IMG/VR virus record: IMGVR_UViG_2534682287_000008
Location: 1-38,438 of that record
Reading direction: 5' to 3' (one strand)
Length of the DNA: 38,438 nt
Source of the DNA: a virus
Lineage: Duplodnaviria > Heunggongvirae > Uroviricota > Caudoviricetes
Shown here: piece after piece, positions 1 through 38,438 of the stretch
Layout: every line of letters begins with the position of its first letter
Position numbering within the stretch: position 1 is the first letter of the stretch
Translations under genes and position numbers: made by a program
Notes under the pieces: model-generated
The model's input: only the letters and a program-made list of their open reading frames with translations
Databases searched by the model: none
Told to the model about the DNA's origin: nothing

Positions 1-1149
1 ATGCTCACCGTTAAGCAGATTGAAGCAGCAAAGCCGAAAGAAAAACCATACCGCCTTCTCGATGGTAATGGACTGTACCTTTATGTCCCTGTATCCGGGA
101 AAAAGGTATGGCAGCTTCGCTACAAGATTGACGGTAAGGAGAAAGTCCTAACCGTAGGAAAATATCCGCTAATGACTTTGCAGGAGGCAAGGGATAAGGC
201 ATGGACTGCGAGGAAAGACATCTCGGTTGGCATCGATCCGGTAAAAGCGAAAAAGGCTTCGTCTAACAACAATTCCTTTAGCGCCATTTACAAGGAATGG
301 TACGAGCACAAGAAGCAAGTCTGGTCAGTAGGCTATGCAAATGAACTTGCAAAAATGTTTGATGACGACATTTTACCTATCATCGGCGGCCTTGAAATTC
401 AGGATATTGAGCCGATGCAACTGCTGGAAGTAATCCGCAGATTTGAAGATCGAGGTGCAATGGAGCGAGCCAACAAAGCCCGCAGAAGATGCGGCGAGGT
501 TTTCCGTTACGCTATTGTCACTGGTAGGGCTAAATATAACCCGGCACCTGACCTTGCTGACGCCATGAAGGGATACCGCAAGAAGAACTTCCCGTTTCTT
601 CCAGCAGACCAGATCCCGGCATTCAACAAAGCACTTGCAACATTTTCAGGAAGTATCGTATCGCTCATTGCGACCAAAGTTTTACGCTACACAGCCCTAA
701 GAACGAAAGAGCTTCGTTCCATGCTATGGAAGAACGTCGATTTTGAAAACAGGATTATCACCATCGACGCCAGTGTGATGAAGGGCCGCAAGATTCATGT
801 AGTACCGATGTCAGACCAGGTGGTTGAACTTCTCACTACGCTAAGCTCAATCACCAAACCAGTATCAGAGTTTGTTTTTGCCGGTCGCAACGATAAGAAG
901 AAGCCAATCTGCGAGAACGCGGTACTGCTTGTGATCAAACAAATCGGCTATGAAGGTCTGGAAAGCGGTCACGGATTCAGGCATGAATTCAGCACGATTA
1001 TGAACGAGCACGAATGGCCTGCTGATGCTATTGAAGTGCAACTGGCACATGCCAACGGCGGTTCTGTGCGTGGAATTTACAACCATGCTCAGTATCTCGA
1101 TAAACGCAGAGAAATGATGCAATGGTGGGCGGACTGGCTTGATAGATAA
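1..1149 (+). CDS. int: Tyrosine integrase, P4-type
   Basis: 382 aa; N-terminus MLTVKQIEAAKPKEKPYRLLDGNGLYLYV typical of P4-family integrases; C-terminal catalytic region with HxxR...Y context; ATG at position 1. Confidence 0.9.
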   Translation: MLTVKQIEAAKPKEKPYRLLDGNGLYLYVPVSGKKVWQLRYKIDGKEKVLTVGKYPLMTLQEARDKAWTARKDISVGIDPVKAKKASSNNNSFSAIYKEWYEHKKQVWSVGYANELAKMFDDDILPIIGGLEIQDIEPMQLLEVIRRFEDRGAMERANKARRRCGEVFRYAIVTGRAKYNPAPDLADAMKGYRKKNFPFLPADQIPAFNKALATFSGSIVSLIATKVLRYTALRTKELRSMLWKNVDFENRIITIDASVMKGRKIHVVPMSDQVVELLTTLSSITKPVSEFVFAGRNDKKKPICENAVLLVIKQIGYEGLESGHGFRHEFSTIMNEHEWPADAIEVQLAHANGGSVRGIYNHAQYLDKRREMMQWWADWLDR

Positions 1150-1332
1150 AGATCACTCATATATCATTGAAAAATGATATAAATTTTATTTACATGTGTT
1201 ACTATTTTTATTGTAATTGTAGTTTGATTTAGAATATAAACGGAAAAACAAATGAGATGGCACTCATTATTCCAATTTTAGAATAAGCAATATTAATATT
1301 GTCATATATAATTTTAATATAAGGGCGTAAAA

Positions 1333-2340
1333 ATGCAGTGGGCTTATAATTTAAGAGTATTTGCCATTTTTATGGTTGTTGTTATACATGTCACAGCTGG
1401 GTATGTTACTTTCGCAGATACTAACCCAAGCTTCTATGGATCTACACTTTGGTGGTCTGCAAATATTCTTGATTCATTCAGCAGATGGAGCGTTCCTGTT
1501 TTTGTTATGTTGAGTGGTTACTTTTTGATAAATGGAACGGATTCTACAATTAGTTTTTACAAAAAAAGAATGACGAGGATATTGATCCCAGTATTGGCAT
1601 GGACGATGATATATATCACATGGACAATATTTAAGTCCTACATCAAAGGTGATATAACTCTAGGGGTTATAACATCAATAAAACAGCTTTTAGCTGGTAA
1701 ACCATATTACCATATGTGGTTTTTATATATGATTCCTTTTTTATATATTATAACGCCTTTTTTAAGAAAAATAATTGCAAAATCAAGTGATAATGAAGTA
1801 ACAATCCTCATTGTAATATGCTCTGCATTGCCATTGATTAATCTAATATACAACAACGTTGTTGGCATGGAAAACAACAAACCGCAATTTTTCATGATAA
1901 CATTTTTAAATTATATAGGCTACTTCGTTATTGGTGGTGTGTTTAGGGCAAAGAAAACAGAAAAACTTTGCATGTGTACTATATTCACATTAATTTCATT
2001 GATAATAACGGCTATTTTAGCTTATAAGTTTGGTCGAGTGTATTTCTATGACTATTTAAGCTTAAATGTTTTTATTTCATCGGTGTTAATATTCGCGATA
2101 TGTTCTTCAATCAATGGTGGAGAGTCGTTATTATCAAAAAAACTAGCAAGCCTAACACTTGGAGTGTATTTAATACATCCTATTTTTATTGAGCTTTACT
2201 CTTATTTATTGAGACATTTATTAAAAATAAATGCATTCTCTATTGTATACATGCTCTTTATGATAGTGGTAGTTTTTGCATCTTCTTTAGCAGCTAGCTT
2301 GATTATTAGTAAATTAAAGTATTTGAATAAGATAATATGA
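1333..2340 (+). CDS. oac: O-antigen acetyltransferase, acyltransferase-3 family (Sf6 Oac-like); lysogenic conversion gene
   Basis: 335 aa polytopic membrane protein; motif RWSVPVFVMLSGYF; strongly AT-rich relative to the rest of the phage; sits between int and tailspike. Confidence 0.8.
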   Translation: MQWAYNLRVFAIFMVVVIHVTAGYVTFADTNPSFYGSTLWWSANILDSFSRWSVPVFVMLSGYFLINGTDSTISFYKKRMTRILIPVLAWTMIYITWTIFKSYIKGDITLGVITSIKQLLAGKPYYHMWFLYMIPFLYIITPFLRKIIAKSSDNEVTILIVICSALPLINLIYNNVVGMENNKPQFFMITFLNYIGYFVIGGVFRAKKTEKLCMCTIFTLISLIITAILAYKFGRVYFYDYLSLNVFISSVLIFAICSSINGGESLLSKKLASLTLGVYLIHPIFIELYSYLLRHLLKINAFSIVYMLFMIVVVFASSLAASLIISKLKYLNKII

Positions 2341-2345
2341 CCAGC

Positions 2346-2376
2346 AATGCCAGCGCACTTGTCATGCGCTGGCATT
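2346..2376. terminator. Hairpin between convergent oac and tailspike genes (possible bidirectional terminator)
   Basis: Inverted repeat AATGCCAGCGCA-cttgtca-TGCGCTGGCATT; flanking T/A-runs are weak. Confidence 0.45.
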
Positions 2377-2378
2377 TA

Positions 2379-4517
2379 TTAAAATGCCATGGGGAAGTTT
2401 GCTGTTAACGGTATAATAGAATATTCTATAGATGTCGGTGGATTTCCTGATGAATAATAATTACCCCTTGCCTGCAAAACAATTAGCCCACTAGAACCTG
2501 TATAACCAGCTCTAAATGATATTTGTTTTAAATTGTTGTCAGTTGTGTTTGGGTCTATTCTTTCGTCTATTGCTGGCTTTAGATCTTGCGCATCGTGAGC
2601 TCCAGAAGAGACAACAAATGTCTGATAGTTATTTTTAATCCCACCATTAACTTTTACCATTAAGAGATAAAGACATCTGTCCGAAGCGTATCCATTATTT
2701 ATCGCGTAATCCAATTCAATTCTTATTATACTCCCATCTTGTTGAGCTGGTATTTCCTTTCTTAAAAGATATGGGCCACGAACAGAGTTATCGTAAGAAC
2801 TTCCAATATAATTACTTCCACCAACGAATGCGGAATTCATTCTCCATATATCCTCAGCAGAAAATAGACCAGAGCTTATATAATTACCACTCCAGACATT
2901 TCTATTTCTTTCAGGTCTTGCATCTATCACCATACCATTACCACCAAAAAGACAATTTCCATTAAAAACGCTCCCAGCGAAATCAGTAGGATTGATGCAT
3001 TGCACTCTAACAGATTTGTCAACTTCACCTGTAATAATTTGAATTATGTTGTTGGATACGTTATTACCAGCACACCAATCACCACCAAATCCATTGTTAT
3101 TATTATCTAATTTTTGCCCTGAAATTCCGTTAAATGTACGTTGCTCTGAGGGGTTATCAGATCCAACATAATAAATAACATTGTTACATACATTTACCAG
3201 TGATGTTCTTAACCATATTCCAAAATCATTAAGTGGGTTTTTTTCAAAATGAAAAACGTTATTACTTATAGATGATCTTCCTCCAAGACCAACTCGTTCA
3301 CCGCCACTTATTAATAACGTCATGGCTTTTACAGAAACATTCCACATTGTGTTATTATCAATAACACATTCAAGACCTCCGGTGAACGTATCAATTTCAC
3401 ATGATGATTCTTCATTCCTATTTATGAACCTATTTCCTGTTGTTTCCCCTCCTACTGTTGTGCTTCCTATTTTATATATATCTGTATTATAACCTGATTG
3501 CATAAACACATCGAATGTATTTCCTGTTACATGGAACATTGATTTTCTTGGTGTTCCCAAATCTACAGAATCAAGCGTATCACCAAGTATTGTTAAATAT
3601 GGGAATATGCTTTCTCCTGGCTGCATATCTGAATTTGATATATATAAATCTGTATTATCATCAGTCGTACAATAGTTATTTTTAACTGAAATATGTACGC
3701 TGGTTGGGTCCTGACAGTTAACCATGATGTAGCCAACACCGCAGTTAAAGCATTGCATATCTTTTATCACCACGCGCGTTGGTAAATTCGCCAGCCCATC
3801 AGGGTAATCATTGAAAATTACCTGAGGACGCTGGGTGTGGTATGCATTTGCGGTGAACTTACCGCCGATAATCTCTACTGATTTTGCGCCAAGCGGATGG
3901 AAAATATAATCAATGCCATTGAAGGTAAATTCTCCAGTAGAAGCATCGATAATGATGTCTCCTGGGATGGTGACGGGGGCTGTTACATCGTACACACCTG
4001 ATGCTACAACTCTCGTTTTGTTTGCAACCGCATAATTTACAGCTGCCTGTAATTTTTCTGACGCATTACTTCCGGGGAATACCTCGGGGACAACCCATTT
4101 GATGGCATCCTGTACCGTGCCATATGGCATAATCCCAACAAGACCAGCGCCGTCTTGATTAGAAAGCCTAATCTCAAATTGATCAGGGGCGTACTTCAGC
4201 ACATTTGGGAATTTGAACTGCTGTGCACCATACGCATCATAAACAGCCATAGAATGGCCTTGCTCAGTTACGAATTTGGCAATCTGTCCGTTATATACCG
4301 GATATCCAGCAGCATTAATGATGATTGGTTGCGAAACAGGAACGTGAGAGCCGTCTTCGTTCTCCACATAAACCTGAATCTGGTTTTCTGGATTTACCGG
4401 ATCAGTGTCAATTTTACCGATATAAATTTTACCATTGGCTACGGCTTTAAAAGAACGAGCCATAGTGAAGAGTTGCGAAGGCATGCTTACCACAACATTT
4501 GCGGTGATATCTGACAT
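2379..4517 (-). CDS. Tailspike protein: conserved P22-type N-terminal head-binding domain, divergent C-terminal receptor-binding domain
   Basis: N-terminus MSDITANVVVSMPSQLFTMARSFKAVANGKIYIGKIDTDPVNPENQ matches P22-family tailspike head-binding domain; ATG at 4515-4517 with GGAG 8 nt upstream; ORF track's longer start is probably upstream extension. Confidence 0.85.
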   Translation of the reverse strand: MSDITANVVVSMPSQLFTMARSFKAVANGKIYIGKIDTDPVNPENQIQVYVENEDGSHVPVSQPIIINAAGYPVYNGQIAKFVTEQGHSMAVYDAYGAQQFKFPNVLKYAPDQFEIRLSNQDGAGLVGIMPYGTVQDAIKWVVPEVFPGSNASEKLQAAVNYAVANKTRVVASGVYDVTAPVTIPGDIIIDASTGEFTFNGIDYIFHPLGAKSVEIIGGKFTANAYHTQRPQVIFNDYPDGLANLPTRVVIKDMQCFNCGVGYIMVNCQDPTSVHISVKNNYCTTDDNTDLYISNSDMQPGESIFPYLTILGDTLDSVDLGTPRKSMFHVTGNTFDVFMQSGYNTDIYKIGSTTVGGETTGNRFINRNEESSCEIDTFTGGLECVIDNNTMWNVSVKAMTLLISGGERVGLGGRSSISNNVFHFEKNPLNDFGIWLRTSLVNVCNNVIYYVGSDNPSEQRTFNGISGQKLDNNNNGFGGDWCAGNNVSNNIIQIITGEVDKSVRVQCINPTDFAGSVFNGNCLFGGNGMVIDARPERNRNVWSGNYISSGLFSAEDIWRMNSAFVGGSNYIGSSYDNSVRGPYLLRKEIPAQQDGSIIRIELDYAINNGYASDRCLYLLMVKVNGGIKNNYQTFVVSSGAHDAQDLKPAIDERIDPNTTDNNLKQISFRAGYTGSSGLIVLQARGNYYSSGNPPTSIEYSIIPLTANFPMAF

Positions 4518-4638
4518 TTCATTGCTCCAAACGAATGATATGATGCAACCATGATGTAATTGCATACCGAAATGGTACTATTGAGTGTTTATCCAGTAGG
4601 CTACGATGCCATTCCACCCAACTGGTGAGGCATCAAGG

Positions 4639-4899
4639 ATGTACAGCAAATACGACGAGGCGCAGTTTCACTTGAGACTTCCGCATGAACTCCACGCGAA
4701 AATTAAGCAGCGTGCGAAGATGAATAACAGGTCGCTGAACTCAGAGATAATTGCAGCGATTGAAGAATCATTGGCTAAACAAAGCTCTGCATCTGTTTAC
4801 ATTGACGATGCAGAGCGTATGGCAGAACAACAATCTGATATGGTTAAGAAAATTGTCTTTGGTACGCTCAAGGAGCTATATAAAAAAGACAGCAGCTAA
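4639..4899 (+). CDS. mnt: Mnt-like ribbon-helix-helix repressor (immI remnant)
   Basis: C-terminus DAERMAEQQSDMVKKIVFGTLKELYKK resembles P22 Mnt tetramerisation region; N-terminal arm QFHLRLPHELHAKIK; start chosen at MYSKYDE. Confidence 0.75.
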   Translation: MYSKYDEAQFHLRLPHELHAKIKQRAKMNNRSLNSEIIAAIEESLAKQSSASVYIDDAERMAEQQSDMVKKIVFGTLKELYKKDSS

Positions 4900-4988
4900 C
4901 CATCAGTTACGGAGGATTTATGCAAAGAGATATGCTGAACATTGCGTTCTACATATTTGGTTTTTGCACGTTCCTGGTGTTTGCGAAG

Positions 4989-6986
4989 CTATTCTGACAA
5001 CGCATCAGACTTGGCACCCTGAGTAAGGGCGTTAATGGCCTTTTGCGCCTGCTGCATGGCTTTCTCAAACGCTGTTGATCCGCGTGGGGTGTTTGCCATT
5101 CGGAGCATTGCATTTCTGAATGGCTCGCTCTCATAGGCGCGAGTAAGAAGTCCGTAGCTTACTGCTGCGCCAGTTGTCGCCGGGTTCATTGCCGTCCCAT
5201 ATCCGATAATGAACGGGATGGTTTGCTGCCCTGTTGGTGTTGTTACTGCCGCTTTTGCAGCCTGTTGCGTGGATTGCAGGTAGTTTTTCAATCCTTTCAG
5301 ATAAGCAGCGTCCTGCCCCTTAAATGTGATGCCAGTCTGGTTTTGCAGGATGTTAAGCTGTCGAAGGAACTGATCAGGGGAACCACCTGATTTCTCCATC
5401 GCCTTTCCAATGATGCCATTGCGCATTTGCGCCCTGCCAACACGACCAACTGAGTTATACAGAGTCTTAATTTCCGATTTGTTCTTGCTGAATAGCATGT
5501 TGTTGACAACTTCCGGCGTCAGATCGCCTTTCATGAGAACATTCTTCAGCCTGGTATTCTTTAGTTTCGCTGCTTCGTCAGCATAGACGGCATTGGCCTG
5601 CTGATATTTACGGAGAGTATCGTTGCCAAGATTCTGACCAATGGCACCATTGATATCGTCGGTCATTGCCTTGTAAACGCGCTGAATGGCAGCATCGGAA
5701 CGGTTTGGTAACACTGGTCGCTCACCCTTCACGTCCATTCTGAACTGGCTGCGCAGGTCGCTTAATTGCTTCAAATCCAGATTTACAGGACCATCAGGGC
5801 CAGCATTGCGAATAAGCTCATCACGATAGGATTGAAGTTTTGAAATCGTCTCGTTATCAGCGACCTTACCAAGCTTCTGCAGGTTAGATATCTCAGTATC
5901 AATCTGCTGAATTGCTCGCACAGGCTGAATGTTTACTCCAGCCATAGCATTCTGAACCTGCTCCAGTCGATTACCGGCAGCACGACGAATTCCTGATGTT
6001 TTCGCTTTAAGGCTGTCAATAACAACCGCTGGATCATACTCACCGAATTTATCAGCAAATCTCTGCACCAACTGACTTCTCGCTTCCTGTTGCGTTGCTC
6101 TCATTCCGCTTGTGCCAGCCAGGGGGATATTTTCTGCTGTAGTCTGCGCCATTTTCCCGACGCGGGAAGTAGGCTGTAACAGGTCTGTGGTGTGCAGAGG
6201 AACTCCTTCACGCTCTGCAAACCTGATAGCCTGTTGAGCTTCTGGTGCTATCGAACCACGAACACCACGATAAGCAGCACCTAATCCACGTCCGGCAGCG
6301 TTAATAGCACCGCCAGCCAGCACACCAACGCCTAAATCGGTGGCGAGTGCTTCCGCATCATCTTTCGCACTGTTTGCAGCAAGTGATCCAACTGCGTTTT
6401 CTGCTAGAAGGCGAGTTGCCCCCTGAGCAATTCGACCAGCAAGTGTTGGTGCCTGTGTTGCCGCTCTCTCAACGCCAGCAGGAGTGAGGTAAGGCAATGC
6501 TTCAGCAAATACCCTTCCCTCTGTCGTTTGTGGAGTCAGCGCGCCTTGCTGAAGGCCAAAGTCCTGCTCTAATCCCTGCGTTGTTACTCGTGGCGCTGGT
6601 TGATATGTACCATCGCCAATGCCTAGTTTACCGCCAGCCCAAGCCGCCGCGCTTGTTACAGCATCGGCAACTGATGCAGGTATGTTTGCCACGTTCACGC
6701 CAGCCTGCACCAGTCCGCGACCAGTCTCTTTTACTGCTTCACCAAGATCAGACATAAATCCACTTTGCTGTGGTTGTTGCTGTGCAACTGGTTGCTGTGT
6801 CTTCACTTGCTGCACAGATGGCAATGGATAGGCAGCATAGAAAGCTTGCTTAGCCTGCTCTGCATTTTCTCCGGCTTGCGGGGCCACGACTTCATTGAAG
6901 TATTGCTCCTGAGCCTGCGCTTTTTGTTCTGGTGCTAACGCCTGATACTGTGGAGAGGCGATAACATCTTTCCATGCTTTAGCCAT
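4989..6986 (-). CDS. Ejection (injection) protein, P22 gp16-like
   Basis: 665 aa; position immediately downstream of gp20-like gene; Gln/Ala-rich; synteny with P22 7-20-16. Confidence 0.75.
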   Translation of the reverse strand: MAKAWKDVIASPQYQALAPEQKAQAQEQYFNEVVAPQAGENAEQAKQAFYAAYPLPSVQQVKTQQPVAQQQPQQSGFMSDLGEAVKETGRGLVQAGVNVANIPASVADAVTSAAAWAGGKLGIGDGTYQPAPRVTTQGLEQDFGLQQGALTPQTTEGRVFAEALPYLTPAGVERAATQAPTLAGRIAQGATRLLAENAVGSLAANSAKDDAEALATDLGVGVLAGGAINAAGRGLGAAYRGVRGSIAPEAQQAIRFAEREGVPLHTTDLLQPTSRVGKMAQTTAENIPLAGTSGMRATQQEARSQLVQRFADKFGEYDPAVVIDSLKAKTSGIRRAAGNRLEQVQNAMAGVNIQPVRAIQQIDTEISNLQKLGKVADNETISKLQSYRDELIRNAGPDGPVNLDLKQLSDLRSQFRMDVKGERPVLPNRSDAAIQRVYKAMTDDINGAIGQNLGNDTLRKYQQANAVYADEAAKLKNTRLKNVLMKGDLTPEVVNNMLFSKNKSEIKTLYNSVGRVGRAQMRNGIIGKAMEKSGGSPDQFLRQLNILQNQTGITFKGQDAAYLKGLKNYLQSTQQAAKAAVTTPTGQQTIPFIIGYGTAMNPATTGAAVSYGLLTRAYESEPFRNAMLRMANTPRGSTAFEKAMQQAQKAINALTQGAKSDALSE

Positions 6987-8374
6987 TAATCACCCCATAG
7001 TGAAGAAAAGTTACTGCTGGCTGCTGGCTGTGATACCTGTGCAGGTTGAGATTGCTGCCGCTGAGATTTACCAACATTAACGTTATATTGTTGGTTGTAA
7101 TTGTTGGTGTATTCCTGAATCTCACGAATCGACTGCTGCATAGCCTCCGGGCTTGAATAGTCAACCTGCGGCATCCCCTGAAAATACATCTTCGCTTCTG
7201 CAACGGTGTTAATACCACTGGCCCCCATGTCCCTTGCTGCCGCCACACCCTGATTCTGCATTCTGCCCTGAATACGTTGTGCTGAGTTATATAACTGGCG
7301 CTGCTCTTTTCCTGTTAATCGGCTGCGAACATCAGCACCAATTGCTGGATTACCTGCACCGCCTGTCATTCCTGTCATGAAATCGAGAGCAGAAGCGTCT
7401 GCATTTGCGATCGCGTCGATATCCTTCTTCATGGCATAGTTTTGTGCTGATGCAGACGATGTTGCAGGCGCTGCGATTGAACTGGCAGGAACGCGAACCA
7501 TATTCCCCTCGTTGTCGATGCCTTCGTAGAACGCATTAGCCCCAGCGCCGTGAAGCTTCCCGCCTACCGTTACAGTTCTGCCATCTGATAACTGAACTGT
7601 ACGCTCATCATTCCCAGCGGTTCCTCTTGTTGACGCTCGCTGCATTGCCAAATCCTGCCCGCGTCGCGCAGTAGAAGCAGATAAATCCTGACCGCGCATC
7701 GTGATGTTCTGACCTCGTGCTGTTAGCGCCTCTCCGGCCTGATTGCTGCGGATTGTCTCTGCCAGTCTGCCTCTGTCAATCTCACGACCAGCCATCTTGT
7801 CCTGAACATTGAAGTAATCAATCGGACCAAGAGCAGCCATTCCGAGGTGATCAACAAACTCACCAAATCCTGAAGGATTCTGCTGATACATCTGAGCAAC
7901 GTTGTTAGGGTCAACGCCGACGCGCGCCAGTTCCTTGGCGTTGTTTTGCAGCCATGATTGCATTGCTTCTGGAGACGAGGCCGCAAGGCGTGCGCCAGCT
8001 GCTAAGGTGCCGATAGAATTACGCTGCTCTTCATCAATGAATCCCATGCCTTTACGAACGGATTCAATCTGGTCTGGATATTGAGTAGCCAACTGACGCA
8101 AAGCACCGCGATCACCAGACGCATAAGCATTAGCGTATGCCTGCTGAAATTCTTTCTGCCGCTGAGCCTGCTTTTCCTGCTGAAACACCCCCGCAATACC
8201 TGAAAGTCCTTGCAAAGCAGTCAGCCCAACATTGTTAGCGCCTGAACGCTCAATATCATTGTTCTGCCTGATAAGCTGAAGCGTATTGCCGATGTCATTT
8301 ACGCTCGGAGCGTTTGAGTTGACGCCGCCGATACCAGCCAACAATCCGCCATTTGATCCTTGCCAAGTAGCCAT
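6986..8374 (-). CDS. Ejection protein, P22 gp20-like
   Basis: 462 aa; synteny; start and stop overlap neighbours. Confidence 0.75.
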
Positions 8375-8383
8375 GATTACCCC

Positions 8384-9076
8384 TTAAAACAACGAACCAA
8401 GCAATCCGATACCAGCACCAATGCCAGCGCCCCAAGGTGTTGATGTTCCCAAAAGGCTGGCAAGACCTGCACCGGCAATCGCACCGGACGTTCCGCCGCT
8501 AATTGCTGTCTGAAGACTTGATGGTTTGTTGGCATTAGCAGCGGCAAGAGCTGCGCTTTGCTGTGCAATGCTGCTCATGTTGTTGGCGTACGTCTGCCCG
8601 GCGTTTGCCTGACCTTGCAGAGCACCAAGCCCAACGTTTGCCAGATTGTTGTAATTGCTCATCTGGTTTGATAACCAAGACTGACCGAGAGTCGGCGCGA
8701 TCGTAGCCAGTTGATTGCTTGTGGCTGTCGAACCAAGTCCCCCCGTCGCCTCCGCAGCAGCAAGATTCTGGTAGCGAGCCTGACCTGCAAGGTCTTTATA
8801 CTGCTGAGAGTTGTAATACTGATTAAGTGCCTGCCCCTGTCCTTCTAAACTGGAAAGATTCTGAAGCTGGTTAACATACTGCTCCGCAAGCGGCGTGAAC
8901 GGAGCAAGGTTTTTCATGATCGTCTGCCACTGCTGATTTTGCAGGTCTGCGGCATACTTCTGAGCTTCTGCGGCATACTTTGCGCTTTTATCAGAACTGC
9001 CACCTTTCCCGCCTTTTTCAGGGCAATAAGGTTCCTCGCCGCGCAGTTTTCTGCCCAGCTTAAATGCATATAACAT
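8384..9076 (-). CDS. Ejection protein, P22 gp7-like
   Basis: 230 aa; C-terminal Gly/Ala-rich hydrophobic stretch; synteny. Confidence 0.7.
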   Translation of the reverse strand: MLYAFKLGRKLRGEEPYCPEKGGKGGSSDKSAKYAAEAQKYAADLQNQQWQTIMKNLAPFTPLAEQYVNQLQNLSSLEGQGQALNQYYNSQQYKDLAGQARYQNLAAAEATGGLGSTATSNQLATIAPTLGQSWLSNQMSNYNNLANVGLGALQGQANAGQTYANNMSSIAQQSAALAAANANKPSSLQTAISGGTSGAIAGAGLASLLGTSTPWGAGIGAGIGLLGSLF

Positions 9077-9078
9077 GG

Positions 9079-9534
9079 CTATCTCCCGTGATTCAGGAAT
9101 TCGATTAGTTCTTCGCGTGTAGCACTGTAAAATGTCACGTCATCCACGCCTTTGAAGTATTTCTTGATGGTTCCTACACGATTAAGGCCAATCATTGCGC
9201 AGTACATCTGCCCGTGGCGGAATTTGCGCGCAGCGAACGATGTGACACACTGAACAGTGGTGTTAGTCAGAATGTATCTCCAGAACGCCAGCCCGATTTC
9301 CTTGCTGAATCCACGAACCTCTGGCAGGTACATGGCGTGGCAATCGAATGTCAGCGGCTGAATCTCCTGATAGTAAACAATTCCGCCGAACTGCCCGTGC
9401 ACGTTCACCTCAAAGTAACGGCATTCAGGCTTGTAGTCGTATCCATCACCGTTGTTGCTCCCGGCGATAATGTCGGGGTGATTTCCCACGGCTTCTATCA
9501 GGTCGATGTTTCGCGTTGGTTTGAACTGAATCAT
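9079..9534 (-). CDS. P22 gp14-like virion protein
   Basis: About 151 aa; lies between tail needle and gp7-like gene; ATG at 9534 overlaps needle stop (TGATG); ORF track start is a GTG one codon upstream. Confidence 0.55.
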   Translation of the reverse strand: MIQFKPTRNIDLIEAVGNHPDIIAGSNNGDGYDYKPECRYFEVNVHGQFGGIVYYQEIQPLTFDCHAMYLPEVRGFSKEIGLAFWRYILTNTTVQCVTSFAARKFRHGQMYCAMIGLNRVGTIKKYFKGVDDVTFYSATREELIEFLNHGR

Positions 9535-10382
9535 CACTGCTCCGCGATTATCTTGATGGTTGTGGCAGTAAACGCCGCACCATTTGACTGAATGGTTAAC
9601 GCGCTGCCATTTGTGGCAAGAAATCCGTCTTTATCCACGCTGAAGAACGTAGCTAACAGGATGTTATCGGTTGTTGTCGCCGAGTTGCGACTGCTTACCA
9701 GCGTGTCAGGAACAGCGCCGGAAAAGGTTAGCTGCATTGACCTGTTGGCGGTTCCGCTGGGCCACGTCCCGACAATCGACAGCTTGAAGAACAGGGTTTT
9801 GTTCTCGTTGAACACAACCATCTTGTTGTTAACGGTGTCGAAGAATGGTGTCAACGAGCCGGATGACGGCGTGAGCGTTTTCAGCAGGCTAACAAGGTTG
9901 GTCGGCGCTGTCGGGATGGTTACTGATACGCCAGAGTAAACAACCTCTGACTTCTTGCGAGTAGTGGCATACTCCAGAGCATCGATGCGCGTTTCATGTT
10001 CTGAAACCTGCGATTCCAGCGACTGAACTCTGGTATCAAGCGACGCAATATCGCTTTCATTCTGAGCGATTCGCGTTTCATGTTCCTGAAGAGTTGATTC
10101 TGCCTGGCTGATTCGCTCCTCATGATTAACAAGCGTTGCTTCCGCAGCAGAAATTCGCTGCTCATGGTCAGCGAGAATCACATCCTGCTCATCGTTCCTG
10201 ACTTGTGCATCATAAGCGCCCTGTCCGGCCTCGTTGGCCTTGTTAGCCACGTTACCAACATCAGTACCCTGTGCAATAACGTACAGCAGATATGACTGCG
10301 AGAAGATATTGCGTGGAAGGATTGATGTATCGAGCCGCGTAGCTTGGATGATTACCGGCACATTGAGATTCGAATCCGCCAT
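9534..10382 (-). CDS. Tail needle protein (P22 gp26-like) with extended C-terminal knob
   Basis: N-terminus [43 protein letters not shown] matches P22 gp26 N-terminus; heptad coiled coil; 282 aa. Confidence 0.85.
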
Positions 10383-11800
10383 TACTCAATCCTTATCTGG
10401 CAGCCAGACAGAGTGACAGGTGACTTCGTGATAACGCGCAATTTGAAGCCAACATTTTTCCTGATTCGCCCGACACGCTTCCACAAAACGCGTTTGTCGT
10501 AAACGAACGGTTCATTTTGCTCAATCATCTGCTCACGCCCGTAATTGATGCCGTCAGTAGTTGCAGAGAGGAACAGTCGGTCAGCATACTGCGCAACGCC
10601 AGTTGAAGATTCAACTTCAAGGTCGAAAACTCTGGCGTTATCCGCTTTGAACAACGGAGTAAACAGCAGGTGTTCCTGTTGCTTTTCGTACTGGCTGCTG
10701 ATATCGAATTGCAATTTCCCGGTCACGGACTCCAGCTTATCGCCGCACGTTATCTGATTGCCTTCGTAAATGAAGTCGATAGCGCGGTACACATCGTCAT
10801 ACAGGCCTGTTTTCAGTACACACCATTGCGGACCATTGGCGCTTGAAGATGCGTCGTACACGAGAACATGGCGCGGAAGATGGATAATCAGCAGCTCATG
10901 CGCATCAAATCGCAGAGACTCCATCACACCATCAGCCAGTTCATCAGCAGTGTAGGAGCGGAGAATTTTCTCAATGCTCGCGCTGGCGATTGGTGATACC
11001 TGACCGGATCCGATGATGTACACAGACGGCGCACCTGTTGCCGGATTGCTGATGAACGCATAAGAATCAGCGAATGGCGTTTTACAGTAAGTCCCGGCAA
11101 TGCCTTTCTGCACCATCAGTGATGGCTGTGCGACATACAAAGCAGCACCAACAGTGGTTGCACCAGTCAGGGAAAAATATTCAATCGTCGATGAACCAAA
11201 GCAGACGATGAAGTCTCGCCATGTTCCGATGCCGATGATGCCGTCAGGCTGAGACTCTGCGCGATATTGTGCGCTGTAACGGTCAGGATGAGATTCGTCT
11301 TCAAGGTCAGTGATAAACCATGAATCAGTACCGTCTTTTGACCACGCATAACGCCCACGTAAGCGCGTAATATCGCGGACTGAGCCTAACTCATACTGCG
11401 TGAATCCGCTGTCTGTAGGCCAGTTTGAGACGGTTTTAACCGTGCCATCATAGCGATACTCGACCAGTTGACCATTAACGCCTACCGCCTGTGATGTCCG
11501 ACCATGCGCCATTGATACACGACCACTTCCGGCAACATCACCGACTTCACTTTCTCCTTTGTACAGCTTGCCGCCACACACGCGATAAACAGCACTCTGC
11601 GCCATGTTGTACTCGACGCCGCGAGATACGCCGTTCACATCAGAGCGTTTGGCAATGCCCGGGAATGAGCGAAGATATCCGCTGCTGTTCAGGATTTCTT
11701 TGGGTGTAGCCAGCATATTCACTGGCAGATAGTCGATATAGTCGGCGTTTCGGAAGTCTTTGCCGACACCTTTCATAAGCGGAAGTTGCTGAATAGGCAT
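10382..11800 (-). CDS. Tail hub / head-completion protein, P22 gp10-like
   Basis: 472 aa, same length and position as P22 gp10. Confidence 0.75.
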
Positions 11801-11808
11801 TTATTCAC

Positions 11809-12291
11809 CTATGCGTTTGGGATATCGCCATCAATCAGAGGGAGATCGCCTGGATAATATCGGTCAGATGTGAACACGTCATATTTATTACCCAGTCCTA
11901 CAGGAAAATCTCCACGTCGTCGCATTGAAGGAACAACCAGAGTGTCGGTCATCAAGGCATCATATGAGCGTTGGGCGTTACTGAGAACTTGCGGAGTTGG
12001 CTCAAGGCTGTAATCAGATAGCATTCTCAGCAATAACTGATAGCCTACTGCGTGTTTGTATTTTCTTGGAAGACCTGACTCATCATCTGGTAATGGCTGC
12101 TCATCTCCAGTTGCGAAAGCGTAACCAATGTCGCCGGGGTTAATCATCCACTCGGACATCATATCTTCCAGATCATTTACACCATCTTCAATTGATTGCG
12201 GCTCAACATCAGTCAGCGATGCATTAGAAGCAATAGCAAACTTACGAAGCGCAAAAAGGACGATCTCACCCTTTGTCAGTACTGTTGCCAT
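11809..12291 (-). CDS. Head-completion / tail adaptor protein, P22 gp4-like
   Basis: 160 aa; synteny between coat and gp10. Confidence 0.75.
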   Translation of the reverse strand: MATVLTKGEIVLFALRKFAIASNASLTDVEPQSIEDGVNDLEDMMSEWMINPGDIGYAFATGDEQPLPDDESGLPRKYKHAVGYQLLLRMLSDYSLEPTPQVLSNAQRSYDALMTDTLVVPSMRRRGDFPVGLGNKYDVFTSDRYYPGDLPLIDGDIPNA

Positions 12292-12451
12292 TGTCTGCCG
12301 CCTTACGACCTCGCTTACTGGTCGGTTTCAATTCATCAACTGAGGCAACAAAGCCCAACTTTTCGAAAAACTGGAAGTCTTTTTCTGCGATAACGGCCTG
12401 TACATGCCCGGATTCGTTATCTGCGGCAAGGAATACACTCATGCGATCCAT
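12266..12451 (-). CDS. Small hypothetical protein between coat and gp4-like genes
   Basis: 61 aa; ATG with AAGGAAACAAT Shine-Dalgarno; follows the coat terminator. Confidence 0.35.
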   Translation of the reverse strand: MDRMSVFLAADNESGHVQAVIAEKDFQFFEKLGFVASVDELKPTSKRGRKAADNGNSTDKG

Positions 12452-12461
12452 ATTGTTTCCT

Positions 12462-12489
12462 TAAAACATAAAAGGGGCGTAAGCCCCTT
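12462..12489 (-). terminator. Rho-independent terminator after coat gene
   Basis: AAGGGGC-ttac-GCCCCTT followed by TTATGTTTTA on the minus strand. Confidence 0.6.
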
Positions 12490-12493
12490 GTTA

Positions 12494-13765
12494 TTACGGA
12501 TTACCGAAGAACTGACCGCCCATGTGAGGGTTAAAGCACACATATGCAGGCAGTAAGTCGAAGCGCATTTTTTGCACGTTGGCATCGCCATCTGCGTATT
12601 TATGTACGCGGATGGAGAAACCTTCATATGTTGCAACAGCAGAATCAATACTGTGCAGTTTCGGCAGTGGGATAGAGCCAAGTCCACAGAAGAACTTGTT
12701 ATAGAACAGGTTTGGCTTCATTGTCTGGCTAGCAGTGCCTACTACAGATACGGCATCGCCTGCCGCTACATGACGACTTACAGAGTTGTACTGCGGGTTT
12801 GTAGTGTCATAAATCGGAACACCAGAAAGCGTAACCGTCACATCGCCACTGCCGTCTGAATCAGCATCAGCAGTAACCGTTGCAGTGAAGCTAATTGGTG
12901 TGGCTCCGTTATACAACGCCTGTTTGGTCTGCTGTTGCAGCCAGTAGGTATTGGTGAATTTAACCTGATCACCAGCTTTCAGGAAACCTGTAACGCTGGT
13001 TGTCGCTCCGGTCAATGTTACAGTGAACTGGTATGAGTCTTTAACTGCGTTATAGGTAACAGTTGGCTGTGTTTTGACTGTCAGTGTTCCGCCAAATGCC
13101 CCCTGCGTACGAGAGGCAAGCCCATTAGACATCAGTGCGCGAATGCCGCCAAAATTGGTTGGGATCTGTGCATTCTCCCATGCAGTACGAACCAATTGAT
13201 CTGAAGCGTGCAAACCAGTCTGCGCATCAGCAAGTCGCTGTGCAGACCATGGATCCATTACAGCATAGTTTTCACCTTCATTAACGCCGAGGTCTTTCAG
13301 GAAAGATGCCGTCTGCGCAACATCAGACCATTTGGTGATTGGAGTATTGGGGCTACCAAGTGACAACGCACCGTTATTCATCATGAAGTGAGCAAGCTCT
13401 ATTTCAAGGTCGGTAACGATTCGCTGGCGAACCGGCGCGAGAATTTCTTCCAGTTGGTTAAGCTTGATCGCTTCCTCCAGTTGCTGATATTCAACAGCAA
13501 CAGTGATGTAGTTACCTACACGCCCCGTAGCTTTACCTGAGATCAGGTTGTTTTTATTTTGCCCTGAAATATCACCAGTGGGAGTACGGAGGGATGAGAA
13601 TTGATGCGGACGTTTAAAGCTAACGCTATCGCCAGTGCTGGAGTTGATTTCACCTGCCAGCAACTGACGGTCTACGGTTTTCGCCAGAACTAAATCTGAC
13701 ATAAAACCCGGAAGGAATTTTTTCAGAACGATTTGACTGACGTTACTGTCGAGATTGTTAGGCAT
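12494..13765 (-). CDS. Major coat protein, P22 gp5-like
   Basis: 423 aa; follows scaffold gene; synteny. Confidence 0.85.
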   Translation of the reverse strand: MPNNLDSNVSQIVLKKFLPGFMSDLVLAKTVDRQLLAGEINSSTGDSVSFKRPHQFSSLRTPTGDISGQNKNNLISGKATGRVGNYITVAVEYQQLEEAIKLNQLEEILAPVRQRIVTDLEIELAHFMMNNGALSLGSPNTPITKWSDVAQTASFLKDLGVNEGENYAVMDPWSAQRLADAQTGLHASDQLVRTAWENAQIPTNFGGIRALMSNGLASRTQGAFGGTLTVKTQPTVTYNAVKDSYQFTVTLTGATTSVTGFLKAGDQVKFTNTYWLQQQTKQALYNGATPISFTATVTADADSDGSGDVTVTLSGVPIYDTTNPQYNSVSRHVAAGDAVSVVGTASQTMKPNLFYNKFFCGLGSIPLPKLHSIDSAVATYEGFSIRVHKYADGDANVQKMRFDLLPAYVCFNPHMGGQFFGNP

Positions 13766-13776
13766 TTATCTTTTCC

Positions 13777-14661
13777 TTATTCGATTTTTGCGCCGGGGCA
13801 TAATTTGTTGAATTCGTCTTGTTTCGCATCAGCACCGCCACCACGTACTTCCGGCTCTGGCTTGATGGCTTTCTTTGGTTTTGGAGCAAGGCTTACCTGT
13901 TTGCTAATCTGCCCCAAGAGGAATGCTGCGCGAATTGGATCTGTCTCAGCGGCTACACGCTGGCGTAATTGCTGGCTCTTACCTAAGCCATAGGCGAGTA
14001 GTTCAGAGCCTTCGTCTGCACAGTGAATGATGATTTCCTGCTGAATTGGTGGTAGCTCACTAAGAACAATGGCCTCCATTTCCTGATAATCTTTCACAGG
14101 AAGTTTGGCTGCCCGTTGTTTATGCGCTTCTACCCTTTGCTGGAAACGCTGTTGGTATTCCTGTTGCTGACGTAGTTTTTGTTGCTGCTGCTGTTCGACA
14201 CGGCCTTTTTTCTCATGCCAATCAGTCAATGCCTGTTCAAACGCCTGTTCGTCATAATCACACGACTCAAGAGTCGGTTTTGGTGGAATAGCGTCTAGTT
14301 GTGGTTGCTGATGTTCCGCAGGCTTGGCTAATGCTTCCTCAAGCTGGCGGCGCAACTCACGGTTTTCTTTCTGTGTTTCTTTGAAGCCTTTGCGAAGATC
14401 TTTCACCCATTGCGGTGCAGGTTGCCCGTCAATGTGATCATCATCGTCAGCGTTAAGCTGAATTTCTTCATCACCAATACGCAAGGCGTAATCTTCTGGT
14501 GTCTCTTCGGTTTTTTCAGGATCAGTTGCCATCTCTTTTCCGTTGTCATCCTGGCTTTTATTCTCAGGCTGTGACTCTGTTTGGATGATGGTTTCTTCTG
14601 CATTTTCCTGTGTTTCAGACAGGTCAATAACCTGACCGTCGATGATCAGTTCGTTTTCCAT
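13777..14661 (-). CDS. Scaffolding protein, P22 gp8-like
   Basis: 294 aa; acidic N-terminus, Gln-rich coiled coil, basic C-terminus; between portal and coat. Confidence 0.8.
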   Translation of the reverse strand: MENELIIDGQVIDLSETQENAEETIIQTESQPENKSQDDNGKEMATDPEKTEETPEDYALRIGDEEIQLNADDDDHIDGQPAPQWVKDLRKGFKETQKENRELRRQLEEALAKPAEHQQPQLDAIPPKPTLESCDYDEQAFEQALTDWHEKKGRVEQQQQQKLRQQQEYQQRFQQRVEAHKQRAAKLPVKDYQEMEAIVLSELPPIQQEIIIHCADEGSELLAYGLGKSQQLRQRVAAETDPIRAAFLLGQISKQVSLAPKPKKAIKPEPEVRGGGADAKQDEFNKLCPGAKIE

Positions 14662-14674
14662 TGATTACTCCTGG

Positions 14675-16801
14675 TTAACTCGGCATTAAGTCTGCCGGTG
14701 ACTGTGGTGGTGACTGGAATTGCTGTTGTTGTGACTCGGCGACATCTTTCAGAAGGCGTATTGCCTCCATCACTGCTTTGTCATCGATGTTTCTGGCTTG
14801 AGCCAGTTTATAGACAGTGTTTGCCTGACTCTCCATCGCATCCTGCTGGGCAGTAAATGCTTTGATTTGAGTTTGAGCAGTTTCGTTAGTTGCTTTTTGC
14901 GCTTCTGCCTGCGCTGCTACCATTTGCGCCTGAGCGAGAACCATTTCAGGATTTGGCTGGCTTTGTGCTGCCATTTGCGCCTGTTGAACAATCTGCTGCT
15001 CTTTCTCATTGCGTGGTTTTGCAATACCAGATATCAGCAGTTGGTTTCGGTTGTACTCTTTGAAGTCATCAAGGCCTTCGCCATCGATATTGTCCAGAAT
15101 AATACCCTGAATTGCCGGGCGCATTGGGTCTGTTGGAAGCATAGAGCTAAGGACATTTGTCAGTACAGAAACCGTTGCATCACGTCGTGCTGTGTAGCTT
15201 GGTCCAACATCAACCGTCACATCGTATCGACCGACAGAAAGGTCATTTAACGCAACAACAGCCCCTGTTTGCCTGTCAACAACCTGTGCGCTCAGGACAG
15301 CGATATCATCACTTCCATCTTCGTTAACGATGCGCACTTCACGTTCTGAACCGTACACTTCACGCGCCATTGACAGCCATACTTCACCAGCGCGTTTAAG
15401 ACTTTTCGCCATATTGTCCAGATAGATAAACGAAGCCATATCTGCTCTGTTCATCAAGTTGTTAACCGTTTCCTGAGCAATATTACTTGGCATCTGCTGC
15501 ATAGCCTGACTGCCGCCTGTAACCTCCTGAATATCTGCACTGGTTTGCTGTAGTAATGCAGCCAATGCCTGATTCATAACCGCAGGCTGTGTATATCCTG
15601 CCGGGGTAGCTCCAGCGATAATGTTGCCAGATTTATCTCTCACTTCGCGCAACGGCAAGAATGCTGGGCGTTTCTTGTTGCGAGCCTCCCAGTGCTTCTC
15701 AAGTCCACGAATTTGCTCCATGCCAACTATAGGGATCTGACCGGGGTCTTGCGCTGCAGTATCAGCCAGCATTGAAACCTGAAGGTTGTACAAACGCTGT
15801 GGATCCATTGCTTTTGCAATGTGCCCTTCGACACGCTCAATGTCATCAATGAACCAGCGTTTTCCATAAACCGGGATGAGGGGGATATGCTCACCAGGAA
15901 TACGTCGAGGTTTCTCAAGGAAACCATCACCATCCACTACGGATACATACACACGACGGCGCTTCACTGAGCGCCTTGCCACTTCCTGAAATCCAGCTAT
16001 TGCCAGTTCATCTTCAATATCTTCAACCTGATCACTGTCGTATGTTGCAATCTCTCCAGTGATTGGATGTCGATAACTGATAACGTCAACAGACTCTTTA
16101 CGAACTTCGTAATACTTCGCTATGTAAATAACATCTGCATCAAACCAGTCATATTCCCAACTGGTCATAGACGTTACGTCCAGAGAAGCAGGAGGTTTCT
16201 TTCCGTATTCAGCCTCATATTTTTCAGGTGACAACGAATACATGCAGAACGCCCACAACGCGTCAGATTTGTCGTACTTCTTAGCGTCAGGGTCAAACCA
16301 CACAGAGCGCGACGGGTCGTATATTGGTTCAATAGCAATACGCTGACGATCGTCCATGGGGTCGTATTCATTGACCAGCATCGACGTCAAACGGAAGCAA
16401 CCGAAACCACCAGTAGCAGCGTCGTCAAATGCATTATCGCAAGCCTCACCGCCATCAGTTTCTTCGTAGTCAGCACGGAACAGACCATTTAATTTATTGG
16501 CTAACTCTTCGCTTGCCTCTCTGTCACCAGGACGAAACTTAACGGTGATTCTGTTATTGCGGTATTCTGCAATGATGCGGTTAAGTTCAGTTGCTACCTT
16601 ATTGATTTCAAACTTAGGATACTTCTCGAACTGCTCATCAAGCTTAGTTCCAGCCGCCGTTGCTCCTTCCCATTGACCTCCGGGGACACGAGCAAACCTC
16701 GTAGCTTCAATGCACTTTTCGCGCACTTCCTGCTGTGGAGAATAGGCGCGGTCAAACCTGAGCATGATCCGCTCATGTTTTTTCTCTAATGTCTCTGCCA
16801 T
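14675..16801 (-). CDS. Portal protein
   Basis: About 708 aa; follows TerL; ATG at 16799-16801 (MAETLEK); ORF track start is a TTG three codons upstream. Confidence 0.85.
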   Translation of the reverse strand: MAETLEKKHERIMLRFDRAYSPQQEVREKCIEATRFARVPGGQWEGATAAGTKLDEQFEKYPKFEINKVATELNRIIAEYRNNRITVKFRPGDREASEELANKLNGLFRADYEETDGGEACDNAFDDAATGGFGCFRLTSMLVNEYDPMDDRQRIAIEPIYDPSRSVWFDPDAKKYDKSDALWAFCMYSLSPEKYEAEYGKKPPASLDVTSMTSWEYDWFDADVIYIAKYYEVRKESVDVISYRHPITGEIATYDSDQVEDIEDELAIAGFQEVARRSVKRRRVYVSVVDGDGFLEKPRRIPGEHIPLIPVYGKRWFIDDIERVEGHIAKAMDPQRLYNLQVSMLADTAAQDPGQIPIVGMEQIRGLEKHWEARNKKRPAFLPLREVRDKSGNIIAGATPAGYTQPAVMNQALAALLQQTSADIQEVTGGSQAMQQMPSNIAQETVNNLMNRADMASFIYLDNMAKSLKRAGEVWLSMAREVYGSEREVRIVNEDGSDDIAVLSAQVVDRQTGAVVALNDLSVGRYDVTVDVGPSYTARRDATVSVLTNVLSSMLPTDPMRPAIQGIILDNIDGEGLDDFKEYNRNQLLISGIAKPRNEKEQQIVQQAQMAAQSQPNPEMVLAQAQMVAAQAEAQKATNETAQTQIKAFTAQQDAMESQANTVYKLAQARNIDDKAVMEAIRLLKDVAESQQQQFQSPPQSPADLMPS

Positions 16802-16803
16802 GT

Positions 16804-18216
16804 TTACCAACCGGAGGATGAGGGAACGTATATTTCAGTTTCTTCACGGTCCAATGCCGGGCAATGCATACACATCATCAGCGCATCAGCCAGGTTAGGA
16901 GATGGAATACCGAGCTTCTGCTTCATTTCGACCTTAGTCATTAGCTCCAGCTTCCCGTTGTTATTGAATTTGCGCTGAATCTGCGTCAGTTCTGCAAACA
17001 GCTTCTCCAGCATATTCTCGCCTATTGCTTCTTTGTCGAAACTCAGCATGTCGTCGGGGTCTGCATACTCACCGTAGACAACCGCCCGATATGTCAGATA
17101 CAGCCTGTCAGCCAGCGCGTAATAGAATTGCGCTCGCTTATTGCGGAATACATCACCAATAGTGCGAACGTTGTCGCCCTGTACGACTTCATCAGCCCAT
17201 GCTCCGGCTTGATACGGTGCATCTTCATTGAATGGCGATTCGCTGCCCTTGAACATCGTGGCGGTGATTTTCTTGCCGGAGAACGCTTCCGTTGTCTGTC
17301 TGCGTAGCCCGGCACCAACACCATCACCATCCCACAGGTAATGGTCAGCGCCGTCTTCAATCGCCAGCGAAGTAGCCCAGTCAGCGCCCTCGTTGATGTC
17401 CATCAGCAGACCTTCGGCAATGCGATTAACTACCGAACCGTGACGCGATGCATAACCTTTAGCATCTGGCCCTGTATCTGACGGGTCATGCGCAGAAACA
17501 ACAGCGCCTTTCGCTTTCCATCCGAGTTTCTTGTGCGCATCGGTTGCGGCTTCAAGCCATTCACGTTTGATGATTGCCATATCACTTGCGCTTACTGGCT
17601 CACCAAGCCAGATGTGACGATACAGTGTCGGATTTCTGCGTTTACACTCTTCCATCTCCAGACGGAGAACTTCAGGAAAGTGCGGGTTGTCGGTGTAGTT
17701 CACCGTCAGCAGACAAATATCATCGGGAGGATTTACGACGAATCGCTGATAGGTATCGTCGAGTATGTTTTTCGGGTTAAAGCTCACCCATATTTCGGAA
17801 AACGGCTTGCGGATGGTTGGTATCAGGATATCCCATGATTCCTTCGTTACCGCTTCCGCTTCTTCCACCCAGCAGATATCAATGCCTTCGAGCGATTTAA
17901 TCTTCGTCGGGTTGTTTTTTATGCCGTAGAACATGAATTCAGCATTCGTTCCGAGATGACGGATCATTGAACGCTGAATTTCAAACTCAGCCGAATACCC
18001 TTCACGCTCGATGGTATCTTCAAGCAACCGGATTACCGAATCGCTGATACTGTTTTGCAGTTCACGAGCGCAGAGAATACGCACTGGCTGACGACGCGCC
18101 GCTTCAACAAGCAGCCTCGCAATTGCCCATGATTTGCCGCTACCTCGACCGCCTTTGGCGACTTTGTAGCGATGCGCCTCAATGAACGGTTCAAAGATAG
18201 GATTAATCGAGGTCAT
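16804..18216 (-). CDS. Terminase large subunit
   Basis: 470 aa; Walker A GGRGSGKS; start overlaps TerS stop (ATGA). Confidence 0.9.
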   Translation of the reverse strand: MTSINPIFEPFIEAHRYKVAKGGRGSGKSWAIARLLVEAARRQPVRILCARELQNSISDSVIRLLEDTIEREGYSAEFEIQRSMIRHLGTNAEFMFYGIKNNPTKIKSLEGIDICWVEEAEAVTKESWDILIPTIRKPFSEIWVSFNPKNILDDTYQRFVVNPPDDICLLTVNYTDNPHFPEVLRLEMEECKRRNPTLYRHIWLGEPVSASDMAIIKREWLEAATDAHKKLGWKAKGAVVSAHDPSDTGPDAKGYASRHGSVVNRIAEGLLMDINEGADWATSLAIEDGADHYLWDGDGVGAGLRRQTTEAFSGKKITATMFKGSESPFNEDAPYQAGAWADEVVQGDNVRTIGDVFRNKRAQFYYALADRLYLTYRAVVYGEYADPDDMLSFDKEAIGENMLEKLFAELTQIQRKFNNNGKLELMTKVEMKQKLGIPSPNLADALMMCMHCPALDREETEIYVPSSSGW

Positions 18217-18740
18217 TTTCCGAATAGAGTGCTCATCGGTGATGTTTCAATCTGTATTGCGCCGCCGTCTTTACCGGTTAGCTCGTGAGAAGCTTGTTCT
18301 TTAAATGCCTGAACGGAAACATGCTTACCAAGAAGTTCGAGGTTTTTGACCTTATCAGGCCATTTGATTTTCTTCAGAAGTGCGGCACTATCTGCGGATA
18401 CCATCTCCACGACATCCATTCCTGATAGCGTTGTGCGCCATACCTTAGGCCAGTCTTTAATGGGCTTTAACTCACCGTTTTGCAGGAGAATGTCGAGCAC
18501 ATCCATCTGGTCGATTTCAATAAGGCGGTTAAGTACATATTCTGCATTAATACCAACAAGATCATTGCGTTGCGCTTTCAGTTCGGAGATTCTTAACTTG
18601 ATGTCAGGTTTTGACAGGTTTTCGGATGCGGTACGGTTAGCTGTCTTTGCGCTGTACCCCGCCCGAATAGCCGCTTGCGTGGCGTTTAAATCGATGAGGT
18701 ACTCGCGACAGAACATTTCTTGCTTGTCAGTGAGTGCCAT
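18213..18740 (-). CDS. Terminase small subunit
   Basis: 175 aa; N-terminus MALTDKQEMFCREYLIDLNATQAAIRAGYS typical of small terminase family; immediately upstream of TerL. Confidence 0.8.
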   Translation of the reverse strand: MALTDKQEMFCREYLIDLNATQAAIRAGYSAKTANRTASENLSKPDIKLRISELKAQRNDLVGINAEYVLNRLIEIDQMDVLDILLQNGELKPIKDWPKVWRTTLSGMDVVEMVSADSAALLKKIKWPDKVKNLELLGKHVSVQAFKEQASHELTGKDGGAIQIETSPMSTLFGK

Positions 18741-18766
18741 GTTTTCTCTTATGAAGGTGATTAGTT

Positions 18767-18979
18767 ATGAGCAAATCTTCGACTGTAAGAAAAGCGTTAT
18801 TTAAAATTGGCGATTCCGTATATTTGAAATCAGGCGGTCCTGAGATGTCTGTATACGAAATCCACGAATTCGGAGGTTCTTTTACTGGAACATACACATG
18901 CCAATGGTTTGCAGGGAAAAAACTTGAGAAAGGACACTTTGCTGAAGAGTCTTTAACGGACACAAACCCAAAGCCATAA
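18767..18979 (+). CDS. Small protein, DUF2158 (YodC)-like
   Basis: 70 aa; motif GDSVYLKSGGPEMSV; antisense to late operon. Confidence 0.5.
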   Translation: MSKSSTVRKALFKIGDSVYLKSGGPEMSVYEIHEFGGSFTGTYTCQWFAGKKLEKGHFAEESLTDTNPKP

Positions 18980-19023
18980 GCCCAAGCGCGTCTCATTTAA
19001 AAGTTGCTGATATAACAAAGTGG

Positions 19024-19263
19024 ATGATGTCCGCATTAGCAACTGACAGATGCCTTTATCAGCAAGATGTTGTCGATTACCTGATAAAGACAGGTAATGA
19101 GCAGCACCTGAAAGAAAATGCAGATGGCAACCAAGTACTTTCAACCAAAGTTATAAATGCATTTAGAGTTGATAGTGGCGATGATGTCGTTTGGGTTAAG
19201 CCAGATAAGTACTGGCGTTTCCGTGTGCCTGAAGACGAAAACGGTCGTGAAGCCCGCGGTTAA
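19024..19263 (+). CDS. Hypothetical protein
   Basis: 79 aa ORF directly downstream of the DUF2158-like gene. Confidence 0.4.
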   Translation: MMSALATDRCLYQQDVVDYLIKTGNEQHLKENADGNQVLSTKVINAFRVDSGDDVVWVKPDKYWRFRVPEDENGREARG

Positions 19264-19326
19264 ACTTATCCACGATAAAAGGCAGCATGCTTAGTGCTGC
19301 CATATTCATCTCACTTAATTGTCATT

Positions 19327-19506
19327 TCAGGTTGAGAACTCTTTTGCACCTTCAATCAATGACTGCTTCAGCAATTCGAGTGTGCCAATCGCCTCACACA
19401 AACTGATTTCACCATCGTAATCATGAATAACGCTTTCAAGCCGCTCGTATAGCTCTTGAGTAATTGGGAATTTCTTCTCCTTACCCAAATTGATTACGCG
19501 GCTCAC
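19327..19506 (-). CDS. Hypothetical small protein, GTG start
   Basis: 59 aa read by hand; GGAG 7 nt upstream of GTG; frame opens immediately after stop of upstream 80-aa gene; absent from ORF track. Confidence 0.3.
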   Translation of the reverse strand: MSRVINLGKEKKFPITQELYERLESVIHDYDGEISLCEAIGTLELLKQSLIEGAKEFST

Positions 19507-19507
19507 A

Positions 19508-19750
19508 TCATGCTCCGGTGGTGAACAGGTCTAACGCTTCCTTCGATTTACGCACCGCTTCGATTGTGCGGGTCGTGATATCTGAATTAGCGCCGCCTGA
19601 CTGGAAGTGAATTTTGAATAGCTCAAGCTTCAGTTCGTCAGTGCCAATGAATTGAAATGCTTCCTCTGCGGCTGCGTTCTGGTTCATGACCAGTTTGTAA
19701 ATCTCTAACTGGAATTTCTGTTCTTCAGTCATGGGGATAATCTCTGCCAT
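19508..19750 (-). CDS. Hypothetical protein, possibly P22 orf80-like
   Basis: 80 aa from ATG at 19748-19750 (MAEIIPMTEEQ) with GGAG 6 nt upstream; ORF track start is an upstream TTG. Confidence 0.45.
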   Translation of the reverse strand: MAEIIPMTEEQKFQLEIYKLVMNQNAAAEEAFQFIGTDELKLELFKIHFQSGGANSDITTRTIEAVRKSKEALDLFTTGA

Positions 19751-19818
19751 TGTTGGCTCCGGTTGTGGTGATGATGTCAAGCAAGCCCATCTTGACTATC
19801 TCAACTAGTCGATTCATG

Positions 19819-20019
19819 ACATATGTCACATTTATACCAACCAGATCATTGCGTTGAGTTTACAACTCAATAATTCTTGGTTGGACGTCAAGTTTTGACG
19901 GTTTTTCGGGTGGCAGTTGATAGCAATCTTAGAACTGCCCCCGAATAGCCGCTTGTGTGGCGTTTAAATCGATGAGGTACTCGCGACCGAACGTTTCTTA
20001 TTTTTCGGTAAGTGCCATT
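19819..20019 (-). pseudogene. Degenerate duplicate of the terS 5' end (start codon plus about 200 bp), premature stop at codon 7
   Basis: Near-identical blocks to 18545-18740, e.g. CGCGAGTACCTCATCGATTTAAACGCCAC and GCGGCTATTCGGG; reads MALTEK-stop. Confidence 0.65.
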
Positions 20020-20766
20020 GCTTATTCTCTTTATTTAGTTAAACTATCTCCCTACGAGCCCATAGGGAGTGCCGGAAGCGATATCGTTCAAGTGGTGAAA
20101 AACATTACAGCAGTAGGACTTTTGTTTTATCCACTGATACCAAAAGCAGTAAAAGTTGTTAGCGATATAGCCAAAAGCAAGGGGGTTGCCATGAGGAAAT
20201 ATTCAGAAAAATTCATGAATACGGTAAAACGCTTAACCTCGAATACCGAAGAACTCACCATGGTCGATGTCGCTCTCTTCTACCTCGGGGGCTGGGTTAC
20301 GTTCCCACTCCCTATGGGCTCAAATCCATCCTAAACTCAATATAACCAATTCGTTTCTGCCTCACATATTGTGCTTTTACTCATTGTCGAGACCACTCAT
20401 TGAATGGCCTCTGCAATAACCGATGTCTTTCCATCAGTCCGCCACCACAAAGAATCTTTTTTGCCATAAGGCTGGAGGTTCATCTTTCAGTGGCTGCCAG
20501 TGTTATTTCCCCACTTACTGGCTTGGGTTGTTTCGCGGTACTGCCGTAACTGGTTGCCCAGAATAAATTCCGGTTTCATTATCAAGCCCACCCGTAGATA
20601 GGCTTTGTAATGAACTGGCTCTTATCTCAACGCAGCCCCTTACCGCGCGCCAGATGCTCAACTTCAAGCATCAGCAATGAGATGTTTAATCTGGATTCAC
20701 TCCAGAAGTGATCACCACCCTGTCTACAGAGCCAGATGTGAAGGATGATGAGTAAAATTATCGCTA

Positions 20767-21234
20767 TCATCGAAGGCATTGCGTCCTGATGTATTCCTGA
20801 AGAGTTCTCAGTGCTGTTTGGTCGCGGATAATTCCGTCCCGGACACCGAGAACGTTTCGTCCAGCAACTGGAGAGAGTTCGACGGTGGCATCATTGCCCA
20901 TGCCGGAGGCGCCGGAGGTTTCGGCTGAGGATGGCACAGGGCATTTTCCTTTGACGAGCACCCTGCCACCATTATCAAGCTTGCGACGAAGAGCATCATT
21001 TTCAGCTTTCGCATCAGCTAACTCCTTCGTGTATTTAGCATCGAGTACATCAGCAGCACGCTGGCGTTGCTGCATGTCAGTAATGGTGGCGGTCGCCTGC
21101 TTCAGCTCACTGACTTTTTTATCACGCTGTTCTTTATAGGCGATGGCGTTATCACGGTAATGATTAACAGCCCATGACAGGCAGACGATGATGCAGATAA
21201 CCAGAGCGGAGATAATCGCGGTTACTCTGCTCAT
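20767..21234 (-). CDS. Rz: Spanin inner-membrane subunit Rz
   Basis: 155 aa; N-terminal transmembrane segment then coiled coil; contains embedded Rz1 frame. Confidence 0.9.
20808..21014 (-). CDS. Rz1: Spanin outer-membrane lipoprotein Rz1 (embedded in Rz)
   Basis: MRKLKMML... lipobox LIMVAGC, proline-rich; in +1 frame inside Rz. Confidence 0.85.
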
Positions 21235-21707
21235 ACCTCAATCTCTCTGACCGTTCCGCCAGCCTCTTTGAATTTTGCAATCAGGTTGTCAGCCTTATGC
21301 TCGAACTGACCATAACCAGCCCCCGGCAGTGAAGCCCAGATATTGCTGCAACGGTCGATAGCCTGACGGATATCACCGCGATCAATCATCGGCAAAGCGC
21401 CACGCTCCTTAATCTGCTGCAGCGCAACAGCGTCCTGGCTTTTGGGAGAGAAGTCTTTCAGGCCAAGCTGCTTACGATAGGCATCCCACCAACGGGAAAG
21501 AAGCTGATAGCGCCCGGCTGCTGTTGATTTGAGTTTTGGGTTTAGCGTGACAAGTTTGCGAGGGTGATCGGAGTAATCGGTAAATAGCTCTCCGCCTACA
21601 ATGACGTCATAACCATGATTTCTGGTTTTCTGACGTCCATTATCAGTTCCCTCTGACCACGCCAGCATATCGAGGAACGCCTTACGTTGATTATTGATTT
21701 CCACCAT
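21231..21707 (-). CDS. R: Endolysin, lambda R-type lytic transglycosylase
   Basis: 158 aa, [35 protein letters not shown] matches lambda R. Confidence 0.9.
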
Positions 21708-22014
21708 CTTCTACTCCGGCTTTTTTAGCAGCGAAGCGTTTGATAAGCGAACCAATCGAGTCAGTACCGATGTAGCCGATGAACACGCTCGTTATATAAG
21801 CGAGATTGCTACTTAGTCCTGCGAAGTCGAGAAGGTCACGAATGAACCAGGCGATAATGGCGCACATCGTTGCGTCGATTACTGTTTTTGTAAACGCACC
21901 GCCATTATATCTGCCGCGAAGGTACGCCATTGCAAACGCAAGGATTGCCCCGATGCCTTGTTCCTTTGCCGCGAGAATGGCGGCTAACAGGTCATGTTTT
22001 TCTGGCATCTTCAT
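21691..22014 (-). CDS. S: Holin / antiholin, lambda S-type with dual start (Met1-Lys2-Met3)
   Basis: 107 aa, [43 protein letters not shown] matches lambda S. Confidence 0.9.
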
Positions 22015-22132
22015 GTCTTACCCCCAATAAGGGGATTTGCTCTATTTAATTAGGAATAAGGTCGATTACTGATAGAACAAATCCAGGCTACTGTGTTTAG
22101 TAATCAGATTTGTTCGTGACCGATATGCACGG

Positions 22133-22169
22133 GCAAAACGGCAGGAGGTTGTTAGCGCAACCTCATGCC
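22133..22169 (-). terminator. Terminator-like hairpin in late leader upstream of S
   Basis: GGCATGAGGTT-gcgctaa-CAACCTCCTGCC followed by GTTTTG on the minus strand. Confidence 0.45.
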
Positions 22170-22305
22170 ACCCGCTTTCACGAAGCCAGCCATTGCGCTG
22201 GTTTTCTTTTATGCAAAGCACACCGCACCGTAGCCACAGCGGATAAGGTGATTATTTTTGTCTGTCTGGTATTTGGTTTGATGCGCTTTCAGAAAGGTCG
22301 TGCTT

Positions 22306-22340
22306 AAAACGCAAAAAGCCCCGAGCTATTAACTCAGGGC
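22306..22340 (-). terminator. Rho-independent terminator just downstream of late promoter (tR'-like)
   Basis: GCCCTGAG-ttaatag-CTCGGGGC followed by TTTTTGCGTTTT on the minus strand. Confidence 0.6.
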
Positions 22341-22376
22341 TTTATTTAACGAGTGCATTTATCCATCGTTGAGTCA

Positions 22377-22405
22377 AATTTACCCAACTTTATTCAAAAA
22401 GTCAA
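22377..22405 (-). promoter_or_regulatory. Late promoter pR' with Q-utilisation region
   Basis: TTGACT - 17 nt - TAAATT followed by TTGACTCAACGATGG, the lambda pR' arrangement. Confidence 0.6.
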
Positions 22406-22447
22406 TATTATGCCGTTAATATGTTGCCATCCGTGGCAATCATGCTG

Positions 22448-23071
22448 CTAACGTGTGACCGCATTCAAAATGTTGTCTGCGATTGACTCTTCTTTGTGGC
22501 ATTGCACCACCAGAGCGTCATACAGCGGCTTAACAGTGCGTGACCAGGTGGGTTGAGTAAGGTTTGGGATTAGCATCGTTACAGCGCGATATGCGGCGCT
22601 TGCTGGCATTCTTGAATAGCCGACACCTTTGCATCTTCCGCACTCTTTCTCAACAACTCTCCCCCACTGCTCCGTTTTGGCTATATCAACCGCCCGACCT
22701 GTACCGTGGCAATCTCTGCATCTTGCGCCCGGCGTCGCGGCACTACGGCAATAATCCGCATAAGCGAATGTTGCGAGCACTTGCAGTACCTTTGCCTTAG
22801 TATTTCCTTCAAGCTTTGCCACACCACGGTATTTCCCCGATACCTTGTGTGCAAATTGCATCAGATAGTTGATAGCCTTTTGTTTGTCGTTCTGGCTGAG
22901 TTCGTGCTTACCGCAGAATGCAGCCATACCGAATCCGGCTTGTGATTGCGCCATCCCCATAGCAGCCATCACATCAGTACCGGAAAGAGAGTCAGAAGCC
23001 GTGGCCCGTGGTGAGTCGCTCATCATCGGGCTTTTTGGCGAGTGAAATTTAGCTACGCTTTCGAGTCTCAT
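22448..23071 (-). CDS. Q: Late antiterminator Q (lambda-type)
   Basis: 207 aa, MRLESVAKFHSPKSPMMSDSPRATASDSLSGTDVMAAMGMAQSQ matches lambda Q. Confidence 0.9.
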   Translation of the reverse strand: MRLESVAKFHSPKSPMMSDSPRATASDSLSGTDVMAAMGMAQSQAGFGMAAFCGKHELSQNDKQKAINYLMQFAHKVSGKYRGVAKLEGNTKAKVLQVLATFAYADYCRSAATPGARCRDCHGTGRAVDIAKTEQWGRVVEKECGRCKGVGYSRMPASAAYRAVTMLIPNLTQPTWSRTVKPLYDALVVQCHKEESIADNILNAVTR

Positions 23072-23256
23072 GGTCTTCCCCTCTTGCCCTGTTTGACCAT
23101 CAGGACGCCGTTAACTATTACGTGACGCTCGCCTTTGCTGTCTCGGTTGTACTTGAGCACTGTTCCTCTTGCGCAGGAAAGCATCCTCGCCACTTCGGTC
23201 TGATTGCCTCGTGTCTGGATAAGAAGCTCTGGTATCGTTTGAATTATGGCGTTCAT
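23068..23256 (-). CDS. ninH: NinH-like small DNA-binding protein
   Basis: 62 aa; GNQTEVARMLSCARGTVLKY resembles lambda NinH. Confidence 0.65.
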   Translation of the reverse strand: MNAIIQTIPELLIQTRGNQTEVARMLSCARGTVLKYNRDSKGERHVIVNGVLMVKQGKRGRP

Positions 23257-23615
23257 GCGTTCTCCAGTTCGGTGATTTTTATTCCAAGCCTTCCGCCTGG
23301 TACTTTCACGCCACGAATTACGCGAATGTCATCGAATTGCTCGTCGTCTTCCGCAAATCCAGCGTGGATAAGGGAGTCGAGTAAACCTTTCAGGATGTTG
23401 TCGAGGTCGCGGCGGCGGGAGTCTGGAACGTCTGCGATGACTTTGATACGGAGTCGTGATTTGGTGAAAATGTCTAACTTGAGTTGGCGGATGATTTTCT
23501 GAACGTCTTTTCTGTATTTCTGGCCTTTATCGCTAATGTAATATTGGCTTCCTCGTCTTCGCCAGTAGGTATTCACCGACGGTGGGTATGGAAGCACAAA
23601 CTGATATTCGTTCAT
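23253..23615 (-). CDS. rusA: Holliday-junction resolvase RusA
   Basis: 120 aa; LPYPPSVNTYW and RRRDLDN motifs. Confidence 0.85.
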   Translation of the reverse strand: MNEYQFVLPYPPSVNTYWRRRGSQYYISDKGQKYRKDVQKIIRQLKLDIFTKSRLRIKVIADVPDSRRRDLDNILKGLLDSLIHAGFAEDDEQFDDIRVIRGVKVPGGRLGIKITELENA

Positions 23616-23902
23616 GACTTAATCTTCCCCTCCTTCAGCAGTATCGCCTGCGTCCTGATCACGCCTTCGAGGTGGTAAAGTCTGGCGTCTTTGTTGTCGA
23701 GGTTATGGGTGCGTCGGTCGATTTCATCGTGACACGCGCTACAAGCCCATGCTCCGATCAGGTCGTCAGGTTTCATTCCCGTTCCGCAAATTCCAGCCAT
23801 CCGGTAATGTGCCAGAACTGTAGTTTCAGGATTACCATTGCATACGCCGTAAATACGTACCTGGCATTCTCTTCCGCGCGCTTCTTTGCGTAGGTTAGCC
23901 AT
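23612..23902 (-). CDS. Cys-rich DUF1364-family protein (YbcO-like)
   Basis: 96 aa; C13, C21, C39, C54, C57; position upstream of rusA as in DLP12-type nin regions. Confidence 0.55.
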   Translation of the reverse strand: MANLRKEARGRECQVRIYGVCNGNPETTVLAHYRMAGICGTGMKPDDLIGAWACSACHDEIDRRTHNLDNKDARLYHLEGVIRTQAILLKEGKIKS

Positions 23903-24107
23903 TTACCTTCCCTCGCAATTGAAGAATTGACTGAAGGTCTTTTTTAATAAATATGCGAGTGCGAATTGAGCAGTAGTTTTCCTTCATTCTGGCGTAGTAA
24001 TAGTCCTTTCGTTGTTTAAGCTTGTTGGCATCCGCTGTCATCCAGTCTTTTACAGCAAACTTAATTAACCAGCGGTGGCAGAGATACCATTTCAGGTAAT
24101 CATTCAT
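23895..24107 (-). CDS. Hypothetical protein
   Basis: 70 aa; start overlaps NinF stop (ATGA). Confidence 0.35.
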   Translation of the reverse strand: MNDYLKWYLCHRWLIKFAVKDWMTADANKLKQRKDYYYARMKENYCSIRTRIFIKKDLQSILQLRGKVNG

Positions 24108-24276
24108 CGTCTTCTTCCTCGTACATTGAGCTATTCGGATCGCTCATCAGTTCTGCGCAGCAGTGCTCACACACGTGAACTTCCAGCACATGCAGCTTCT
24201 GGCCGCAGTTAGCGCACGTTAAAGCTCGCTCGACGCTTTCTTTCTGGTATTGAAGGGATTGGGATGGGCTAAGCAT
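24100..24276 (-). CDS. ninF: NinF-like protein
   Basis: [44 protein letters not shown] matches lambda NinF. Confidence 0.7.
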   Translation of the reverse strand: MLSPSQSLQYQKESVERALTCANCGQKLHVLEVHVCEHCCAELMSDPNSSMYEEEDDE

Positions 24277-24676
24277 GGCTTTCACCATTAAAAAGTCGCT
24301 TGTAAGCATCAATGTCTCGTTTTGCTTCACCAAGCTTTCGTCTTAATTCCATGTTTTCTGATTCAAGCTTTTCCATGTCTTGTTGGTATCGATCGCGGTG
24401 TTCTTTCCATGCTTTTTGATACGCCTTCATGTATGTCATGTTGGCCTTTCTCTTTGCCTGACGAACTGCGTGGTGGTTTTTCACAAACCAGTCAGGGTCG
24501 TTAAATGCTGCTCTGGCGCATGTATACCAATAATTTGTTGCCTCCCTGTTTAGCCAATAAATACTGATAAATGGCAACCGGATAGACACCATTTTTCGTT
24601 GTGACTCTTTCTCGCCAAACATGTGGCCTTTTTTGATGCTAAGTCCAAATCCAGGTTGAATTAAAAGCATTGTCAT
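24269..24676 (-). CDS. Hypothetical protein with C-terminal coiled coil
   Basis: 135 aa from ATG at 24674-24676 overlapping NinE stop; GAGGAA Shine-Dalgarno; ORF track start is an upstream GTG. Confidence 0.5.
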
Positions 24677-24849
24677 TTCCTCGCACGATGTCTTAGCCAC
24701 CGGATATCCCACAGGTGAGCCGTGTAGTTGAAGGTTTTTACGTCAGATTCTTTTGGGATTGGCTTGCGTTTATTTCTGGAGCGTTTCGTTGGAAGGTATT
24801 TGCAGTTTTCGCAGATTATGTCGGTGATGCTTCGTCGCTGTCGTCTCAT
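24673..24849 (-). CDS. ninE: NinE-like protein
   Basis: [40 protein letters not shown] matches lambda NinE. Confidence 0.7.
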
Positions 24850-25286
24850 GCCGCCCTGTCTCCCCATCTTGCTTTCCACTCCAGAGCCAGTCGAGCTTCG
24901 TCTGACCACTTAACGCCACGCTCTGTACCGAATGCCTGTATAAGCTCTAATAGCTCCGCAAATTCGCCTACACGCATCCTGCTGGTTGACTGGCCTATTA
25001 CCACAAAGCCATTCCCGGCAAGGTTAGGAACAACGTCCTGCTGCTTTAAGGCTGCGGTAAACACACACTTCCAGCTTTCTGCATCCAGCCAGCGACCATG
25101 CCATTCAACCTGACGAGAGACGTCACCTAAGCAGGCCCATAGCTTCCTGTTTTGGTCTAAGCTGCGGTTGCGTTCCTGAATGGTTACTACGATTGGTTTG
25201 GTTGGGTCTGGAAGGATTTGCTGTACTGCGTGAATAGCGTTTTGCTGATGTGCTGGAGATCGAATTTCAAAGGTTAGTTTTTTCAT
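24846..25286 (-). CDS. ninB: NinB (Orf-family recombination mediator)
   Basis: [46 protein letters not shown] matches lambda NinB. Confidence 0.85.
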
Positions 25287-25362
25287 GACTTCCCTCTCCC
25301 CCAAATAAAAAGGCCTGCGATTACCAGCAGGCCTGTTATTAGCTCAGTGATGTAGATGGTCA

Positions 25363-26799
25363 TCAGAATCCTCCTTTCTTCTTGGATTGCGGTTCCTCGC
25401 GTTCACGGCGGCGCATTTCAGCGGACTGTTGGTCTGTGTCATAAATAGCGCCATTTGCCTGAATGCAATACACCGTGCCGGTATTGCCATGACGATTGAG
25501 ACGAAGGATTAGTTCAGTTTCACCATGTGGAACACTGTCATCAAAAGCGCCTTCACGATGGATCCCGACCCAATAATCGCAATCCTGTTCAATCTGCCCT
25601 GTATCTCGTGAGTCACTTGGTAATGGGCGTTTATTGGTTCGGCTTTCCAGTGCGCGGTTAAGCTGCGTCAGAAGCACAACAACGCAATCAAGCTCTTTGG
25701 CAAGGTTCTTCAGTCCTTTGGTGATCATGCCGTAAGCAAGGTCGTTGCGATCGGCCTTCTCAGCGGTCATTAGTGTCAGGTAATCGACCAGAATCATGCC
25801 AACACATCCTTTTTCTCGCTTGATTCGACGGCTTTCGCTGACGATTTGAGCCAGAGATAATCCCGGCGTGTCGTCGATGTAAAGCATGTCGATTTCACTC
25901 AAGCGATTAGCTGTTTCGATCGCCCTGTTGAAGTCACCATCGTAATCACCCTGATAGCCGTCATCAGCGTCATTTGTCGCCGGAAGGTAAAAAATATTCG
26001 GGTTAACACCAGACTTCTGCCCTACCAGTTTTTCCAGTATCTGATCACCTGGCATTTCAAGGCTGAACATCAAAGCGGGCTTTTTCTCATGCACTGCGCA
26101 ATTGATTGCCATCTGGCTGTATAGCGTCGTTTTCCCCATCTTAGGGCGAGCGCCAATGACAAACAGAGAGCCTTTCACCAGACCTTTCGGTGACAGCATC
26201 CTGTCCAGCGATGGGATCCCTGTGCTCATTCCCCGTTGTTCGCCTGATGGGTCAAATCGCTTCTCAAGGTCGCTAACCCAGTCTTCCATGACCTCACCAA
26301 ATGAACGAAGGCCGCGACGCGATCCGGTTTTTGCATGGTCTGTCAGTTGCGTGAAAATCGACTGAATAGCTTCGTACTTCTGCGTTGCAGTCATTCCGTT
26401 GCGGGAATAGAGCAATTCCGTCGCTTCAGTCATGCGGTTGATGGCGTAGCGTTCCATTGCGGTTTCGCGAACCTGCATTGCATAAGCAACGATGTTTGCT
26501 GCGCTTGGCGTGTTCTTTGCGATCTCAGCGATATAAGCAAAACCGCCAACAGACGCCGTTAACGATTTACGCTCCAGTTCATCGAAAAGCGTCAGGCCAT
26601 CTACTGGCTTTTGCTCACGGTGCATTCTGGTTATTTCTTCGAAAATGATTTTGTGTGGCCGGCTGTAAAATGAATCAGGCTTCAGCATCGCCAGAACCTT
26701 CTGGACGCGCTCACTGCTGTCATCATCCAGAAGCAATCCACCAATCACCGCCTGCTCTGCCTCGATGCTATGGGGCGGCGCATAAAAATTATCGGTCAT
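25363..26799 (-). CDS. Replicative DNA helicase, DnaB family (P22 gene 12-like)
   Basis: Walker A GARPKMGKT; DnaB-like N-terminus MTDNFYAPPHSIEAEQAVIGGLLL; ORF track start is a GTG five codons upstream. Confidence 0.9.
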   Translation of the reverse strand: MTDNFYAPPHSIEAEQAVIGGLLLDDDSSERVQKVLAMLKPDSFYSRPHKIIFEEITRMHREQKPVDGLTLFDELERKSLTASVGGFAYIAEIAKNTPSAANIVAYAMQVRETAMERYAINRMTEATELLYSRNGMTATQKYEAIQSIFTQLTDHAKTGSRRGLRSFGEVMEDWVSDLEKRFDPSGEQRGMSTGIPSLDRMLSPKGLVKGSLFVIGARPKMGKTTLYSQMAINCAVHEKKPALMFSLEMPGDQILEKLVGQKSGVNPNIFYLPATNDADDGYQGDYDGDFNRAIETANRLSEIDMLYIDDTPGLSLAQIVSESRRIKREKGCVGMILVDYLTLMTAEKADRNDLAYGMITKGLKNLAKELDCVVVLLTQLNRALESRTNKRPLPSDSRDTGQIEQDCDYWVGIHREGAFDDSVPHGETELILRLNRHGNTGTVYCIQANGAIYDTDQQSAEMRRREREEPQSKKKGGF

Positions 26800-27679
26800 C
26801 GTGTTCACCCTCACGAACTTTCAGGTAGGTATTATCGTTAAGCAGGAAATCAAATCCCTTTTTGTGCCAGACGGTTCCGCGTTGATGGTTTGGACGCTCT
26901 TCGAACATCCATCGGCAATTTTCGCCTACGTAGCTCAAATAATTTCTCCAGTCCTGCATCGTGAACCCATGCCCGTCAAGCTGGCGGGTTATCACTCCGG
27001 CTTTGCGCCAGAACGTTCGGATCTGGTTTTTACGCTTGTCATTCAGTGCGCGGATTCTTGGCGCTTCAGGAAGGATTTCGTGGTAAGCATCGACAACATC
27101 CTGACAGCTAACGGAAGGTTTTTTCTTGTCAGACTTTTTGTCTGCTGTAGCACTCTCTAATACGTCAGTATTAGAGATATTATTTATATTATTGTTTATG
27201 GACAACCGTTGGACAACCGTTGGACAATCTCCGCTGAGAGCCGCACCATTACTGGTGTTTGCGTTGGACAACTGTTGGACAACCGTTGGACAATTTTTTG
27301 CCTGAAAATCGTCATATTTAACGATTGTAAACAGGCTAAATTTCTTCCCCATCGAGCAAATATTAAGCATACCTTTCGACTCAAAAGTCCGTAATAAGCT
27401 CCGAACTTTGTTGTCGGGGATGAATGTTTCTCTGACCAGCGACGGGCGTCCAGTTATCATCTGACCGCGATCAACAGTTATCGGACCGATATCCGTATTG
27501 ACGACAGTAGATTCGTGATTAGCCTTGAGGATTAAGTGAAGCCAAAGATGTACTGCCTGAGAGTCCTTATAGAGCCTGCTGTCCATAAACTGGCGGTGTA
27601 TAGAGACATACCCCATACTGGATGCCTCCTGATGTTGTACAGGGTTATGCCTGTAATCAGCTAACTTAACGACGCCCAT
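26789..27679 (-). CDS. Replication initiation protein (lambda O / P22 gene 18-like); alternative start at 27616
   Basis: Contains origin iterons inside the coding region with matching peptide repeats CPTVVQQLSN / CPTVVQRLSI; immediately upstream of helicase. Confidence 0.75.
   Translation of the reverse strand: MGVVKLADYRHNPVQHQEASSMGYVSIHRQFMDSRLYKDSQAVHLWLHLILKANHESTVVNTDIGPITVDRGQMITGRPSLVRETFIPDNKVRSLLRTFESKGMLNICSMGKKFSLFTIVKYDDFQAKNCPTVVQQLSNANTSNGAALSGDCPTVVQRLSINNNINNISNTDVLESATADKKSDKKKPSVSCQDVVDAYHEILPEAPRIRALNDKRKNQIRTFWRKAGVITRQLDGHGFTMQDWRNYLSYVGENCRWMFEERPNHQRGTVWHKKGFDFLLNDNTYLKVREGEHDDR
27199..27297. repeat. Origin of replication iterons TGGACAAC(C/T)GT, two clusters, adjacent AT-rich tract (about 27165-27198)
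   Basis: Direct repeats at 27199, 27210, 27265, 27276 plus partial copies at 27221 and 27287. Confidence 0.7.
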
Positions 27680-27827
27680 GTTTCACTCCTGCTTTGGCTA
27701 GTCTGTAAACACCAACAAGGCGCTCTGCGAACGCCCTGTTATTTGCTGCGGCTACCACTAATCCCTCAGGTGAATCAGGGTGTCGAATCTCTTCTTTTTC
27801 CTGGTATTTCTTACGACGTTTTGTCAT
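27666..27827 (-). CDS. Small basic hypothetical protein between cII and replication gene
   Basis: 53 aa read by hand (MTKRRKKYQEKEE...); GGAG 7 nt upstream of ATG; absent from ORF track. Confidence 0.3.
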   Translation of the reverse strand: MTKRRKKYQEKEEIRHPDSPEGLVVAAANNRAFAERLVGVYRLAKAGVKHGRR

Positions 27828-27861
27828 AATAACTCCTGTGGATTGATCCAGTCTTTCTACA

Positions 27862-28143
27862 TCAGGCCTCGAAGAATTCGCCGTTCTTCGGGGCTTTTTC
27901 TTTTGTCAGGTAATCGGCAAGCCGCTTAGTCAATTCAGCCATTTCATCGTCTTCGATTCCGTATTCCAGAACAGCCAGCATCATGCTTACCTGCGAGAAG
28001 AAACCATTCTTCCATCGGCTTACCTGATATTCAGGAACCCCCATTGCTCGAGCGAATGTCTTCTGCCCCATCAGTGCCAGTTTGTTCAGCAAGGCCGACT
28101 CGATGCGAGCCGCTTTCTTGCTTTTAGTTGCAATAGTACCCAT
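27862..28143 (-). CDS. cII: CII-like transcriptional activator
   Basis: RIESALLNKLALMGQKTFARAMGVPEYQVSRWK resembles lambda CII. Confidence 0.85.
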   Translation of the reverse strand: MGTIATKSKKAARIESALLNKLALMGQKTFARAMGVPEYQVSRWKNGFFSQVSMMLAVLEYGIEDDEMAELTKRLADYLTKEKAPKNGEFFEA

Positions 28144-28219
28144 AGATAATTTCCTTAATGATTAGATAGAGTTGGCTTCGCAAAGAAACGCAAAACCATA
28201 GAGATTTGTTTCTGGTAAT

Positions 28220-28251
28220 GCCCTTTTTCAGGGCGGTGATGTGTAAGAGCG
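28220..28251 (-). promoter_or_regulatory. nutR (boxA CGCTCTTA + boxB GCCCTGAAAAAGGGC)
   Basis: Minus-strand CGCTCTTAcacatcaccGCCCTGAAAAAGGGC between cro and cII. Confidence 0.75.
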
Positions 28252-28259
28252 GGAATGTC

Positions 28260-28475
28260 TTAAGCGGCTTTGTGTTCCGGCGGGAACACGTCATCAAGAC
28301 TGACTTTTGCGCCTAACTTGTTTAGGCACTCAACAAGAGCACGGCATGTTTTAAGGTCTGGGAAGCGACGACCAGATTCCCAATGTCCGATAGCTCCCTG
28401 TGTGCATCCAACTGCCTTAGCAAGTGTTGTTTGAGAGATATTCAGTGACTCTCGATATTTTCGTAGGTTGCTCAT
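28260..28475 (-). CDS. cro: Cro-like repressor (HTH)
   Basis: 71 aa from MSNLRKY; [26 protein letters not shown]; GGAGGG upstream. Confidence 0.8.
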
Positions 28476-28501
28476 ATGCCCTCCATAGTAACCATGAAAC
28501 A

Positions 28502-28530
28502 ATAATACGATATGTACTTTTAGAATGCAA
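28502..28530 (-). promoter_or_regulatory. pR promoter with operator in spacer
   Basis: TTGCAT - 17 nt - TATTAT on minus strand; spacer contains AAAGTACATATCGTATT. Confidence 0.6.
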
Positions 28531-28588
28531 GCAAAAAAAATACATCTTGTGCATGGATGGTTTTAGTACAGAGCGTAATAATAAGGGT

Positions 28589-29248
28589 ATGAAAATGAAA
28601 TGGTATGAACTGGCTAGATCCAGAATGAAAGAGCTCGGCATAACTCAAGAGAAGTTAGCTGAAGAGCTTGGTATGACGCAGGGTGGAATTGGTCACTGGT
28701 TGCGCGGATCTCGTCATCCATCTCTTGACGAGATTGGTGTGGTGTTTAAATACCTTGGTATTGATAACGTCTCATTCAACCACGACGGTACATTTTCACC
28801 TGTTGGCGAATACTCATCTGCCCCCGTTAAAAAACAATATGAGTACCCTGTTTTTTCTCATGTTCAGGCCGGGATGTTCTCGCCTGAGCTTAGAACCTTT
28901 ACCAAAGGTGATGCGGAGAGATGGGTCAGCACAACCAAAAAAGCCAGTGATTGTGCGTTCTGGCTTGAAGTTGAAGGTAATTCCATGACCGCACCAACAG
29001 GATCCAAGCCAAGCTTTCCTGACGGGATGTTAATTCTCGTTGACCCTGAGCAGGCTGTTGAGCCAGGTGATTTCTGCATAGCCAGACTTGGTGGTGACGA
29101 GTTTACCTTCAAGAAACTGATCAGGGATAGCGGTCAGGTGTTCCTACAACCACTAAACCCGCAATATCCAATGATCCCATGCAATGATAGCTGTTCCGTT
29201 GTAGGGAAAGTTATCGCCAGCCAGTGGCCTGAAGAGACATTTAGTTAA
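28589..29248 (+). CDS. cI: CI-type prophage repressor (HTH + LexA-like S24 peptidase domain); start at 28589 or 28595
   Basis: [24 protein letters not shown]; C-terminal GNSM...K autocleavage-type domain. Confidence 0.85.
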
Positions 29249-29280
29249 CAACCTCACCACTCTAAAGCACACAACAATAA

Positions 29281-29308
29281 CCCGACCTTAGTGTCGGGTT
29301 TTCTTTTT
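29281..29308 (+). terminator. Rho-independent terminator after cI
   Basis: CCCGAC-cttagt-GTCGGG followed by TTTTCTTTTT. Confidence 0.65.
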
Positions 29309-29373
29309 CCAAAATATAAACCCATTAAATACAAAGCGTTATAAAAAACCAACTATATTTAGAACATTTTGTA

Positions 29374-29402
29374 TTGACTCGATAAAGTACAAATCGTACT
29401 AT
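29374..29402 (+). promoter_or_regulatory. pL promoter with operator in spacer
   Basis: TTGACT - 17 nt - TACTAT; spacer contains AAAGTACAAATCGTACT. Confidence 0.6.
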
Positions 29403-29441
29403 TTAGCCATCAGCAGGACGCACTGACCACCATGAAGGTGA

Positions 29442-29472
29442 GGCTCTTAAAAATTAAGCCCTGAAGAAGGGC
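29442..29472 (+). promoter_or_regulatory. nutL (boxA GCTCTTA + boxB GCCCTGAAGAAGGGC)
   Basis: Sequence GGCTCTTAAAAATTAAGCCCTGAAGAAGGGC matches lambda nutL. Confidence 0.8.
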
Positions 29473-29582
29473 AGCATTCAAAGCAGAAAGCTTTGAGTAG
29501 CGCGAAATGCAGCTGCAAGACAGCAACCGTGGAGATAAGCATCACGGCGCGTTACTCAAAGCTAACTGACAGGAGAATGACC

Positions 29583-29714
29583 ATGAATAACGAAGCGCTT
29601 AAAGAAATGATTGCGAAACTCCTTGAGGACGCTCGCCGAATTCAAGAAGTGGAGCCAAACGCAGGGACACAATCACGTATTGATGAAGCGATGAAGTTGC
29701 TCAAAGGAGAATAA
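29583..29714 (+). CDS. Small helical hypothetical protein inserted in the N leader
   Basis: 43 aa (MNNEALKEMIAKLLEDARRIQEVEPNAGTQSRIDEAMKLLKGE); AGGAG 7 nt upstream; stop 1 nt before N start. Confidence 0.35.
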   Translation: MNNEALKEMIAKLLEDARRIQEVEPNAGTQSRIDEAMKLLKGE

Positions 29715-29715
29715 A

Positions 29716-30042
29716 ATGGATGCACAAACACGCCGCCGCGAACGTCGCGCAGAGAAACAGGCTCAATGGAAAGCAGCAAATCCCCTGTTGGTTGGGGTAA
29801 GCGCAAAGCCAGTTAACCGCCCTATTCTCTCGCTGAATCGCAAACCGAAATCACGAGTAGAAAGCGCACTGAATCCGATAGACCTTACGGTGCTGGCTGA
29901 ATACCACGAACAGATTGAAAGCAACCTGCAACGTATTGAGCGCAAGAATCAGCGCACATGGTACAGCAAGCCACGCAGTGAAATGGGTGTGACTTGTGTT
30001 GGTCGCCAGAAAATGAAATTAGGCAGCAAGCCACTTATTTGA
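29716..30042 (+). CDS. N: Antiterminator N (lambda-type)
   Basis: MDAQTRRRERRAEKQAQWKAANPLLVGVSAKPVNRPILSLNRKPKSRVESALNP matches lambda N. Confidence 0.9.
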   Translation: MDAQTRRRERRAEKQAQWKAANPLLVGVSAKPVNRPILSLNRKPKSRVESALNPIDLTVLAEYHEQIESNLQRIERKNQRTWYSKPRSEMGVTCVGRQKMKLGSKPLI

Positions 30043-30050
30043 GGTGAGAT

Positions 30051-30521
30051 ATGACAAAATCATGGAGCGTACCTTTTCCTGAATCAGAAACTGAACATGA
30101 TGGAATGCCTGTTTTCTGGAGATTCCAGGCGACAGTTGAAGAAGATGGAATCAAAATATTCGCACTTCAATATATAGCTTTTCATCAGACAGAGCATTAT
30201 GCATGGTTGGTTCCTGCGCATTGGATTGTTAATTTTAAACCAGCACCAAATCAGTGGTTACAGGAATGGAAACAAAAGAGAAATAGATATGCAATTAAGA
30301 AAGTAGCAAAAAATGCAGAAAGATCTTTTGCATTCCCAACGAAGAAACTTGCCATTGAAAGTTTATTGCGCCGGAAGAAATACCATTTAATGAGAATCAA
30401 ACAGGATTTGGCTGTTGTATCAACTCTTGTTGATGGGATGAAGAATATTGATACATCAACACCAGATATTGAATATAACTTTGGGCACAACCAAGAAACA
30501 GAAAATTGGGTATTTTATTAG
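30051..30521 (+). CDS. Hypothetical protein in the ral/sieB slot downstream of N
   Basis: 156 aa, GAGGTGAG Shine-Dalgarno; AT-rich 3' half; no recognisable family. Confidence 0.5.
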   Translation: MTKSWSVPFPESETEHDGMPVFWRFQATVEEDGIKIFALQYIAFHQTEHYAWLVPAHWIVNFKPAPNQWLQEWKQKRNRYAIKKVAKNAERSFAFPTKKLAIESLLRRKKYHLMRIKQDLAVVSTLVDGMKNIDTSTPDIEYNFGHNQETENWVFY

Positions 30522-30625
30522 TACGAGTAAGCACTGTGTATTCATTCCAACGAGTGAATACACGGAGCAATGTCGCTCGTAACTAAACAGGAGCCGACTT
30601 GTTCTGATTATTTGAAATCTTCTTT

Positions 30626-30649
30626 GCCCTCCAGTATGAGGGCTTTTTT
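30626..30649 (+). terminator. Rho-independent terminator downstream of the 156-aa gene
   Basis: GCCCTC-cagtat-GAGGGC followed by TTTTTT. Confidence 0.65.
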
Positions 30650-30715
30650 ATATGCATACCAATAACGCTTCACTCGAGGCGTTTTCGTTATGCAATCAAA
30701 CAGAAGGAGTTACCC

Positions 30716-30850
30716 ATGATGCACTTTCAGCTCGCGGGTAGCGGCGTCATGTCCGCTTTCTACCCGCACGAATCTGAATTATCACGCCGAGTTAAACAAT
30801 TAATCAGTGCAGCAAAGAAACAACTGGAGGCGTTATGCGCAATGAAATAG
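30716..30850 (+). CDS. cIII: CIII-like small protein
   Basis: 44 aa read by hand; HESELSRRVKQLISAAKKQL resembles lambda CIII central helix; AAGGAG Shine-Dalgarno. Confidence 0.5.
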   Translation: MMHFQLAGSGVMSAFYPHESELSRRVKQLISAAKKQLEALCAMK

Positions 30851-30987
30851 CCATCAATCACCAGATGCTTCGTGCAGCACAAAACAAAGCAGTAATAGCC
30901 AGATTTATTGGTGATTCAAAAATGTGGCTTGAAGCAAATAAAGCGATGAAATCAGCTATCAATATTCCGTGGTATCGCAGGAAATGA
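30835..30987 (+). CDS. kil: Kil-like small protein
   Basis: 50 aa read by hand; motif IARFIGDSKMW resembles recalled lambda Kil; overlaps cIII-like stop. Confidence 0.4.
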   Translation: MRNEIAINHQMLRAAQNKAVIARFIGDSKMWLEANKAMKSAINIPWYRRK

Positions 30988-31142
30988 GTTTTACAGATAA
31001 CTGGTCAGACGAAGAATTCATTCGTCAGATGAAAGAATTAATCGGTAACGAAGGAGATATTCATGTCACTTGCAACCACAGTGAAGGAGAGCAAGTTACA
31101 GAGACGCATGTACACGCAGAAAGCTCTCTGGTATCGCCATAA
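30984..31142 (+). CDS. Small hypothetical protein upstream of erf (Arf-like by position)
   Basis: 52 aa read by hand; ATGA overlap with preceding ORF. Confidence 0.3.
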   Translation: MSFTDNWSDEEFIRQMKELIGNEGDIHVTCNHSEGEQVTETHVHAESSLVSP

Positions 31143-31243
31143 TGGCGACCGCGAAGGAATGCGGGTATGCCTTAATTTGTCCCGAGTCGAAGTATTAAAT
31201 CAGCGTTATTTCCTTGGGCCATGCCCATTCTGAGAACAAACAT

Positions 31244-31849
31244 ATGAGCAAAGAATTTTACGCAAGACTGGCAGCTATTCAGGAGAACTTGAACGCGCCA
31301 AAGAACCAGTACAACTCATTCGGTAAATATAAATACAGAAGCTGCGAAGACATTCTTGAAGGCGTTAAGCCGTTACTGAATGGTCTGTTTTTATCAATCA
31401 GCGATGAAGTTGTGTTGATTGGTGATCGGTATTACGTGAAAGCCACGGCAACTATTACCGATGGCGAAAACAGTCATACGGCAACCGCTCTTGCACGAGA
31501 GGAAGAAAGCAAGAAAGGAATGGATTCTGCACAAGTTACGGGAGCCACAAGCTCTTATGCACGCAAGTATTGCCTCAATGGTTTGTTCGGCATTGATGAT
31601 GCGAAAGATGCAGATACCGACGAGCATAAACATCAGCAGAACGCAGCAGCAAAGCAATCAAAACCATCACCTACACCTGAACAGGTTCTAAAAGCATTCA
31701 CTGACGCAGCATTGCAGAAAAACACCGTGGAAGAGCTTAAACAGGCGTTCGCCAAAGCGTGGAAGATGCTCGAAGGCACACCGGAGCAGCACAAAGCGCA
31801 GGACATTTACAACATCAGACGAGACGAATTAGAAGGAGCGGCTGCTTAA
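31244..31849 (+). CDS. erf: Erf-family single-strand annealing recombinase
   Basis: MSKEFYARLAAIQENLNAPKNQYNSFGKYKYRSCEDILEGVKPLL matches P22 Erf N-terminus. Confidence 0.8.
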   Translation: MSKEFYARLAAIQENLNAPKNQYNSFGKYKYRSCEDILEGVKPLLNGLFLSISDEVVLIGDRYYVKATATITDGENSHTATALAREEESKKGMDSAQVTGATSSYARKYCLNGLFGIDDAKDADTDEHKHQQNAAAKQSKPSPTPEQVLKAFTDAALQKNTVEELKQAFAKAWKMLEGTPEQHKAQDIYNIRRDELEGAAA

Positions 31850-32232
31850 TGGCACATTCGATTACTGTAAGACTAAACAAGCCCGCAAGAGAGTTTCAGG
31901 CCGGGGAAAATATCGGATTCAACATCCGTGCTGGCGTTCAGTATTACGATCGCCAGACAAAAAAGAAAGAATGGACAAACTACAGCGCCGTTGTATTTGC
32001 CAAGCCGGGAGCGCAAGCGGATTACTACCGTAGTGTTCTTGTTGAAGGTGGCATTGTGGAAATTACCGGAGAAAACATCAGGGTTGATGTTTATCAGGGG
32101 CAAAATGGACAATCAATCACTCTTGAATTACTGAATGCAAAGATTGGATTTGCAACTTCAGGAAACAGCCAACAGCAGCAAAGTAGCAATCATCAAAATC
32201 ATCCTGAATACGACGATTCAATTCCCTTCTAA
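31849..32232 (+). CDS. SSB-like OB-fold protein with acidic C-terminal tip
   Basis: 127 aa; C-terminus EYDDSIPF resembles SSB DDDIPF tail; TAATG overlap with erf. Confidence 0.55.
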   Translation: MAHSITVRLNKPAREFQAGENIGFNIRAGVQYYDRQTKKKEWTNYSAVVFAKPGAQADYYRSVLVEGGIVEITGENIRVDVYQGQNGQSITLELLNAKIGFATSGNSQQQQSSNHQNHPEYDDSIPF

Positions 32233-32255
32233 AGTAGCAACATAAGGATTCCATT

Positions 32256-32549
32256 ATGCCAGCGCCTCTGTATGGTGCGGATGACCCACGCCGCTGTTCC
32301 GGCAATTCCGTATCGGAGGTGCTGGATAAATTCAGAAAAAACTACGATCGGATAATGTCGCTACCGCAGGAAACGAAAGAGGAAAAGGAATTTCGCCACT
32401 GTATATGGCTTGCAGAGAAAGAAGAACTCGAGCGAATTTACCAGACATCAATCCGACCATTCCGCAAAGCCACATATACCCACTTCCCTGAAATTGACCC
32501 GCGCCTGCGTAATTACCGCTCACGCTATGGCGCTATCAGTAATGACTGA
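32256..32549 (+). CDS. Hypothetical protein (Abc2-like by size and position only)
   Basis: 97 aa downstream of erf; AAGGA Shine-Dalgarno. Confidence 0.4.
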
Positions 32550-32559
32550 GGAATTTACC

Positions 32560-32724
32560 ATGAGAGGACTTGCATACAATCCCAGCATTCTTCCAGCAGA
32601 AATGATTATTCGCCAACGCGTAAAGCCAATGCCATCGAGAGAGGAATTGCTTAAGAGAAATTCTTTTCCATCAGTGAATCAAAACAAATATCTGAATGCG
32701 ATGTGGCGGAGTGGGAAGAAATGA
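32560..32724 (+). CDS. Small hypothetical protein
   Basis: 54 aa; GAGGAA Shine-Dalgarno; stop overlaps next start. Confidence 0.3.
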
Positions 32725-33296
32725 AGCAAATGACACTAATTGAGATGGATGGATTTCTGAAAGGTAAATGCATCCCACGAGATTTAAAGGTTAACGAAAC
32801 AAACGCTGAATATCTGGTGCGTAAATTTGCTGAAGCGGAGGCCAAGATTTCAGCTCTATCCGAAGACCACCAGAAAGCGATTGAGTCAATTAAGCAGGCT
32901 GATGCGGCTGTTAAGTTGGCACACGAGAAGTTTTCGGCGCTGGCGGCGGAGAATGCGGGGATGAAGTCGGTCATTGAATACTGCATTAATCCCGACAATC
33001 AGCCTGAATACCATGACCAGGGCATGGGATGTGGAGTTGAAGACCACGGCTACCAGCGCGACGGCTATTCGGCTTGTTACTACGGATGGGAGTCGGCAAT
33101 GGATCGCGTCTACTCAGAGGTTATTCCAGACGCCATTCCAGAAACCCCAGCCACCGACACTTTCCTGGATGAAGTGCGGGCGCAGGGCGTGGAGATGTTT
33201 GCTGCCAGCATGAAGGTTGTTGGCGGTCATGAGCACCCATATTCAGCGATGGCTAACGAGTTCGCCGCCCAGCTTCGCAAAGGAGGCGGCCAGTGA
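32721..33296 (+). CDS. Hypothetical protein
   Basis: About 191 aa from ATG at 32721; N-terminal coiled coil, Cys/His-containing C-terminal half. Confidence 0.5.
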
Positions 33297-33922
33297 GCGA
33301 AATTAACTATCAGGCACTGCGTGAGGCGGCGGAACGTGCAATTCCAGCAATGGAACGCCTGTTAATGTTGCCAGCTGATGATTTGTTAAGTGAACAGGAA
33401 CTTAAAGATTACGGTGTGGATATTGATGCGCTCAACGCCTTCAAATTTCTGGCCGGACCAGAAACCGTGCTGGCACTACTGGATGAACGGGTAAGGAATC
33501 AGCAATACATCAAATCCCGCGACCAGGAGAACGAGGATATTGCGCTAACGGTAGGGAAGCTGCTAATCGAAAACGGCCGGCTTGTTGCCGATACGCTACG
33601 CCACTTAGCTGATAACGAAATCGACTCTGATTATTTTGCTATCACCTCAACGAATGAGAACGGTACTGAAATTGATCATGAGATGGCTATTACCGATTAC
33701 GCACTGCAAGCTGCCGGAACTGTAGACGAATTGGTTGCGGCGCTGGAATCCGCAGAGAATCGCATAGCAGAACTGGGGGAGCGGGGAATACTGCTCCCGG
33801 AACGTAGCAGCATGCTTCATCGAACAGATTTTCACGATGATTACCAAACGGTAATGGCATACAAAGTTTCTGAGGTCATCGCTGCAATCCGCGCCGCTGG
33901 CATTCGCATCAAAGGAGAGTGA
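33293..33922 (+). CDS. Hypothetical acidic protein, GTG start
   Basis: 209 aa; AAAGGAGG 6 nt upstream of GTG; GTGA overlap with upstream stop. Confidence 0.5.
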   Translation: MSEINYQALREAAERAIPAMERLLMLPADDLLSEQELKDYGVDIDALNAFKFLAGPETVLALLDERVRNQQYIKSRDQENEDIALTVGKLLIENGRLVADTLRHLADNEIDSDYFAITSTNENGTEIDHEMAITDYALQAAGTVDELVAALESAENRIAELGERGILLPERSSMLHRTDFHDDYQTVMAYKVSEVIAAIRAAGIRIKGE

Positions 33923-33923
33923 G

Positions 33924-34115
33924 ATGGACGGACAAATATCAATTGTTCGACCAGGAGCATGTGACGATCGCGAGATACGACTGATTATTCGTCTGGCGAT
34001 GGGGAAAACAATAACTGCTCTCATTACTCCAGAAAATCTCGCATTAGCGTTAACAGGAAAGTCAGACCTGCCAGTAGAGCTAAAGCTGCGAAATATTGAG
34101 ATTAAGGTGAAATAG
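33924..34115 (+). CDS. Small hypothetical protein
   Basis: 63 aa; AAAGGAGAG Shine-Dalgarno. Confidence 0.4.
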   Translation: MDGQISIVRPGACDDREIRLIIRLAMGKTITALITPENLALALTGKSDLPVELKLRNIEIKVK

Positions 34116-34117
34116 CT

Positions 34118-35062
34118 ATGACCACTATTACCAAAGAACGTATTGAATTGTTCATTAAAAATCCGCTTGAAAACGGGCTTACTCGTGGCGAACAAATGGA
34201 ACTGGCACGAATTGCGCTGGCATCGCTGGAAGCAGAGCCTGTGGCGTATATCATTCAGGACTCTGACGCTCGTAGTCGTGGAGAGAAAGGCATCCTTCGC
34301 TATTTCGCAAATATCAGCGACGAGGATATAAACGAGTACGAAATTACCGTAACTCCGCTTTACGCCGCCCCTCCAGAGACGGTATCTGTGCCTGATGCGA
34401 TGGAAATGGATGATGACTTTGACAGCGCGTTTGAACACGGAAAAGCTGTCGGCTGGAACGCCTATCGCGCAGCCATGCTTCAGTCCGGAAACTTTCGGGA
34501 AAACAAGAATTCGTCAACCAATAATTTTCGTGAAATCGCGGAAACGTCAACCAACTATCCGGTAATTCCTAGTGAGGTGTTGTCCGCAATCCAGAAGGTT
34601 GCCAAGATTCGTGCCGATTTCGATGATTTTGACGGTGACAGGCGAGGTATCGGTGATTGTCTGGATGAGGCTGAGCAAGAGCTTATCGTTACCATTAACA
34701 AATATGCCAGTCAGTTGGCAGCAGAACCTATCGCGCCTAATGACGTTCGAGAGCAGACAGCCATTCCGCAAGTTCCGGTAACTCCGGATGGTTGGATAAG
34801 CTGTAGTGAGAGAATGCCTGTAATCGGCGAGCTAAATTGGAGAACTAGTTTTCCTTTGCTGATTACGTGTGAGATCGGCGTTATACCAGCTTATTACGGC
34901 TTTGTGAGCGTTAATGGGAATAAGCATTATGGTTTTATGGAGAGTCTTAAATACGGAGACGATAACGGCAACCATCCTCAAACTAATGAATATGGTCTGA
35001 TTAGCAATGTCACACACTGGATGCCACTACCAGAACCGCCGCAGGAGGTTAACCGTGGCTAA
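34118..35062 (+). CDS. Hypothetical protein with DUF551-like C-terminal domain
   Basis: 314 aa; C-terminal W/C-containing region typical of phage DUF551 proteins (recalled). Confidence 0.5.
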   Translation: MTTITKERIELFIKNPLENGLTRGEQMELARIALASLEAEPVAYIIQDSDARSRGEKGILRYFANISDEDINEYEITVTPLYAAPPETVSVPDAMEMDDDFDSAFEHGKAVGWNAYRAAMLQSGNFRENKNSSTNNFREIAETSTNYPVIPSEVLSAIQKVAKIRADFDDFDGDRRGIGDCLDEAEQELIVTINKYASQLAAEPIAPNDVREQTAIPQVPVTPDGWISCSERMPVIGELNWRTSFPLLITCEIGVIPAYYGFVSVNGNKHYGFMESLKYGDDNGNHPQTNEYGLISNVTHWMPLPEPPQEVNRG

Positions 35063-35094
35063 CCTACAACTTGCCGTCAAAGGTGAATAACAAT

Positions 35095-35119
35095 CCTCGC
35101 ACTCGCGGGGATTTCTTTT
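35095..35119 (+). terminator. Rho-independent terminator upstream of the 266-aa gene
   Basis: CCTCGC-actc-GCGGGG followed by ATTTCTTTTA. Confidence 0.55.
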
Positions 35120-35132
35120 ATATGGGAATAAT

Positions 35133-35933
35133 ATGACCATCCACTTTCACGGCAGCCCAATATGGGGGGATGAGCATGCCCCTACAGATATGCTGATTAA
35201 AGCCCTTTACCGTGATGGTGGGGCTTTTGTTTCATTTGCCAGACCAGAGCAGATGAAAAAGATTGCCATGTTCCCTTGTGATATACGCCTTGATAACGGC
35301 GCTTTTAGCGACTGGATGAAAGCATTAAAGAAAGGCACTCCGGTAGACTGGAGTAAGAGACGAGCAAAATTCTACGACTTTGTTGGGAAGTGGTTCAGCA
35401 GAATTGAATGGTTTCTTATACCTGACGTTATCGAAGGGACAGAGGCAGAAAACGACGAGCAGATTGAGTTGGTTCCTGATTGGCTAAAATCAAAAGCGGT
35501 TCCGGTCTGGCATACCGACGAATCAATTGAACGTCTTTTACGCCTTTCTAGCAAATTTGAATGGGTGGCGATTGGATGCTGCGGACCACACAGGCACATA
35601 CGCTCTAAATGGTGGGAACAGAGAATGGATGAAGTTTTCACTGAGCTTTATATCAATCGTAATTTGAAAGTGAAAATTCATGGTCTTCGAATGCTCGACG
35701 TGAGAGTTCTTGGTATGTATCCGTTCGCCAGTGCGGATTCTACTAATGTTGCTGTTAACGTACCGAAGACAGAGAAGCGATTTCCTGAGATTACCGACAA
35801 ACTGGCACGCACAGCTGTACTTCGCGCTGCTATTGAAAAGGTGCACCCGCCATCGATATCAGCATGGGTAGACAGAAAGATGAGAGAGCCGGCGCAAGCC
35901 GGTTTTTTATTTGAATTCACCGACGCCGCTTAA
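35133..35933 (+). CDS. Hypothetical protein; candidate TGT-fold (DpdA-like) enzyme
   Basis: 266 aa; in-order motifs LDNGAFS, VAIGCCG, HGLRMLD, ADSTN reminiscent of tRNA-guanine transglycosylase family; flanked by terminators. Confidence 0.5.
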   Translation: MTIHFHGSPIWGDEHAPTDMLIKALYRDGGAFVSFARPEQMKKIAMFPCDIRLDNGAFSDWMKALKKGTPVDWSKRRAKFYDFVGKWFSRIEWFLIPDVIEGTEAENDEQIELVPDWLKSKAVPVWHTDESIERLLRLSSKFEWVAIGCCGPHRHIRSKWWEQRMDEVFTELYINRNLKVKIHGLRMLDVRVLGMYPFASADSTNVAVNVPKTEKRFPEITDKLARTAVLRAAIEKVHPPSISAWVDRKMREPAQAGFLFEFTDAA

Positions 35934-35978
35934 TGCGGATTTCTTTTATCTGAACTCGCTACGGCGAGTTTTGTTTTA
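35926..35978 (+). terminator. Tandem terminator hairpins after the 266-aa gene
   Basis: CCGC-ttaat-GCGG + ATTTCTTTT and AACTCGC-tacg-GCGAGTT + TTGTTTTA. Confidence 0.6.
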
Positions 35979-35990
35979 TGGAGACAAGAA

Positions 35991-36335
35991 ATGTCAGATT
36001 TGGCTATGAAGGTTTTGAAGTGGCAATCGACTGGCGATGTCGGCATCAGTAGCGCAACTCTTGCCTCAATCGCATGTGGACTGAAAAAGAATATCTATGG
36101 TCATCACTTCGGCGCTCCCCATGACGCAGCCGATTTCAGGCGATGCGTTGCGCTTGTCGAGCAGATTCCAGAAATCAGAGATTCATTCGACAAGGTTGCA
36201 AAGCGCGTTCCGGCATTCAAAGGAATCCTCAACGAATGGGATTCCCTAGTTGCTCTGTTGAAGTCTGAAATGAAGATACACGGAAACAAAGCACCAGAGA
36301 CTTACAGAAGAATTAGCGAGTTACGCAAGGACTAA
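35991..36335 (+). CDS. Hypothetical protein
   Basis: 114 aa; GGAGACAAG Shine-Dalgarno; followed by terminator. Confidence 0.5.
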   Translation: MSDLAMKVLKWQSTGDVGISSATLASIACGLKKNIYGHHFGAPHDAADFRRCVALVEQIPEIRDSFDKVAKRVPAFKGILNEWDSLVALLKSEMKIHGNKAPETYRRISELRKD

Positions 36336-36394
36336 CCACAGCCTCACACTCGATGAGGCCAGTTCATTTCTCAAGATATCCAGACCTACCATCG

Positions 36395-36416
36395 CCGCAT
36401 CAATGCGGTTTTTTTA
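36395..36416 (+). terminator. Rho-independent terminator
   Basis: CCGCA-tcaa-TGCGG followed by TTTTTTTATT. Confidence 0.6.
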
Positions 36417-36425
36417 TTGCCTGAT

Positions 36426-36441
36426 TTGCAGGTTCGATTCC
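36426..36441 (+). other. tRNA T-arm-like fragment (TTGCAGGTTCGATTCC)
   Basis: Canonical GGTTCGAtTCC T-loop signature, but no acceptor 3' strand follows. Confidence 0.5.
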
Positions 36442-36460
36442 CTATTCGGAGATAGCACTC

Positions 36461-36661
36461 ATGCAACACGAACTACAGCCTGATTCACTGGTTGATTTGA
36501 AATTCATCATGGCCGATACTGGCTTCGGTAAAACCTTCATCTACGACCGGATTAAGTCCGGCGACCTGCCAAAAGCCAAAGTTATCCACGGACGAGCAAG
36601 ATGGTTATATCGTGACCATTGTGAATTCAAAAATAAGCTCTTAAGCCGCGCTAATGGGTAA
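36461..36661 (+). CDS. AlpA/Xis-family excisionase-like DNA-binding protein
   Basis: 66 aa; LVDLKFIMADTGFGKTFIYDRIKSGDLPKAKVIHGRARWLYRD fits AlpA-family winged helix. Confidence 0.7.
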   Translation: MQHELQPDSLVDLKFIMADTGFGKTFIYDRIKSGDLPKAKVIHGRARWLYRDHCEFKNKLLSRANG

Positions 36662-36734
36662 AATAGCGGGTAAAATATTTCTCACATCTAAAAAATATCA
36701 TTCTAATCAATCCCCTGCCGCGCCAAGTAGATGT

Positions 36735-36749
36735 CTGCAGGGGACACCA
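36735..36749 (+). other. tRNA-Arg-like 3' end (CTGCAGGGGACACCA); probable attR core
   Basis: Matches recalled 3' end of argW-type tRNA; flanked by inverted repeat CCCCTGC...GCAGGGG. Confidence 0.5.
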
Positions 36750-37190
36750 GATACCCTTCAAACGAAATCTACCTTCACCCCGTAAAAGATGGGTTTGGCA
36801 GCACACTTGCCTTATATCTACTCATTTTTACTGCAACAGGTTGAAATCTCAGCACTGTCAGAAAGCGCTGATGACTAAACAGCCCTGGGCCGGGCGATGT
36901 AACCATCACACAGAATCCTGATAGCGAAATATGGCGTGACTCGATACTTCACTCCGCAATGCATTCCTTGATGAATTCGCAGGACCGTGATACACGGGAC
37001 AGGTCACTGAATGACGACAATGTCCTGGAAATCAGCGAACCGCGCATCTGAAGTACATTTGAGCGACTGTACCAGAACATGAATGAGGCGTTTGGATTAG
37101 GCGATTATTAGCAGGGCTAAGCATTTTACTATTATTATTTTCCGGTTGAGGGATATAGAGCTATCGACAACAACCGGAAAAAGTTTACGT

Positions 37191-38438
37191 CTATATTGCT
37201 GAAGGTACAGGCGTTTCCATAACTATTTGCTCGCGTTTTTTACTCAAGAAGAAAATGCCAAATAGCAACATCAGGCAGACAATACCCGAAATTGCGAAGA
37301 AAACTGTCTGGTAGCCTGCGTGGTCAAAGAGTATCCCAGTCGGCGTTGAAAGCAGCACAATCCCAAGCGAACTGGCAATTTGAAAACCAATCAGAAAGAT
37401 CGTCGACGACAGGCGCTTATCAAAGTTTGCCACGCTGTATTTGAAGACGGATATGACACAAAGTGGAACCTCAATGGCATGTAACAACTTCACTAATGAA
37501 ATAATCCAGGGGTTAACGAACAGCGCGCAGGAAAGGATACGCAACGCCATAATCACAACTCCGATAAGTAATGCATTTTTTGGCCCTACCCGATTCACAA
37601 AGAAAGGAATAATCGCCATGCACAGCGCTTCGAGTACCACCTGGAATGAGTTGAGATAACCATACAGGCGCGTTCCTACATCGTGTGATTCGAATAAACC
37701 TGCATAAAAGACAGGAAAAAGTTGTTGATCAAAAATGTTATAGAAAGACCACGTCCCCACAATAAATATGACGAAAACCCAGAAGTTTCGATCCTTGAAA
37801 ACTGCGATAAAATCCTCTTTTTTTACCCCTCCCGCATCTGCCGCTACGCACTGGTGATCCTTATCTTTAAAACGCATGTTGATCATCATAAATACAGCGC
37901 CAAATAGCGAGACCAACCAGAAGTTGATATGGGGACTGATACTAAAAAATATGCCGGCAAAGAACGCGCCAATAGCATAGCCAAAAGATCCCCAGGCGCG
38001 CGCTGTTCCATATTCGAAATGAAAATTTCGCGCCATTTTTTCGGTGAAGCTATCAAGCAAACCGCATCCCGCCAGATACCCCAAGCCAAAAAATAGCGCC
38101 CCCAGAATTAGACCTACAGAAAAATTGCTTTGCAGTAACGGTTCATAAACGTAAATCATAAACGGTCCGGTCAAGACCAGGATGAAACTCATACACCAGA
38201 TGAGCGGTTTCTTCAGACCGAGTTTATCCTGAACGATGCCGTAGAACATCATAAATAGAATGCTGGTAAACTGGTTGACCGAATAAAGTGTACCTAATTC
38301 CGTCCCTGTCAACCCTAGATGTCCTTTCAGCCAAATAGCGTATAACGACCACCACAGCGACCAGGAAATAAAAAAGAGAAATGAGTAACTGGATGCAAAA
38401 CGATAGTACGCATTTCTGAATGGAATATTCAGTGCCAT
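37191..38438 (-). CDS. cscB: LacY-family oligosaccharide:H+ symporter (sucrose permease CscB-like); host gene
   Basis: 415 aa, 12 predicted transmembrane segments; LacY-like N-terminus; start coincides with window end. Confidence 0.8.
   Translation of the reverse strand: MALNIPFRNAYYRFASSYSFLFFISWSLWWSLYAIWLKGHLGLTGTELGTLYSVNQFTSILFMMFYGIVQDKLGLKKPLIWCMSFILVLTGPFMIYVYEPLLQSNFSVGLILGALFFGLGYLAGCGLLDSFTEKMARNFHFEYGTARAWGSFGYAIGAFFAGIFFSISPHINFWLVSLFGAVFMMINMRFKDKDHQCVAADAGGVKKEDFIAVFKDRNFWVFVIFIVGTWSFYNIFDQQLFPVFYAGLFESHDVGTRLYGYLNSFQVVLEALCMAIIPFFVNRVGPKNALLIGVVIMALRILSCALFVNPWIISLVKLLHAIEVPLCVISVFKYSVANFDKRLSSTIFLIGFQIASSLGIVLLSTPTGILFDHAGYQTVFFAISGIVCLMLLFGIFFLSKKREQIVMETPVPSAI

Follow-up and report, generated by a model that had tools for sequence, protein, structure and literature searches.

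A putative O-antigen O-acetyltransferase gene and the receptor-binding half of a tailspike share one AT-rich island in an Sf6/HK620-like prophage

Is the strikingly AT-rich DNA that follows the integrase gene of this phage a serotype-conversion module, how far does it reach, and what does its gene modify? The window that we analysed (the whole stretch of DNA, 38,438 nucleotides) was originally predicted to carry, at 1150-2377, an O-antigen acetyltransferase module of horizontal origin, made of an oac-like gene and its upstream region. We consider it likely, from comparison with related sequences, that the region is a lysogenic-conversion cassette of an Sf6/HK620-like (Lederbergvirus) prophage, whose gene would encode an O-antigen O-acetyltransferase modifying the receptor of the phage's own tailspike. 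Such a cassette is in itself an expected feature of Sf6-like prophages, and this one is an uncharacterised, otherwise ordinary example of a known phage strategy. Its features are, from left to right:

1-1149, plus strand: IntS-type tyrosine integrase (Pfam Phage_integrase, Phage_int_M, Arm-DNA-bind_3), left border of the cassette
1150-1332, plus strand: AT-rich spacer (21.3% GC), presumed to hold the acyltransferase promoter
1160-1181, no strand assigned: 9-bp A/T-rich palindrome with perfect arms (1160-1168 and 1173-1181) and a GAAA loop, probably functionless
1204-1229, plus strand: block ATTTTTATTGTAATTGTAGTTTGATT, candidate regulatory element, common to the upstream region of a 53%-identical cassette (L005)
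1321-1325, plus strand: AAGGG, likely ribosome-binding site, read from the sequence 7 nt 5' of the ATG at 1333
1333-2340, plus strand: acyltransferase-3 (AT3)-only membrane acyltransferase of 335 aa, putative O-antigen O-acetyltransferase
2346-2376, no strand assigned: GC-rich hairpin with 12-bp perfect arms and a 7-nt loop, probable terminator between the convergent acyltransferase and tailspike genes
2379-3650, minus strand: distal (C-terminal) part of the tailspike, about aa 290-712, the AT-rich half of the receptor-binding region
3651-4517, minus strand: proximal part of the tailspike and right border of the cassette, comprising the head-binding domain (4179-4517) and the first portion of the receptor-binding region

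The GC profile bears out the compositional side of the prediction, since 1150-2377 has 30.0% GC versus 47.6% from 4566 to the end (where segments of the same size have a standard deviation of 2.5% and a minimum of 40.5%), and the 1228-bp segment with the lowest GC in all 38.4 kb starts at 1101. The spacer is at 21.3% GC and the acyltransferase ORF at 30.6%, the latter value being near the 28.1% of the O153/O178 O-antigen gene cluster. One could argue that this low GC merely results from coding for a hydrophobic membrane protein rich in Ile, Phe, Leu, Tyr and Lys, and says nothing of a foreign origin; the protein is indeed strongly hydrophobic (GRAVY 0.86). However, GC3 is also low in ORF 1333-2340 (29.5%, versus 51.2% in int), so that the amino-acid composition of a membrane protein does not explain the AT bias. 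Moreover, the non-coding spacer is as AT-rich as described above, the soluble distal tailspike has a GC3 of 22%, and the compositional borders are also breakpoints of homology and of divergence. This explanation is already contradicted by the composition of the synonymous sites and of the intergenic DNA, and we give it almost no credence. What has to be revised in the original picture is the extent of the island, which is not limited to the oac-like gene and its upstream region: low GC continues past 2377, through the distal tailspike (34.9% GC over 2379-3648), to about position 3650, and so takes in the receptor-binding part of the tailspike.

The borders of this larger unit are sharp. On the left side, int lies 161 nt after the tRNA-Arg gene argW in the three matching genomes, and the homology with 889 other E. 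coli records and with Sf6 stops at the int stop codon. On the right side, 3648-4700 matches M9, M6 and E62 at 92.6%, and, among complete E. coli genomes, just the three carriers match 2379-3650 at the DNA level. Divergence amounts to 1-3 differences per 250 bp over 1234-4000, versus 10-20 per 250 bp in the flanks. The region has therefore the slot and the mosaic exchange of a serotype-converting module, being placed between int/att and the tailspike and losing its homology at the int stop codon as well as within the tailspike gene; the idea of horizontal acquisition fits an AT-rich AT3 gene that is exchanged horizontally between such breaks. The tailspike itself begins, in RefSeq and in its homologues, with the Met encoded at 4517, and not at the ORF-finder ATG at 4565. 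Its N-terminus matches Pfam Head_binding (E 1.7e-64) and is 88% identical to the first 121 residues of the Sf6 tailspike. The PHROG family covering its first 235 residues bears the label "colanic acid degradation".

The gene does adjoin the integrase, as its ORF starts 183 nt 3' of int (1-1149) on the same strand, and its product is indeed the acyltransferase-3 membrane protein that had been announced. PF01757 (Acyl_transf_3) matches it from end to end (E 2.8e-42, 145.4 bits for a gathering cut-off of 31 bits, with residues 6-319 aligned to positions 6-322 of the 326 in the profile), and PHROG 3333, "O-acetyltransferase", matches it with an E of 2.5e-60. NCBIfam offers no specific family for this protein, its sole match being a weak, sub-threshold one to the VanT membrane domain. 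The hydropathy profile displays nine peaks of at least 1.5 and a less hydrophobic segment (residues 40-66), and in the AF2 model (pLDDT 92) the chain is entirely helical and comprises about ten long helices; ten transmembrane helices are thus a prediction. The protein ends after helix 10 and, because it has neither an SGNH match nor an eleventh helix, its architecture is AT3-only.

A comparison of 30 characterised AT3 carbohydrate acetyltransferases has defined which residues are invariant or essential (PMC7448272); our protein has all of them, and they are kept in its alignments with Sf6 Oac and phiV10 Oac. The R/K-X10-H motif of the same paper, in which OafA H25 is invariant, corresponds to R8 and H19, which are separated by ten residues, H19 being invariant and R8 at least 90% conserved in alignments of 14 and of 40 sequences. 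The FFXISG-type motif, whose F and G are invariant (OafA F41 and G46), reads F57-V-M-L-S61-G62, and F57, S61 and G62 do not vary in an alignment that has Sf6 Oac, phiV10 Oac and the AT3 domain of the M9 protein among its sequences. Helix 2 is followed by R79-M-T-R82, with R79 invariant, which corresponds to the RXXR motif that Oac and OafB require (PMC7448272). Finally, G201 is invariant in the 40-sequence alignment and nearly so in the 14-sequence one; it would be the equivalent of OafA G202, an invariant Gly according to the same paper, this equivalence being drawn from position because OafA is absent from the alignment.

Whether the gene deserves the name "oac-like" depends on the level at which one compares. 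The name is appropriate for the AT3 family and for the slot: the product of Sf6 oac (gene 15), a gene known experimentally, has the same Pfam family and AT3-only architecture (333 aa, versus 335 aa here), the order and orientation are the same (int, oac, hairpin/terminator, convergent tailspike), the R/K-X10-H, F..SG and R..R motifs of the two proteins align, and the Sf6 backbone is 97% identical over 57% of the first 25 kb. It is not appropriate in the sense of orthology, since the two proteins are only 25% identical (23.9 bits, pairwise E 0.005), and Sf6 was not among the matches to the acyltransferase in a tblastn search of 50,697 phage records at 1e-5. Sf6 oac also differs by its GC content (41.8% versus 30.6%), by the O-antigen of its host (that of S. 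flexneri, versus the O153/O178 genotype here) and by its partner, as the receptor-binding domain of the Sf6 tailspike is unrelated to the present one. The functional model that we propose is that of phiV10, whose Oac acetylates the host O-antigen (O157) and acts in superinfection immunity according to its record. This protein is likewise AT3-only (338 aa, 30.9% GC) and its gene is convergent with a receptor-binding tail (fibre) gene, as here, although phiV10 belongs to another genus (Uetakevirus) and deals with another O-antigen; the identity between the two proteins is 27% in the alignment and 33.8% over aa 7-160.

Other known systems are more distant. The AT3-SGNH class, with OafA/OafB of Salmonella and the 651-aa gene of the M9/M6/E62, L020 and Hafnia prophages, has the same AT3 core residues. 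The M9-type gene takes the place of ours beside a homologous tailspike, and its hosts are of the same O-genotype, but its product has PF19040, whereas ours is devoid of an eleventh helix and of a periplasmic SGNH domain, and BLASTP detects no significant pairwise similarity between the two proteins (E 0.49). HGSNAT and GWT1, eukaryotic proteins of solved structure that work by transmembrane acyl transfer, have 10-16% identity, extra domains and other acceptors, and the Foldseek comparison of our model with them is not significant (E 1.9, TM 0.48). In P22-like prophages, the conversion cargo placed by int/att and the tailspike can also be gtrABC (P22, SfV/SfX, and the yfdGHI genes of the K-12 CPS-53 remnant), and gtrABC modules also survive in prophage remnants at argW; gtrABC differs in that it performs glucosylation through Und-P-Glc with three proteins unrelated to AT3. 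Seroconversion genes near int-att-xis are also described in the Kapi1 paper (PMC8787464).

Judging from its substitutions, ORF 1333-2340 is under purifying selection, with 7 synonymous and 2 non-synonymous changes relative to the O178:H19 copy (pN/pS 0.08). This matters for the possibility of a mere passenger gene, silent or in decay, made of repressed or non-functional AT-rich DNA with no effect on the lysogen. Very AT-rich DNA is typically bound by H-NS in E. coli; the region is of this kind and might be silenced, for instance by H-NS. One may add that no promoter rises above chance, that one genome holds the gene as two fragments (203 and 135 aa), and that a Citrobacter relative is reduced to an SGNH-only ORF. 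We nevertheless regard a passenger as very improbable, considering not only the substitution pattern but also that all four full copies have the 335 codons of the ORF uninterrupted, that 114 contigs encode exactly this protein, and that the catalytic-core residues are all kept. Furthermore, the gene survives in the decayed BKQWHE prophage, which has lost nearly everything else, keeping only int, the acyltransferase, the tailspike and arc.

The start of the acyltransferase is placed at 1333 by its likely ribosome-binding site, and the homologues begin at the same M-x-W. Between this start and int, 1234-1345 is invariant in the four copies and 5-6 substitutions fall within 1152-1233. A scan of 1000-4800 returned 11 promoter-like hexamer pairs, versus 16.8 +/- 4.6 in shuffles, with no candidate above chance; these sites being fewer than in shuffles, we do not nominate a promoter. 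Similarly, a permissive Rfam search of 900-4800 gave a single chance-level match (E 0.82), and none in 1150-1332. The block shared with L005 might be a regulatory element, as is weakly suggested by its local alignment score of 13, equalled in 29 of 1000 dinucleotide shuffles.

The original prediction also pointed to a palindrome at about 1161-1178 as a possible int terminator or oac regulatory site. The palindrome exists, at 1160-1181, with perfect 9-bp arms right after the int stop codon and followed by AAATTTTATTT, and just 24 of 500 sequences obtained by dinucleotide shuffling of the intergenic region have a stem of this length. As a structure, though, it is close to chance level: it has one G-C pair, its folding energy of -7.5 kcal/mol (z -0.84) is equalled or bettered by 44 of 200 shuffles, and the terminator scan did not call it. 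Of the three other copies, two (2012C-4431 and SY038) have a G1176T change that disrupts its sole C-G pair and is not compensated, and the palindrome has no counterpart in the L005 upstream region. A role as intrinsic terminator of int or as operator for the acyltransferase is thus unsupported, and we judge it improbable. The structure that stands out in this region is the hairpin at 2346-2376, which folds at -22.9 kcal/mol on the plus strand (z -2.9) and at -23.5 on the minus strand (z -4.0), whose stem length is reached in 4 of 500 shuffles, and which has no difference in 38 nt across the four copies. It is probably a terminator, Sf6 having an annotated oac terminator at the equivalent position. 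The T-tract is better on the plus strand, where it is no more than ATTTATT, than on the minus strand, where it is poor, and the terminator scan did not call this hairpin.

The cassette is present in 3 of 5426 complete E. coli genomes, and all three carriers belong to the only 16 of these genomes with an O153/O178 wzx-wzy pair (the NCBI annotation labels these genes "O153/O178 family"). By our own arithmetic, which assumes independent genomes, the chance of such a coincidence is about 2e-8; the chromosomal alleles flanking the prophage in the three carriers indicate at least two host lineages, and the three may go back to no more than two independent acquisitions. In a near-identity search of 50,697 phage records, just the last 52 nt of int matched, the cassette occurring in none of these phages. 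A link with one host O-antigen type, as in serotype-converting modules, is thus apparent. The O178 repeat is reportedly related to an O-acetylated K antigen. The accessible portions of the literature on the O178 and O153 O-polysaccharides contain no statement on O-acetylation, PMC7685785 giving the sugars and the genetics. The O153 and O178 O-antigen gene clusters are 99.9% identical according to Iguchi et al., as cited in the accessible portion of DebRoy et al., who dispute the grouping of O153 with O178.

The partnership with the tailspike extends beyond this phage. M9, M6 and E62, which are also O153/O178, combine a 74%-identical tailspike with the unrelated AT3-SGNH acyltransferase, and an AT3-family gene is convergent to the tailspike in 7 of the 7 P22-like prophage lineages examined (in Citrobacter as the truncated SGNH-only remnant), a set in which tailspike identity goes down to 49% and whose hosts include Citrobacter and Hafnia. 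These observations bear on the nature of the acceptor. AT3 enzymes also act on ECA, peptidoglycan, osmoregulated glucans and exopolysaccharides (PMC7448272), and an active enzyme could acylate another envelope glycan (ECA, LPS core, colanic acid/capsule, peptidoglycan or periplasmic glucans) in place of the O-antigen. This would be compatible with the range of the family, with the NCBIfam result (a sub-threshold VanT match and no specific family), with the "colanic acid degradation" label of the tailspike family, and with the location of distant homologues. Homologues of about 40% identity adjoin P2-like prophage integrases or sit in a genomic island or an integron-like array, and no O-antigen or capsule cluster was found around them; lying outside O-antigen clusters, they are uninformative on the acceptor. 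We think that a different acceptor is unlikely, since confinement to one O-antigen genotype is unexpected for a modifier of ECA, core or peptidoglycan, the pairing with a tailspike receptor-binding domain is constant, and the gene fills the Sf6 oac slot.

With the O-antigen as the favoured acceptor, the following mechanism can be proposed. The prophage would integrate at argW, and ORF 1333-2340 would provide a ten-helix, AT3-only acyltransferase of the inner membrane, presumably expressed from its own promoter in the AT-rich spacer, with the gene ending at hairpin 2346-2376. The acetyl group would come from a cytoplasmic donor, most probably acetyl-CoA, cross the membrane via the conserved core (R8, H19, F57/S61/G62, R79/R82 and G201), and be transferred, at the periplasmic face, to the O153/O178-type O-antigen. 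The polymer modified in this way would be the receptor of the phage's own tailspike, so that a lysogen with acetylated O-antigen would be expected to resist adsorption by this phage and its relatives, and also to present an altered antigenic surface. The acyltransferase and the receptor-binding part of the convergent tailspike would form one low-GC unit, which would pass from one phage backbone to another when recombination takes place in the conserved sequences on either side, int and the N-terminal part of the tailspike.

If we are right, this gene determines an O-acetyl modification of the O153/O178-type O-antigen that would be invisible to in-silico serotyping based on wzx/wzy and could change reactivity with antisera, vaccine epitopes and phage susceptibility; the O178 serogroup includes Shiga-toxin-producing and invasive neonatal isolates. 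The cassette also bears on how AT3-only enzymes pass acetyl to a sugar without an SGNH partner, a question raised in PMC7448272. More generally, the acyltransferase, its half of the tailspike, the alternative non-homologous acyltransferase and the esterase-armed relatives would constitute a compact natural system in which to study how phages write and erase O-acetyl groups on their own receptor.

One can go further and imagine that phages with one tailspike family are engaged in an arms race over O-acetylation of the O153/O178-type O-antigen, in which AT3-only and AT3-SGNH cassettes mark lysogens differently, the distal domain of the tailspike diversifies alongside, and certain relatives respond with a deacetylating esterase fused to this same tailspike. 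We put this forward as a speculation that is rather improbable; a corollary would be that the presence or type of prophage acetyltransferase, and not the chromosomal cluster, could separate serogroups O153 and O178. Certain relatives of the tailspike do bear an added C-terminal GDSL/SGNH esterase domain, whose sole sequence match in the PDB is chain 4qnl_A, a "tail fiber protein" (E 1.6e-5).

The window is a Lederbergvirus prophage of the Sf6/HK620 kind. Over the first 25 kb, identity to Sf6 is 97.0% across 57% of the length, to HK620 95.7% and to vB_EcoP-683R2 97.1%. Its left end is arranged as follows.

1-1149, plus strand: IntS-type integrase gene (int)
183 nt: spacer between int and the acyltransferase ORF
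1333-2340, plus strand: acyltransferase ORF, 335 codons
38 nt: spacer between the acyltransferase and tailspike genes
2346-2376: hairpin of 12 perfect pairs
2379-2381, minus strand: stop codon of the tailspike gene, which is convergent to the acyltransferase gene

The true tailspike gene is most likely 2379-4517 (minus strand): the ORF finder places its start at 4565, and RefSeq and the homologues at the Met encoded at 4517 (MSDITANVV...), 16 codons further in.

The original prediction that the ORF encodes an acyltransferase-3 (AT3) membrane protein is borne out by a full-length match to Acyl_transf_3 (Pfam, E 2.8e-42) and by about ten transmembrane helices, predicted both by hydropathy and in an all-helical AlphaFold model (pLDDT 92, pTM 0.91). 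The ORF also matches PHROG 3333 'O-acetyltransferase' (E 2.5e-60), its database annotation being simply 'acyltransferase', and its product is AT3-only, that is, without an SGNH domain. Across 30 experimentally characterised AT3 carbohydrate acetyltransferases, the shared residues are a helix-1 R/K-X10-H motif, an FFXISG motif with invariant F and G, RXXR and one more invariant glycine (Pearson et al., PMC7448272). The window protein has R8-X10-H19, F57-VML-S61-G62, R79-MT-R82 and G201; aligned with sequences among which are Sf6 Oac, phiV10 Oac and the AT3 domain of the M9-type enzyme discussed below, H19, F57, S61, G62 and R79 do not vary, and nor do H19, S61, G62, R79 and G201 across 40 homologues. 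Neither sequence search nor Foldseek found a solved structure for it. HGSNAT and GWT1 draw their acyl group from cytosolic acyl-CoA and pass it to a glycan across the membrane; by analogy, the window enzyme would likewise carry an acyl group from acyl-CoA to a glycan on the opposite side. In one E. coli assembly the acyltransferase is called as two fragments on one contig (HIH3218011.1, 203 aa; HIH3218010.1, 135 aa), so that the copy there is frameshifted or the assembly wrong.

The description of the gene as 'oac-like' holds for its family and its position, the order int, oac promoter region, oac, terminator and convergent tailspike being that of Sf6, but the sequences are not closely related: the window protein shares 25% identity with Sf6 Oac (pairwise E 0.005), and when it was searched against all phage records Sf6 was not reached, the best matches there being Vibrio phage yong1 (38.7%) and phiV10 Oac (33.8% over the first half). 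The window is collinear with Sf6 to the last int codons and then fully divergent. In 889 E. coli records the match to the query was limited to the last 52 nt of int, with none beyond, and no phage record has the cassette, by which we mean the acyltransferase ORF together with the distal, receptor-binding part of the tailspike gene. On these comparisons the window gene is not Sf6 oac, yet it occupies the oac slot. AT3-only seroconversion genes are well known between int and tailspike in P22-like phages; the window gene would be one more of them.

The full cassette is present in three of 5426 complete E. coli genomes, 2012C-4431 (O178:H19), SY038 (Korea) and BKQWHE (Malawi), each time at argW. 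The O-antigen cluster of 2012C-4431 has 28% GC, and its wzx and wzy are annotated 'O153/O178 family'. With this wzx-wzy as query against all 5426 genomes, only 16 were found to have O153/O178 wzx-wzy, and all three carriers are among them; by our own arithmetic, which assumes independent genomes, such a coincidence has a probability of about 2e-8, and the flanking fadL and yfdF alleles place the carriers in at least two host lineages. Strains M9, M6 and E62 also belong to the 16. Their prophages have in the same slot a 651-aa acyltransferase with a fused SGNH domain (AT3-SGNH), with no pairwise similarity detectable between it and the window acyltransferase, and a tailspike 74% identical overall to the window's, near-identical to about residue 305 and about 60% identical thereafter; the pair occupies 2710-6870 of both L009 (M9, NZ_CP010196.1) and L010 (E62). 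This M9-type cassette is limited to these three genomes and lies at two chromosomal sites, the tor region (M9) and argW (E62). We think it probable that ORF 1333-2340 encodes an O-antigen O-acetyltransferase carried by the phage, which would act on O153/O178-type O-antigen in lysogens. As in Sf6 and phiV10, the expected outcome would be an altered antigenic surface, together with a masked receptor or exclusion of superinfecting phages. The literature consulted on the O178 and O153 polysaccharides contained no statement on O-acetylation. The prophage end in M9 and M6 adjoins torT/torR, not argW.

The proposed AT-rich module (1150-2377) is conspicuous in the GC profile, at 30.0% (spacer 21.3%, ORF 30.6%) against 47.6% for the rest of the window (sd 2.5%, minimum 40.5% in same-size windows), and the lowest position of the whole window is the same-size window starting at 1101. 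GC3 is 29.5% in the ORF versus 51% in int, so the bias does not stem from the hydrophobicity of the protein. Its extent was however drawn too short, since low GC runs on to about 3650, over the distal tailspike gene (34.9% GC, GC3 22%). The right border of the cassette shows in the E. coli genomes that match next best, M9, M6 and E62: their similarity covers 3648-4700 at 92.6% and ends where GC drops. The second-lowest GC stretch of the window is at about 30000-31200 (39.5% in 30001-31000), where a 156-codon ORF (30051-30521) is present and the next 700 nt or so hold no ORF of 70 codons or more.

Compared with the O178:H19 copy (2012C-4431), the window differs at 1-3 positions per 250 bp between 1234 and about 4000, versus 10-20 in int and the N-terminal part of the tailspike. 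At synonymous sites the acyltransferase and distal tailspike have diverged by 0.025-0.033, int by 0.09-0.15 and the proximal tailspike by 0.12-0.13. Because divergence is lower in the block than in int and the proximal tailspike, we read the block as younger than its flanks, a pattern that recombinational spread of a cassette would give, and we take the unit exchanged to be the acyltransferase plus the receptor-binding part of the tailspike. The acyltransferase has 7 synonymous versus 2 non-synonymous changes (pN/pS 0.08, on small numbers). In the IMG/VR contig UViG_3300045988_129221 (L027) the acyltransferase and the far C-terminus of the tailspike are identical to the window's, with a patch of 67-85% identity at window positions 3200-3800; the receptor-binding region thus appears finely mosaic in its own right. 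The BKQWHE prophage (NZ_CP170298.1, 4902-10206) is a remnant of whose genes only int, acyltransferase, tailspike and an Arc-family gene are intact; pseudogene fragments come next, with emrY after them. Its cassette is 99.8% identical to the window's, and such retention in an otherwise deleted prophage is consistent with a host-beneficial gene. In the window the Arc/Mnt-type ribbon-helix-helix gene (4606-4899, plus strand, 97 aa) is divergent from the tailspike gene. BKQWHE and the M9 type have it, the 2012C-4431 and SY038 copies do not, and the label of its best PHROG family, 'partition protein ATPase', looks wrong for a 97-aa Arc-like protein.

A palindrome at about 1161-1178 had been suggested as an int terminator or oac regulatory site. 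It exists, with perfect 9-nt arms (1160-1168 and 1173-1181), but neither role is supported: it has a single G-C pair and a folding energy of -7.5 kcal/mol (z -0.84), matched by 44 of 200 shuffles, shuffling the spacer gives a stem of that length 24 times in 500, two of the three other copies have T for G at 1176, which breaks its one C-G pair without compensation, and it is absent upstream of the more distant cassette of Logan contig L005. The hairpin at 2346-2376, at the site of Sf6's annotated oac terminator, is stable on both strands (plus, -22.9 kcal/mol, z -2.9; minus, -23.5, z -4.0) and has zero substitutions in four copies. It is likely a terminator; we do not go further because its T-tract is modest (plus strand ATTTATT) and the terminator scan did not call it. 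No promoter is nominated, hexamer pairs in the region being fewer than in shuffles (11 vs 16.8 +/- 4.6), and Rfam gave no match there. The 110 nt before the ATG are unchanged among copies, with 5-6 changes in 1152-1233, and a 26-nt block (1204-1229) recurs upstream in the 53%-identical L005 cassette, with a score reached by 29 of 1000 shuffles; both may be weak leads toward upstream regulation.

An AT3-family gene, or a remnant of one, is convergent to the tailspike gene in all seven P22-like prophage lineages examined, the window and M9 types included.

Tailspike identity to the window and partner gene in related loci
Logan contig L005: tailspike 52%; AT3-only, 53% identical
L023 and L027: tailspike 91%; identical AT3-only enzyme
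L020 and L021 (E. coli, argW): tailspike 78%; AT3-SGNH
Citrobacter freundii: tailspike 67%; SGNH-only ORF, probably a truncated gene
Hafnia paralvei: tailspike 49%; AT3-SGNH, 52% identical to the M9 enzyme

The Citrobacter ORF (L024, AP025035.1, 7210-8160; 316 aa, SGNH domain, no AT3) lies in a prophage beside torS and is probably, from its domain content, a truncated AT3-SGNH gene. The AT3-SGNH enzymes of L020 (5532-7484) and L009 (2710-4665) are near-identical through AT3 (to about residue 315), but beyond it the linker and SGNH half have diverged strongly, and overall identity is 65%. This looks like an exchange of a whole domain, the one presumed to determine substrate specificity. Among IMG/VR loci with acyltransferase relatives, 10 of 20 have the relative followed immediately by a convergent ORF of 600 codons or more, and two of these 10 combine an integrase 99% identical to the window's with different AT3 and tailspike types.

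Siphovirus relatives with the same receptor-binding domain, swi2 (68.5% identical) and contig L022, are without an adjoining acyltransferase. Two tailspikes have an extra C-terminal GDSL/SGNH esterase domain (PF13472): P0137, from a prophage (946 aa, E 4e-13; in the locus L020 2625-7484, E. coli GCA_038072575.1, argW; 78% identical), and P0147, from a siphovirus-type contig (959 aa, E 1e-12; L022 6001-8880; 69%). By sequence, this domain matches one PDB chain only, 4qnl_A ('tail fiber protein', E 1.6e-5), which we take to be the deacetylating tailspike gp63.1 of phage G7C, and its phage relatives are annotated as acetylesterases or tail spikes. This suggests deacetylating tailspikes directed at the same receptor; an ester-cleaving domain on this receptor-binding protein is to be expected if its receptor is O-acetylated in some hosts. 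It is conceivable and agrees with the data, though we think it rather unlikely, that an acetylation/deacetylation arms race is under way on one O-antigen, with two non-homologous writers, a co-diversifying tailspike and eraser-bearing relatives; if true, this could account for the O153/O178 split.

Homologues of about 40% identity adjoin P2-like integrases, or sit in an island or an integron-like array; they are mobile cargo and uninformative on the acceptor. In the last setting (L013/L014; JGI 3300056625, Ga0558121_01158), a 40%-identical AT3-only homologue is present in at least two copies within a long series of small ORFs, all on one strand and containing repeated units, beside IS21-type transposase genes; the series resembles a chromosomal integron cassette array.

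What the first reader, a model, noticed from the sequence alone, without database searches (positions are those of the whole stretch)
2379..4517. Tailspike with conserved head-binding domain fused to a divergent, AT-rich receptor-binding domain
The first about 110 residues match the P22-family tailspike N-terminal domain nearly word for word, while the remaining about 600 residues are Asn/Gly/Ser/Thr-rich (beta-helix-like) and encoded by visibly AT-richer DNA. This is the expected signature of receptor-domain swapping, and the specificity of this spike is unknown. Its pairing with an O-antigen acetyltransferase implies it targets the unmodified host O-antigen.
Basis: partly seen in the sequence, partly recalled or inferred. 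Interest (0 to 1): 0.5.

Follow-up and report, generated by a model that had tools for sequence, protein, structure and literature searches.

The report
Prophage tailspike for O153/O178 E. coli
This is an ordinary modular tailspike gene of a P22-like E. coli prophage, and all six complete E. coli genomes that carry its uncharacterised sugar-binding part have the rare O153/O178 surface-sugar (O-antigen) gene cluster, which points to its target.

Summary
The gene is real: window 2379-4517, minus strand, 712 aa. Residues 1-113 are a P22-family head-binding domain (Pfam E 4e-64; 103/113 identical to Sf6, 83/113 to P22). The rest has no Pfam or PDB sequence match and is predicted as a right-handed parallel beta-helix plus a C-terminal beta-sandwich.

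The AT-rich claim is only partly right. GC stays at 43-48% up to about aa 250 and falls to 29-38% after that. This low-GC block runs on into the adjacent acyltransferase gene (30.6% GC).

The spike is therefore tripartite:
- an adaptor (aa 1-113);
- a proximal helix segment (aa ~114-270) that is 99-100% identical in DNA to another prophage allele and 88-100% to the lytic siphophage swi2;
- a divergent distal part (aa ~271-712, 50-70% identity).

Its specificity can be inferred. The exact spike-acyltransferase pair occurs in 3 of 5426 complete E. coli genomes, and a sister allele occurs in 3 more. All 6 are among the 16 genomes with O153/O178 wzx/wzy.

Different spike alleles sit beside different acyltransferases. 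The one here is not an orthologue of Sf6 Oac (25% identity).

Verdict: a new, uncharacterised member of a well-known kind. That it targets unmodified O-antigen is untested.

The parts
4179..4517 (-). Tailspike aa 1-113: P22-family head-binding (virion adaptor) domain
   Evidence: PF09008 matched 1-113 of 113, E 3.9e-64. 103/113 identical to Sf6 gp14 and 83/113 to P22 gp9. DNA is 88-93% identical to HK620, Sf6, CUS-3, IME10 and others over gene nt 1-345 only.
3708..4178 (-). Tailspike aa ~114-270: linker, cap helix and first rungs of the beta-helix. This segment is conserved in all E. coli alleles of the RBD family and has normal GC (43-48%).
   Evidence: 99-100% nucleotide identity to the M9/E62 prophage spike and 88-100% to siphophage swi2 over aa 106-270. 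Megablast to swi2 covers gene nt 364-869 at 94.3%. AF2 pLDDT is 80-96 from aa 150 on, with a helix at 152-165 followed by strands.
3258..3707 (-). Tailspike aa ~271-420: the most variable stretch of the beta-helix, and where the low-GC DNA begins. It probably includes the sugar-binding or catalytic face (inference).
   Evidence: Identity falls from 100% to 50-77% against every other allele. This includes P0001 and L012, which are otherwise 93-100% identical and carry the same acyltransferase. Family-invariant acidic residues D286, D287, D336, D346, E374 and D376 lie here.
2382..3257 (-). Tailspike aa ~421-712: distal beta-helix rungs and a C-terminal beta-sandwich (aa ~585-705), AT-rich (29-38% GC). 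The stop codon is at 2379-2381.
   Evidence: GC profile and 41-80% aa identity (47-72% nucleotide) to the M9 and swi2 alleles. AF2 strands run to aa 548, a helix at 554-563, then strands 570-703. DNA from 1144 to 2774 cannot be aligned with the other cassette types.
2349..2373 (.). 9-bp GC-rich hairpin (GCCAGCGCA-cttgtca-TGCGCTGGC) between the two convergent stop codons. Candidate bidirectional terminator.
   Evidence: Read directly from the sequence. A weaker overlapping stem was picked up by the terminator scan. Sf6 has an annotated terminator in the same position between gene 14 and oac.
1333..2340 (+). AT3-family membrane acyltransferase (335 aa, 30.6% GC), convergent with the spike. Presumed lysogenic-conversion O-antigen O-acetyltransferase.
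   Evidence: PF01757 E 2.8e-42. phrog_3333 'O-acetyltransferase' E 2.5e-60. Present in only 3 of 5426 E. coli genomes, the same 3 that carry this spike. 99.7% identical in IMG/VR locus L012, again beside a spike of this family. 25% identical to Sf6 Oac.
1..1149 (+). IntS-type tyrosine integrase. Marks the left, conserved border of the variable cassette.
   Evidence: Pfam integrase domains. Similarity to prophages with other cassettes ends at nt 1133-1143. In BKQWHE and E62 the prophage lies next to a tRNA-Arg gene beside yfdC.
4606..4899 (+). Arc/Mnt-type repressor gene, divergent from the spike. Conserved right-hand neighbour.
   Evidence: PF03869 and PF11423. Annotated as Arc family at the same position in BKQWHE, M9 and E62.

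Best explanation
Window 2379-4517 (minus strand) encodes the tailspike of an HK620/Sf6-like (P22-like) temperate podophage.

How it most likely works:
- By homology with the solved P22 and Sf6 tail complexes, residues 1-113 plug the spike, presumably a trimer, into the tail hub.
- Residues ~150-560 form a right-handed parallel beta-helix, followed by a C-terminal beta-sandwich. Together they bind the host O-polysaccharide and most likely cleave it as an endoglycosidase, letting the virion work its way down to the outer membrane.
- The target is the O-antigen made by the O153/O178 gene cluster. This is inferred from the hosts that carry the spike.

How the gene is built:
- It is a three-piece mosaic. 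The adaptor is exchangeable: the same RBD occurs behind a Tail_spike_N adaptor (PF18668) and behind N-termini with no significant Pfam match.
- The proximal helix segment (aa ~114-270) is almost invariant and acts as a recombination landing pad.
- The distal, low-GC part (aa ~271-712) is contiguous with a convergent AT3 acyltransferase gene and lies in the same variable block. The whole variable block spans window ~1144-3700.
- The acyltransferase presumably O-acetylates the same O-antigen in lysogens. This is lysogenic conversion, as with Sf6 Oac, and would reduce adsorption of related phages.

Shown: domain identity, fold, mosaic boundaries, host association, pairing with the acyltransferase.
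Inferred: trimer, hydrolase chemistry, the exact glycan, the role of acetylation.
For: - Head-binding domain.
- Phage context: the rest of the window is 97% identical to podophage vB_EcoP-683R2 over 80% of the query and 96-97% to HK620 and Sf6. Gene order is as in Sf6.
- Host association: BKQWHE carries O153/O178-family wzx/wzy. Only 16 of 5426 complete genomes have them. The exact RBD occurs in BKQWHE, O178:H19 strain 2012C-4431 and CM185151; the sister allele occurs in M9, M6 and E62. All six are among the 16. The chance of 3 of 3 is about 2e-8.
- The carriers are not one inherited copy. There are different alleles, different insertion sites (next to tRNA-Arg in BKQWHE and E62, next to torT in M9), one prophage remnant versus full prophages, and human, mouse and rat hosts.
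- RBD shared across phage types: swi2 siphophage at 68.5% aa. Homologues carry PF09008 or PF18668 adaptors, or none recognised.
- Mosaic boundaries.
- Acyltransferase pairing.
Against: - No biochemical data exist, and no solved or characterised relative of the RBD was found. Pfam finds nothing on the RBD, and PHROGs files it under 'unknown function'.
- The host of this particular window is unknown, because the window is prophage only.
- The 16 O153/O178 genomes include clonal sets (M6 and M9), so there are fewer than six independent observations.
- Pairing with the acyltransferase is not strict. L012 has the same acyltransferase (99.7%) beside a spike that differs by about 30% over aa 271-420.
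- The published O153/O178 repeat-unit structure could not be read in the held literature beyond these points: it contains D-Ribf, O178 has one GlcNAc and one GalNAc, and GalNAc is the initial sugar in O178.
Confidence: 0.7

Rival explanations
1. The spike needs or tolerates an O-acetylated form of the O153/O178 O-antigen rather than the unmodified polymer. On this view the variable aa 271-420 segment tracks the acetylation patterns written by rival prophage acyltransferases, in an arms race.
For: - At least three spike alleles occur with three different acyltransferases: a 335-aa AT3 here, a 651-aa AT3-SGNH in M9 and E62, and a 650-aa AT3-SGNH only 65% identical to that in L006.
- The four carrier genomes examined (BKQWHE, 2012C-4431, M9, E62) have the same O-antigen gene organisation and an identical Gnu protein (Und-PP-GlcNAc 4-epimerase); most of the other cluster proteins are identical between M9 and 2012C-4431.
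- One allele (P0003) adds a C-terminal GDSL/SGNH esterase domain.
- The same acyltransferase occurs with two versions of aa 271-420.
Against: - Purely correlative, and the linkage could simply reflect physical adjacency within one recombination block.
- No data exist on which position, if any, is acetylated.
- In the characterised precedents recalled from the literature (Sf6, P22, epsilon15), conversion lowers adsorption of the converting phage itself.
Confidence: 0.15
2. The link with O153/O178 hosts is hitch-hiking or clonal inheritance. The real receptor would be another surface polysaccharide (capsule, colanic acid, ECA) or a protein.
For: - There are only six carrier genomes and some are clonal (M6 and M9).
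- Pas et al. 2023 (PMC10408124) describe RBP subtypes found across several serogroups that probably do not target O-antigen.
- More distant homologues occur in Citrobacter (67%) and Hafnia (48-49%).
Against: - All 6 carriers fall in a gene-cluster type present in 0.3% of genomes.
- The carriers differ in allele, insertion site, prophage completeness and host animal.
- The adjacent gene belongs to a family annotated as O-acetyltransferase, and the arrangement copies the Sf6 O-antigen system.
Confidence: 0.08
3. The beta-helix binds O-antigen without cutting it, or uses a different chemistry (lyase or esterase) rather than glycoside hydrolysis.
Against: - From my own recollection of the published structures (cited in PMC7685785 but not readable here), the O153/O178 repeat is neutral: Ribf, Gal, GlcNAc, GalNAc. 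A beta-elimination lyase would then have no uronic-acid substrate.
- Paired invariant acidic residues about 30-40 positions apart (D336/D346 and E374/D376) resemble the spacing of catalytic carboxylates in the P22, Sf6 and HK620 spikes. This too is from memory, not tested.
- Esterase spikes carry SGNH domains, which this protein lacks.
Confidence: 0.07

Closest known systems
Sf6 gene 14 tailspike (endorhamnosidase) with the neighbouring oac and int genes
   Same: The N-terminal 113 residues are 91% identical (88% over aa 1-121). Gene order is the same: integrase, AT3 acyltransferase, then a convergent tailspike with a hairpin between the stop codons. Both belong to the same P22-like phage type.
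   Different: There is no detectable sequence similarity after aa 121. The spike is 712 aa against 623. The acyltransferase is only 25% identical to Oac. The inferred host glycan is E. coli O153/O178, not the S. flexneri Y O-antigen.
HK620 gp9 (endo-N-acetylglucosaminidase, E. coli O18A1) and P22 gp9 (endorhamnosidase)
   Different: The RBD is 10-13% identical, which is generic fold similarity only. There is no sequence-level match even with a family profile.
Tail fibre QNR52424.1 of lytic siphophage vB_EcoS_swi2 and the prophage spikes of E. coli M9 and E62 (WP_073528019.1, WP_089180260.1)
   Same: The same RBD family over aa 114-709 (68.5% aa to swi2). aa ~120-270 is nearly identical in DNA. 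M9 and E62 have the same O153/O178 host genotype.
   Different: swi2 has a different N-terminal adaptor (its close relative P0012 carries PF18668). The distal two-thirds are only 50-70% identical. In M9 and E62 the neighbouring acyltransferase is an unrelated 651-aa AT3-SGNH protein. None of these proteins has been characterised.
Serogroup-specific RBP subtypes of E. coli phages (Pas et al. 2023, PMC10408124)
   Same: The same logic and pattern: an RBD moved horizontally between phage genera and prophages while keeping its association with one host serogroup.
   Different: That study lists subtypes for O26, O45, O103, O104, O111, O145, O157, O2, O8, O16, O18, 4s/O22, O77 and O78. It does not list O178, and O153 appears only in multi-serogroup examples.

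Membership tests
P22-family tailspike (Lederbergvirus-type gp9/gp14) | N-terminal head-binding domain (PF09008) | tested here: met
   E 3.9e-64, covering 1-113 of 113. 91% identical to Sf6 and 73% to P22 over those residues.
P22-family tailspike (Lederbergvirus-type gp9/gp14) | Right-handed parallel beta-helix receptor-binding body after the adaptor | tested here: met
P22-family tailspike (Lederbergvirus-type gp9/gp14) | Genomic position at the end of the late operon of a P22-like genome, between the ejection-protein genes with Mnt/Arc and the integrase end | tested here: met
   Window ORFs and similarity to HK620 and Sf6. Same order as in Sf6.
P22-family tailspike (Lederbergvirus-type gp9/gp14) | Homotrimer with O-antigen endoglycosidase activity | not testable with these tools
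   Only a monomer could be modelled, and there is no biochemistry.
Sf6 gp14, HK620 gp9 or P22 gp9 receptor-binding domain families (known specificities) | Sequence homology of the RBD to a characterised spike | tested here: not met
   BLASTP to Sf6 finds nothing after aa 121. phmmer and a family profile against PDB hit only the N-terminus. tblastn against phages finds only uncharacterised swi2 over the RBD.
O-serogroup-specific RBP subtype (criterion of Pas et al. 2023) | The same RBD subtype found in independent phages and prophages whose hosts share one O-antigen gene cluster | tested here: met
   All 6 complete genomes carrying the RBD family have O153/O178 wzx/wzy, which only 16 of 5426 genomes have. 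One carrier is a serotyped O178:H19 strain. The serotype of swi2's host is unknown.
AT3 O-antigen O-acetyltransferases of converting phages (Sf6 Oac type) | Acyl_transf_3 (PF01757) membrane domain, about 330 aa, without a fused SGNH domain | tested here: met
   PF01757 E 2.8e-42 over aa 6-319 of 335. phrog_3333 'O-acetyltransferase'.
AT3 O-antigen O-acetyltransferases of converting phages (Sf6 Oac type) | Orthology to Sf6 Oac | tested here: not met
   25% identity, pairwise E 0.005. The best phage hits are a Vibrio phage at 38.7% and phiV10 Oac at 34% over 46% of the protein.
AT3 O-antigen O-acetyltransferases of converting phages (Sf6 Oac type) | Acetylates the host O-antigen and alters phage adsorption | not testable with these tools
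   Needs LPS chemistry and adsorption assays.

The most novel reading that the evidence does not exclude
The spike and acyltransferase form one of at least three interchangeable 'attack plus camouflage' cassettes that P22-like prophages deploy on a single O-antigen type (O153/O178).

On this reading, each acyltransferase writes a different O-acetyl pattern. The variable helix segment (aa ~271-420) of each spike is tuned to the patterns it must read or ignore. The allele with an added C-terminal SGNH esterase (P0003, P0013) erases rivals' acetyl marks.

This would be a compact, naturally replicated system for studying how O-antigen modification and tailspike specificity co-evolve. The catalytic domain would also be a new glycoside hydrolase family acting on a ribofuranose-containing O-antigen.
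Probability: 0.25. Interest if true: 0.55.

Novelty: new member of a known kind. Interest (0 to 1): 0.3.

Why it matters
Modular tailspikes and neighbouring O-antigen-modifying genes are textbook features of P22-like phages, so the finding is not surprising in kind.

Its practical value is a testable assignment: an uncharacterised RBD family (no Pfam domain, no solved relative, PHROG 'unknown function') is tied to the O153/O178 O-antigen. The one serotyped carrier is a human stool isolate of serotype O178:H19. No tailspike subtype is listed for O178 in the 2023 survey of serogroup-specific RBPs (PMC10408124). Such a spike could serve as a typing or capture reagent, or as a depolymerase.

The set of allelic spike-acyltransferase cassettes on one host glycan is also a convenient natural experiment on modification-driven specificity change.

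Tried and rejected
1. Do the two main spike alleles map to the O153 versus O178 difference, that is, to presence of gnu (GalNAc versus GlcNAc as first sugar)? Rejected. BKQWHE, 2012C-4431, M9 and E62 have the same O-antigen gene organisation and an identical Gnu protein, WP_000999466.1.
2. Sequence search of PDB with the single protein and with a 24-member family profile found no RBD hit.
3. Pfam at E up to 1 on the RBD gave nothing meaningful (DUF5123, E 0.25, far below cutoff).
5. Literature on swi2's host or serotype: only passing mentions. Literature on an O178 tailspike: none in the library. The repeat-unit structures of O153 and O178 are cited in PMC7685785, but the structure tables and supplements are not held.
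6. Is the neighbour Sf6 oac? Rejected as an orthologue.
It was rerun without it.
8. The N-terminal domain is poorly modelled (pLDDT <50) because the alignment mixes adaptors. Its assignment rests on sequence identity, not on the model.
Full report
**What is there.** The finding's coordinates are exactly a CDS on the minus strand. The longest ORF is 2379-4565. The start at 4517 (MSDITANV...) matches the P22-family N-terminus and the RefSeq annotation of a 99%-identical copy (WP_112871453.1, 'phage head-binding domain-containing protein') in E. coli BKQWHE. The protein is 712 aa. Its neighbours are:
- an IntS-type integrase (1-1149, +);
- an AT3 acyltransferase (1333-2340, +), convergent with the spike;
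- an Arc/Mnt repressor gene (4606-4899, +).

The rest of the window is a P22-like prophage. It is 97% identical to podophage vB_EcoP-683R2 over 80% of the query and 96-97% to HK620 and Sf6 over the structural genes. The int / acyltransferase / convergent-spike order is that of Sf6 int-oac-gene 14. A 9-bp GC-rich hairpin at 2349-2373 sits between the stop codons, where Sf6 has an annotated terminator.

**Checking the observation.**
- Residues 1-113 match PF09008 end to end (E 3.9e-64). They are 103/113 identical to Sf6 gp14 and 83/113 to P22 gp9. Similarity to Sf6 ends at aa 121.
- Residues 114-712 have 34.6% N+G+S+T, against 24.9% in the other long ORFs of the window.
- The 'AT-rich' statement needs correcting. 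GC per 150 nt of the gene is 39, 47, 48, 43, 48, then 34, 31, 38, 29, 36, 37, 36, 37, 35. That is 44.0% for nt 1-850 and 34.9% for nt 851-2139, with the window at 46.5%.
- The compositional break is therefore at about aa 250-285, not at the adaptor/RBD junction.
- The low-GC tract continues without interruption through the acyltransferase gene (30.6% GC) to the end of int.

**Anatomy of the mosaic.** A codon-aligned sliding comparison shows three pieces.
1. The adaptor (aa 1-113) is shared at 88-93% DNA identity with many P22-like phages, but only over gene nt 1-345.
2. aa ~106-270 is 99-100% identical in DNA to the spike of prophages in E. coli M9 and E62, and 88-100% identical to the tail fibre of the lytic siphophage vB_EcoS_swi2 (megablast 94.3% over nt 364-869).
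3. From aa ~271 identity drops abruptly to 50-70%.

On the left, similarity to prophages carrying other cassettes ends at nt 1133-1143, inside the last codons of int. DNA from 1144 to 2774 (the acyltransferase plus the last ~130 codons of the spike) cannot be aligned at all. The variable block is thus window ~1144-3700, bounded by int on one side and by the conserved proximal helix segment on the other.

There is further mosaicism within the block. P0001 and IMG/VR locus L012 carry the same acyltransferase (99.7%) and a spike that is 93-100% identical except over aa 271-420, where identity is about 70%.

**The receptor-binding domain.**
- It has no Pfam domain. In PHROGs it falls into phrog_29018, 'unknown function'.
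- It has no sequence relative in PDB, even when searched with a 24-member family profile.
- The family is small: 22 cluster representatives at E<=1e-3 and 10 at E<=1e-30 among 1.84 billion proteins.
- Family members carry different N-terminal adaptors: PF09008, PF18668 (Tail_spike_N), or N-termini with no significant Pfam match. Two add a C-terminal GDSL/SGNH esterase domain.
- The AlphaFold2 model has mean pLDDT 71. The N-terminus is poor because the alignment mixes adaptors, but most 10-residue blocks between aa 150 and 530 reach about 80-96, with local dips to about 50-65. It shows a cap helix (152-165), a long run of short strands to aa ~548, a helix, and a C-terminal all-beta domain (570-703).
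The enzyme class is not resolved by structure comparison.

**Specificity.**
- The whole int-acyltransferase-spike module occurs in only 3 of 5426 complete E. coli genomes: BKQWHE, O178:H19 strain 2012C-4431 and CM185151.
- BKQWHE's O-antigen cluster carries 'O153/O178 family' wzx and wzy, with gnu upstream of galF.
- Those wzx-wzy genes occur in only 16 of 5426 genomes. All three module carriers are among them.
- The three further genomes that share only the conserved segment, and therefore carry the sister allele (M9, M6, E62), are also among the 16.
- Three of three by chance is about 2e-8. Six of six is far smaller, although M6 and M9 are clonal.
- The carriers are not one inherited copy. 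BKQWHE has a prophage remnant next to a tRNA-Arg gene beside yfdC. E62 has a full prophage at that site. M9 has one next to torT without an integrase. The hosts are human, mouse and rat.
- This is the criterion Pas et al. (PMC10408124) used to call serogroup-specific RBP subtypes. Their list does not include O178 or O153.
- I conclude that the RBD family most likely recognises the O153/O178 O-polysaccharide.
- The review PMC7685785 states that both O antigens contain D-ribofuranose. It also states that O178 has one GlcNAc and one GalNAc, with GalNAc as the initial sugar. The full repeat unit is known to me only from memory of the cited papers (Ratnayake 1994; Ali 2005) and could not be verified here.

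**The acyltransferase and the 'unmodified antigen' inference.**
- The neighbour is an AT3 protein (PF01757, E 2.8e-42; phrog_3333 'O-acetyltransferase') of the same size and position as Sf6 Oac. It is only 25% identical to Oac. Its best phage relatives are a Vibrio phage protein (38.7%) and phiV10 Oac (34% over 46% of the protein).
- The sister spike allele in M9 and E62 is paired with an unrelated 651-aa AT3-SGNH acyltransferase.
- The esterase-bearing allele P0003 is paired with a third acyltransferase, 650 aa and 65% identical to M9's.
- The four carrier genomes examined (BKQWHE, 2012C-4431, M9, E62) have the same O-antigen gene organisation and an identical Gnu protein. The alleles therefore do not map to the O153 versus O178 distinction.
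- So a spike beside an O-antigen-modifying gene is a robust, recurring design on this host glycan.
- Whether this spike is blocked by, indifferent to, or dependent on the modification is not addressed by any result here.

**Mechanism proposed.**
- Shown: adaptor identity, beta-helix fold, mosaic boundaries, host association, gene pairing.
- Inferred: a trimeric spike docks to the tail hub by aa 1-113. The beta-helix binds and hydrolyses the O153/O178 O-polysaccharide.
- Candidate catalytic carboxylates are the family-invariant D286/D287, D336/D346 and E374/D376. They are chosen by conservation and by a spacing like that in the P22, Sf6 and HK620 spikes; that comparison is from memory.
- In lysogens the acyltransferase would O-acetylate the same polymer.
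- Rivals, in order of weight: an acetyl-tolerant or acetyl-dependent spike in an arms race of cassettes; a non-O-antigen receptor, with the host link being hitch-hiking; and binding-only or non-hydrolase chemistry.

**Novelty and score.**
- The exact protein is already in public databases, on 19 contigs in a 90% cluster of 100 members. It has only generic names.
- The kind of thing is well known: a P22-family spike with an exchanged RBD next to a conversion gene. This is a new, uncharacterised member with a now-predictable specificity.
- The intragenic second breakpoint and the allelic spike-acyltransferase cassettes are a modestly interesting extra.
- Interest 0.3.

Noticed in passing
L006 2625-5465 (P0003, 946 aa) and P0013 (959 aa): Two members of the same RBD family carry an extra C-terminal GDSL/SGNH esterase domain (PF13472, E 4e-13). 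P0003 sits in a P22-like prophage next to a 650-aa AT3-SGNH acyltransferase and an integrase beside yfdC and mlaA. It is possibly a deacetylating spike, by analogy with G7C gp63.1 (recalled from memory).
   Followed up: partly
L002 (E. coli BKQWHE NZ_CP170298.1, 2447225-2452529): In BKQWHE the prophage is reduced to int, acyltransferase, spike, Arc and two gene fragments, directly followed by emrY. Intact conversion and spike genes survive in an otherwise deleted prophage, which may reflect selection for the acyltransferase.
   Followed up: no
L004 (E. coli M9 NZ_CP010196.1, 949697-962209): The sister cassette in M9 lies next to torT/torR with no integrase gene, only a 71-bp remnant of the int 3' end. 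This is a different chromosomal site from the tRNA-Arg (yfdC-side) site used in BKQWHE and E62.
   Followed up: no
L003 22075-23079; also L008, L009 and L010 at 1040-2044: All four O153/O178 genomes examined have an oppositely oriented 'NAD-dependent epimerase' gene between wzzB and ugd, outside the galF-gnd cluster. The review notes that O153 and O178 have one glycosyltransferase fewer than expected and no known Ribf precursor genes. Whether this gene is involved is unknown.
   Followed up: no
window 1139-1167: The best sigma-70-like match in the region (TTGATA-17-TATCAT, 10 of 12) overlaps the end of int, about 165 nt upstream of the acyltransferase start. Sf6 has a putative oac promoter in the corresponding place. 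This is a consensus match only.
   Followed up: no
P0016 (Citrobacter freundii), P0025 and P0026 (Hafnia paralvei): Homologues of the RBD at 67% (Citrobacter) and 48-49% (Hafnia) identity occur in other enterobacterial genera. Some have the same head-binding adaptor, which hints at related O-antigens in those hosts.
   Followed up: no
window 4518-4565: The ORF extends 16 codons upstream of the accepted start (MQLHHGCIISFVWSNE-MSDIT...). The extension has no counterpart in P22-family spikes and is not annotated in RefSeq, so it is probably not translated.
   Followed up: partly

Follow-up and report, generated by a model that had tools for sequence, protein, structure and literature searches.

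When a P22-like prophage carries the repressor gene mnt and neither arc nor ant beside it, the question is what the repressor is kept for. Such a locus lies in a stretch of DNA of 38,438 nucleotides (positions 1 to 38,438 of the IMG/VR record IMGVR_UViG_2534682287_000008; hereafter the window), which is an E. coli prophage of the P22-like group (Lederbergvirus, Sf6-type). In P22, the immI region has the order mnt - Omnt/Pmnt/Pant/Oarc - arc - sar - ant, with the further genes sieA and orf59a. The stretch that separates gene 16 from the tailspike gene has been described as an "ant moron" in rapid flux, with ten types found in sixteen genomes (PMC2629481). An earlier sequence-only reading of the window treated the lone mnt as unusual, but the layout is ordinary, being both common and already published: mnt-only ant morons are on record for ST64T, ST104, and Para1 (PMC2629481) and for phage L, whose authors allowed either a remnant or a new function (PMC8022706). 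The window locus is an mnt-only ant moron of the ST64T/L type, in which mnt is the sole immI gene between gene 16 and the tailspike. The kind is known; here it occurs in E. coli, in an Sf6-type background, with another specificity class and in an even smaller cassette.

The mnt gene and its prophage setting

The integrase gene int (1-1149, plus strand) starts at base 1 of the window, and in a nearly identical region of E. coli BKQWHE it is directly preceded by the tRNA-Arg gene argW. The right prophage end is marked by an attR core at 36735-36749 (plus strand), a copy of the argW 3' end that matches argW of NZ_CP170298 exactly over 15 nt, and host DNA begins beyond it. With int at argW and attR in place, the window covers nearly the entire prophage and misses just attL and the ~160 bp that precede int; a search of the window for partner genes is therefore effectively prophage-wide. 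The same int-argW junction and attR ruled out a circularly permuted phage genome, an idea that had come from the adjacency of int and the O-antigen acyltransferase (acetylase) gene (1333-2340, plus strand).

On its left, the region of interest is bordered by the tailspike gene (2379-4517, minus strand, from the list of open reading frames), which is the homolog of P22 gene 9 and Sf6 gene 14 and the last gene of the late operon. Its true start is MSDITANVV, with the start codon at 4515-4517, and the same start is given by the PGAP annotation of NZ_CP170298; residues 1-113 match the Pfam family Head_binding (3.9e-64). The right border is the homolog of P22 gene 16 and Sf6 gene 13 (4989-6986, minus strand), a DNA ejection protein gene taken from the same list and from annotated matches in Sf6, Gally, and HK620.

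Between these genes lies mnt (4639-4899, plus strand), which encodes an 86-aa ribbon-helix-helix repressor and is preceded by the ribosome-binding site GGTGAGG at 4624-4630. Residues 7-49 match the Arc ribbon-helix-helix (Arc/MetJ-type) domain (Pfam PF03869, 8e-15), and residues 57-82 match Repressor_Mnt (Pfam PF11423, 1.2e-12), the C-terminal tetramerization helix. Both halves also find their structures in the PDB, namely 1MNT, the N-terminal structure of P22 Mnt (3.4e-18 over residues 6-79), and 1QEY, the tetramerization domain (1.6e-7). The protein is 47.5% identical to P22 Mnt, and its gene is oriented against the late operon between gene 16 and the tailspike, as in the annotated P22 record. 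Judged by sequence, architecture, and position, the 86-aa protein is a member of the Mnt family, in agreement with the sequence-only reading, which had seen a clear Mnt-like repressor here.

The copy in the window carries one notable substitution, D75G (codon 4861-4863), in which Gly replaces a conserved Asp of the tetramerization helix. This is a minority form, present on 44 contigs; Asp occupies the position in the other alleles examined and in P22, as well as in the Mnt proteins of Sf101 and IME10. Two database readings of the gene were rejected. A 97-aa version starting at 4606 (RefSeq, Sf101) would place its ATG within the -10 box, and in Buttiauxella and P22 the added stretch is interrupted by in-frame stops. 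The name "partition protein ATPase" (PHROG 795; RefSeq, including mnt of Sf101) is wrong because no ribbon-helix-helix protein of 86 aa could be an ATPase, and it is a widespread database misnomer for Mnt.

The intervals around mnt are short. Exactly 121 bp (4518-4638) separate the tailspike start from the mnt start, with no ORF able to be arc or ant, which bears out the earlier estimate of ~120 bp and no space for either gene. On the other side, the 89 bp between the mnt stop (4899) and the stop of the gene-16 homolog (4989) hold just a 25-aa ORF and no sieA, again as had been read from the sequence. When P22 Ant, Arc, SieA, and orf59a, together with KilA, Rha, and antirepressor proteins of relatives, were compared with all six frames of the window by tblastn, mnt was the sole match; P22 Arc gave nothing beyond noise, at E values of 0.7 or more. 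Among 45 ORFs at 18.7-37.1 kb, covering the early, nin, and lysis regions, Pfam detected no Arc, ANT, Bro-N, KilA-N, or P22_AR. No Rfam match to sar RNA was obtained at the gathering score window-wide, or at E up to 1 in 4300-5300. The locus is not a complete immI region: arc, ant (in the families searched), and sar were tested for and not found, and neither tblastn nor the Pfam scan of the window placed arc or ant elsewhere in the prophage. Mnt's namesake role, the repression of Pant that maintains lysogeny, cannot apply here in cis, because ant and arc are absent and the equivalent of Pant has decayed.

The candidate operator and promoters

The comparison with P22 immI that had been proposed for this locus was informative. 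By alignment, the 121-bp gap is homologous to the Omnt/Pmnt/Pant/Oarc control region of P22, and mnt sits, as it does there, between gene 16 and the tailspike, with its orientation unchanged and with the same two-domain protein. The differences are that the window lacks arc, ant, sar, sieA, and orf59a, that Pant is decayed, that the recognition β-strand and the operator are not those of P22, and that the promoter spacer is 15 rather than 17 bp.

An operator palindrome had also been suggested as something to look for in the gap. An exact inverted-repeat search across 4480-4700 gave nothing useful, whereas alignment with P22, L, and distant relatives yielded a candidate Mnt operator at 4564-4578, the imperfect palindrome ATACCGAAATGGTAC, which aligns with P22 GGTCCACCGTGGACC at the position of Omnt (Omnt of P22 and epsilon34 being AGGTCCACCGTGGACCT). 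As a palindrome it is poor, with perfect pairing only between TACC and GGTA and with two mismatches in the left arm to the class consensus GTACCA-AAA-TGGTAC. The motif TACC-N5-GGTA occurs once in the 38-kb window against 0.16 expected, and 15% of shuffles give at least one such 4+4 palindromic site in 38 kb; by itself, the 4+4 palindrome is weak evidence for an operator.

More is learned from relatives. The motif is present once each in the JEP4 and VSe13 loci, at the equivalent position, and in a Buttiauxella prophage whose Mnt belongs to the same class as that of the window the operator is a perfect palindrome, GTACCAAAATGGTAC. In an alignment of Escherichia, Salmonella, Buttiauxella, Serratia, and Citrobacter sequences, conservation sets in precisely with the operator's left arm; neither the arms nor the -10 box vary among the five genera, and the flanks have diverged, those on the left being unrelated. 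No second copy of the class operator was found in the window or in the JEP4 and VSe13 loci, the motif occurring only at mnt, and with this single site no second target promoter is evident in the prophage.

Three Mnt protein classes pair with three operator types. The class of P22 and epsilon34 has the β-strand DDPHFNFRMP and the operator GGTCCAC-N-GTGGACC; that of L, ST160, and Gally has DDPQFNLRLP and AGACCAC-N-GTGGTCT, the arms of which are invariant within the class while the center base takes all four values; and that of the window has YDEAQFHLRLP and (A/G)TACC-N5-GGTAC. The predicted DNA-contact residues thus read YDEAQFHLRLP in the window and DDPHFNFRMP in P22; the assignment of these contacts reportedly goes back to Knight and Sauer in 1989 and Youderian et al. 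in 1983. This co-variation of protein and operator is the best computational evidence that 4564-4578 is an operator, to which Mnt would bind.

The same comparison bears on the idea, put forward in the sequence-only reading, that the resident Mnt represses Pant of incoming or co-resident phages carrying ant and thereby prevents induction of the prophage. For P22, it is established that the Mnt made by a prophage silences ant of a superinfecting P22 (PMC2629481), and the existence of at least three operator/protein specificity classes resembles the diversification of immunity systems. Maintenance of mnt by purifying selection without a target in cis points the same way. Against this, Mnt represses in an operator-specific way, and the window has no P22-type operator (0 matches at up to 3 mismatches); its candidate operator and its predicted contact residues both differ from those of P22. 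The half-site ATGGTAC of the window departs from GTGGACC of P22 at three of seven positions, so that cross-repression of a P22-type Pant would be unlikely.

The promoters of the control region have fared unequally. On the plus strand, a Pmnt-like promoter (4581-4607) is predicted by homology with the annotated Pmnt of P22 (TTGAGA-17-TATCAT), with a -35 box TTGAGT at 4581-4586 and a -10 box TACGAT at 4602-4607. Its spacer measures 15 bp, against 17 bp in P22, L, Gally, VSe13, and JEP4, and this loss of 2 bp is specific to the lineage. A spacer of 15 bp normally cripples a sigma-70 promoter, and the short spacer should weaken the Pmnt-like promoter, which also fell below threshold in a consensus promoter scan. 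Expression of mnt may be low or may start elsewhere, for example at CTGACA-17-AATGAT (4511-4539, plus strand), the only call of that scan, although chance alone would yield such calls as often. On the minus strand, the leftward Pant survives as a decayed remnant (4586-4612), with ATGGCA (4607-4612) and TAAACA (4586-4591) set 15 bp apart and aligned to TTGACA-17-TATATT of P22 Pant; the consensus scan gave no promoter-like site on the minus strand of 4300-5200. In the L class, Pant has likewise been lost (TCGGCA-17-TATATC) and a perfect operator has been kept.

Origin, distribution, and selection

The borders of the cassette were drawn by alignment with Sf6, Sf101, and IME10. Positions 4518-4550 (not assigned to a strand) are Sf6-type sequence that precedes the tailspike gene and contains its ribosome-binding site, and they are closed by a recombination junction (...GATGCAACC) that forms the left edge of the mnt cassette. 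The cassette itself (4551-4918, plus strand) comprises the operator, the promoter, and mnt. Sf6, described as having no ant moron (PMC2629481), is the closest late-region relative of the window, with ~97% identity across 71% of the first 20 kb, and it shares the tailspike-upstream sequence, the end of gene 16, and the 25-aa ORF. It differs in that the whole mnt cassette is absent: Sf6 shares 4518-4550 and then cleanly lacks ~4551-4918. This clean absence indicates that operator, promoter, and gene behave as one cassette. In the contig L191, the operator class of the window is fused to a 5'-truncated, P22-like ant that retains residues 191-300, the C-terminal 110, at 93% identity. As an intermediate state, this contig indicates that the lone form of mnt arose by deletion from a full immI region.

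The closest counterparts are Sf101 and IME10, Lederbergvirus phages of E. coli and Shigella, which carry the same cassette at 95-96% DNA identity, both with the 121-bp gap. IME10 also has the 25-aa ORF, whereas Sf101 has another gene to the right of mnt; in IME10 mnt was left unannotated, and neither record comments on it. The Salmonella phages L, ST64T, ST104, ST160, and SE1 resemble the window in that mnt lies 135 bp from the tailspike start, arc, ant, and sieA are absent, and the operator and Pmnt are kept beside a decayed Pant. They differ in belonging to the DDPQFNLRLP class with its perfect palindrome AGACCAC-N-GTGGTCT, in infecting Salmonella rather than E. coli, and in having an extra leftward gene (orf62 or orf64) and another junction sequence upstream of the tailspike.

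The layout is widespread. The 80 IMG/VR contigs with the mnt allele of the window are all free of Arc, Ant, SieA, KilA, and Rha within 3 kb; the exact 121-bp gap recurs in 60. At least ~110 further viral contigs match the operator-promoter pattern, with a similar picture among the matches listed, so that the layout is found in at least ~190 viral contigs overall. Coverage of at least 80% of 4400-5100 is seen in 142 of 5426 complete E. coli genomes (~2.6%). At the protein level, the 90%-identity Mnt cluster has 681 member sequences, and the commonest Mnt allele is on at least 1000 contigs. In the L class, too, neither arc nor ant accompanies Mnt in any of 80 viral contigs, and both classes occur essentially only in this form. 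By this census, two of the three classes normally have mnt alone, and in E. coli P22-like prophages the textbook repressor Mnt is met far more often without its textbook target than with it.

These counts return to the possibility that Mnt protects the lysogen against other phages. An intact divergent arc-ant with a matching operator was found in none of the at least ~190 contigs (among the matches listed), five phage records, and five species-representative genomes. In these sequences no intact arc-ant phage of the operator class of the window exists, whether in the 80 contigs with its allele, in the at least ~110 contigs with the pattern (among the matches listed), or in the five species-representative genomes, and no cognate incoming target is therefore known. 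With the L class also invariably lacking arc and ant, such a role in trans is unlikely.

A second possibility concerns the neighbor of the cassette. A Mnt protein sitting 47 bp ahead of the tailspike start, or a convergent transcript from Pmnt, might determine how much transcription, stray or from the late operon, enters the tailspike gene; past that gene, such transcription would be antisense to the O-antigen acetylase gene and to int. Villafane et al., citing Berget et al. 1983, raised a role of the ant moron, of Mnt, and of Arc in tailspike levels (PMC2629481). In line with this, mnt and its operator always adjoin the tailspike start in three protein classes and five genera, and in JEP4 and MDR_56 mnt still lies beside the tailspike gene though other antirepressor modules sit elsewhere. 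However, the adjacency is explained equally well by descent, since mnt would end up beside gene 9 once arc and ant had been deleted. Some contigs tolerate homing-endonuclease insertions by which mnt is displaced to 400-900 bp from the tailspike gene, Sf6 manages without the cassette, and no leftward promoter remains to be repressed. Control of the tailspike by Mnt seems improbable on these grounds.

Whether the gene is maintained at all was judged from its substitutions. For the DNA-binding half, comparison with VSe13 and JEP4 gave dN 0.12 and dS 1.7-2.0 (dN/dS 0.06-0.07), and the pooled dN/dS over 54 distinct mnt alleles was 0.14. The ORF is intact in 79 of 80 related viral-contig copies and truncated in one. 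The mnt gene of the window is intact and not a pseudogene, the state that the sequence-only reading had named as grounds for abandoning its interpretation; strong purifying selection implies that the Mnt protein does something useful. Selection this strong, with no target found to explain it, means that the account of the locus is incomplete.

It follows that mnt is very unlikely to be a functionless immI remnant on its way to being lost, a reading that the authors of the phage L study allowed (PMC8022706). Signs of decay do exist, in the 15-bp spacer and imperfect operator of the window's lineage, in the loss of the cassette from Sf6, in the one truncated copy, and in a Citrobacter copy (contig L101) that is a pseudogene and whose operator has an extra mismatch. 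They are outweighed by dN/dS values this low at near-saturated synonymous divergence, by the intact copies, by operator arms and a -10 box that are invariant across genera, and by the L class, in which the arms stay fixed around a variable center base. Purifying selection together with the retention of class-specific operators leans the choice posed for phage L, remnant or new function, toward function.

The locus is probably a self-contained mnt-only ant moron that arose by deletion of arc and ant and in which a Mnt tetramer, expressed in the lysogen, acts on its own operator. We infer operator binding, promoter use, lysogen expression, and a benefit that keeps mnt intact. The cassette would descend from a complete mnt-arc-ant unit from which arc and ant were deleted. 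In the lysogen, mnt would be transcribed rightward from the Pmnt-like promoter, against the direction of the late operon, and the product would tetramerize via its conserved C-terminal domain. The tetramer would then sit on the single operator, which directly precedes the -35 box of the mnt promoter. Possible effects in cis would be on the transcription of mnt itself and on transcription that crosses the point where gene 16 and the tailspike gene adjoin, and on these two only, because arc and ant are gone and Pant has decayed.

A broader proposal is more tentative: the lone cassettes may be independently selected modules of repressor and operator, in at least three specificity classes, that serve a purpose unrelated to any resident antirepressor. 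If this were so, the purpose might be gating of transcription into the tailspike gene, cross-immunity among P22-like phages, or control of a host gene. What is new here are the operator classes, the evidence for selection, the deletion intermediate L191, and the census, and beyond housekeeping their significance is small.

A small ORF between mnt and gene 16

The interval to the right of mnt contains an unannotated ORF of 25 aa (4920-4997, plus strand) that encodes a hydrophobic, putative membrane peptide, MQRDMLNIAFYIFGFCTFLVFAKLF, and whose end overlaps the stop codon of the gene-16 homolog. It has a ribosome-binding site, GGAGG, at 4911-4915. The ORF is intact in 35 of 35 distinct variants, including those of Sf6, Gally, and VSe13. 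Its own frame gives a pN/pS of 0.26, and the two alternative forward frames give 1.05 and 1.94; neither Pfam nor PHROG yielded a match to it. The ORF is present without mnt in Sf6, and in Gally, VSe13, and strain A2 the gene before it encodes a lipoprotein. Being found without mnt, the ORF tracks the end of gene 16 and not mnt.

The 25-aa ORF may share a transcript with mnt; no terminator was found after mnt or after the ORF itself. One could construct a two-gene unit expressed by the prophage, in which Mnt is the regulator of a membrane effector or the pair resembles a toxin-antitoxin system. The common strand, the spacing of 20 bp, the strong GGAGG, the lack of a terminator between or just after the genes, and the coding-type constraint on the ORF would suit such a unit. 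The occurrence of the ORF without mnt, or after a lipoprotein gene, does not. For known small hydrophobic toxins, control is by antisense RNA and not by ribbon-helix-helix proteins, which also speaks against the pairing, and we regard it as highly improbable. Considered on its own, the 25-aa ORF is a possible new small membrane protein encoded by the prophage.

States of the tailspike-mnt-gene 16 region in relatives

On the viral contig L191 (414-743), an operator of the window's class, (A/G)TACC-N5-GGTAC, directly abuts a P22-like ant that is truncated at its 5' end, and the tailspike gene comes next. The retained portion of ant covers residues 191-300 at 93% identity, and the arrangement resembles an intermediate stage in the loss of arc and ant by deletion. 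In E. coli BKQWHE (NZ_CP170298; locus L008, 5226-10530), a 5-kb prophage remnant at argW retains only int, an acyltransferase gene, the tailspike gene, mnt and 210 bp of gene 16, and then passes into host emrY. Its mnt part is 99.9% identical to the window across positions 4400-5100.

JEP4-type phages (L005; also E. coli MDR_56, L015 4021-6439) likewise possess a tailspike-adjoining mnt without a divergent arc-ant partner. They also carry a second, separate immI-like module, located between mnt and gene 16, in which a 128-aa Arc-family gene is divergent from a 57-aa Arc-family gene; antirepressor-like genes of the P22AR/Rha and KilA types come after this pair.

The junction on the other side of mnt appears to be a hotspot for homing-endonuclease insertions. 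At least three different HNH-type genes (164-179 aa) were found between the tailspike start and mnt among the compared loci (L021, L066, L073, L082 and L095; L217, L118, L143, L149, L158 and L195). In the first five, which form one family, a duplicated short remnant of the tailspike 5' end was left on the mnt side.

Mnt allele, naming and a promoter-like site

The window Mnt carries Gly at residue 75 (codon 4861-4863), where P22 and the other alleles examined have Asp. The change converts VFDTLK to VFGTLK within the tetramerisation helix; an identical allele occurs on 44 contigs, and the Asp form on at least 1000. Homologues of this protein, including that of phage Sf101 (L002 3307-3600), commonly bear the name "partition protein ATPase", both in many RefSeq phage records and in PHROGs (PHROG 795). 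This name is a propagated misnomer, as the product is actually a ribbon-helix-helix repressor of 83-97 aa. In the IME10 record, the mnt homologue is unannotated.

A promoter-like site, CTGACA-17-AATGAT (4511-4539, plus strand), overlaps the tailspike start codon and is directed toward mnt; it has 9 of 12 matches, and sites of this kind were no more numerous than expected by chance. On a transcript from this putative promoter, the operator would lie at about +19 to +33. The site is present in the lineages with a 15-bp Pmnt spacer and is weaker in E1V33.

A short reading frame downstream of mnt and the prophage end

Just 3' of mnt lies an unannotated plus-strand ORF (4920-4997), preceded by a ribosome-binding site (4911-4915) and overlapping the stop codon of gene 16; its predicted product is a hydrophobic peptide of 25 aa, MQRDMLNIAFYIFGFCTFLVFAKLF. 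The product had no match in Pfam or PHROG, and its exact sequence was not found in the protein collection. The ORF is intact in all 35 distinct variants, among them Gally, VSe13, E. coli A2 and Sf6, the last of which lacks mnt. Its pN/pS is 0.26 in frame, versus 1.05 and 1.94 in the remaining two forward frames.

At the other end, the prophage terminates at the attR core (36735-36749), formed by the argW 3' end, after which lies a host MFS permease gene (37191-38438) whose counterpart in the vB_EcoP-683R2 phage record is annotated "sucrose permease". The limits of the window coincide exactly with start codons, its first base with that of int and its last with that of the permease gene.

Follow-up and report, generated by a model that had tools for sequence, protein, structure and literature searches.

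A dead 5' fragment of a small terminase gene beside accessory genes in a tailed-phage genome: an old mosaic scar that may act as a promoter arm

Lambdoid phages carry morons, accessory genes described by Hendrix and co-workers that bring their own expression signals and lie in the opposite orientation between conserved late genes. The genomes around them are mosaics; modules are sharply bounded at the starts of genes, and new joints arise where there is microhomology, leaving fragments of genes behind. The pid moron locus of phage P22 (NC_002371.2 40357-40998) has been described in two papers, in neither of which a terminase origin is mentioned (Cenens et al. 2013, PMC3573128; a transcriptional study of 2022, PMC8835761). 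Its published boundary lies at position 40998 (PMC3573128). Transcription of pid was reported to start at nucleotide 40880, 174 bp upstream of the pid ATG, from a weak promoter whose -10 box (AATCCT, 181-186 bp upstream of the ATG) was called eroded by the authors and in which up-mutations were described (PMC8835761). A truncation that kept the -35 box and 35 nt upstream of it still lost activity (PMC8835761), so the pid promoter requires more than its hexamers.

The stretch of DNA analysed here, called the window, comprises the 38,438 nucleotides of a Caudoviricetes virus record (IMGVR_UViG_2534682287_000008) and contains the 5' end of a small terminase gene (terS) twice. A BLAST comparison of the terS 5' region with the whole window gave a single non-self match, the runners-up being chance words of 11-12 nt. 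Copy A (18490-18740, minus strand), the first 83 or so codons of the live gene, aligned with copy B (19774-20018, minus strand) at 74.6% identity over 252 columns with 8 gap columns (E = 1e-41), which places the repeat noticed in a first-pass annotation far beyond chance. A repeat finder gave 72% for 18490-18628 against 19774-19912 and 90% for 18662-18740 against 19940-20018, with the longest stretches of exact identity measuring 31, 16 and 14 nt. The annotation had set the copies at 18545-18740 and 19819-20019, which is the right region but slightly short, the homology covering about 83 codons and not 65. The copies are direct, lie 1.28 kb apart and flank four small open reading frames of 70, 79, 59 and 80 amino acids, as had been described. 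The premature stop reported at codon 7 of the upstream copy is also present (MALTEK, then stop), together with two later stops and indels. Copy B, referred to below as the stub, resembles terS over those codons only and has no intact reading frame for a PF03592 protein; it is a pseudogene fragment and cannot make TerS protein.

The live terS (18213-18740, minus strand) encodes 175 amino acids and belongs to the Pfam family Terminase_2 (PF03592, E 1e-39), scoring 136.7 bits against a gathering cut-off of 26.1 over profile positions 1-136 of 141. Among PDB sequences, 3ZQP (G1P of Bacillus phage SF6) was matched by residues 3-76 and 4DYC (gp1 of Sf6) by residues 143-175. To judge from these matches, the protein is a chimera of a Terminase_2 N-terminal DNA-binding and oligomerisation part and 33 C-terminal amino acids like those of Shigella phage Sf6 gp1. 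The live TerS and the ancestor of the stub share a homologous N-terminal helix-turn-helix domain with G1P of the SPP1/SF6 type (Terminase_2; PDB 3ZQP, 2CMP). The difference is that the live protein of the window ends in the 33-residue Sf6 gp1-like tail (4DYC), matching its large terminase of Sf6/HK620 type, whereas the stub is unable to make such a protein at all.

The stub and its exact joint to the neighbouring orf80 were also found in P22, some 30 P22 relatives, lambdoid prophages of the E2348/69 type, E. coli Z1323CEC0019 and Escherichia sp. E1V33, and the working terS of all these other carriers is unrelated to it. In P22 it lies at NC_002371.2 40745-40999, where it is unannotated, in the layout stub-orf80-orf59c-gene 3, with neither the YodC and DUF6953 genes of the window nor a second terS copy. 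The stubs of E2348/69 and Z1323CEC0019 share 93-94% identity with the window stub and that of P22 shares 86% (253 nt, 31 records), against 74.6% for the window's own terS; over window positions 19291-20017, which hold the stub, orf80 and orf59c, identity to P22 is 91.5%. Comparison thus gives directly the homology, the distribution and the joint and lesions held in common: four stub lineages have the same stub/orf80 joint and the same 1-nt deletion, and in E2348/69, where the surroundings are lambda-like, the joint survives with 8 nt of orf80. Stop codons and indels occur in the stubs of every lineage, and the frame is lost in different ways, by the codon-7 stop in the window, by loss of the start in the E2348 type and by a GTG start with a frameshift in P22. 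The translation of the stub still resembles a divergent TerS with conservative replacements, so that much of the divergence is older than its death. A search for an intact parent allele with a stub-specific 31-mer matched stubs only.

On these comparisons the upstream copy is an old dead terS fragment and not a duplicate made in this genome. The first-pass annotation had read it as a scar of a cassette captured next to terS. The part of this reading that stands is that the copy is a dead 5' fragment marking a recombination joint; it was not left by capture of a cassette here, as the stub, the joint and the 1-nt deletion are common to P22 and the E. coli stubs. The annotation had also held that the same stub without inserted cargo in related phages would speak against capture, and this is essentially the arrangement of P22. 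Among 50,697 phage records, 5,426 complete E. coli genomes and 80 IMG/VR loci, no further genome combined the stub with a live Terminase_2 terS, and a 23-mer across the junction had no match in a set of one genome per species. The sole match for the combination was the window's own IMG/VR contig.

The joint of terS-derived sequence with the native orf80 leader lies at 19751-19773 (minus strand), homology to HK620 and Kapi1 stopping at 19764 and homology to terS at 19774; measured from the start codon of orf80, these ends lie 14-24 nt upstream. The orf80 homologue (DUF2560, 80 aa, 19508-19750) and the homologue of P22 Orf59c (59 aa, 19327-19506), both on the minus strand, are conserved late-region genes of P22-like phages. 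They stand upstream of terS in P22, HK620, Kapi1 and Sf6 whether the stub is present or not, in the direction of the late operon. The four-gene moron island proposed earlier is therefore reduced to two accessory genes, one for a YodC-family (DUF2158) small protein of 70 aa placed head-to-head with terS (18767-18979, plus strand) and one for a DUF6953 protein of 79 aa (19024-19263, plus strand). This pair is absent between orf59c and terS in P22, HK620 and Kapi1 and accompanies the live terS in other prophages, for example in E. coli AST240 and NCTC9104. Like a moron, it is set between neighbours that adjoin each other in relatives, runs in the opposite orientation and is followed by a GC-rich hairpin (19281-19301) that stands between DUF6953 and orf59c and is terminator-like on the minus strand. 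One arm of this hairpin is now formed by a ten-base relic, ATGGCAGCAC (19294-19303, minus strand), just downstream of orf59c, which in alignments with P22, Z1323CEC0019, HK620 and AST240 corresponds to the first bases of P22-type gene 3, another type of terS. The position of a gene 3 start after orf59c indicates that the live terS arrived later, and the relic marks a second replacement of terS.

On its other side the stub is head-to-head with an accessory segment, X (20019-20381, plus strand), its own partner and outside the bracket drawn by the first-pass annotation. X holds a 47-aa open reading frame (20191-20334; phrog_36259), for which AGGGGG resembles a Shine-Dalgarno sequence. A stable RNA fold of its plus strand (z = -3.1) is closed by a perfect 16-bp inverted repeat (20056-20071 and 20306-20321). 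The other boundary of the slot is a segment (20382-20560) conserved in all compared phages downstream of a rha/kilA-type gene. The window locus therefore resembles that of pid in its slot between the conserved post-rha segment and orf80, in a terS-derived arm of 255 nt with an identical joint to orf80, and in a cargo that opposes the late operon. The published pid boundary at 40998 is the end of the stub, and pid adjoins the stub in all 30 phage records that were compared. The loci differ in that the cargo of the window is X (the 47-aa frame or a structured RNA), no pid homology having been found in the window, and in the presence, in the window, of a live terS from the stub's family at a distance of 1.28 kb. 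The head-to-head cargo is different in each of the four stub lineages, namely pid, a 76-aa frame, X and a 160-aa frame.

In P22 the pid promoter and start site, 136 of the 174 nt of the pid 5' leader and the -10 up-mutations all map inside the stub, at 40745-40999. By alignment, the counterpart in the window stub is predicted on the plus strand at 19849-19884, with a -35 box TTGCGT (19849-19854), a 17-nt spacer, a -10 box AATTCT (19872-19877) in place of the AATCCT of P22, and a start near G19884. The hexamers of this arrangement, TTGCGT-17-AATTCT, are conserved by position with P22; between window and P22 they differ at 2 of 12 positions and the spacer at 5-6 of 24, so they are not clearly better conserved. 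A scan of the stub with a consensus promoter found none, and a terminator-like hairpin (19886-19900) followed by GTTTTTCGGG stands right after the predicted start. Among lineages the stub diverges most in its transcribed 5' part (66-82%), so that no leader function tied to a particular sequence is conserved. In the live terS an antisense promoter is predicted at 18565-18600 (plus strand; -35 TTGCGT at 18565-18570, -10 GATTCT at 18588-18593, start near 18600) from its positional homology to the mapped pid promoter. Only 26 nt separate the terS ATG (18740) from the YodC ATG (18767), and any YodC promoter must therefore lie inside terS; by analogy with pid, the one predicted here would drive both YodC and DUF6953.

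The same arrangement was surveyed in 80 IMG/VR loci with an intact terS of the Terminase_2 type like the live gene. In 68 of the 80 a frame of at least 40 aa starts head-to-head within 60 nt of the terS ATG, a pattern seen directly in the comparison; the gap is mostly 12-30 nt and too short for a promoter outside terS. Clustering of these cargos, to which pid and the frame of X were added for comparison, gave 22 families, 20 of them from the surveyed loci; pid and the X frame both stayed singletons. A search for defence or Pfam functions among the cargo families gave none above threshold, the matches being weak ones to CxxCxxCC and DUF2441. Of the loci surveyed, 72 retain the hexamers, 66 of them with cargo; in eight, two of which have cargo, the -10 box lacks its final T, an association drawn largely from one clade. 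That T comes from the codon of Arg50, which is AGA, while the other five arginine codons within the first 90 codons are all CGN.

The history that emerges from these comparisons begins with one illegitimate crossover, at a few bases of microhomology, between a Terminase_2-type terS (near codon 83) and a site some 14 nt upstream of orf80, in a phage ordered orf80-orf59c-(other terS). The recombinant retained the complete foreign terS, leaving the 5' 250 nt of the old gene behind as the stub, which then spread among P22-like and lambda-like prophages. In the lineage of the window the terS downstream of orf59c was replaced again, from its fourth codon on, by an incoming module of the form hairpin-DUF6953-YodC-terS(Terminase_2). 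This second replacement explains why a live gene of the stub's own family now stands 1.28 kb from the stub.

As to why the stub has persisted, the 5' coding part of Terminase_2-type terS may bear a weak antisense sigma-70 promoter, TTGCGY-17-RATYCT, launching whichever accessory gene stands head-to-head with terS, and the long 5' leader would likewise lie within terS. Once terS had been severed, the arm with the promoter would have stayed with the accessory gene as one unit, and for the uptake of new cargo from phages whose terS is intact the stub would be the sole homology on that side. The window would then hold two platforms, the live terS driving YodC and DUF6953 and the stub driving X. 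That the stub is an old terS fragment persisting as a promoter platform for a head-to-head accessory gene is considered the probable reading, though not a secure one; promoter activity in the window and in the intact terS genes, and selection keeping the stub, are deduced from sequence. More tentatively, the terS 5' region may be of dual use throughout, read backwards as a conserved weak promoter and leader for rapidly exchanged cargo of temperate enterobacterial phages (at least 20 unrelated families, 80 contigs) and important enough to be kept as a 250-nt fossil after terS replacement; pid of P22 would be driven by such a fossil, and the window would have one live and one fossil example. The locus would then share with lambdoid morons the opposite-strand cargo, sharp boundaries, microhomology joint and leftover fragment, but differ from them in that the promoter arm is a piece of an essential packaging gene, the live gene appearing to serve as the arm in relatives. 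The unusually long 5' leader and "eroded" promoter of P22 pid would have an origin as the antisense of a dead small terminase gene. As a general rule this suggests that in this terS family the packaging gene would double as a platform for expression and an anchor for recombination at a cargo hotspot; were this confirmed, it would help to predict where temperate enterobacterial phages keep cargo expressed in lysogens, and why some gene fragments survive.

A functionless stub is the first alternative to be weighed. The remnant of the same ancient crossover may simply be wedged between a selected cargo and orf80, the cargo being transcribed from elsewhere or by read-through, and hitch-hiking with the neighbouring selected genes would likewise keep it. 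The stops and indels of every lineage fit such a stub, as do a 5' part that diverges faster than the synonymous sites of orf80, the lack of a detected strong promoter within it, and HK620, Kapi1 and NCTC9104, which are without both stub and cargo. Yet in P22 the pid start and the -10 up-mutations fall inside the stub (PMC8835761). Stub and cargo always occur together, a minimum of three exchanges of cargo having left the stub in place, and the short spacing at most of the 68 intact-terS loci with cargo leaves no room for a promoter outside terS. A purely neutral remnant is therefore regarded as rather unlikely.

In the Bacillus phages SPP1 and SF6, the pac sequences to which the small terminase binds lie around the 5' end of the gene encoding it. 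By analogy, the stub might keep part of a pac site and offer the live Terminase_2 TerS a second or decoy initiation site. This would agree with the homology of the N-terminal domain of the live TerS to SF6 G1P and with the low synonymous variation of intact terS, in which mean third-position entropy is 0.39 in the first 30 codons against 1.02 in codons 60-90 (about 2.6-fold less variable). Conservation of the first 80 nt of terS is still 82-89% in phages of Erwinia, Hafnia and Morganella, and the best-kept part of the window stub (90%) is this same region. Against it, no pac site is known for this type of terS in P22-like phages, and the resident TerS is unrelated in most stub carriers (P22, E2348/69), where retention would go unexplained. 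The 5' part is also the least conserved among stub lineages, and the pairing of stub and live terS is unique to the window among the sequences searched, which would make any such role accidental. A packaging relic is accordingly judged improbable.

The model of a recent in-situ duplication, in which a four-gene cassette was inserted and the upstream copy then decayed, could draw on the two direct copies around four small genes and on E. coli A11, where X is joined directly to an intact terS like an "empty site", but it is extremely unlikely, since the copies are not each other's closest relatives (74.6% against 93-94% to stubs in genomes that have no Terminase_2 terS), the stub/orf80 joint and the frameshift are common to P22, orf80 and orf59c adjoin terS in phages without the stub, and the gene 3 relic makes the live terS the later arrival. 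What appears as a fresh duplication around a captured island is instead an old mosaic scar that has gone unannotated in the P22 reference genome.

Two other candidates were rejected. The stub was considered as a small coding gene, since a 62-aa "terminase small subunit" is annotated in Salmonella phage P6, and the frame was found not to be conserved. X, with its perfect 16-bp terminal repeat, was considered as a mobile miniature inverted-repeat element, and few carriers, a single slot and no target duplications were found. No known RNA family or tRNA was detected in the 18-21 kb region or in the whole window, and none of the 50,697 phage records contains X. Directly beside an intact terS, X recurs in E. 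coli A11 and in two IMG/VR contigs with 363 of 363 positions identical, yet the first 75 nt of the stub, which adjoin it, show 6-8 differences from the intact alleles. All told, X is confined to the phage of the window (the window itself and IMG/VR contig L029), two genomes of E. coli and two more IMG/VR contigs, in one and the same slot each time.

The window is the genome of a P22-like (Lederbergvirus-type) phage in reversed orientation. In minus-strand order, the Q-like antiterminator (22448-23071) is followed by holin, endolysin and Rz (20767-22014), and the region in question sits between Rz and the small terminase gene terS (18213-18740); terL (16804-18216, minus strand) comes next, then portal and so on. 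The first-pass annotation had noted that the 5' end of terS is copied upstream, and this proved to be real. A repeat search aligned 18490-18628 with 19774-19912 at 72% and 18662-18740 with 19940-20018 at 90%, and the pair is the single non-self BLAST match within the whole window (74.6% over 252 columns, E 1e-41). The longest exact blocks between the copies are 31, 16 and 14 nt, and the homology is about 83 codons long, as against the 65 first given. The upstream copy, a dead terS 5' fragment referred to here as the stub (19774-20018, minus strand), translates as MALTEK-stop-ETFGREYLIDLNATQAAIRGQF-stop-...L-stop-TQRNDLVGINVTYVMNRLVEIVKMGLLDIIT; it contains three stops and carries two deletions. 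Stops aside, its reading is that of a divergent TerS in which many replacements are conservative, and therefore much of the 25% divergence is older than the death of the stub. Judged from these alignments, the stub derives from a different terS allele than the live gene. Owing to the stop at codon 7, recombination between the copies gives a dead terS unless the crossover falls within the first 18 nt; since such events mostly kill terS, the repeat should be stable under selection for growth.

The stub is shared with other phages and prophages. Window 19291-20017, which holds orf59c, orf80 and the stub, is 91.5% identical to P22, and 31 P22-type records match the stub by itself, with about 86% identity along 253 nt. 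The P22 copy (NC_002371.2, 40745-40999) carries no annotation and is unrelated to the working P22 terS, gene 3; two automated annotations, of phages P6 and vB_ST415_1NRH, label the stub 'terminase small subunit'. Among complete E. coli genomes, two sorts of prophage give the closest matches (93-94%). One is P22-like and has a terS of P22 type (Z1323CEC0019); the other is lambda-like with a Nu1-type terminase (E2348/69 and others), and its stub retains the joint along with 8 nt of orf80. Escherichia sp. E1V33 has a fourth lineage, and all four have in common the joint ...CACCACAAC/CGGAGCCAACAATG (orf80) and a 1-nt deletion. HK620 and Kapi1 have orf80 and orf59c and lack the stub; they align with the window as far as 19764 and again from 20382, with 48 nt between these points versus the window's 617 nt. 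As terS homology ends at 19774, the breakpoint is placed within 10 nt, and coincides with a short microhomology (terS ...AACGGTGAG, joint ...AACCGGAGCC). A second terS 5' copy was found in none of 80 IMG/VR loci with intact terS.

It had been proposed that terS was duplicated locally around a captured four-gene moron island. The dead terS fragment stands, the local origin does not, as the stub is shared with P22 and E. coli prophages, and the cargo is smaller than was thought: orf80 (DUF2560) and orf59c, both conserved genes of the late operon, lie directly 5' of terS in P22, HK620, Kapi1 and Sf6 and are not cargo. The plus-strand pair (YodC/DUF2158 and DUF6953) adjoins the same terS type elsewhere, in the prophages of NCTC9104 and 18KM2445, which also have orf80/orf59c, and in that of AST240, which lacks them. 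The whole 18200-20800 arrangement, stub included, occurs in 0 of 50,697 phage genomes and 0 of 5,426 complete E. coli genomes; a metagenome-derived contig, IMGVR_UViG_3300045988_152060, is 99.9% identical to window 10694-24876. The window feature is one more example of a kind already known, a mosaic scar together with the P22-like moron slot.

The P22 cargo gene pid adjoins the stub in 30/30 phage records. The limits published for the 'pid moron' are NC_002371.2 40357-40998 (PMC3573128), of which the right one coincides with the end of the stub. Transcription of pid was mapped to a start at nt 40880, with a 174-nt leader and a weak -10 box, AATCCT, 181-186 bp 5' of the ATG, in which two up-mutations fall (PMC8835761). 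Given the pid ATG at 40706, it follows that the terS stub, read antisense, supplies the pid promoter, the mapped start and 136 nt of the leader. The word terminase occurs in neither PMC3573128 nor PMC8835761, and tracing the pid promoter to a fossil terS is a modestly new link. Alignment with P22 predicts a plus-strand promoter in the window stub (TTGCGT-17-AATTCT, 19849-19877, start G19884), and alignment likewise predicts one in live terS (TTGCGT-17-GATTCT, 18565-18593, plus strand). The pid-type promoter is weak, and the hexamers show no clear excess conservation. Directly 3' of the predicted stub start, a small hairpin, CGTCAAGTTTTGACG, is followed by a T run, GTTTTTCGGG (19886-19910, plus strand); intact terS genes have a weaker form of it and the P22 stub has none. 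The hairpin might attenuate the predicted antisense transcript or make it more stable.

Intact loci show a comparable arrangement. In 80 IMG/VR loci with intact terS of this Terminase_2 family (75-100% protein identity), cargo was scored as any ORF on the opposite strand that is 40 aa or longer and starts no more than 60 nt from the terS ATG. Such a head-to-head ORF was found in 68, with a gap of mostly 12-30 nt. This is too short for a promoter, so that cargo transcription would have to start inside terS, as mapped for pid. Clustering with six comparison ORFs gave 22 cargo families, almost all without a Pfam or PADLOC match; the 20 drawn from the loci are mutually unrelated, pid and the ORF of segment X (see below) are singletons, and the 76-aa ORF beside the E2348/69 stub belongs to one of the 20. 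The terS 5' flank looks like a cargo hotspot with a putative promoter inside terS. TTGCGY-17-RATYCT is present in 72/80 loci, 66 of them with cargo, and the -10 lacks its final T in 8/80, only two of which have cargo; the association is only suggestive because it is largely one clade. Arg50 (18591-18593), which gives the final T of the putative -10 on the opposite strand, is AGA in most alleles, and the other five Arg codons within codons 1-90 are all CGN. Cargo expression from inside terS is offered as a testable generalisation. From the P22 data and the spacing argument, we infer that the stub may have been kept as both promoter arm and recombination anchor of a head-to-head accessory gene.

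Identities among the four stub lineages were compared region by region. They are 66-82% in the cargo-proximal 134 nt of the stub, about 80% in the promoter core, 93-100% in the orf80-proximal 84 nt, and 95-97% in orf80 over all sites (86-92% at third codon positions). By this gradient, the stub is the zone where two modules of different history meet, one made up of cargo and the 5' part of the stub, the other of its 3' part and orf80. It agrees with cargo exchange via crossovers in terS homology. The window stub is intact-like to about nt 88 and Z1323-like past that, in agreement with a crossover in the 31+16-nt identity block.

Head-to-head with the stub lies an accessory segment, X (20019-20381, plus strand), 363/363 identical to the segment directly 5' of intact terS in E. 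coli A11 and two IMG/VR contigs; X is hence the native neighbour type for this terS 5' end. All copies compared at base level (A11, the two contigs, the window's own contig) are 100% identical, and X was not found in 50,697 phage records. A perfect 16-bp inverted repeat (20056-20071/20306-20321) closes a plus-strand RNA fold of -86.7 kcal/mol (z = -3.1, 20040-20340), which has no Rfam match and contains a 47-aa ORF (20191-20334). Relatedness changes sharply at the stub ATG: X and its flank are 100% identical to A11, and between the first 75 nt of the stub (19944-20018) and any intact allele there are 6-8 differences, codon 7 stop included; four changes in codons 5-11 alter an amino acid or create a stop. 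A simple recent crossover does not account for this.

Live terS (Pfam Terminase_2) is itself, by its matches, a chimera. Residues 3-76 match the small terminase G1P of Bacillus phage SF6 (PDB 3ZQP), and the last 33 (18213-18311) match gp1 of Shigella phage Sf6 (PDB 4DYC); the C-terminal codons are 92% identical to HK620 gene 3 over 77 nt. The Sf6-like tail is consistent with the adjoining Sf6/HK620-type large terminase. The first 80-90 nt of the family (window 18651-18740) keep 82-89% nucleotide identity even in Erwinia, Hafnia and Morganella phages, where the rest of the gene has no detectable similarity. Synonymous sites of intact terS vary 2.6 times less in codons 2-30 than in codons 60-90, and third-position entropy is 0.39 at the 5' end versus 1.02 further in. 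A pac site, translation signals or recombination could underlie this conservation.

Directly 3' of orf59c, ATGGCAGCAC (19294-19303) equals the first ten bases of P22-type gene 3 and is a second, tiny terS relic; it also makes one arm of a terminator-like hairpin (19281-19301). A P22-type terS was thus replaced, from about its fourth codon, by the Terminase_2 terS with YodC-DUF6953, and the succession in the window lineage is Terminase_2, P22 type, Terminase_2. The evolutionary history has good support: an old illegitimate crossover within terS left the stub, the stub spread, and a live terS of the same family was re-acquired later. The joint at the gene 3 relic is also found in E. coli AST240.

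Follow-up and report, generated by a model that had tools for sequence, protein, structure and literature searches.

Which phage genes are the two small, tightly spaced reading frames on the minus strand upstream of the small terminase gene in this DNA, and what might they do there? The window that we analysed, i.e. the whole stretch of 38,438 nucleotides, belongs to an HK620-like, P22-like phage overall. An earlier reading, made without database searches, had described the two frames as coupled genes of 80 aa and 59 aa in a moron slot of the late operon, had suggested that the 80-aa product could be P22 orf80, which was placed upstream of gene 3, and had also considered a small toxin-antitoxin-like module.

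The gene pair and its translation signals

The features that define the pair are given below, with the evidence for each.

19508..19750, minus strand: orf80 homologue (DUF2560; P22 orf80, HK620 hkbM), 80 aa; ORF translation, PF10834, phrog_571, dN/dS and a four-helix model
19327..19506, minus strand: orf59c homologue (P22 orf59c, HK620 hkbN), 59 aa, GTG start, predicted ribbon-helix-helix-like fold
19757..19760, minus strand: GGAG ribosome-binding site of orf80, six nt 5' of the ATG; read from the sequence
19504..19516, minus strand: orf80/orf59c junction GGAGCATGATGTG, proposed site of translational coupling; from the sequence

On the minus strand, orf80 is read from an ATG at 19750..19748 to a TGA at 19510..19508, and orf59c from a GTG at 19506..19504 to a TGA at 19329..19327. 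The stop of the first gene and the start of the second are spaced by a single T at 19507 (TGA-T-GTG). The GGAG of orf59c occupies 19516..19513, within the final codons of orf80 and six nt before the GTG. The ORF coordinates and the ribosome-binding signals that had been read from the letters, with one GGAG for each gene and a 1-nt gap between them, were found to be exact. In the mechanical ORF list, the first frame starts at TTG 19780 and gives 90 aa. Since the homologues of Orf80 begin with MAEI, and nucleotide conservation starts only about 15 nt 5' of the ATG, the likely start of orf80 is ATG 19750.

The one-nt gap between the genes was found in 73 of the 81 orf59c loci. No stable structure was found in the junction RNA, which is no more structured than its shuffles (z of +1.1), and hairpin-gated translational coupling was dropped for this reason. 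Because the junction RNA is unstructured, the coupling, if it is real, would operate by proximity rather than by the opening of a hairpin. At the gathering score, no Rfam family was matched anywhere in the window.

Identity and coding evidence

A megablast search with 19250..19850 matched 107 phage records. The P22 match has about 95% nucleotide identity, and orf80, orf59c and the start of gene 3 are annotated beneath the alignment, so the suggested identity of the 80-aa product with P22 orf80 was correct. The HK620 counterparts of the two genes are hkbM and hkbN. When compared with P22 (NC_002371 41014-41256 and 41258-41437) and HK620, the pair in our window has the same gene lengths, the same one-nt gap and the same late-strand place after the lysis genes. 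In P22 and HK620, terS follows directly after the pair, whereas in the window a DUF6953/YodC cassette and a Terminase_2 terS are found instead.

Profile searches of both peptides, which had been proposed as a check, assigned the 80-aa product to Pfam DUF2560 (PF10834; E 1.1e-43, 147.7 bits against a cut-off of 25, profile positions 1-72 of 72) and to PHROG phrog_571 (E 2.3e-41). The 59-aa product was assigned at full length to PHROG phrog_3546 (E 1.3e-42, positions 1-59 of 59), and no Pfam family was found for it with E values up to 1. Both phrog_571 and phrog_3546 are listed as families of unknown function.

The dN/dS ratios were evaluated by the pooled Nei-Gojobori method from 130 alleles of orf80 and 65 of orf59c, all distinct, that were extracted from the loci. 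In the annotated frame the ratio is 0.12 for orf80 and 0.17 for orf59c, compared with 0.77 to 2.7 in the two alternative frames. The mean column identity of the protein alignments is 76% for orf80 and 81% for orf59c. Both are genuine protein-coding genes under purifying selection. A lack of conservation of the 59-aa frame in homologous phages had been named as a refutation of the sequence-only reading; where the gene is present, its frame is conserved, with identities as low as 66-75% in Salmonella and Hafnia, together with the low dN/dS value given above.

The two genes are already annotated accessory genes of P22-like phages, and to find them here is ordinary. They have been annotated in P22 and HK620 for more than two decades, are known to be dispensable, and are of little significance by themselves. 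A P22 orf25-orf80::KmR mutant retained lysis and lysogeny (PMC11016777); the orf25-orf80 region is dispensable in P22, as assayed by plaque formation and lysogeny. The literature that we searched contains no mention of orf59c, hkbM or hkbN as phage genes and gives no function for orf80 or orf59c. Two namesakes were also discarded. The TerI-80 ("orf80") packaging inhibitor of a Listeria prophage, described in a preprint, is alike in name and in involving small proteins near packaging functions, but it is set apart by the description of its organism and locus; the name is a coincidence between unrelated organisms and loci. ORF80 of the Stx2 phage Sp5 shares the name only and is a protein of 2,793 aa.

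Mosaic surroundings of the pair

The following features surround the pair.

18213..18740, minus strand: functional terS of the Terminase_2 family, 175 aa; PF03592 with E 1.1e-39, stop overlapping the terL start
18767..19263, plus strand: cargo genes DUF2158/YodC (18767..18979) and DUF6953 (19024..19263); Pfam E 4.8e-15 and 3.3e-17, respectively
19281..19301, minus strand: terminator-like hairpin followed by TTTTAT, just 3' of orf59c, at the junction with the inserted cassette; consensus scan only
19294..19303, minus strand: relic of the start of P22 gene 3 (terS), ATGGCAGCAC; P22 homology ends here, and the P22-type gp3 starts with MAAPKG
19299..19764, minus strand: conserved orf80-orf59c cassette; blastn match to HK620 with 95.7% identity, also to NCTC9104
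19774..20018, minus strand: decayed 5' fragment of a Terminase_2 terS; tblastn E 4e-27, in-frame stops
19849..19877, plus strand: promoter-like site TTGCGT-17-AATTCT at the position equivalent to the P22 pid promoter; mapped via the P22 alignment

terS, a Terminase_3 terL and a P22_portal gene share the minus strand with the pair, as do the Q antiterminator (22448..23071) and the endolysin and Rz genes. The pair thus has the same orientation as the late genes, which agrees with the sequence-only reading. The same reading had placed the pair just upstream of terS. The pair is indeed upstream of terS, but not directly, as 586 bp with two genes on the opposite strand intervene.

The P22 homology of the window spans 20017 to about 19291-19294. 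Just 10 nt of the start of P22 gene 3 are kept, and they are followed by the DUF6953/YodC cassette and the Terminase_2 terS. The break in homology falls inside the hairpin and T-tract at 19301-19281. The terminator-like hairpin after orf59c was found in this window only, and by the consensus scan the count of terminator-like sites in the region is not above the shuffle expectation. The YodC-DUF6953 cassette is annotated in the same arrangement in E. coli NCTC9104 and also exists in a handful of IMG/VR contigs. The orf80-orf59c cassette, 19764..19299, has sharp homology edges and is common to HK620 and E. coli prophages.

Directly upstream of orf80 lies the terS relic, which has 75% nucleotide identity to the window's own terS. 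The similarity ends at 19774, i.e. 24 nt before the ATG of orf80 and short of its ribosome-binding site. P22 has the relic as well (NC_002371 40745-40990), and HK620 is without it. An origin of orf80 by overprinting of the dead terS was considered and rejected: nothing past 19774 aligns, and no part of orf80 or orf59c could be aligned with terS in its 3' half or with terL at its 5' end. We account for the relic as a recombination scar and not as the source of orf80, because the alignment stops there.

The promoter-like site at 19849..19877 is antisense inside the relic, divergent from orf80 and about 120 bp upstream of it, and it is a putative promoter in this phage. The Ppid promoter of P22 has the -10 box AATCCT and a transcription start site at NC_002371 40880 (PMC8835761). 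In P22, the pid promoter and about 135 of the 174 nt of the unusually long 5'UTR of pid are antisense within the terS relic, and the long leader of pid may therefore be former terS coding sequence; neither of the two pid papers mentions a terminase. In the window, an unrelated 364-bp segment at 20018-20382 stands in place of P22 pid. This segment provides a plus-strand ORF at 19957-20334 (125 aa from a GTG) or one from an ATG at 20192-20335 (47 aa, with a good ribosome-binding site), for which no Pfam match was found. No phage record matches the segment, and among 5,426 complete E. coli genomes it was present in only 2. The segment adjoins an intact Terminase_2 terS in E. coli A11, where orf80 and orf59c are absent.

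Conserved ends of orf80

At the DNA level, the ends of orf80 are conserved much more strongly than its middle. When orf80 is compared with a DUF2560 subgroup that has only 44% protein identity to it, the 30 nt around the ribosome-binding site and start are 90-97% identical and the last 30 nt of the gene are 83-90% identical, compared with 20-50% in the middle. The conserved patches lie at 19751-19764 and 19508-19537 in the window, and the 8-mer ACCGGAGC occurs at both. Module-boundary ("linker") sequences are a concept from the study of lambdoid phage mosaicism. Judged by these alignments, the ends of orf80 look like such sequences, with which they share a higher DNA conservation than the middle and the presence of mosaic breakpoints at the ends. 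Unlike them, the patches of orf80 coincide with ribosome-binding sites and start and stop codons, and their conservation could come from translation signals alone, without recombination.

Distribution and the slot behind orf80

In these searches, both families were found in Enterobacterales only. orf80 was present in all 12 of the 12 locus groups with called genes across Enterobacterales, always at the boundary of lysis and packaging. The common order in the loci inspected (Salmonella, Hafnia, Serratia, Shimwellia and Klebsiella aerogenes) is lysis cassette, an optional KilA-N/Rha-type gene, DUF2560, zero to three small genes, terS, terL and P22-type portal. The terS types beside DUF2560 are P22 gp3, Sf6/HK620, Terminase_2 and a 146-aa type, and the terL family varies too. 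As the terS and terL families differ between loci, DUF2560 is tied to the P22-like boundary of lysis and packaging and not to one terminase.

Among the 81 loci retrieved with Orf59c, a tblastn match to orf80 lies immediately upstream in 80. Another sample consists of the 79 IMG/VR loci that encode an identical Orf80, where orf59c is present in 16 and absent from 63. terS is the next gene in 24 of the 79 loci, two nt past the stop of orf80. A clean 168-bp deletion of orf59c, in which its final 10 nt are kept, was found in 11 of them (L018, L020, L047 and eight more); it is equivalent to 19337-19504 in the window and joins GGAGCATGATG directly to CTCAACCTGA. A short ORF stands alone after orf80 in about 21 of the 79 loci, and a few carry other cargo, namely a 129-aa HExxH protein, a 162-aa protein or a 134-aa protein. 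Other cargo in the DUF2560-terS slot was found in L005, L011, L012, L054, L183 and L184. It includes a 128-aa HExxH protein (phrog_1365), a 134-aa protein, and a lysine-rich protein of 46-72 aa (phrog_2423) with a 110-156-aa protein behind it. To judge from its sequence, the C-terminus of the 134-aa protein may resemble a tail-fibre repeat.

In total, IMG/VR gave 434 matches for Orf80 and 158 for Orf59c, and a collection of 185,579 species-representative genomes contained a single orf59c locus. The position after orf80 is a hotspot for cargo genes, with orf59c as one of its optional occupants.

The region just 5' of orf80 can also hold anti-defence cargo. In the Serratia prophage L011, a Pfam match to the Acb2/Tad1-hairpin family, a counter-defence family, is located at 3371-3652 between the lysis genes and DUF2560.

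Predicted structures and the wider Orf59c family

The Orf80 model consists of four helices with a pLDDT of 86.9, and its fold matches are generic helical bundles only. Orf59c was modelled as a monomer with the order strand, strand, helix, helix (pLDDT 75.6, pTM 0.47; the other four models have 61-68). In this model, the strand-helix-helix topology can be superposed on solved ribbon-helix-helix members, and the best fold matches include the antitoxin DNA-binding domains of Rv0298, TacA, MazE6/7, ParD and CopA. A Foldseek search with the Orf59c model gave nothing significant. No link of Orf59c to known families was found via Pfam, PADLOC or the PDB profile search, and in a comparison with hand-entered sequences of CopG and Arc the hhalign probability stayed below 1%.

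When compared with the ribbon-helix-helix superfamily (Arc/MetJ/CopG, with P22 Arc and Mnt, TraM/TraY and the type II antitoxin domains), Orf59c is alike in predicted fold, without a detectable sequence relationship. It differs by being acidic, by an extra N-terminal strand and by a long second helix with a conserved G-x-L-E-L-x-K. Its net charge, as counted from the sequence, is about -4, which is unusual for a small DNA-binding protein. Going by the models, Orf59c probably has a ribbon-helix-helix-like fold. It may also bind DNA, a prediction towards which we lean slightly less than towards its opposite.

The extent of the Orf59c family was evaluated with a profile search against 1.84 billion representatives with E up to 0.001. 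The family comprises at least 186 clusters at 50% identity, most of which are 50-65 aa long and matched end to end, and in a few distant relatives the domain is at the C-terminus of proteins of 110-173 aa. None of the 45 family members tested had a Pfam match. Readable contigs were available for four distant members, all of them located in arrays of small ORFs. Two of the four arrays adjoin genes for recombination (Rad52-like, Gp157, SSB) or replication (lambda P, HTH_36), and neither a constant neighbour nor a nearby terminase was found at the four loci. As the distant relatives occur in small-ORF arrays without a terminase, Orf59c looks like a portable small phage protein that was captured into the P22 late slot, and not like a packaging-specific one.

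A wider proposal can be made from these data, and we regard it as rather speculative and on balance unlikely to hold in full. In P22, Orf59c would represent a large phage family that has gone unrecognised, with proteins of about 55-60 residues, at least 186 clusters and no Pfam model or solved structure. Its ribbon-helix-helix-like dimers would be portable DNA-binding or DNA-mimicking regulators or counter-defence factors. Orf59c would have been captured into the coupled slot behind DUF2560, and the conserved ends of DUF2560 would form a universal docking site for swaps of cargo and packaging modules.

Proposed explanation and alternatives

We propose that the two genes of the pair, orf80 (DUF2560) and orf59c, are accessory genes from the late region of P22-like phages, with the mechanism described here, and we consider this probable as a whole. 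From the gene anatomy, orf80 and orf59c would be transcribed only within the antiterminated late transcript, because no promoter of their own was found: no promoter-like site was detected on the minus strand in 19750-20900 by the consensus scan, which is weak evidence. Also from the anatomy, ribosomes that finish orf80 would go on to translate orf59c, through termination and reinitiation at GGAGCATGATGTG, since the ribosome-binding site of orf59c is in the final orf80 codons and its GTG is one base past the TGA. The conserved 5' and 3' ends of orf80 would be both ribosome-binding junctions and homology patches for swaps of the downstream module. As for the proteins, the models suggest that Orf59c may form a ribbon-helix-helix-like dimer and serve as a small accessory regulator by binding either DNA or a partner protein, and that Orf80 may act with some partner as a four-helix bundle. 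It is unlikely that either of the two is a toxin, and neither is obligately tied to the other.

Classical morons bring a promoter and a terminator with them and are expressed in the prophage state. The description of the position as a moron slot fits only loosely. The position is a cargo hotspot with swapped occupants, and the pair shares with lambdoid morons and hotspots, such as P22 pid in the same region, that its genes are non-essential, patchy and located between conserved late modules. On the other hand, the consensus scan detected no promoter-like site before orf80, and the pair lies within the late operon and has its orientation.

Among the alternatives, the one that survives best, unlikely as we judge it, is that Orf80 and Orf59c are small acidic proteins that are directed at the host or against its defences and are useful only in particular hosts, which would explain both the dispensability in the laboratory and the patchiness. 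Both proteins are small and acidic, as counted from their sequences, and orf59c behaves as mobile cargo in a hotspot. The wider Orf59c family is found in early small-ORF arrays, where such genes are common, and purifying selection acts on both genes despite their dispensability. However, no similarity to a characterised inhibitor was found, the PADLOC models being for defence and not counter-defence, and the place in the late operon is atypical, as counter-defence genes usually act early.

It is still less likely that the two proteins are accessory factors of DNA packaging, which would help the terminase at the packaging site as TraY and TraM help relaxases at oriT. The gene position favours this explanation. 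Nevertheless, the terS genes that accompany the pair belong to four or more unrelated types and the terL genes to several families, each of which has a recognition site of its own, and orf59c is missing from most of the loci with an identical Orf80. Moreover, P22 without orf80 gives viable phage, and the distant relatives of Orf59c are located in early regions by recombination and replication genes rather than by a terminase.

The toxin-antitoxin-like module offered by the sequence-only reading, in which Orf59c would be a ribbon-helix-helix antitoxin that neutralises Orf80 and represses the operon, is very improbable. It draws on the tight coupling of the two genes and on the resemblance of the Orf59c model to the ribbon-helix-helix domain of many antitoxins. 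Against this, Orf80 has no toxin-family match in Pfam, in PADLOC or by fold, and co-occurrence is not strict, as 63 of the 79 loci with an identical Orf80 are without orf59c, 11 of them by clean deletion. The consensus scan found no promoter-like site before the pair, P22 is viable without orf80 and natural phages are viable without orf59c, and the gene order is reversed when compared with the usual antitoxin-first order. The Orf59c model leaves almost no sequence outside the fold for a neutralising tail, and the distant relatives of Orf59c occur by themselves among small ORFs that are unrelated, none of them a constant neighbour. Because the pair is not obligate and Orf80 has no toxin-like feature, a toxin-antitoxin module is not supported.

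Regulation of the divergent antisense pid-type promoter by Orf59c was dropped as equally improbable, even though a Ppid-like promoter lies in the terS relic divergent from orf80, a DNA-binding fold is predicted to be encoded next door and the regulation of pid is called an open question in PMC8835761, because Orf59c does not co-occur with relic or promoter (the relic is in 1 of 76 identical-Orf80 loci, orf59c in 16 of 76, and HK620 has orf59c without the relic) and a search around the promoter gave no repeated motif resembling an operator.

For the reading as late-region accessory genes, the new points are limited to the predicted ribbon-helix-helix-like fold, the wide extent of the Orf59c family and the account of the orf80 boundaries and cargo slot. 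The value of the analysis is that comparative evidence removes the toxin-antitoxin idea and that orf59c turns out to be an optional cargo gene whose family is much wider and for which a ribbon-helix-helix fold is predicted and can be tested. The ends of orf80 and the terS relic mark points of exchange for packaging modules and morons in P22-like phages.

There is also a use in annotation, namely to spot over-extended DUF2560 N-termini and fragments called "terminase small subunit". The relic is sometimes annotated under the latter name, e.g. as a 62-aa fragment in phage P6. Many public DUF2560 entries (e.g. P0065-P0078, 102-129 aa) have 20-50 surplus residues at the N-terminus, apparently because gene callers start the frame too far upstream, in some phages within the terS relic.

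Follow-up and report, generated by a model that had tools for sequence, protein, structure and literature searches.

A conserved 43-codon reading frame inserted between the N ribosome-binding site and the N start codon in a lambdoid pL leader

The window, by which we mean the whole 38,438-nt stretch of viral DNA analysed here (IMG/VR record IMGVR_UViG_2534682287_000008, positions 1 to 38,438), is of the HK620/Sf6-like (P22-like) lambdoid genome type, with its early-left operon on the plus strand as read. Downstream of the terminator of a cI-type repressor gene (29279-29300), a promoter scan places pL (TTGACT-17-TACTAT, 29374..29402, plus strand), which aligns with pL/oL of phage Dewey and of lambda. 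The nutL site that follows (29442..29472, plus strand) is identical to that of lambda in the alignment and is made up of a boxA-like element read in the sequence, GGCTCTTA (29442-29449), and a boxB element, GCCCTGAAGAAGGGC (29458-29472), which folds as a hairpin. A boxB pattern search returned two matches in the whole window, with none expected by chance, the other being the boxB of nutR (GCCCTGAAAAAGGGC, 28220-28234, minus strand), and cognate boxB hairpins are thereby found downstream of both early promoters. Between nutL and the first ribosome-binding site, the leader forms a long stem on the plus strand (29484..29568, with arms at 29484-29504 and 29548-29568), an inverted repeat of 21 nt with 86% complementarity, which is present in both the MFE and the centroid folds (z = -3.5) and whose base, AGCUUUG/CAAAGCU, is kept across all leader variants. 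In position, this stem corresponds to the one that RNase III cuts in the lambda N leader (PMC5725501), and by analogy, cleavage would be expected here as well. A search for Rfam families in the window at gathering thresholds found none. As a minor point of folding, the MFE structures of lambda and Dewey pair GCAUUCA, just 3' of boxB, with UGGAUGC at the N start codon, and the same segment in the window (29474-29480) is instead predicted to pair with GAAUG at the first Shine-Dalgarno sequence, a weak prediction that is not conserved in two metagenomic relatives (L023 and L029).

Next on the plus strand stands CTGACAGGAGAAT (29566-29578), which contains a first Shine-Dalgarno sequence, SD1 (AGGAGAAT, 29571..29578, with GGAG at 29572-29575), collinear with GGAGAAT of lambda and Dewey. 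A spacer of 7 nt separates it from the ATG at 29583 of a small ORF of 43 aa (MNNEALKEMIAKLLEDARRIQEVEPNAGTQSRIDEAMKLLKGE, 29583..29714, plus strand), which ends in a TAA codon at 29712-29714. The final three sense codons of this ORF, AAA GGA GAA, lie within AAAGGAGAATAAA (29703-29715, plus strand) and contain a second Shine-Dalgarno sequence, SD2, so that AGGAGAAT in the codons K-G-E, the TAA, and a single-A spacer together span 29705..29715, and the GGAG at 29706-29709 stands 6 nt before the ATG of N. The N antiterminator (29716..30042, plus strand, 108 aa) carries a lambda-type arginine-rich motif, MDAQTRRRERRAEKQAQWKAAN, and is assigned to Pfam PF11438 (N36) and PHROG 271, with residues 2-36 of the product of 29716-30039 matching PF11438 at E 1.5e-26. 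The third gene, orf156 (30051..30521, plus strand), belongs to PHROG 1636, of unknown function (E 5e-112), and is followed by the first terminator-like hairpins of the operon, at 30626-30643 and 30664-30683. A promoter and terminator scan found neither kind of element within the insert. With the first terminator-like hairpins reached only at 30626-30683, transcription of the small ORF, N, and orf156 should not depend on antitermination. The sequence-only reading of this locus had described a helical ORF of 43 aa, a second Shine-Dalgarno sequence before N, and a new first gene of the pL operon, and all three descriptions hold: the ORF and its terminal GGAG are read directly in the sequence, an AlphaFold2 model of the product is a helical hairpin, and the ORF is the first cistron of the pL transcript. 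With respect to orf156 (156 aa), which lies between N and the hairpins and would also be transcribed without antitermination, we note that its Shine-Dalgarno sequence is overlapped by the N stop codon (TTTGAGGTGAGATATG). We considered orf156 as an obligate partner of the small ORF and rejected the idea, as orf156 adjoins N without the small ORF in Dewey, and the small ORF also occurs without orf156.

In an alignment with lambda (J02459) and with Dewey, a comparator that shares its immunity region and leader variant with the window, collinearity holds as far as GGAGAAT and resumes at the N ATG (ATGGATGCACAA), with a net gain of 133 nt in the window between these two points. Like the classical pL-nutL-N region of lambda, the window has a pL-proximal transcript with a boxA/boxB nutL, the conserved stem base, the ribosome-binding region CTAACTGACAGGAGAAT, and an N36-type N, in collinear order. 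However, where lambda has its Shine-Dalgarno sequence, the CCAG spacer, and then the N ATG, the window has CCAG replaced and a 43-codon gene in between, so that 137 nt separate GGAGAAT from the N ATG, and the ribosome-binding site of the leader serves another protein. The N ATG directly after the leader Shine-Dalgarno sequence (GGAGAATCCAG-ATG) is thus the feature in which the window is a variant. The 133 extra bases are an insertion exactly at the N ribosome-binding site, and its junctions are identical in E. coli TW14425 and 503440. Both the identification of the upstream sequence as the lambda N ribosome-binding region and the proposal of an insertion of roughly 130 bp are therefore confirmed by the alignment, and the two findings that would have told against that proposal, an alignment to lambda lacking the insertion or an ORF conserved in no relative, are not what was obtained. 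For comparisons of coordinates, it matters that the old lambda record J02459 annotates N as a protein of 133 aa with a start further upstream, inside the leader (L004:750-1151), while the alignment and all modern records start lambda N at ATGGATGCACAA (107 aa).

The insertion point can be placed more exactly with the help of one variant, L012 (E. coli assembly GCA_974481805.1), in which the complete lambda GGAGAATCCAG is kept and is followed by ACC-ATGAAT of the small ORF. Because L012 retains the full GGAGAATCCAG before ACC-ATG, the insertion point lies between CCAG and the N ATG; the upstream Shine-Dalgarno sequence is therefore the original one of N, and the downstream one lies in the last codons of the incoming gene. 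Read most simply, these sequences indicate that CCAG and the N ATG were parted by the arrival of a segment ACC-ATG...GGAGAATAAA. The common form, GGAGAAT-GACC-ATG, equals the L012 sequence minus CCA, and to judge from this comparison, L012 looks like the ancestral junction, followed in the others by a 3-nt deletion that optimized spacing. The distance from Shine-Dalgarno sequence to ATG is 10 nt in L012 (2990-3003) and 7 nt in all the others, which are without CCA. As for SD2, the most likely origin is that it was brought in by the insert or arose within it later; the closest allele without N downstream ends in AAA GCA GAA TAA (K-A-E) and has no Shine-Dalgarno sequence there.

The idea that the insertion had duplicated the translation signals of N, which was also part of the initial interpretation, finds no support in these comparisons. 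The window holds three copies of the shared 8-mer AGGAGAAT, where 1.19 would be expected, and as many are found in 13 of 100 shuffles; the likeness between the 3' end of the leader and the insert does not exceed that of controls, 16-24% of the shuffled or synonymously recoded sequences reaching the observed score; and L012 keeps the original GGAGAATCCAG. We also rejected a derivation of the 3' end of the ORF (GTTGCTCAAAG) from the leader (GTTACTCAAAG), since their resemblance over 11 nt is not above the shuffled and recoded controls; the codons concerned encode a Leu-Leu pair that is conserved in the family. A mobile element with target-site duplication was rejected as well, given that the repeat is within chance, that terminal inverted repeats of the insert were sought and are absent, and that no transposase or integrase is encoded, the 43-aa ORF being the only coding content.

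Is the 43-codon reading frame a gene? A chance ORF within a non-coding insertion, or an artefact of annotation, might be suspected from its very short length, from its having no Pfam family, and from the label "hypothetical protein" that it carries everywhere, including the PGAP call WP_001701111.1 in E. coli prophages. We give this suspicion practically no credence. Residues 1-43 of the product match positions 1-43 of the 43 positions of PHROG 32391 (E 3.1e-34), the exact protein is found on 247 contigs, and a family of relatives is recovered with HMMER. Between alleles, dN/dS is 0.07-0.25 at dS of 0.4 to >1 (Nei-Gojobori), and the product has a confidently predicted AlphaFold2 fold. On this comparative evidence, the 132-bp ORF is a genuine protein-coding gene. 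We place its start at 29583, because the in-frame ATG at 29577 is too close to, and overlaps, the Shine-Dalgarno sequence and is missing in diverged alleles (GGAGAAGGACC, GGAGAAGAACC); an initiation at 29577 was accordingly discarded. The run ATG ACC ATG at 29577-29585 has led some annotations to call a product of 45 aa (P0008, P0010).

The same body of evidence bears on the possibility that the ORF is a regulatory upstream ORF or leader peptide, in which the act of translation alone matters, for instance by opening structure or preventing Rho action before N, and the peptide itself is functionless. Its position would suit such a role well, as it lies in the 5' leader directly before a regulator gene, with its stop codon adjoining the start of the regulator. 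However, the amino acids of a functionless peptide should be free to vary, and those of the small ORF are instead under strong purifying selection, as the dN/dS values indicate; the product has a confident fold; its homologs occur in contexts other than leaders in distant phages, and it is kept where N is gone (see below); and neither a terminator nor alternative terminator/antiterminator structures were found between the small ORF and N. A leader peptide is thus very improbable in our estimation, though less so than an ORF arising by chance.

The pairing of the small ORF with N is itself conserved, and the two genes move as one unit. The exact protein occurs in 10 distinct contexts, and in all 10 the next gene is an N36-type N that starts 2 nt after the last base of the ORF. 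These contexts differ in their repressors, in the genes between cI and pL (rexAB, NYN, SDH-protease, P63C), in leader variants, and in downstream genes, and they also differ in the C-terminus of N, which is 108, 110, or 124 aa long. The tandem is found in hundreds of E. coli contigs, and a diverged lineage with the same arrangement is represented by the allele P0006 (Citrobacter braakii according to NCBI) and by the metagenome loci L023 and L029-L033. Since dS between the window and L023 is similar for the two genes (0.52 for the small ORF and 0.65 for N), the small ORF and N have diverged together, and the tandem is old enough for its forms in E. coli-type and Citrobacter-type prophages to differ. 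From these comparisons, we take the arrangement to be an uncommon form of the classical pL-N leader that is nonetheless stable in evolution.

The junction within the tandem is kept tight. The E. coli type reads GGAGAA TAA A ATG, L033 has GGAGAA TAA AA ATG, L030-L032 have GGGGAA TAA GC ATG, and the remaining two metagenome loci have GGGGAA TAG TT ATG (L029) and GGGGAA TAG CC ATG (L023). The spacer from stop to ATG is therefore 1-2 nt long in every N-linked allele, while its sequence varies (A, AA, GC, TT, CC), and AAA GGR GAA (K-G-E), with its SD-like GGRG, is kept in all of them but one. In the exception, allele P0011, the penultimate codon has changed from GGA to GTA (K-V-E), which destroys SD2 (L034-L036:1620-1640), and P0011 still stands before N in three contexts with different immunity regions. 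This persistence fits a mechanism in which reinitiation is able to feed N, and it makes P0011 a natural test case for termination-reinitiation. As in translationally coupled gene pairs of phages, stop and start lie within a few nucleotides of each other (UAA-A-AUG), GGAG is in the last codons of the upstream gene, and the spacing is kept among relatives; unlike in such pairs, SD2 is not predicted to be sequestered here. The folds give SD2 and the N AUG a probability of about 0.5 of being unpaired, with the full leader as well as downstream of the stem. Translation of N could thus begin on its own, and the predicted structure does not demand coupling. Other gene gaps in this operon range from -23 to +10 nt, so that tight or overlapping junctions are the norm, and the 1-2-nt spacing may merely reflect general compaction.

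Our preferred explanation of the whole, which we consider rather probable, is that a gene captured the N leader and thereby became an immediate-early cistron encoding a small binding protein, with N co-made through coupling. In an ancestor, the gene landed precisely behind the spacer of the N Shine-Dalgarno sequence and directly ahead of the N ATG, and it thereby inherited the entire N leader, from pL and nutL to the long stem of the RNase III type and the Shine-Dalgarno sequence that had been that of N. The small ORF would in this way have become the promoter-proximal, N-independent (immediate-early) cistron. N would then be translated from the strong Shine-Dalgarno sequence in the last three codons of the small gene, by ribosomes restarting after UAA, or by both routes, and we infer that it is open to direct initiation as well as to reinitiation because stop and start are 1 nt apart and a Shine-Dalgarno sequence lies in the last codons. 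Termination at UAA followed by a restart at the AUG 1 nt on would result in the hairpin protein and N being made together. In these phages, the hairpin protein would be a third immediate-early protein besides N and Cro.

The pL-N leader of lambda is a textbook case of layered control, in which antitermination is joined by processing with RNase III and by translational autorepression through an elongation factor that acts from a site about 200 nt upstream. In lambda, N and the Nus factors assembled at nutL repress the translation of N, and RNase III relieves this repression (PMC5725501, citing Wilson et al. 1997, 2002), with a structured, RNase III-sensitive leader bringing nutL near the Shine-Dalgarno sequence (PMC5725501, citing Wilson 1997 and 2002). 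In the window, the N start is 134 nt further from nutL and the stem than in lambda, behind a second Shine-Dalgarno sequence. Under our preferred explanation, the small gene would be the first to feel any control exerted at the ribosome-binding site of the leader, and N would be reached mainly via coupling, so that N autoregulation would be shifted, and the arrangement offers a natural test of the effects of distance and coupling on it.

A more modest account would see in the small ORF an independent accessory (moron-like) gene that simply settled at a permissive site, with N translated from SD2 at about the ancestral rate and its autoregulation unchanged or irrelevant. SD2 (AAGGAG with a 6-nt spacer) is no weaker than SD1 and has a predicted accessibility of about 50%; closely packed genes are usual in this operon, as described above; and lambdoid genomes are mosaic, with small genes that come and go, as the varied contexts of the tandem illustrate. 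However, with the N start 134 nt away from the leader stem and nutL, the geometry of repression described in PMC5725501 cannot be unchanged. It also sits uneasily with this account that P0011, in which SD2 is destroyed, persists linked to N, and that the length of the spacer is conserved when its sequence is not. We therefore regard an accessory gene as a less likely explanation than leader capture with coupling, albeit one with a real chance of being right. If the small protein turns out to have no striking phenotype, it would be one more small mosaic gene in a lambdoid phage.

The N-linked form is rare. In complete E. coli genomes, this N leader is carried by 868 of 5,426, the small ORF by six, and in five of these six it stands before N. 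Among phage records, the N-linked arrangement was found in none of 50,697, the insert in none of the 52 that match this leader, and the identical peptide in none by tblastn, the best match having 75% identity. More than 99% of phages with a lambda-type N are without the small ORF, and the N-linked form being so rare, the small ORF is not needed for N function. A full-text literature search returned no description of the ORF or of the ORF-N arrangement, nor any mention of WP_001701111.1 or of the family motif given below.

The search for homologs of the 43-aa peptide that had been proposed from the sequence was carried out with tblastn, PHROG, and HMMER, and relatives do exist. They lie mostly in the early-left operon beside the repressor gene in other temperate phages. 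The small ORF of the window, first gene after pL and downstream of cI, follows this pattern, and an early-left location near a repressor gene is also seen in Shigella phage 75/02 Stx, L026, L028, L047, L050, L052, and L112, among others. In 75/02, an unannotated N-like ORF precedes the relative by one or two genes; in L026 and L050, relatives likewise come after N-like genes, and in L112, the relative is the first gene after cI. Further relatives were found in a P2-like element, after gene A, and in Pectobacterium phages. Judged by these genomic positions, the family is typical of the immunity-proximal early-left operon in temperate enterobacterial phages. The unannotated ORF of 75/02 (L005:1980-2252, that is, KF766125.2 at about 7824-8096, minus strand) has an arginine-rich, N-like N-terminus (MSRKTEFKGTAASRRRAHRAEL...) and sits between the repressor gene and the first annotated pL gene; from its sequence and position, it is probably the N of phage 75/02, absent from the annotation of that record.

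A different light is thrown on the pairing by loci in which lambda-type N is missing. In the IMG/VR loci L024 and L025 and in E. coli EC12, another N-type gene (MTRRTQFKGNSRSRRRERL..., annotated as "transcriptional antitermination N peptide") lies upstream of the small ORF, which has the lambda-derived ribosome-binding site CTAACCGACAGGAGCATGACC. The stop codon of the ORF is followed there by about 30 nt that, in the window, are the end of N and the ribosome-binding site of orf156. The order in L024 (2066-2660) and in EC12 (L037:2080-2680) is N-type antiterminator, small ORF, an N remnant of about 30 nt, and then an orf156 homolog. These sequences indicate that the small gene has been retained in L024, L025, and EC12 while N was lost or replaced. 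Its being kept without lambda-type N, together with the relatives in other early-left operons, argues for a function of the small protein that is independent of N.

On the other hand, the company that the family keeps could be taken to mean that N-type antitermination, or the machinery that N uses or is limited by (RNA polymerase, Nus factors, Rho, Lon), has a dedicated partner or modulator in the small protein, in which case the arrangement would serve to have that protein and N translated together in fixed stoichiometry. Lon is the protease that degrades N. The module recurs beside arginine-rich N-like genes of unrelated types: it stands upstream of lambda N in the window, immediately downstream of the other N type in L024 and EC12, and one or two genes after N-like ORFs in 75/02, L026, and L050; and its junction with N is conserved. 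However, some relatives have no evident N-like gene nearby (those after gene A in the P2-like element, those of the Pectobacterium phages, and that of L112), the proximity to N may merely reflect that both are promoter-proximal pL genes, and nearly all phages with a lambda-type N do without the small ORF. A dedicated partner of N is therefore unlikely in our view. The corresponding bolder proposal, that N-type antitermination or the host machinery limiting N has a hitherto unrecognized early partner in the hairpin protein, and that leader capture created a self-regulating two-protein immediate-early unit, is a long shot, but if true, it would explain both the presence of the module beside unrelated N-like genes and the 1-2-nt junction.

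The protein itself points toward binding, which is how our preferred explanation describes it. Given the alignment of the family, AlphaFold2 models two helices (3-23 and 27-42) joined by a loop into a hairpin, with a mean pLDDT of 91.8. An exhaustive HMMER search of 1.84 billion representatives recovered 102 relative clusters at E <= 1e-3, where a word-indexed protein search gave just four near-identical clusters; a scan of genome contigs gave a single distant locus. The motif common to the relatives is LK..IA.LLEDA[RK]R.Q..EPNAGT..RI. In an alignment of 47 members, L13, D16, P25, R32, and I33 are invariant, and K7, A11, L14, E15, A17, N26, G28, T29, A36, and L40 are conserved in at least 90%; the window protein has all of these residues. 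Family members are either standalone proteins of 42-70 aa or one end of proteins of 70-220 aa, and the N-terminal 40 residues of PHROGs 30817, 12693, and 2982 are the same hairpin module. Compared with these, the window protein (PHROG 32391) is the bare module, whereas in the longer relatives (67-119 aa, PHROGs 30817, 12693, and 2982) it is accompanied by a disordered linker and another helical hairpin, of poor conservation; all four PHROGs are annotated as of unknown function. The 118-aa relative from Shigella Stx phage 75/02 was modeled with the same hairpin, a disordered linker, and a second hairpin, at low pTM.

Searches of Pfam, NCBIfam, PADLOC, and PDB sequences gave no match to the small protein, and a structure search with the hairpin returned only non-specific fold matches to generic hairpins. 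A close system among known proteins is LUZ24 gp4 (PDB 6yse), a small helical-hairpin early phage protein that binds a host protein. The small size, the confidently modeled hairpin, the strictly conserved loop EPNAGT, and an adjacent charged face (LLEDARR, R32) suggest a binding module, and we infer that the protein most likely acts by binding a host or phage protein very early in infection. It belongs to a widespread, uncharacterized early-left-operon family, and its expected timing makes roles in host takeover or anti-defence plausible. The most abundant member of the family in IMG/VR is a protein of about 137 aa with the hairpin module in mid-protein (L052-L106, 54 loci), which follows a cI-like repressor gene and a short conserved ORF (MDT[IL]NLGNNESLV...), a different and much commoner architecture.

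Follow-up and report, generated by a model that had tools for sequence, protein, structure and literature searches.

Within the window, by which we mean the whole stretch of 38,438 nucleotides analysed, a gene for a 266-amino-acid (aa) protein lies among phage early genes, close to the junction between a prophage and its host. The locus comprises the following features:

29716-30042, plus strand: N-like antitermination protein (phrog_271, E = 8.7e-27), at the head of the early-left operon on the same strand
35086-35993, plus strand: mosaic cassette of 908 bp (terminator, dpdA-like gene, terminators), delimited by nucleotide comparison and recurring breakpoints
35092-35122, plus strand: upstream intrinsic terminator (hairpin 35092-35113) with a 9-bp G+C-rich stem, a tetraloop and a U-rich tail, from a consensus scan and RNA folding
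35124-35127, plus strand: weak Shine-Dalgarno-like GGGA, 5 nt 5′ of the ATG, read from the sequence
35133-35933, plus strand: dpdA-like gene (266 aa, ATG start) for a predicted compact (β/α)8-barrel homolog of DNA-guanine transglycosylases without the zinc subdomain
35883-35915, plus strand: terminator-like hairpin inside the ORF (35883-35908) followed by UUUUUU, from scan and folding
35952-35980, plus strand: downstream intrinsic terminator (hairpin 35952-35971 and U-rich tail), from scan and folding, reaching to the cassette's right edge
36461-36661, plus strand: TorI-type excisionase (phrog_66), the last prophage gene before the host junction

The prophage is P22/Sf6-like and sits at a TorI/IntS-type site. 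Downstream of its N-like gene, kil, erf, ssb, abc2 and ea genes run in the same direction, and the neighbours of the dpdA-like gene are likewise phage early genes. A sequence-only reading of this DNA had placed the gene near attR, which agrees with what lies downstream: the excisionase region, 95.9% identical in nucleotides to a region annotated torI in E. coli H9, and then a host oligosaccharide MFS transporter gene that begins at 37191.

The ORF is genuine, and its start codon is taken to be correct because the N-terminus MTIHFHG is kept in homologs. That it lacks a clear Shine-Dalgarno is a fair description, GGGA being the sole candidate. Terminators do stand on both sides, with strong hairpins at 35092-35113 (−13.1 kcal/mol, z = −5.1, equalled by none of 200 shuffles) and 35952-35971 (−11.9 kcal/mol, z = −3.6), while the stop codon falls within a weak 4-bp hairpin at 35926-35938 (−6.8 kcal/mol, z = −1.8). 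The consensus scan returned 10 terminator-like sites between 34000 and 37200, an enrichment over the 3.0 ± 1.7 expected. The strongest terminator-like hairpin, which the sequence-only reading did not mention, is the one inside the ORF at 35883-35908 (−16.8 kcal/mol, z = −5.2), 25 nt 5′ of the stop and within the last 50 nt of the frame, which code for a disordered C-terminal tail (residues 255-266, pLDDT <50).

The gene had also been proposed to be an independently transcribed moron. This is not borne out, since a consensus scan of the plus strand from 34628 to 37107, which atypical promoters would escape, found no sigma-70-like promoter and only about 10 nt separate the U-tract of the upstream terminator from the ATG; the gene is instead a member of the early-left operon, 3′ of the N-like antiterminator. 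We considered and rejected both a promoter that overlies the upstream terminator and leaderless transcription: no usable −35 accompanies the best −10-like element, AATAAT (35127-35132), and a transcript using it would begin within the ORF. The flanking terminators fit expression of the dpdA-like gene restricted to antiterminated early lytic transcription.

Nucleotide comparison shows that the 908-bp cassette travels as a unit among lambdoid and P22-like prophages. It is 99.6% identical to a prophage of E. coli H9 and 97.9% identical to phage HK106, with unrelated flanks, and its breakpoints at about 35084-35088 and 35984 recur in most of 28 IMG/VR contigs. The repeated GATTTCTTTTAT 3′ of two hairpins was examined as a possible end repeat of the cassette and discarded, both copies being mere terminator tails. 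Of the 82 E. coli genomes that have the gene, 79 carry it at full length; in all 15 records listed among those 82 it is labelled 'hypothetical protein'. It is under purifying selection: dN/dS is 0.14 relative to HK106 and 0.07 relative to a homolog with 88% identity.

As to identity, the protein matches PHROG 887 'queuine tRNA-ribosyltransferase' over its full length (E = 1.3e-102). A profile of 65 family sequences aligns to the DpdA of phage 9g by hhalign with 98.3% probability (E = 2e-14, 161 columns), a 33-sequence profile does so with 95.2% probability, and tblastn of 9g DpdA against the window matches this same ORF (E = 0.003). These comparisons show that the protein is homologous to an experimentally validated phage DpdA, with the full set of presumptive catalytic residues kept, and they bear out the TGT/DpdA-like family assignment first made from motif order. 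The check for TGT-fold similarity proposed with that assignment comes out positive by profile and by predicted structure (see below). The Pfam search proposed alongside it does not: the protein matches no Pfam family at E up to 1, PF01702 (TGT) included. An NCBIfam scan was equally without match, PADLOC, including its DpdA models, matched neither the protein nor its four neighbours, and searches of PDB sequences by phmmer and hmmsearch, whether with the protein by itself or with the 33- and 65-sequence profiles, gave chance matches only (e.g., a snake-venom metalloproteinase and GCN4). We do not hold the Pfam and PDB negatives against a DpdA assignment because the validated 9g DpdA likewise finds no match in either.

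Across 65 homologs, with identities as low as 26%, conservation is complete at just six residues: D54, D98, H127, H183, D202 and S203. The first five align by hhalign with D72, D114, H141, H196 and D215 of 9g DpdA. Their codons are:

35292-35294, plus strand: D54 in LDNGAF, aligned to 9g D72
35424-35426, plus strand: D98 in IPDVIEG, aligned to 9g D114
35511-35513, plus strand: H127 in PVWH, aligned to 9g H141
35679-35681, plus strand: H183 in KIHGLR, aligned to KVH196GFG of 9g
35736-35738, plus strand: D202 in SADSTN, invariant together with S203 and aligned to 9g D215

Residue roles were described for the bacterial enzyme, bDpdA (PMC10164549), onto which we map the present protein by inference. 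D202 is the predicted catalytic nucleophile, at the position of bDpdA Asp256, and D54 the predicted general acid/base, putatively at that of Asp95; F58 lies four residues past D54, the spacing of Asp95 and Phe99 in bDpdA. D98 is predicted to be the base-recognition aspartate and H127 the base-binding histidine, the latter standing 75 residues before D202, a spacing equal to that of His181 and Asp256 and thus suggestive. H183 is, by alignment, the counterpart of 9g His196, which is conserved in DpdA and missing from DpdA2 (PMC6884629). The motif order noticed at the outset is therefore genuine and not due to chance: LDNGAFS, PVWH, VAIGCCG, KIHGLRML and SADSTN align with LDSGAFS, PCFH, TLGGLVG, KVHGFGIT and SCDSSS of 9g DpdA, and the correspondences then suggested coincide with the invariant residues. 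Equally, the CxCxxC...H zinc motif is absent, as had been stated; the only cysteines are C49, C149 and C150, none of them conserved, and the protein terminates 64 residues past D202.

The AF2 model (pLDDT 88, pTM 0.86, eight beta strands) is a (β/α)8 barrel closest to TGT/DpdA structures. The invariant residues sit at the C-termini of its strands, D202 at the end of the last one (200-203), and in a BFVD structural search all named matches with E <1e-4 were phage 'queuine tRNA-ribosyltransferase'. That label, shared by RefSeq and PHROG, together with a TGT-superfamily fold and its catalytic residues, is what speaks for a true tRNA-guanine transglycosylase that alters wobble modification of host or phage tRNA during infection. 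We regard this as improbable. Bacterial Tgt (PF01702) acts on another substrate and has a zinc subdomain and tRNA-binding insertions that the 266-aa protein lacks; neither Pfam nor hhalign relates the two, the family profile reaching 0.3% probability against the single E. coli Tgt sequence, an alignment that we treat as uninformative.

The barrel also resembles Cap10 of type IV CBASS (PDB 9NTN), which attaches deazaguanine to a CD-NTase with the help of the QueC-like Cap9, so that conjugation of a 7-deazaguanine base to a protein ('deazaguanylation') rather than to nucleic acid can be envisaged. The resemblance is structural only, with a marginal Foldseek E-value that generic barrels equal. 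No Cap9/QueC-like gene was found in the window by tblastn, PADLOC gave no match, a CD-NTase partner is likewise absent, and the recurrent neighbours in the family are a VUT transporter and DNA methyltransferases; a Cap10-like role is thus scarcely credible.

We consider it reasonably probable that the gene product is a 'singleton' phage DpdA: a pared-down TIM barrel of the TGT superfamily that lacks zinc, acts on DNA and is predicted to leave a sparse mark. As for precursor supply, tblastn with phage 9g and phage VUT proteins found no queC, queD, queE, folE or VUT gene in the window, in agreement with the sequence-only reading as far as the first four are concerned. Its suggestion of a host-made precursor coincides with a published hypothesis for the 'DpdA-only' group (PMC6884629). 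In E. coli K-12, host-derived preQ0 still enters the DNA of CAjan folE and queC mutants, at a level 12-fold lower, and deletion of CAjan yhhQ has no effect.

In 20 of 25 loci of relatives with 57-88% identity, a VUT/YhhQ-family gene runs up to the start of DpdA or overlaps it; in these, AAGGAAGAG inside the upstream gene replaces GGGA, and the stop of that gene overlaps the start of DpdA. The E. coli cassette carries no VUT gene (0 of 28 E. coli-clade loci). The phage VUTs match NCBIfam queuosine-precursor-transporter models below cut-off only, and DpdA-family proteins occur fused to Dam, to D12 adenine methyltransferase and to QueD.

One rival reading is that the E. coli cassette is a decaying passenger, functionless after losing its VUT partner (0/28 loci vs 20/25 in the next-closest relatives) and a good ribosome-binding site; the weak Shine-Dalgarno and the terminator immediately 5′ of the gene would agree with this. 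However, near-universal full length, retention of all catalytic residues and dN/dS of 0.07-0.14 argue against decay; moreover, E. coli makes its own preQ0, so the transporter is dispensable, in line with the CAjan yhhQ deletion. We therefore hold decay to be very improbable.

Alternatively, and we put this forward tentatively, an ancestral unit of a VUT/YhhQ-like protein and DpdA may have given rise to the transporter-less E. coli/HK106 derivative, both serving a sparse, non-bulk mark. The closest relatives outside E. coli would then be a translationally coupled pair, transporter first and DpdA second, which would salvage 7-deazaguanine precursors and write a sparse, probably sequence-specific mark into phage DNA, while the E. 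coli/HK106 cassette would use the host's own preQ0. The purpose of the mark would be, e.g., evasion of a single defence, self-marking or regulation rather than bulk anti-restriction. A 2019 survey reported phage YhhQ homologs to be uncorrelated with any DpdA group; if true, the tight VUT-DpdA coupling would refine that picture.

For the singleton DpdA that we favour, the following course can be proposed. After induction or infection, N-antiterminated transcription would pass the flanking terminators and yield an early enzyme. D202 would attack C1′ of the target deoxyguanosine, giving a covalent enzyme-DNA intermediate, and D54 would protonate the leaving guanine. The incoming base, held by D98, H127, F58 and H183, would be preQ0 from the host FolE-QueD-QueE-QueC pathway; deprotonated by D54, it would take the place of guanine. 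Judged from the closest relatives that have been tested, the outcome would be dADG or dPreQ0 at roughly 0.02-0.13% of guanines, which in a ~40-kb genome amounts, by our own arithmetic, to a few to a few tens of modified sites and not to bulk replacement.

The anti-restriction role that the sequence-only reading had envisaged is doubtful on this analogy, at least as strong protection. In phages 7-11 and MED16 no more than 0.02-0.13% of guanines are modified, MED16 DNA is unprotected, being cut by all tested enzymes with G in their site, and CAjan mutants restricted to host-made preQ0 are restriction-sensitive. Points against the DpdA assignment itself are the lack of the zinc site and Ins8, which bacterial DpdA and TGT conserve, and the singleton DpdA of Mycobacterium phage Orion, for which no modification was detected; functional divergence of singleton DpdAs is a possibility raised by the 2019 authors.

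A further alternative is that the protein is a DNA-acting TGT-fold enzyme with a role other than bulk modification for protection. It might place an infrequent mark at particular sequences, to serve in regulation, packaging, self-recognition or escape from one particular defence system; or it might be a glycosylase or base-exchange enzyme whose target is different DNA, for instance the chromosome of the host or the genome of a superinfecting phage. Very low modification density in relatives and the restriction sensitivity of MED16 DNA, as of CAjan DNA with host-derived preQ0 by itself, favour such a role, and the MED16 authors themselves bring up regulatory or packaging functions. The location in the accessory region of temperate phages, the mobility as a cassette and the adenine methyltransferase fusions, suggestive of a site-specific epigenetic module, point the same way. 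On the other hand, PADLOC found no defence-system match, no promoter was found for expression in the lysogen, and the genes reported as expressed in lysogeny for BTP1, whose homolog is 35% identical, are bstA, pid, gtrA and gtrC. On balance we judge this alternative unlikely, and retain the singleton DpdA.

The cassette does not alter the field's present picture, and the gene, a probable DpdA, is an ordinary one. Nevertheless, a tool-free reading of motif order correctly spotted a very divergent TGT-superfamily enzyme missed by Pfam, NCBIfam and PGAP. Among 7-deazaguanine phages the 'DpdA-only' group is both the largest and the most poorly understood, with tiny modification levels, and an inducible E. 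coli prophage in a host with a genetically tractable queuosine pathway makes a convenient system for it. Diversion of host preQ0 into DNA, the sites of insertion and their purpose all become approachable with it.

Among known systems, the bacterial DpdA of Salmonella Montevideo (PDB 7UI4) has 413 aa, with Ins1-3 and a 128-residue Ins8, none of which is present here; the zinc site and Ins8, conserved in that group (PMC10164549), are both absent from the 266-aa protein, which has no counterpart of the CxCx2Cx22H motif that pins Ins8. The bacterial enzyme moreover depends on the DpdB ATPase and forms part of a restriction-modification island (dpdC-K), partners not found here. The 9g/CAjan DpdA (DpdA1) is closer in kind: it shows the same D...D...H...H...D catalytic pattern, has no CxCxxC zinc motif either and, in the case of 9g, puts preQ0 into DNA when expressed alone in E. 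coli (PMC6884629). It differs in sequence (about 20% identity), in size (317 aa for 9g DpdA, with extensions of ~65 residues at the N-terminus and ~85 at the C-terminus) and in setting, since its gene lies in a folE-queD-queE-queC cluster and brings about 25-32% guanine replacement that protects against restriction.

Two singletons come nearer. Pantoea phage MED16 DpdA, 43% identical over 96% and matched by HHpred to TGT 2ASH with 99.2% probability, is the phage's sole que-related gene; the DNA of this phage holds dADG at 354 per 10^6 nt (0.13% of G), and, unlike the present prophage, it is a virulent siphovirus, whose Dam-like methyltransferase is separate. Salmonella phage 7-11 gp032, 58% identical over 89% of the protein, likewise comes without preQ0 pathway genes and with dADG at 50 per 10^6 nt (0.02% of G); that phage is virulent, with a 90-kb genome in which the gene lies among nucleotide-metabolism genes. 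The closest counterpart is HK106 gp29 (YP_007151699), 98.4% identical in nucleotides and 98.5% in amino acids over its full length, named queuine tRNA-ribosyltransferase in RefSeq. It is listed as the DpdA of a 'DpdA-only' phage (Hutinet et al. 2019 Supplementary Data 1), so through this near-identical copy the protein counts as an already known phage DpdA; we found the link in supplementary tables and not in the main texts of the literature. HK106 has a lambda/HK97-like siphovirus backbone and other flanking genes, in contrast to the P22/Sf6-like prophage described here, yet the 908-bp cassette is common to both and occupies an identical early-left accessory position, with xis and int a few genes further downstream.

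The product of the ATG-initiated open reading frame confirmed at 35133-35933 (+), 266 aa long, is a singleton or "DpdA-only" phage DpdA, an already catalogued type of which a near-identical copy exists in the literature. The full-length protein was assigned to phrog_887 "queuine tRNA-ribosyltransferase" (PHROGs, E = 1.3e-102). The gene for gp29 of Escherichia phage HK106 is 98.4% identical to dpdA and bears the same name in RefSeq; Supplementary Data 1 of Hutinet et al. 2019 (PMC6884629) counts HK106 among the "DpdA-only" phages and gives gp29 (YP_007151699) as its DpdA. Against phage 9g DpdA, an enzyme validated by experiment, a family profile of 65 sequences scored 98.3% probability (E = 2e-14, 161 columns) and one of 33 sequences 95.2%. 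In the profile alignment, the motifs whose tRNA-guanine transglycosylase (TGT)/DpdA-like order had led the sequence-only reading to suggest a DpdA-like protein are paired with their 9g counterparts, and these matches together with the invariant residues below support that identity. Neither Pfam, NCBIfam nor PADLOC returned a match, nor did HMMER against the PDB sequence set, so the suggested comparison with PF01702 came back empty. The 9g enzyme likewise has no Pfam TGT match, no PDB sequence match and no CxCxxC motif; therefore, neither the library negatives nor the missing zinc motif counts against a phage DpdA. Among the E. coli matches listed, all 15 of 15 records annotate the product as "hypothetical protein", and the sequence-only reading had thus correctly picked a divergent enzyme overlooked by standard annotation.

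In an alignment of 65 homologs with identities as low as 26%, invariant columns were limited to D54, D98, H127, H183, D202 and S203, the first five of which align with 9g D72, D114, H141, H196 and D215, respectively. His196 of 9g is the histidine highlighted as conserved in DpdA (PMC6884629). In the bacterial enzyme bDpdA, the role of general acid/base falls to Asp95, which Phe99 follows at a distance of four residues; Asp130 and His181 hold the base and Asp256 is the nucleophile (PMC10164549). The invariant pattern fits this scheme, with D54 and F58 as putative counterparts of Asp95 and Phe99 judging from sequence. The H127-D202 spacing is 75 residues, equal to that of His181-Asp256, and we infer that the two pairs correspond. 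That dpdA is a non-functional relic is contradicted by the intact catalytic residues and by purifying selection (dN/dS of 0.14 in comparison with HK106 and of 0.07 with a relative of 88% identity).

A confident AlphaFold2 model (pLDDT 88, pTM 0.86) shows eight alternating strands whose C-termini, or the positions directly after them, hold the invariant residues. Unrelated TIM barrels score within about one Z unit, and Foldseek against PDB did not discriminate; the fold alone is insufficient to settle identity. In a viral structure library, all named matches with E < 1e-4 were phage "queuine tRNA-ribosyltransferase". A Cap10-like protein-modifying role draws only on structural rank, and the partners it requires are absent from the window.

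The DpdA family is large (2,229 clusters at 90% identity and 478 representatives at 50%, with 109 phage records), and most members are compact (240-280 aa). Among 5,426 complete genomes of E. coli, 82 carry dpdA. Gene neighbourhoods were counted in 79 IMG/VR loci: 28 of the E. coli clade, 25 at 57-88% identity and 26 at 40-48%. They link the family both to 7-deazaguanine precursors and to DNA modification. Of the 25 relatives at 57-88% identity, 20 have a gene of the PF02592 VUT family (the family of the preQ0 transporter YhhQ) whose 3′ end meets or overlaps the DpdA start codon, an arrangement also found in phage Phleasolo; a VUT gene lies upstream of DpdA in 0/28 E. coli-clade loci and 1/26 loci at 40-48%. 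That VUT and DpdA are tightly coupled in the nearest clade, and that the E. coli cassette has lost this link, is a minor new observation. The phage VUT proteins are short and reached the NCBIfam queuosine-precursor-transporter models below cut-off only; phage YhhQ homologs showed no correlation with any phage group in Hutinet 2019 (PMC6884629). Examples of VUT genes and fusions in these IMG/VR loci (L) and homologous proteins (P) are:

L036-L060 (for example L040:3483-4001, L006:4540-5004) and L009:3028-3504, VUT-family genes
L006-L008:5001-6383 (P0006), DpdA-Dam fusion, 460 aa, DpdA part 76% identical to the window protein
D12 adenine methyltransferase-DpdA fusion, 421 aa
QueD/PTPS-DpdA fusion, 335 aa
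P0006, P0127, P0211 (L005:2840-3847), L044 and L046-L048, fusion members

The fusions at L046-L048 are longer (~570 aa), with weak Dam similarity. A TGT acting on tRNA, as the database label has it, is unlikely: tRNA-binding elements are absent, the similarity is to DpdA, which acts on DNA, rather than to Tgt, and the family's fusion partners are DNA methyltransferases.

The start codon of dpdA is fixed by the N-terminus MTIHFHG, conserved among homologs. As the sequence-only reading had it, a clear Shine-Dalgarno is absent (the sole similar element is GGGA, 5 nt 5′ of the ATG) and terminator hairpins bracket the gene, folding far better than shuffled sequence:

35092-35113 (+), upstream hairpin with U-rich tail, -13.1 kcal/mol, z = -5.1
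35883-35908 (+), tail to 35915, intra-ORF hairpin GCCGGC-GCAA-GCCGGU then U6, -16.8 kcal/mol, z = -5.2
spanning the dpdA stop codon (+), weak hairpin of 4 bp
35952-35971 (+), downstream hairpin with U-rich tail, -11.9 kcal/mol, z = -3.6

The intra-ORF hairpin, missing from the earlier description, is the strongest of the region and lies within the final 50 nt of dpdA, 25 nt ahead of the stop, and codes for EPAQAGFLFEF, a C-terminal tail that is disordered and little conserved. Without antitermination, a transcript ending there would lack a stop codon. In relatives fused to Dam, the frame stays open past this site and enters the methyltransferase domain. The distal early-left region (34000-37200) holds an excess of terminator-like hairpins, 10 versus 3.0 +/- 1.7 in shuffles; 3′ of the phrog_1229 gene, further ones occupy 36341-36359 and 36394-36409.

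An independently transcribed moron, as first proposed, is not supported: between the upstream U-tract and the ATG there is room for only ~10 nt, and a consensus scan of the + strand from 34628 to 37107 gave no promoter-like site in or near the cassette. The gene belongs to the early-left operon behind the N-like antiterminator, and its flanking terminators fit a dpdA that is expressed only from antiterminated early transcripts. RNA polymerase modified by N would pass them after induction and DpdA would be made early, exchanging selected DNA guanines by the TGT/DpdA double displacement with D202 as probable nucleophile and D54 as acid/base. A search of the window found no precursor-synthesis genes, agreeing with the noted absence of queC/queD/queE/folE-like genes, and the incoming base may be preQ0 of host origin. 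E. coli can supply a phage DpdA with precursor: in CAjan folE and queC mutants host-derived preQ0 was still incorporated, 12-fold less, and yhhQ deletion had no effect.

Salmonella phage 7-11, with a 58% identical DpdA, carries dADG at 50 per 10^6 nt (~0.02% of G), and Pantoea phage MED16 (43% identical; HHpred probability to TGT 2ASH reported as 99.2%) at 354 per 10^6 nt (~0.13% of G). Calculated from these levels, a ~40-kb genome would hold a few to few tens of modified sites. Because density is low in relatives, MED16 DNA was still cleaved at all G-containing restriction sites tested and CAjan turns restriction-sensitive when restricted to host precursor, the anti-restriction purpose proposed earlier is doubtful. 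The most credible alternative is that the DNA substrate is kept and the sparse mark serves another purpose.

The window is a lambdoid prophage of P22/Sf6-like type:

1-1149 (+), integrase, then O-acetyltransferase
28424-29248 (+), repressor
29716-30042 (+), N-like antiterminator
between the N-like antiterminator and DUF551 genes (+), kil, erf, ssb, abc2 and several ea-type genes
34118-35062 (+), DUF551 protein, 314 aa, directly preceding dpdA
35991-36335 (+), phrog_1229 protein, 114 aa, immediately 3′ of dpdA
36461-36661 (+), TorI-type excisionase
minus strand, tailspike, structural, lysis, Q, nin and replication genes
from 37191, host oligosaccharide MFS transporter gene

Since this order ends in the excisionase and a host gene, dpdA was correctly placed in the accessory arm beside the attachment site. 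The DUF551 protein is a mosaic, with its domain confined to the final 85 residues and its N-terminal and middle parts matching several function-unassigned PHROGs (phrog_60, 14306, 660 and 3323); short patches of it recur beside the dpdA cassette at other loci. The phrog_1229 gene accompanies dpdA in VUT-bearing L040 (DpdA 88% identical; 86.8% nucleotide identity across 35133-36500), and a small lambda-p35-like gene takes its position in HK106 and most E. coli loci.

What moves among phages is a ~900-bp cassette (35086-35993) with sharp mosaic boundaries; in most loci these fall again at the outer edge of each terminator, and the flanks differ. In the E. coli clade, homology with VUT-bearing relatives starts exactly at the dpdA ATG, and the terminator sits in the VUT position. 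Cassette neighbours differ among HK106, the E. coli H9 prophage and 28 IMG/VR contigs, and the window's right flank, from the phrog_1229 gene onward, is common to three loci only (L022, L023, L027). At the right junction the neighbour is the oligosaccharide MFS transporter gene in the window, whereas it is dsdC in the cassette-bearing H9 prophage. Integrase (1-1149) and TorI-type excisionase (36461-36661) occupy opposite prophage ends, which is also the layout of E. coli KplE1/CPS-53 and of Sf6/HK620.
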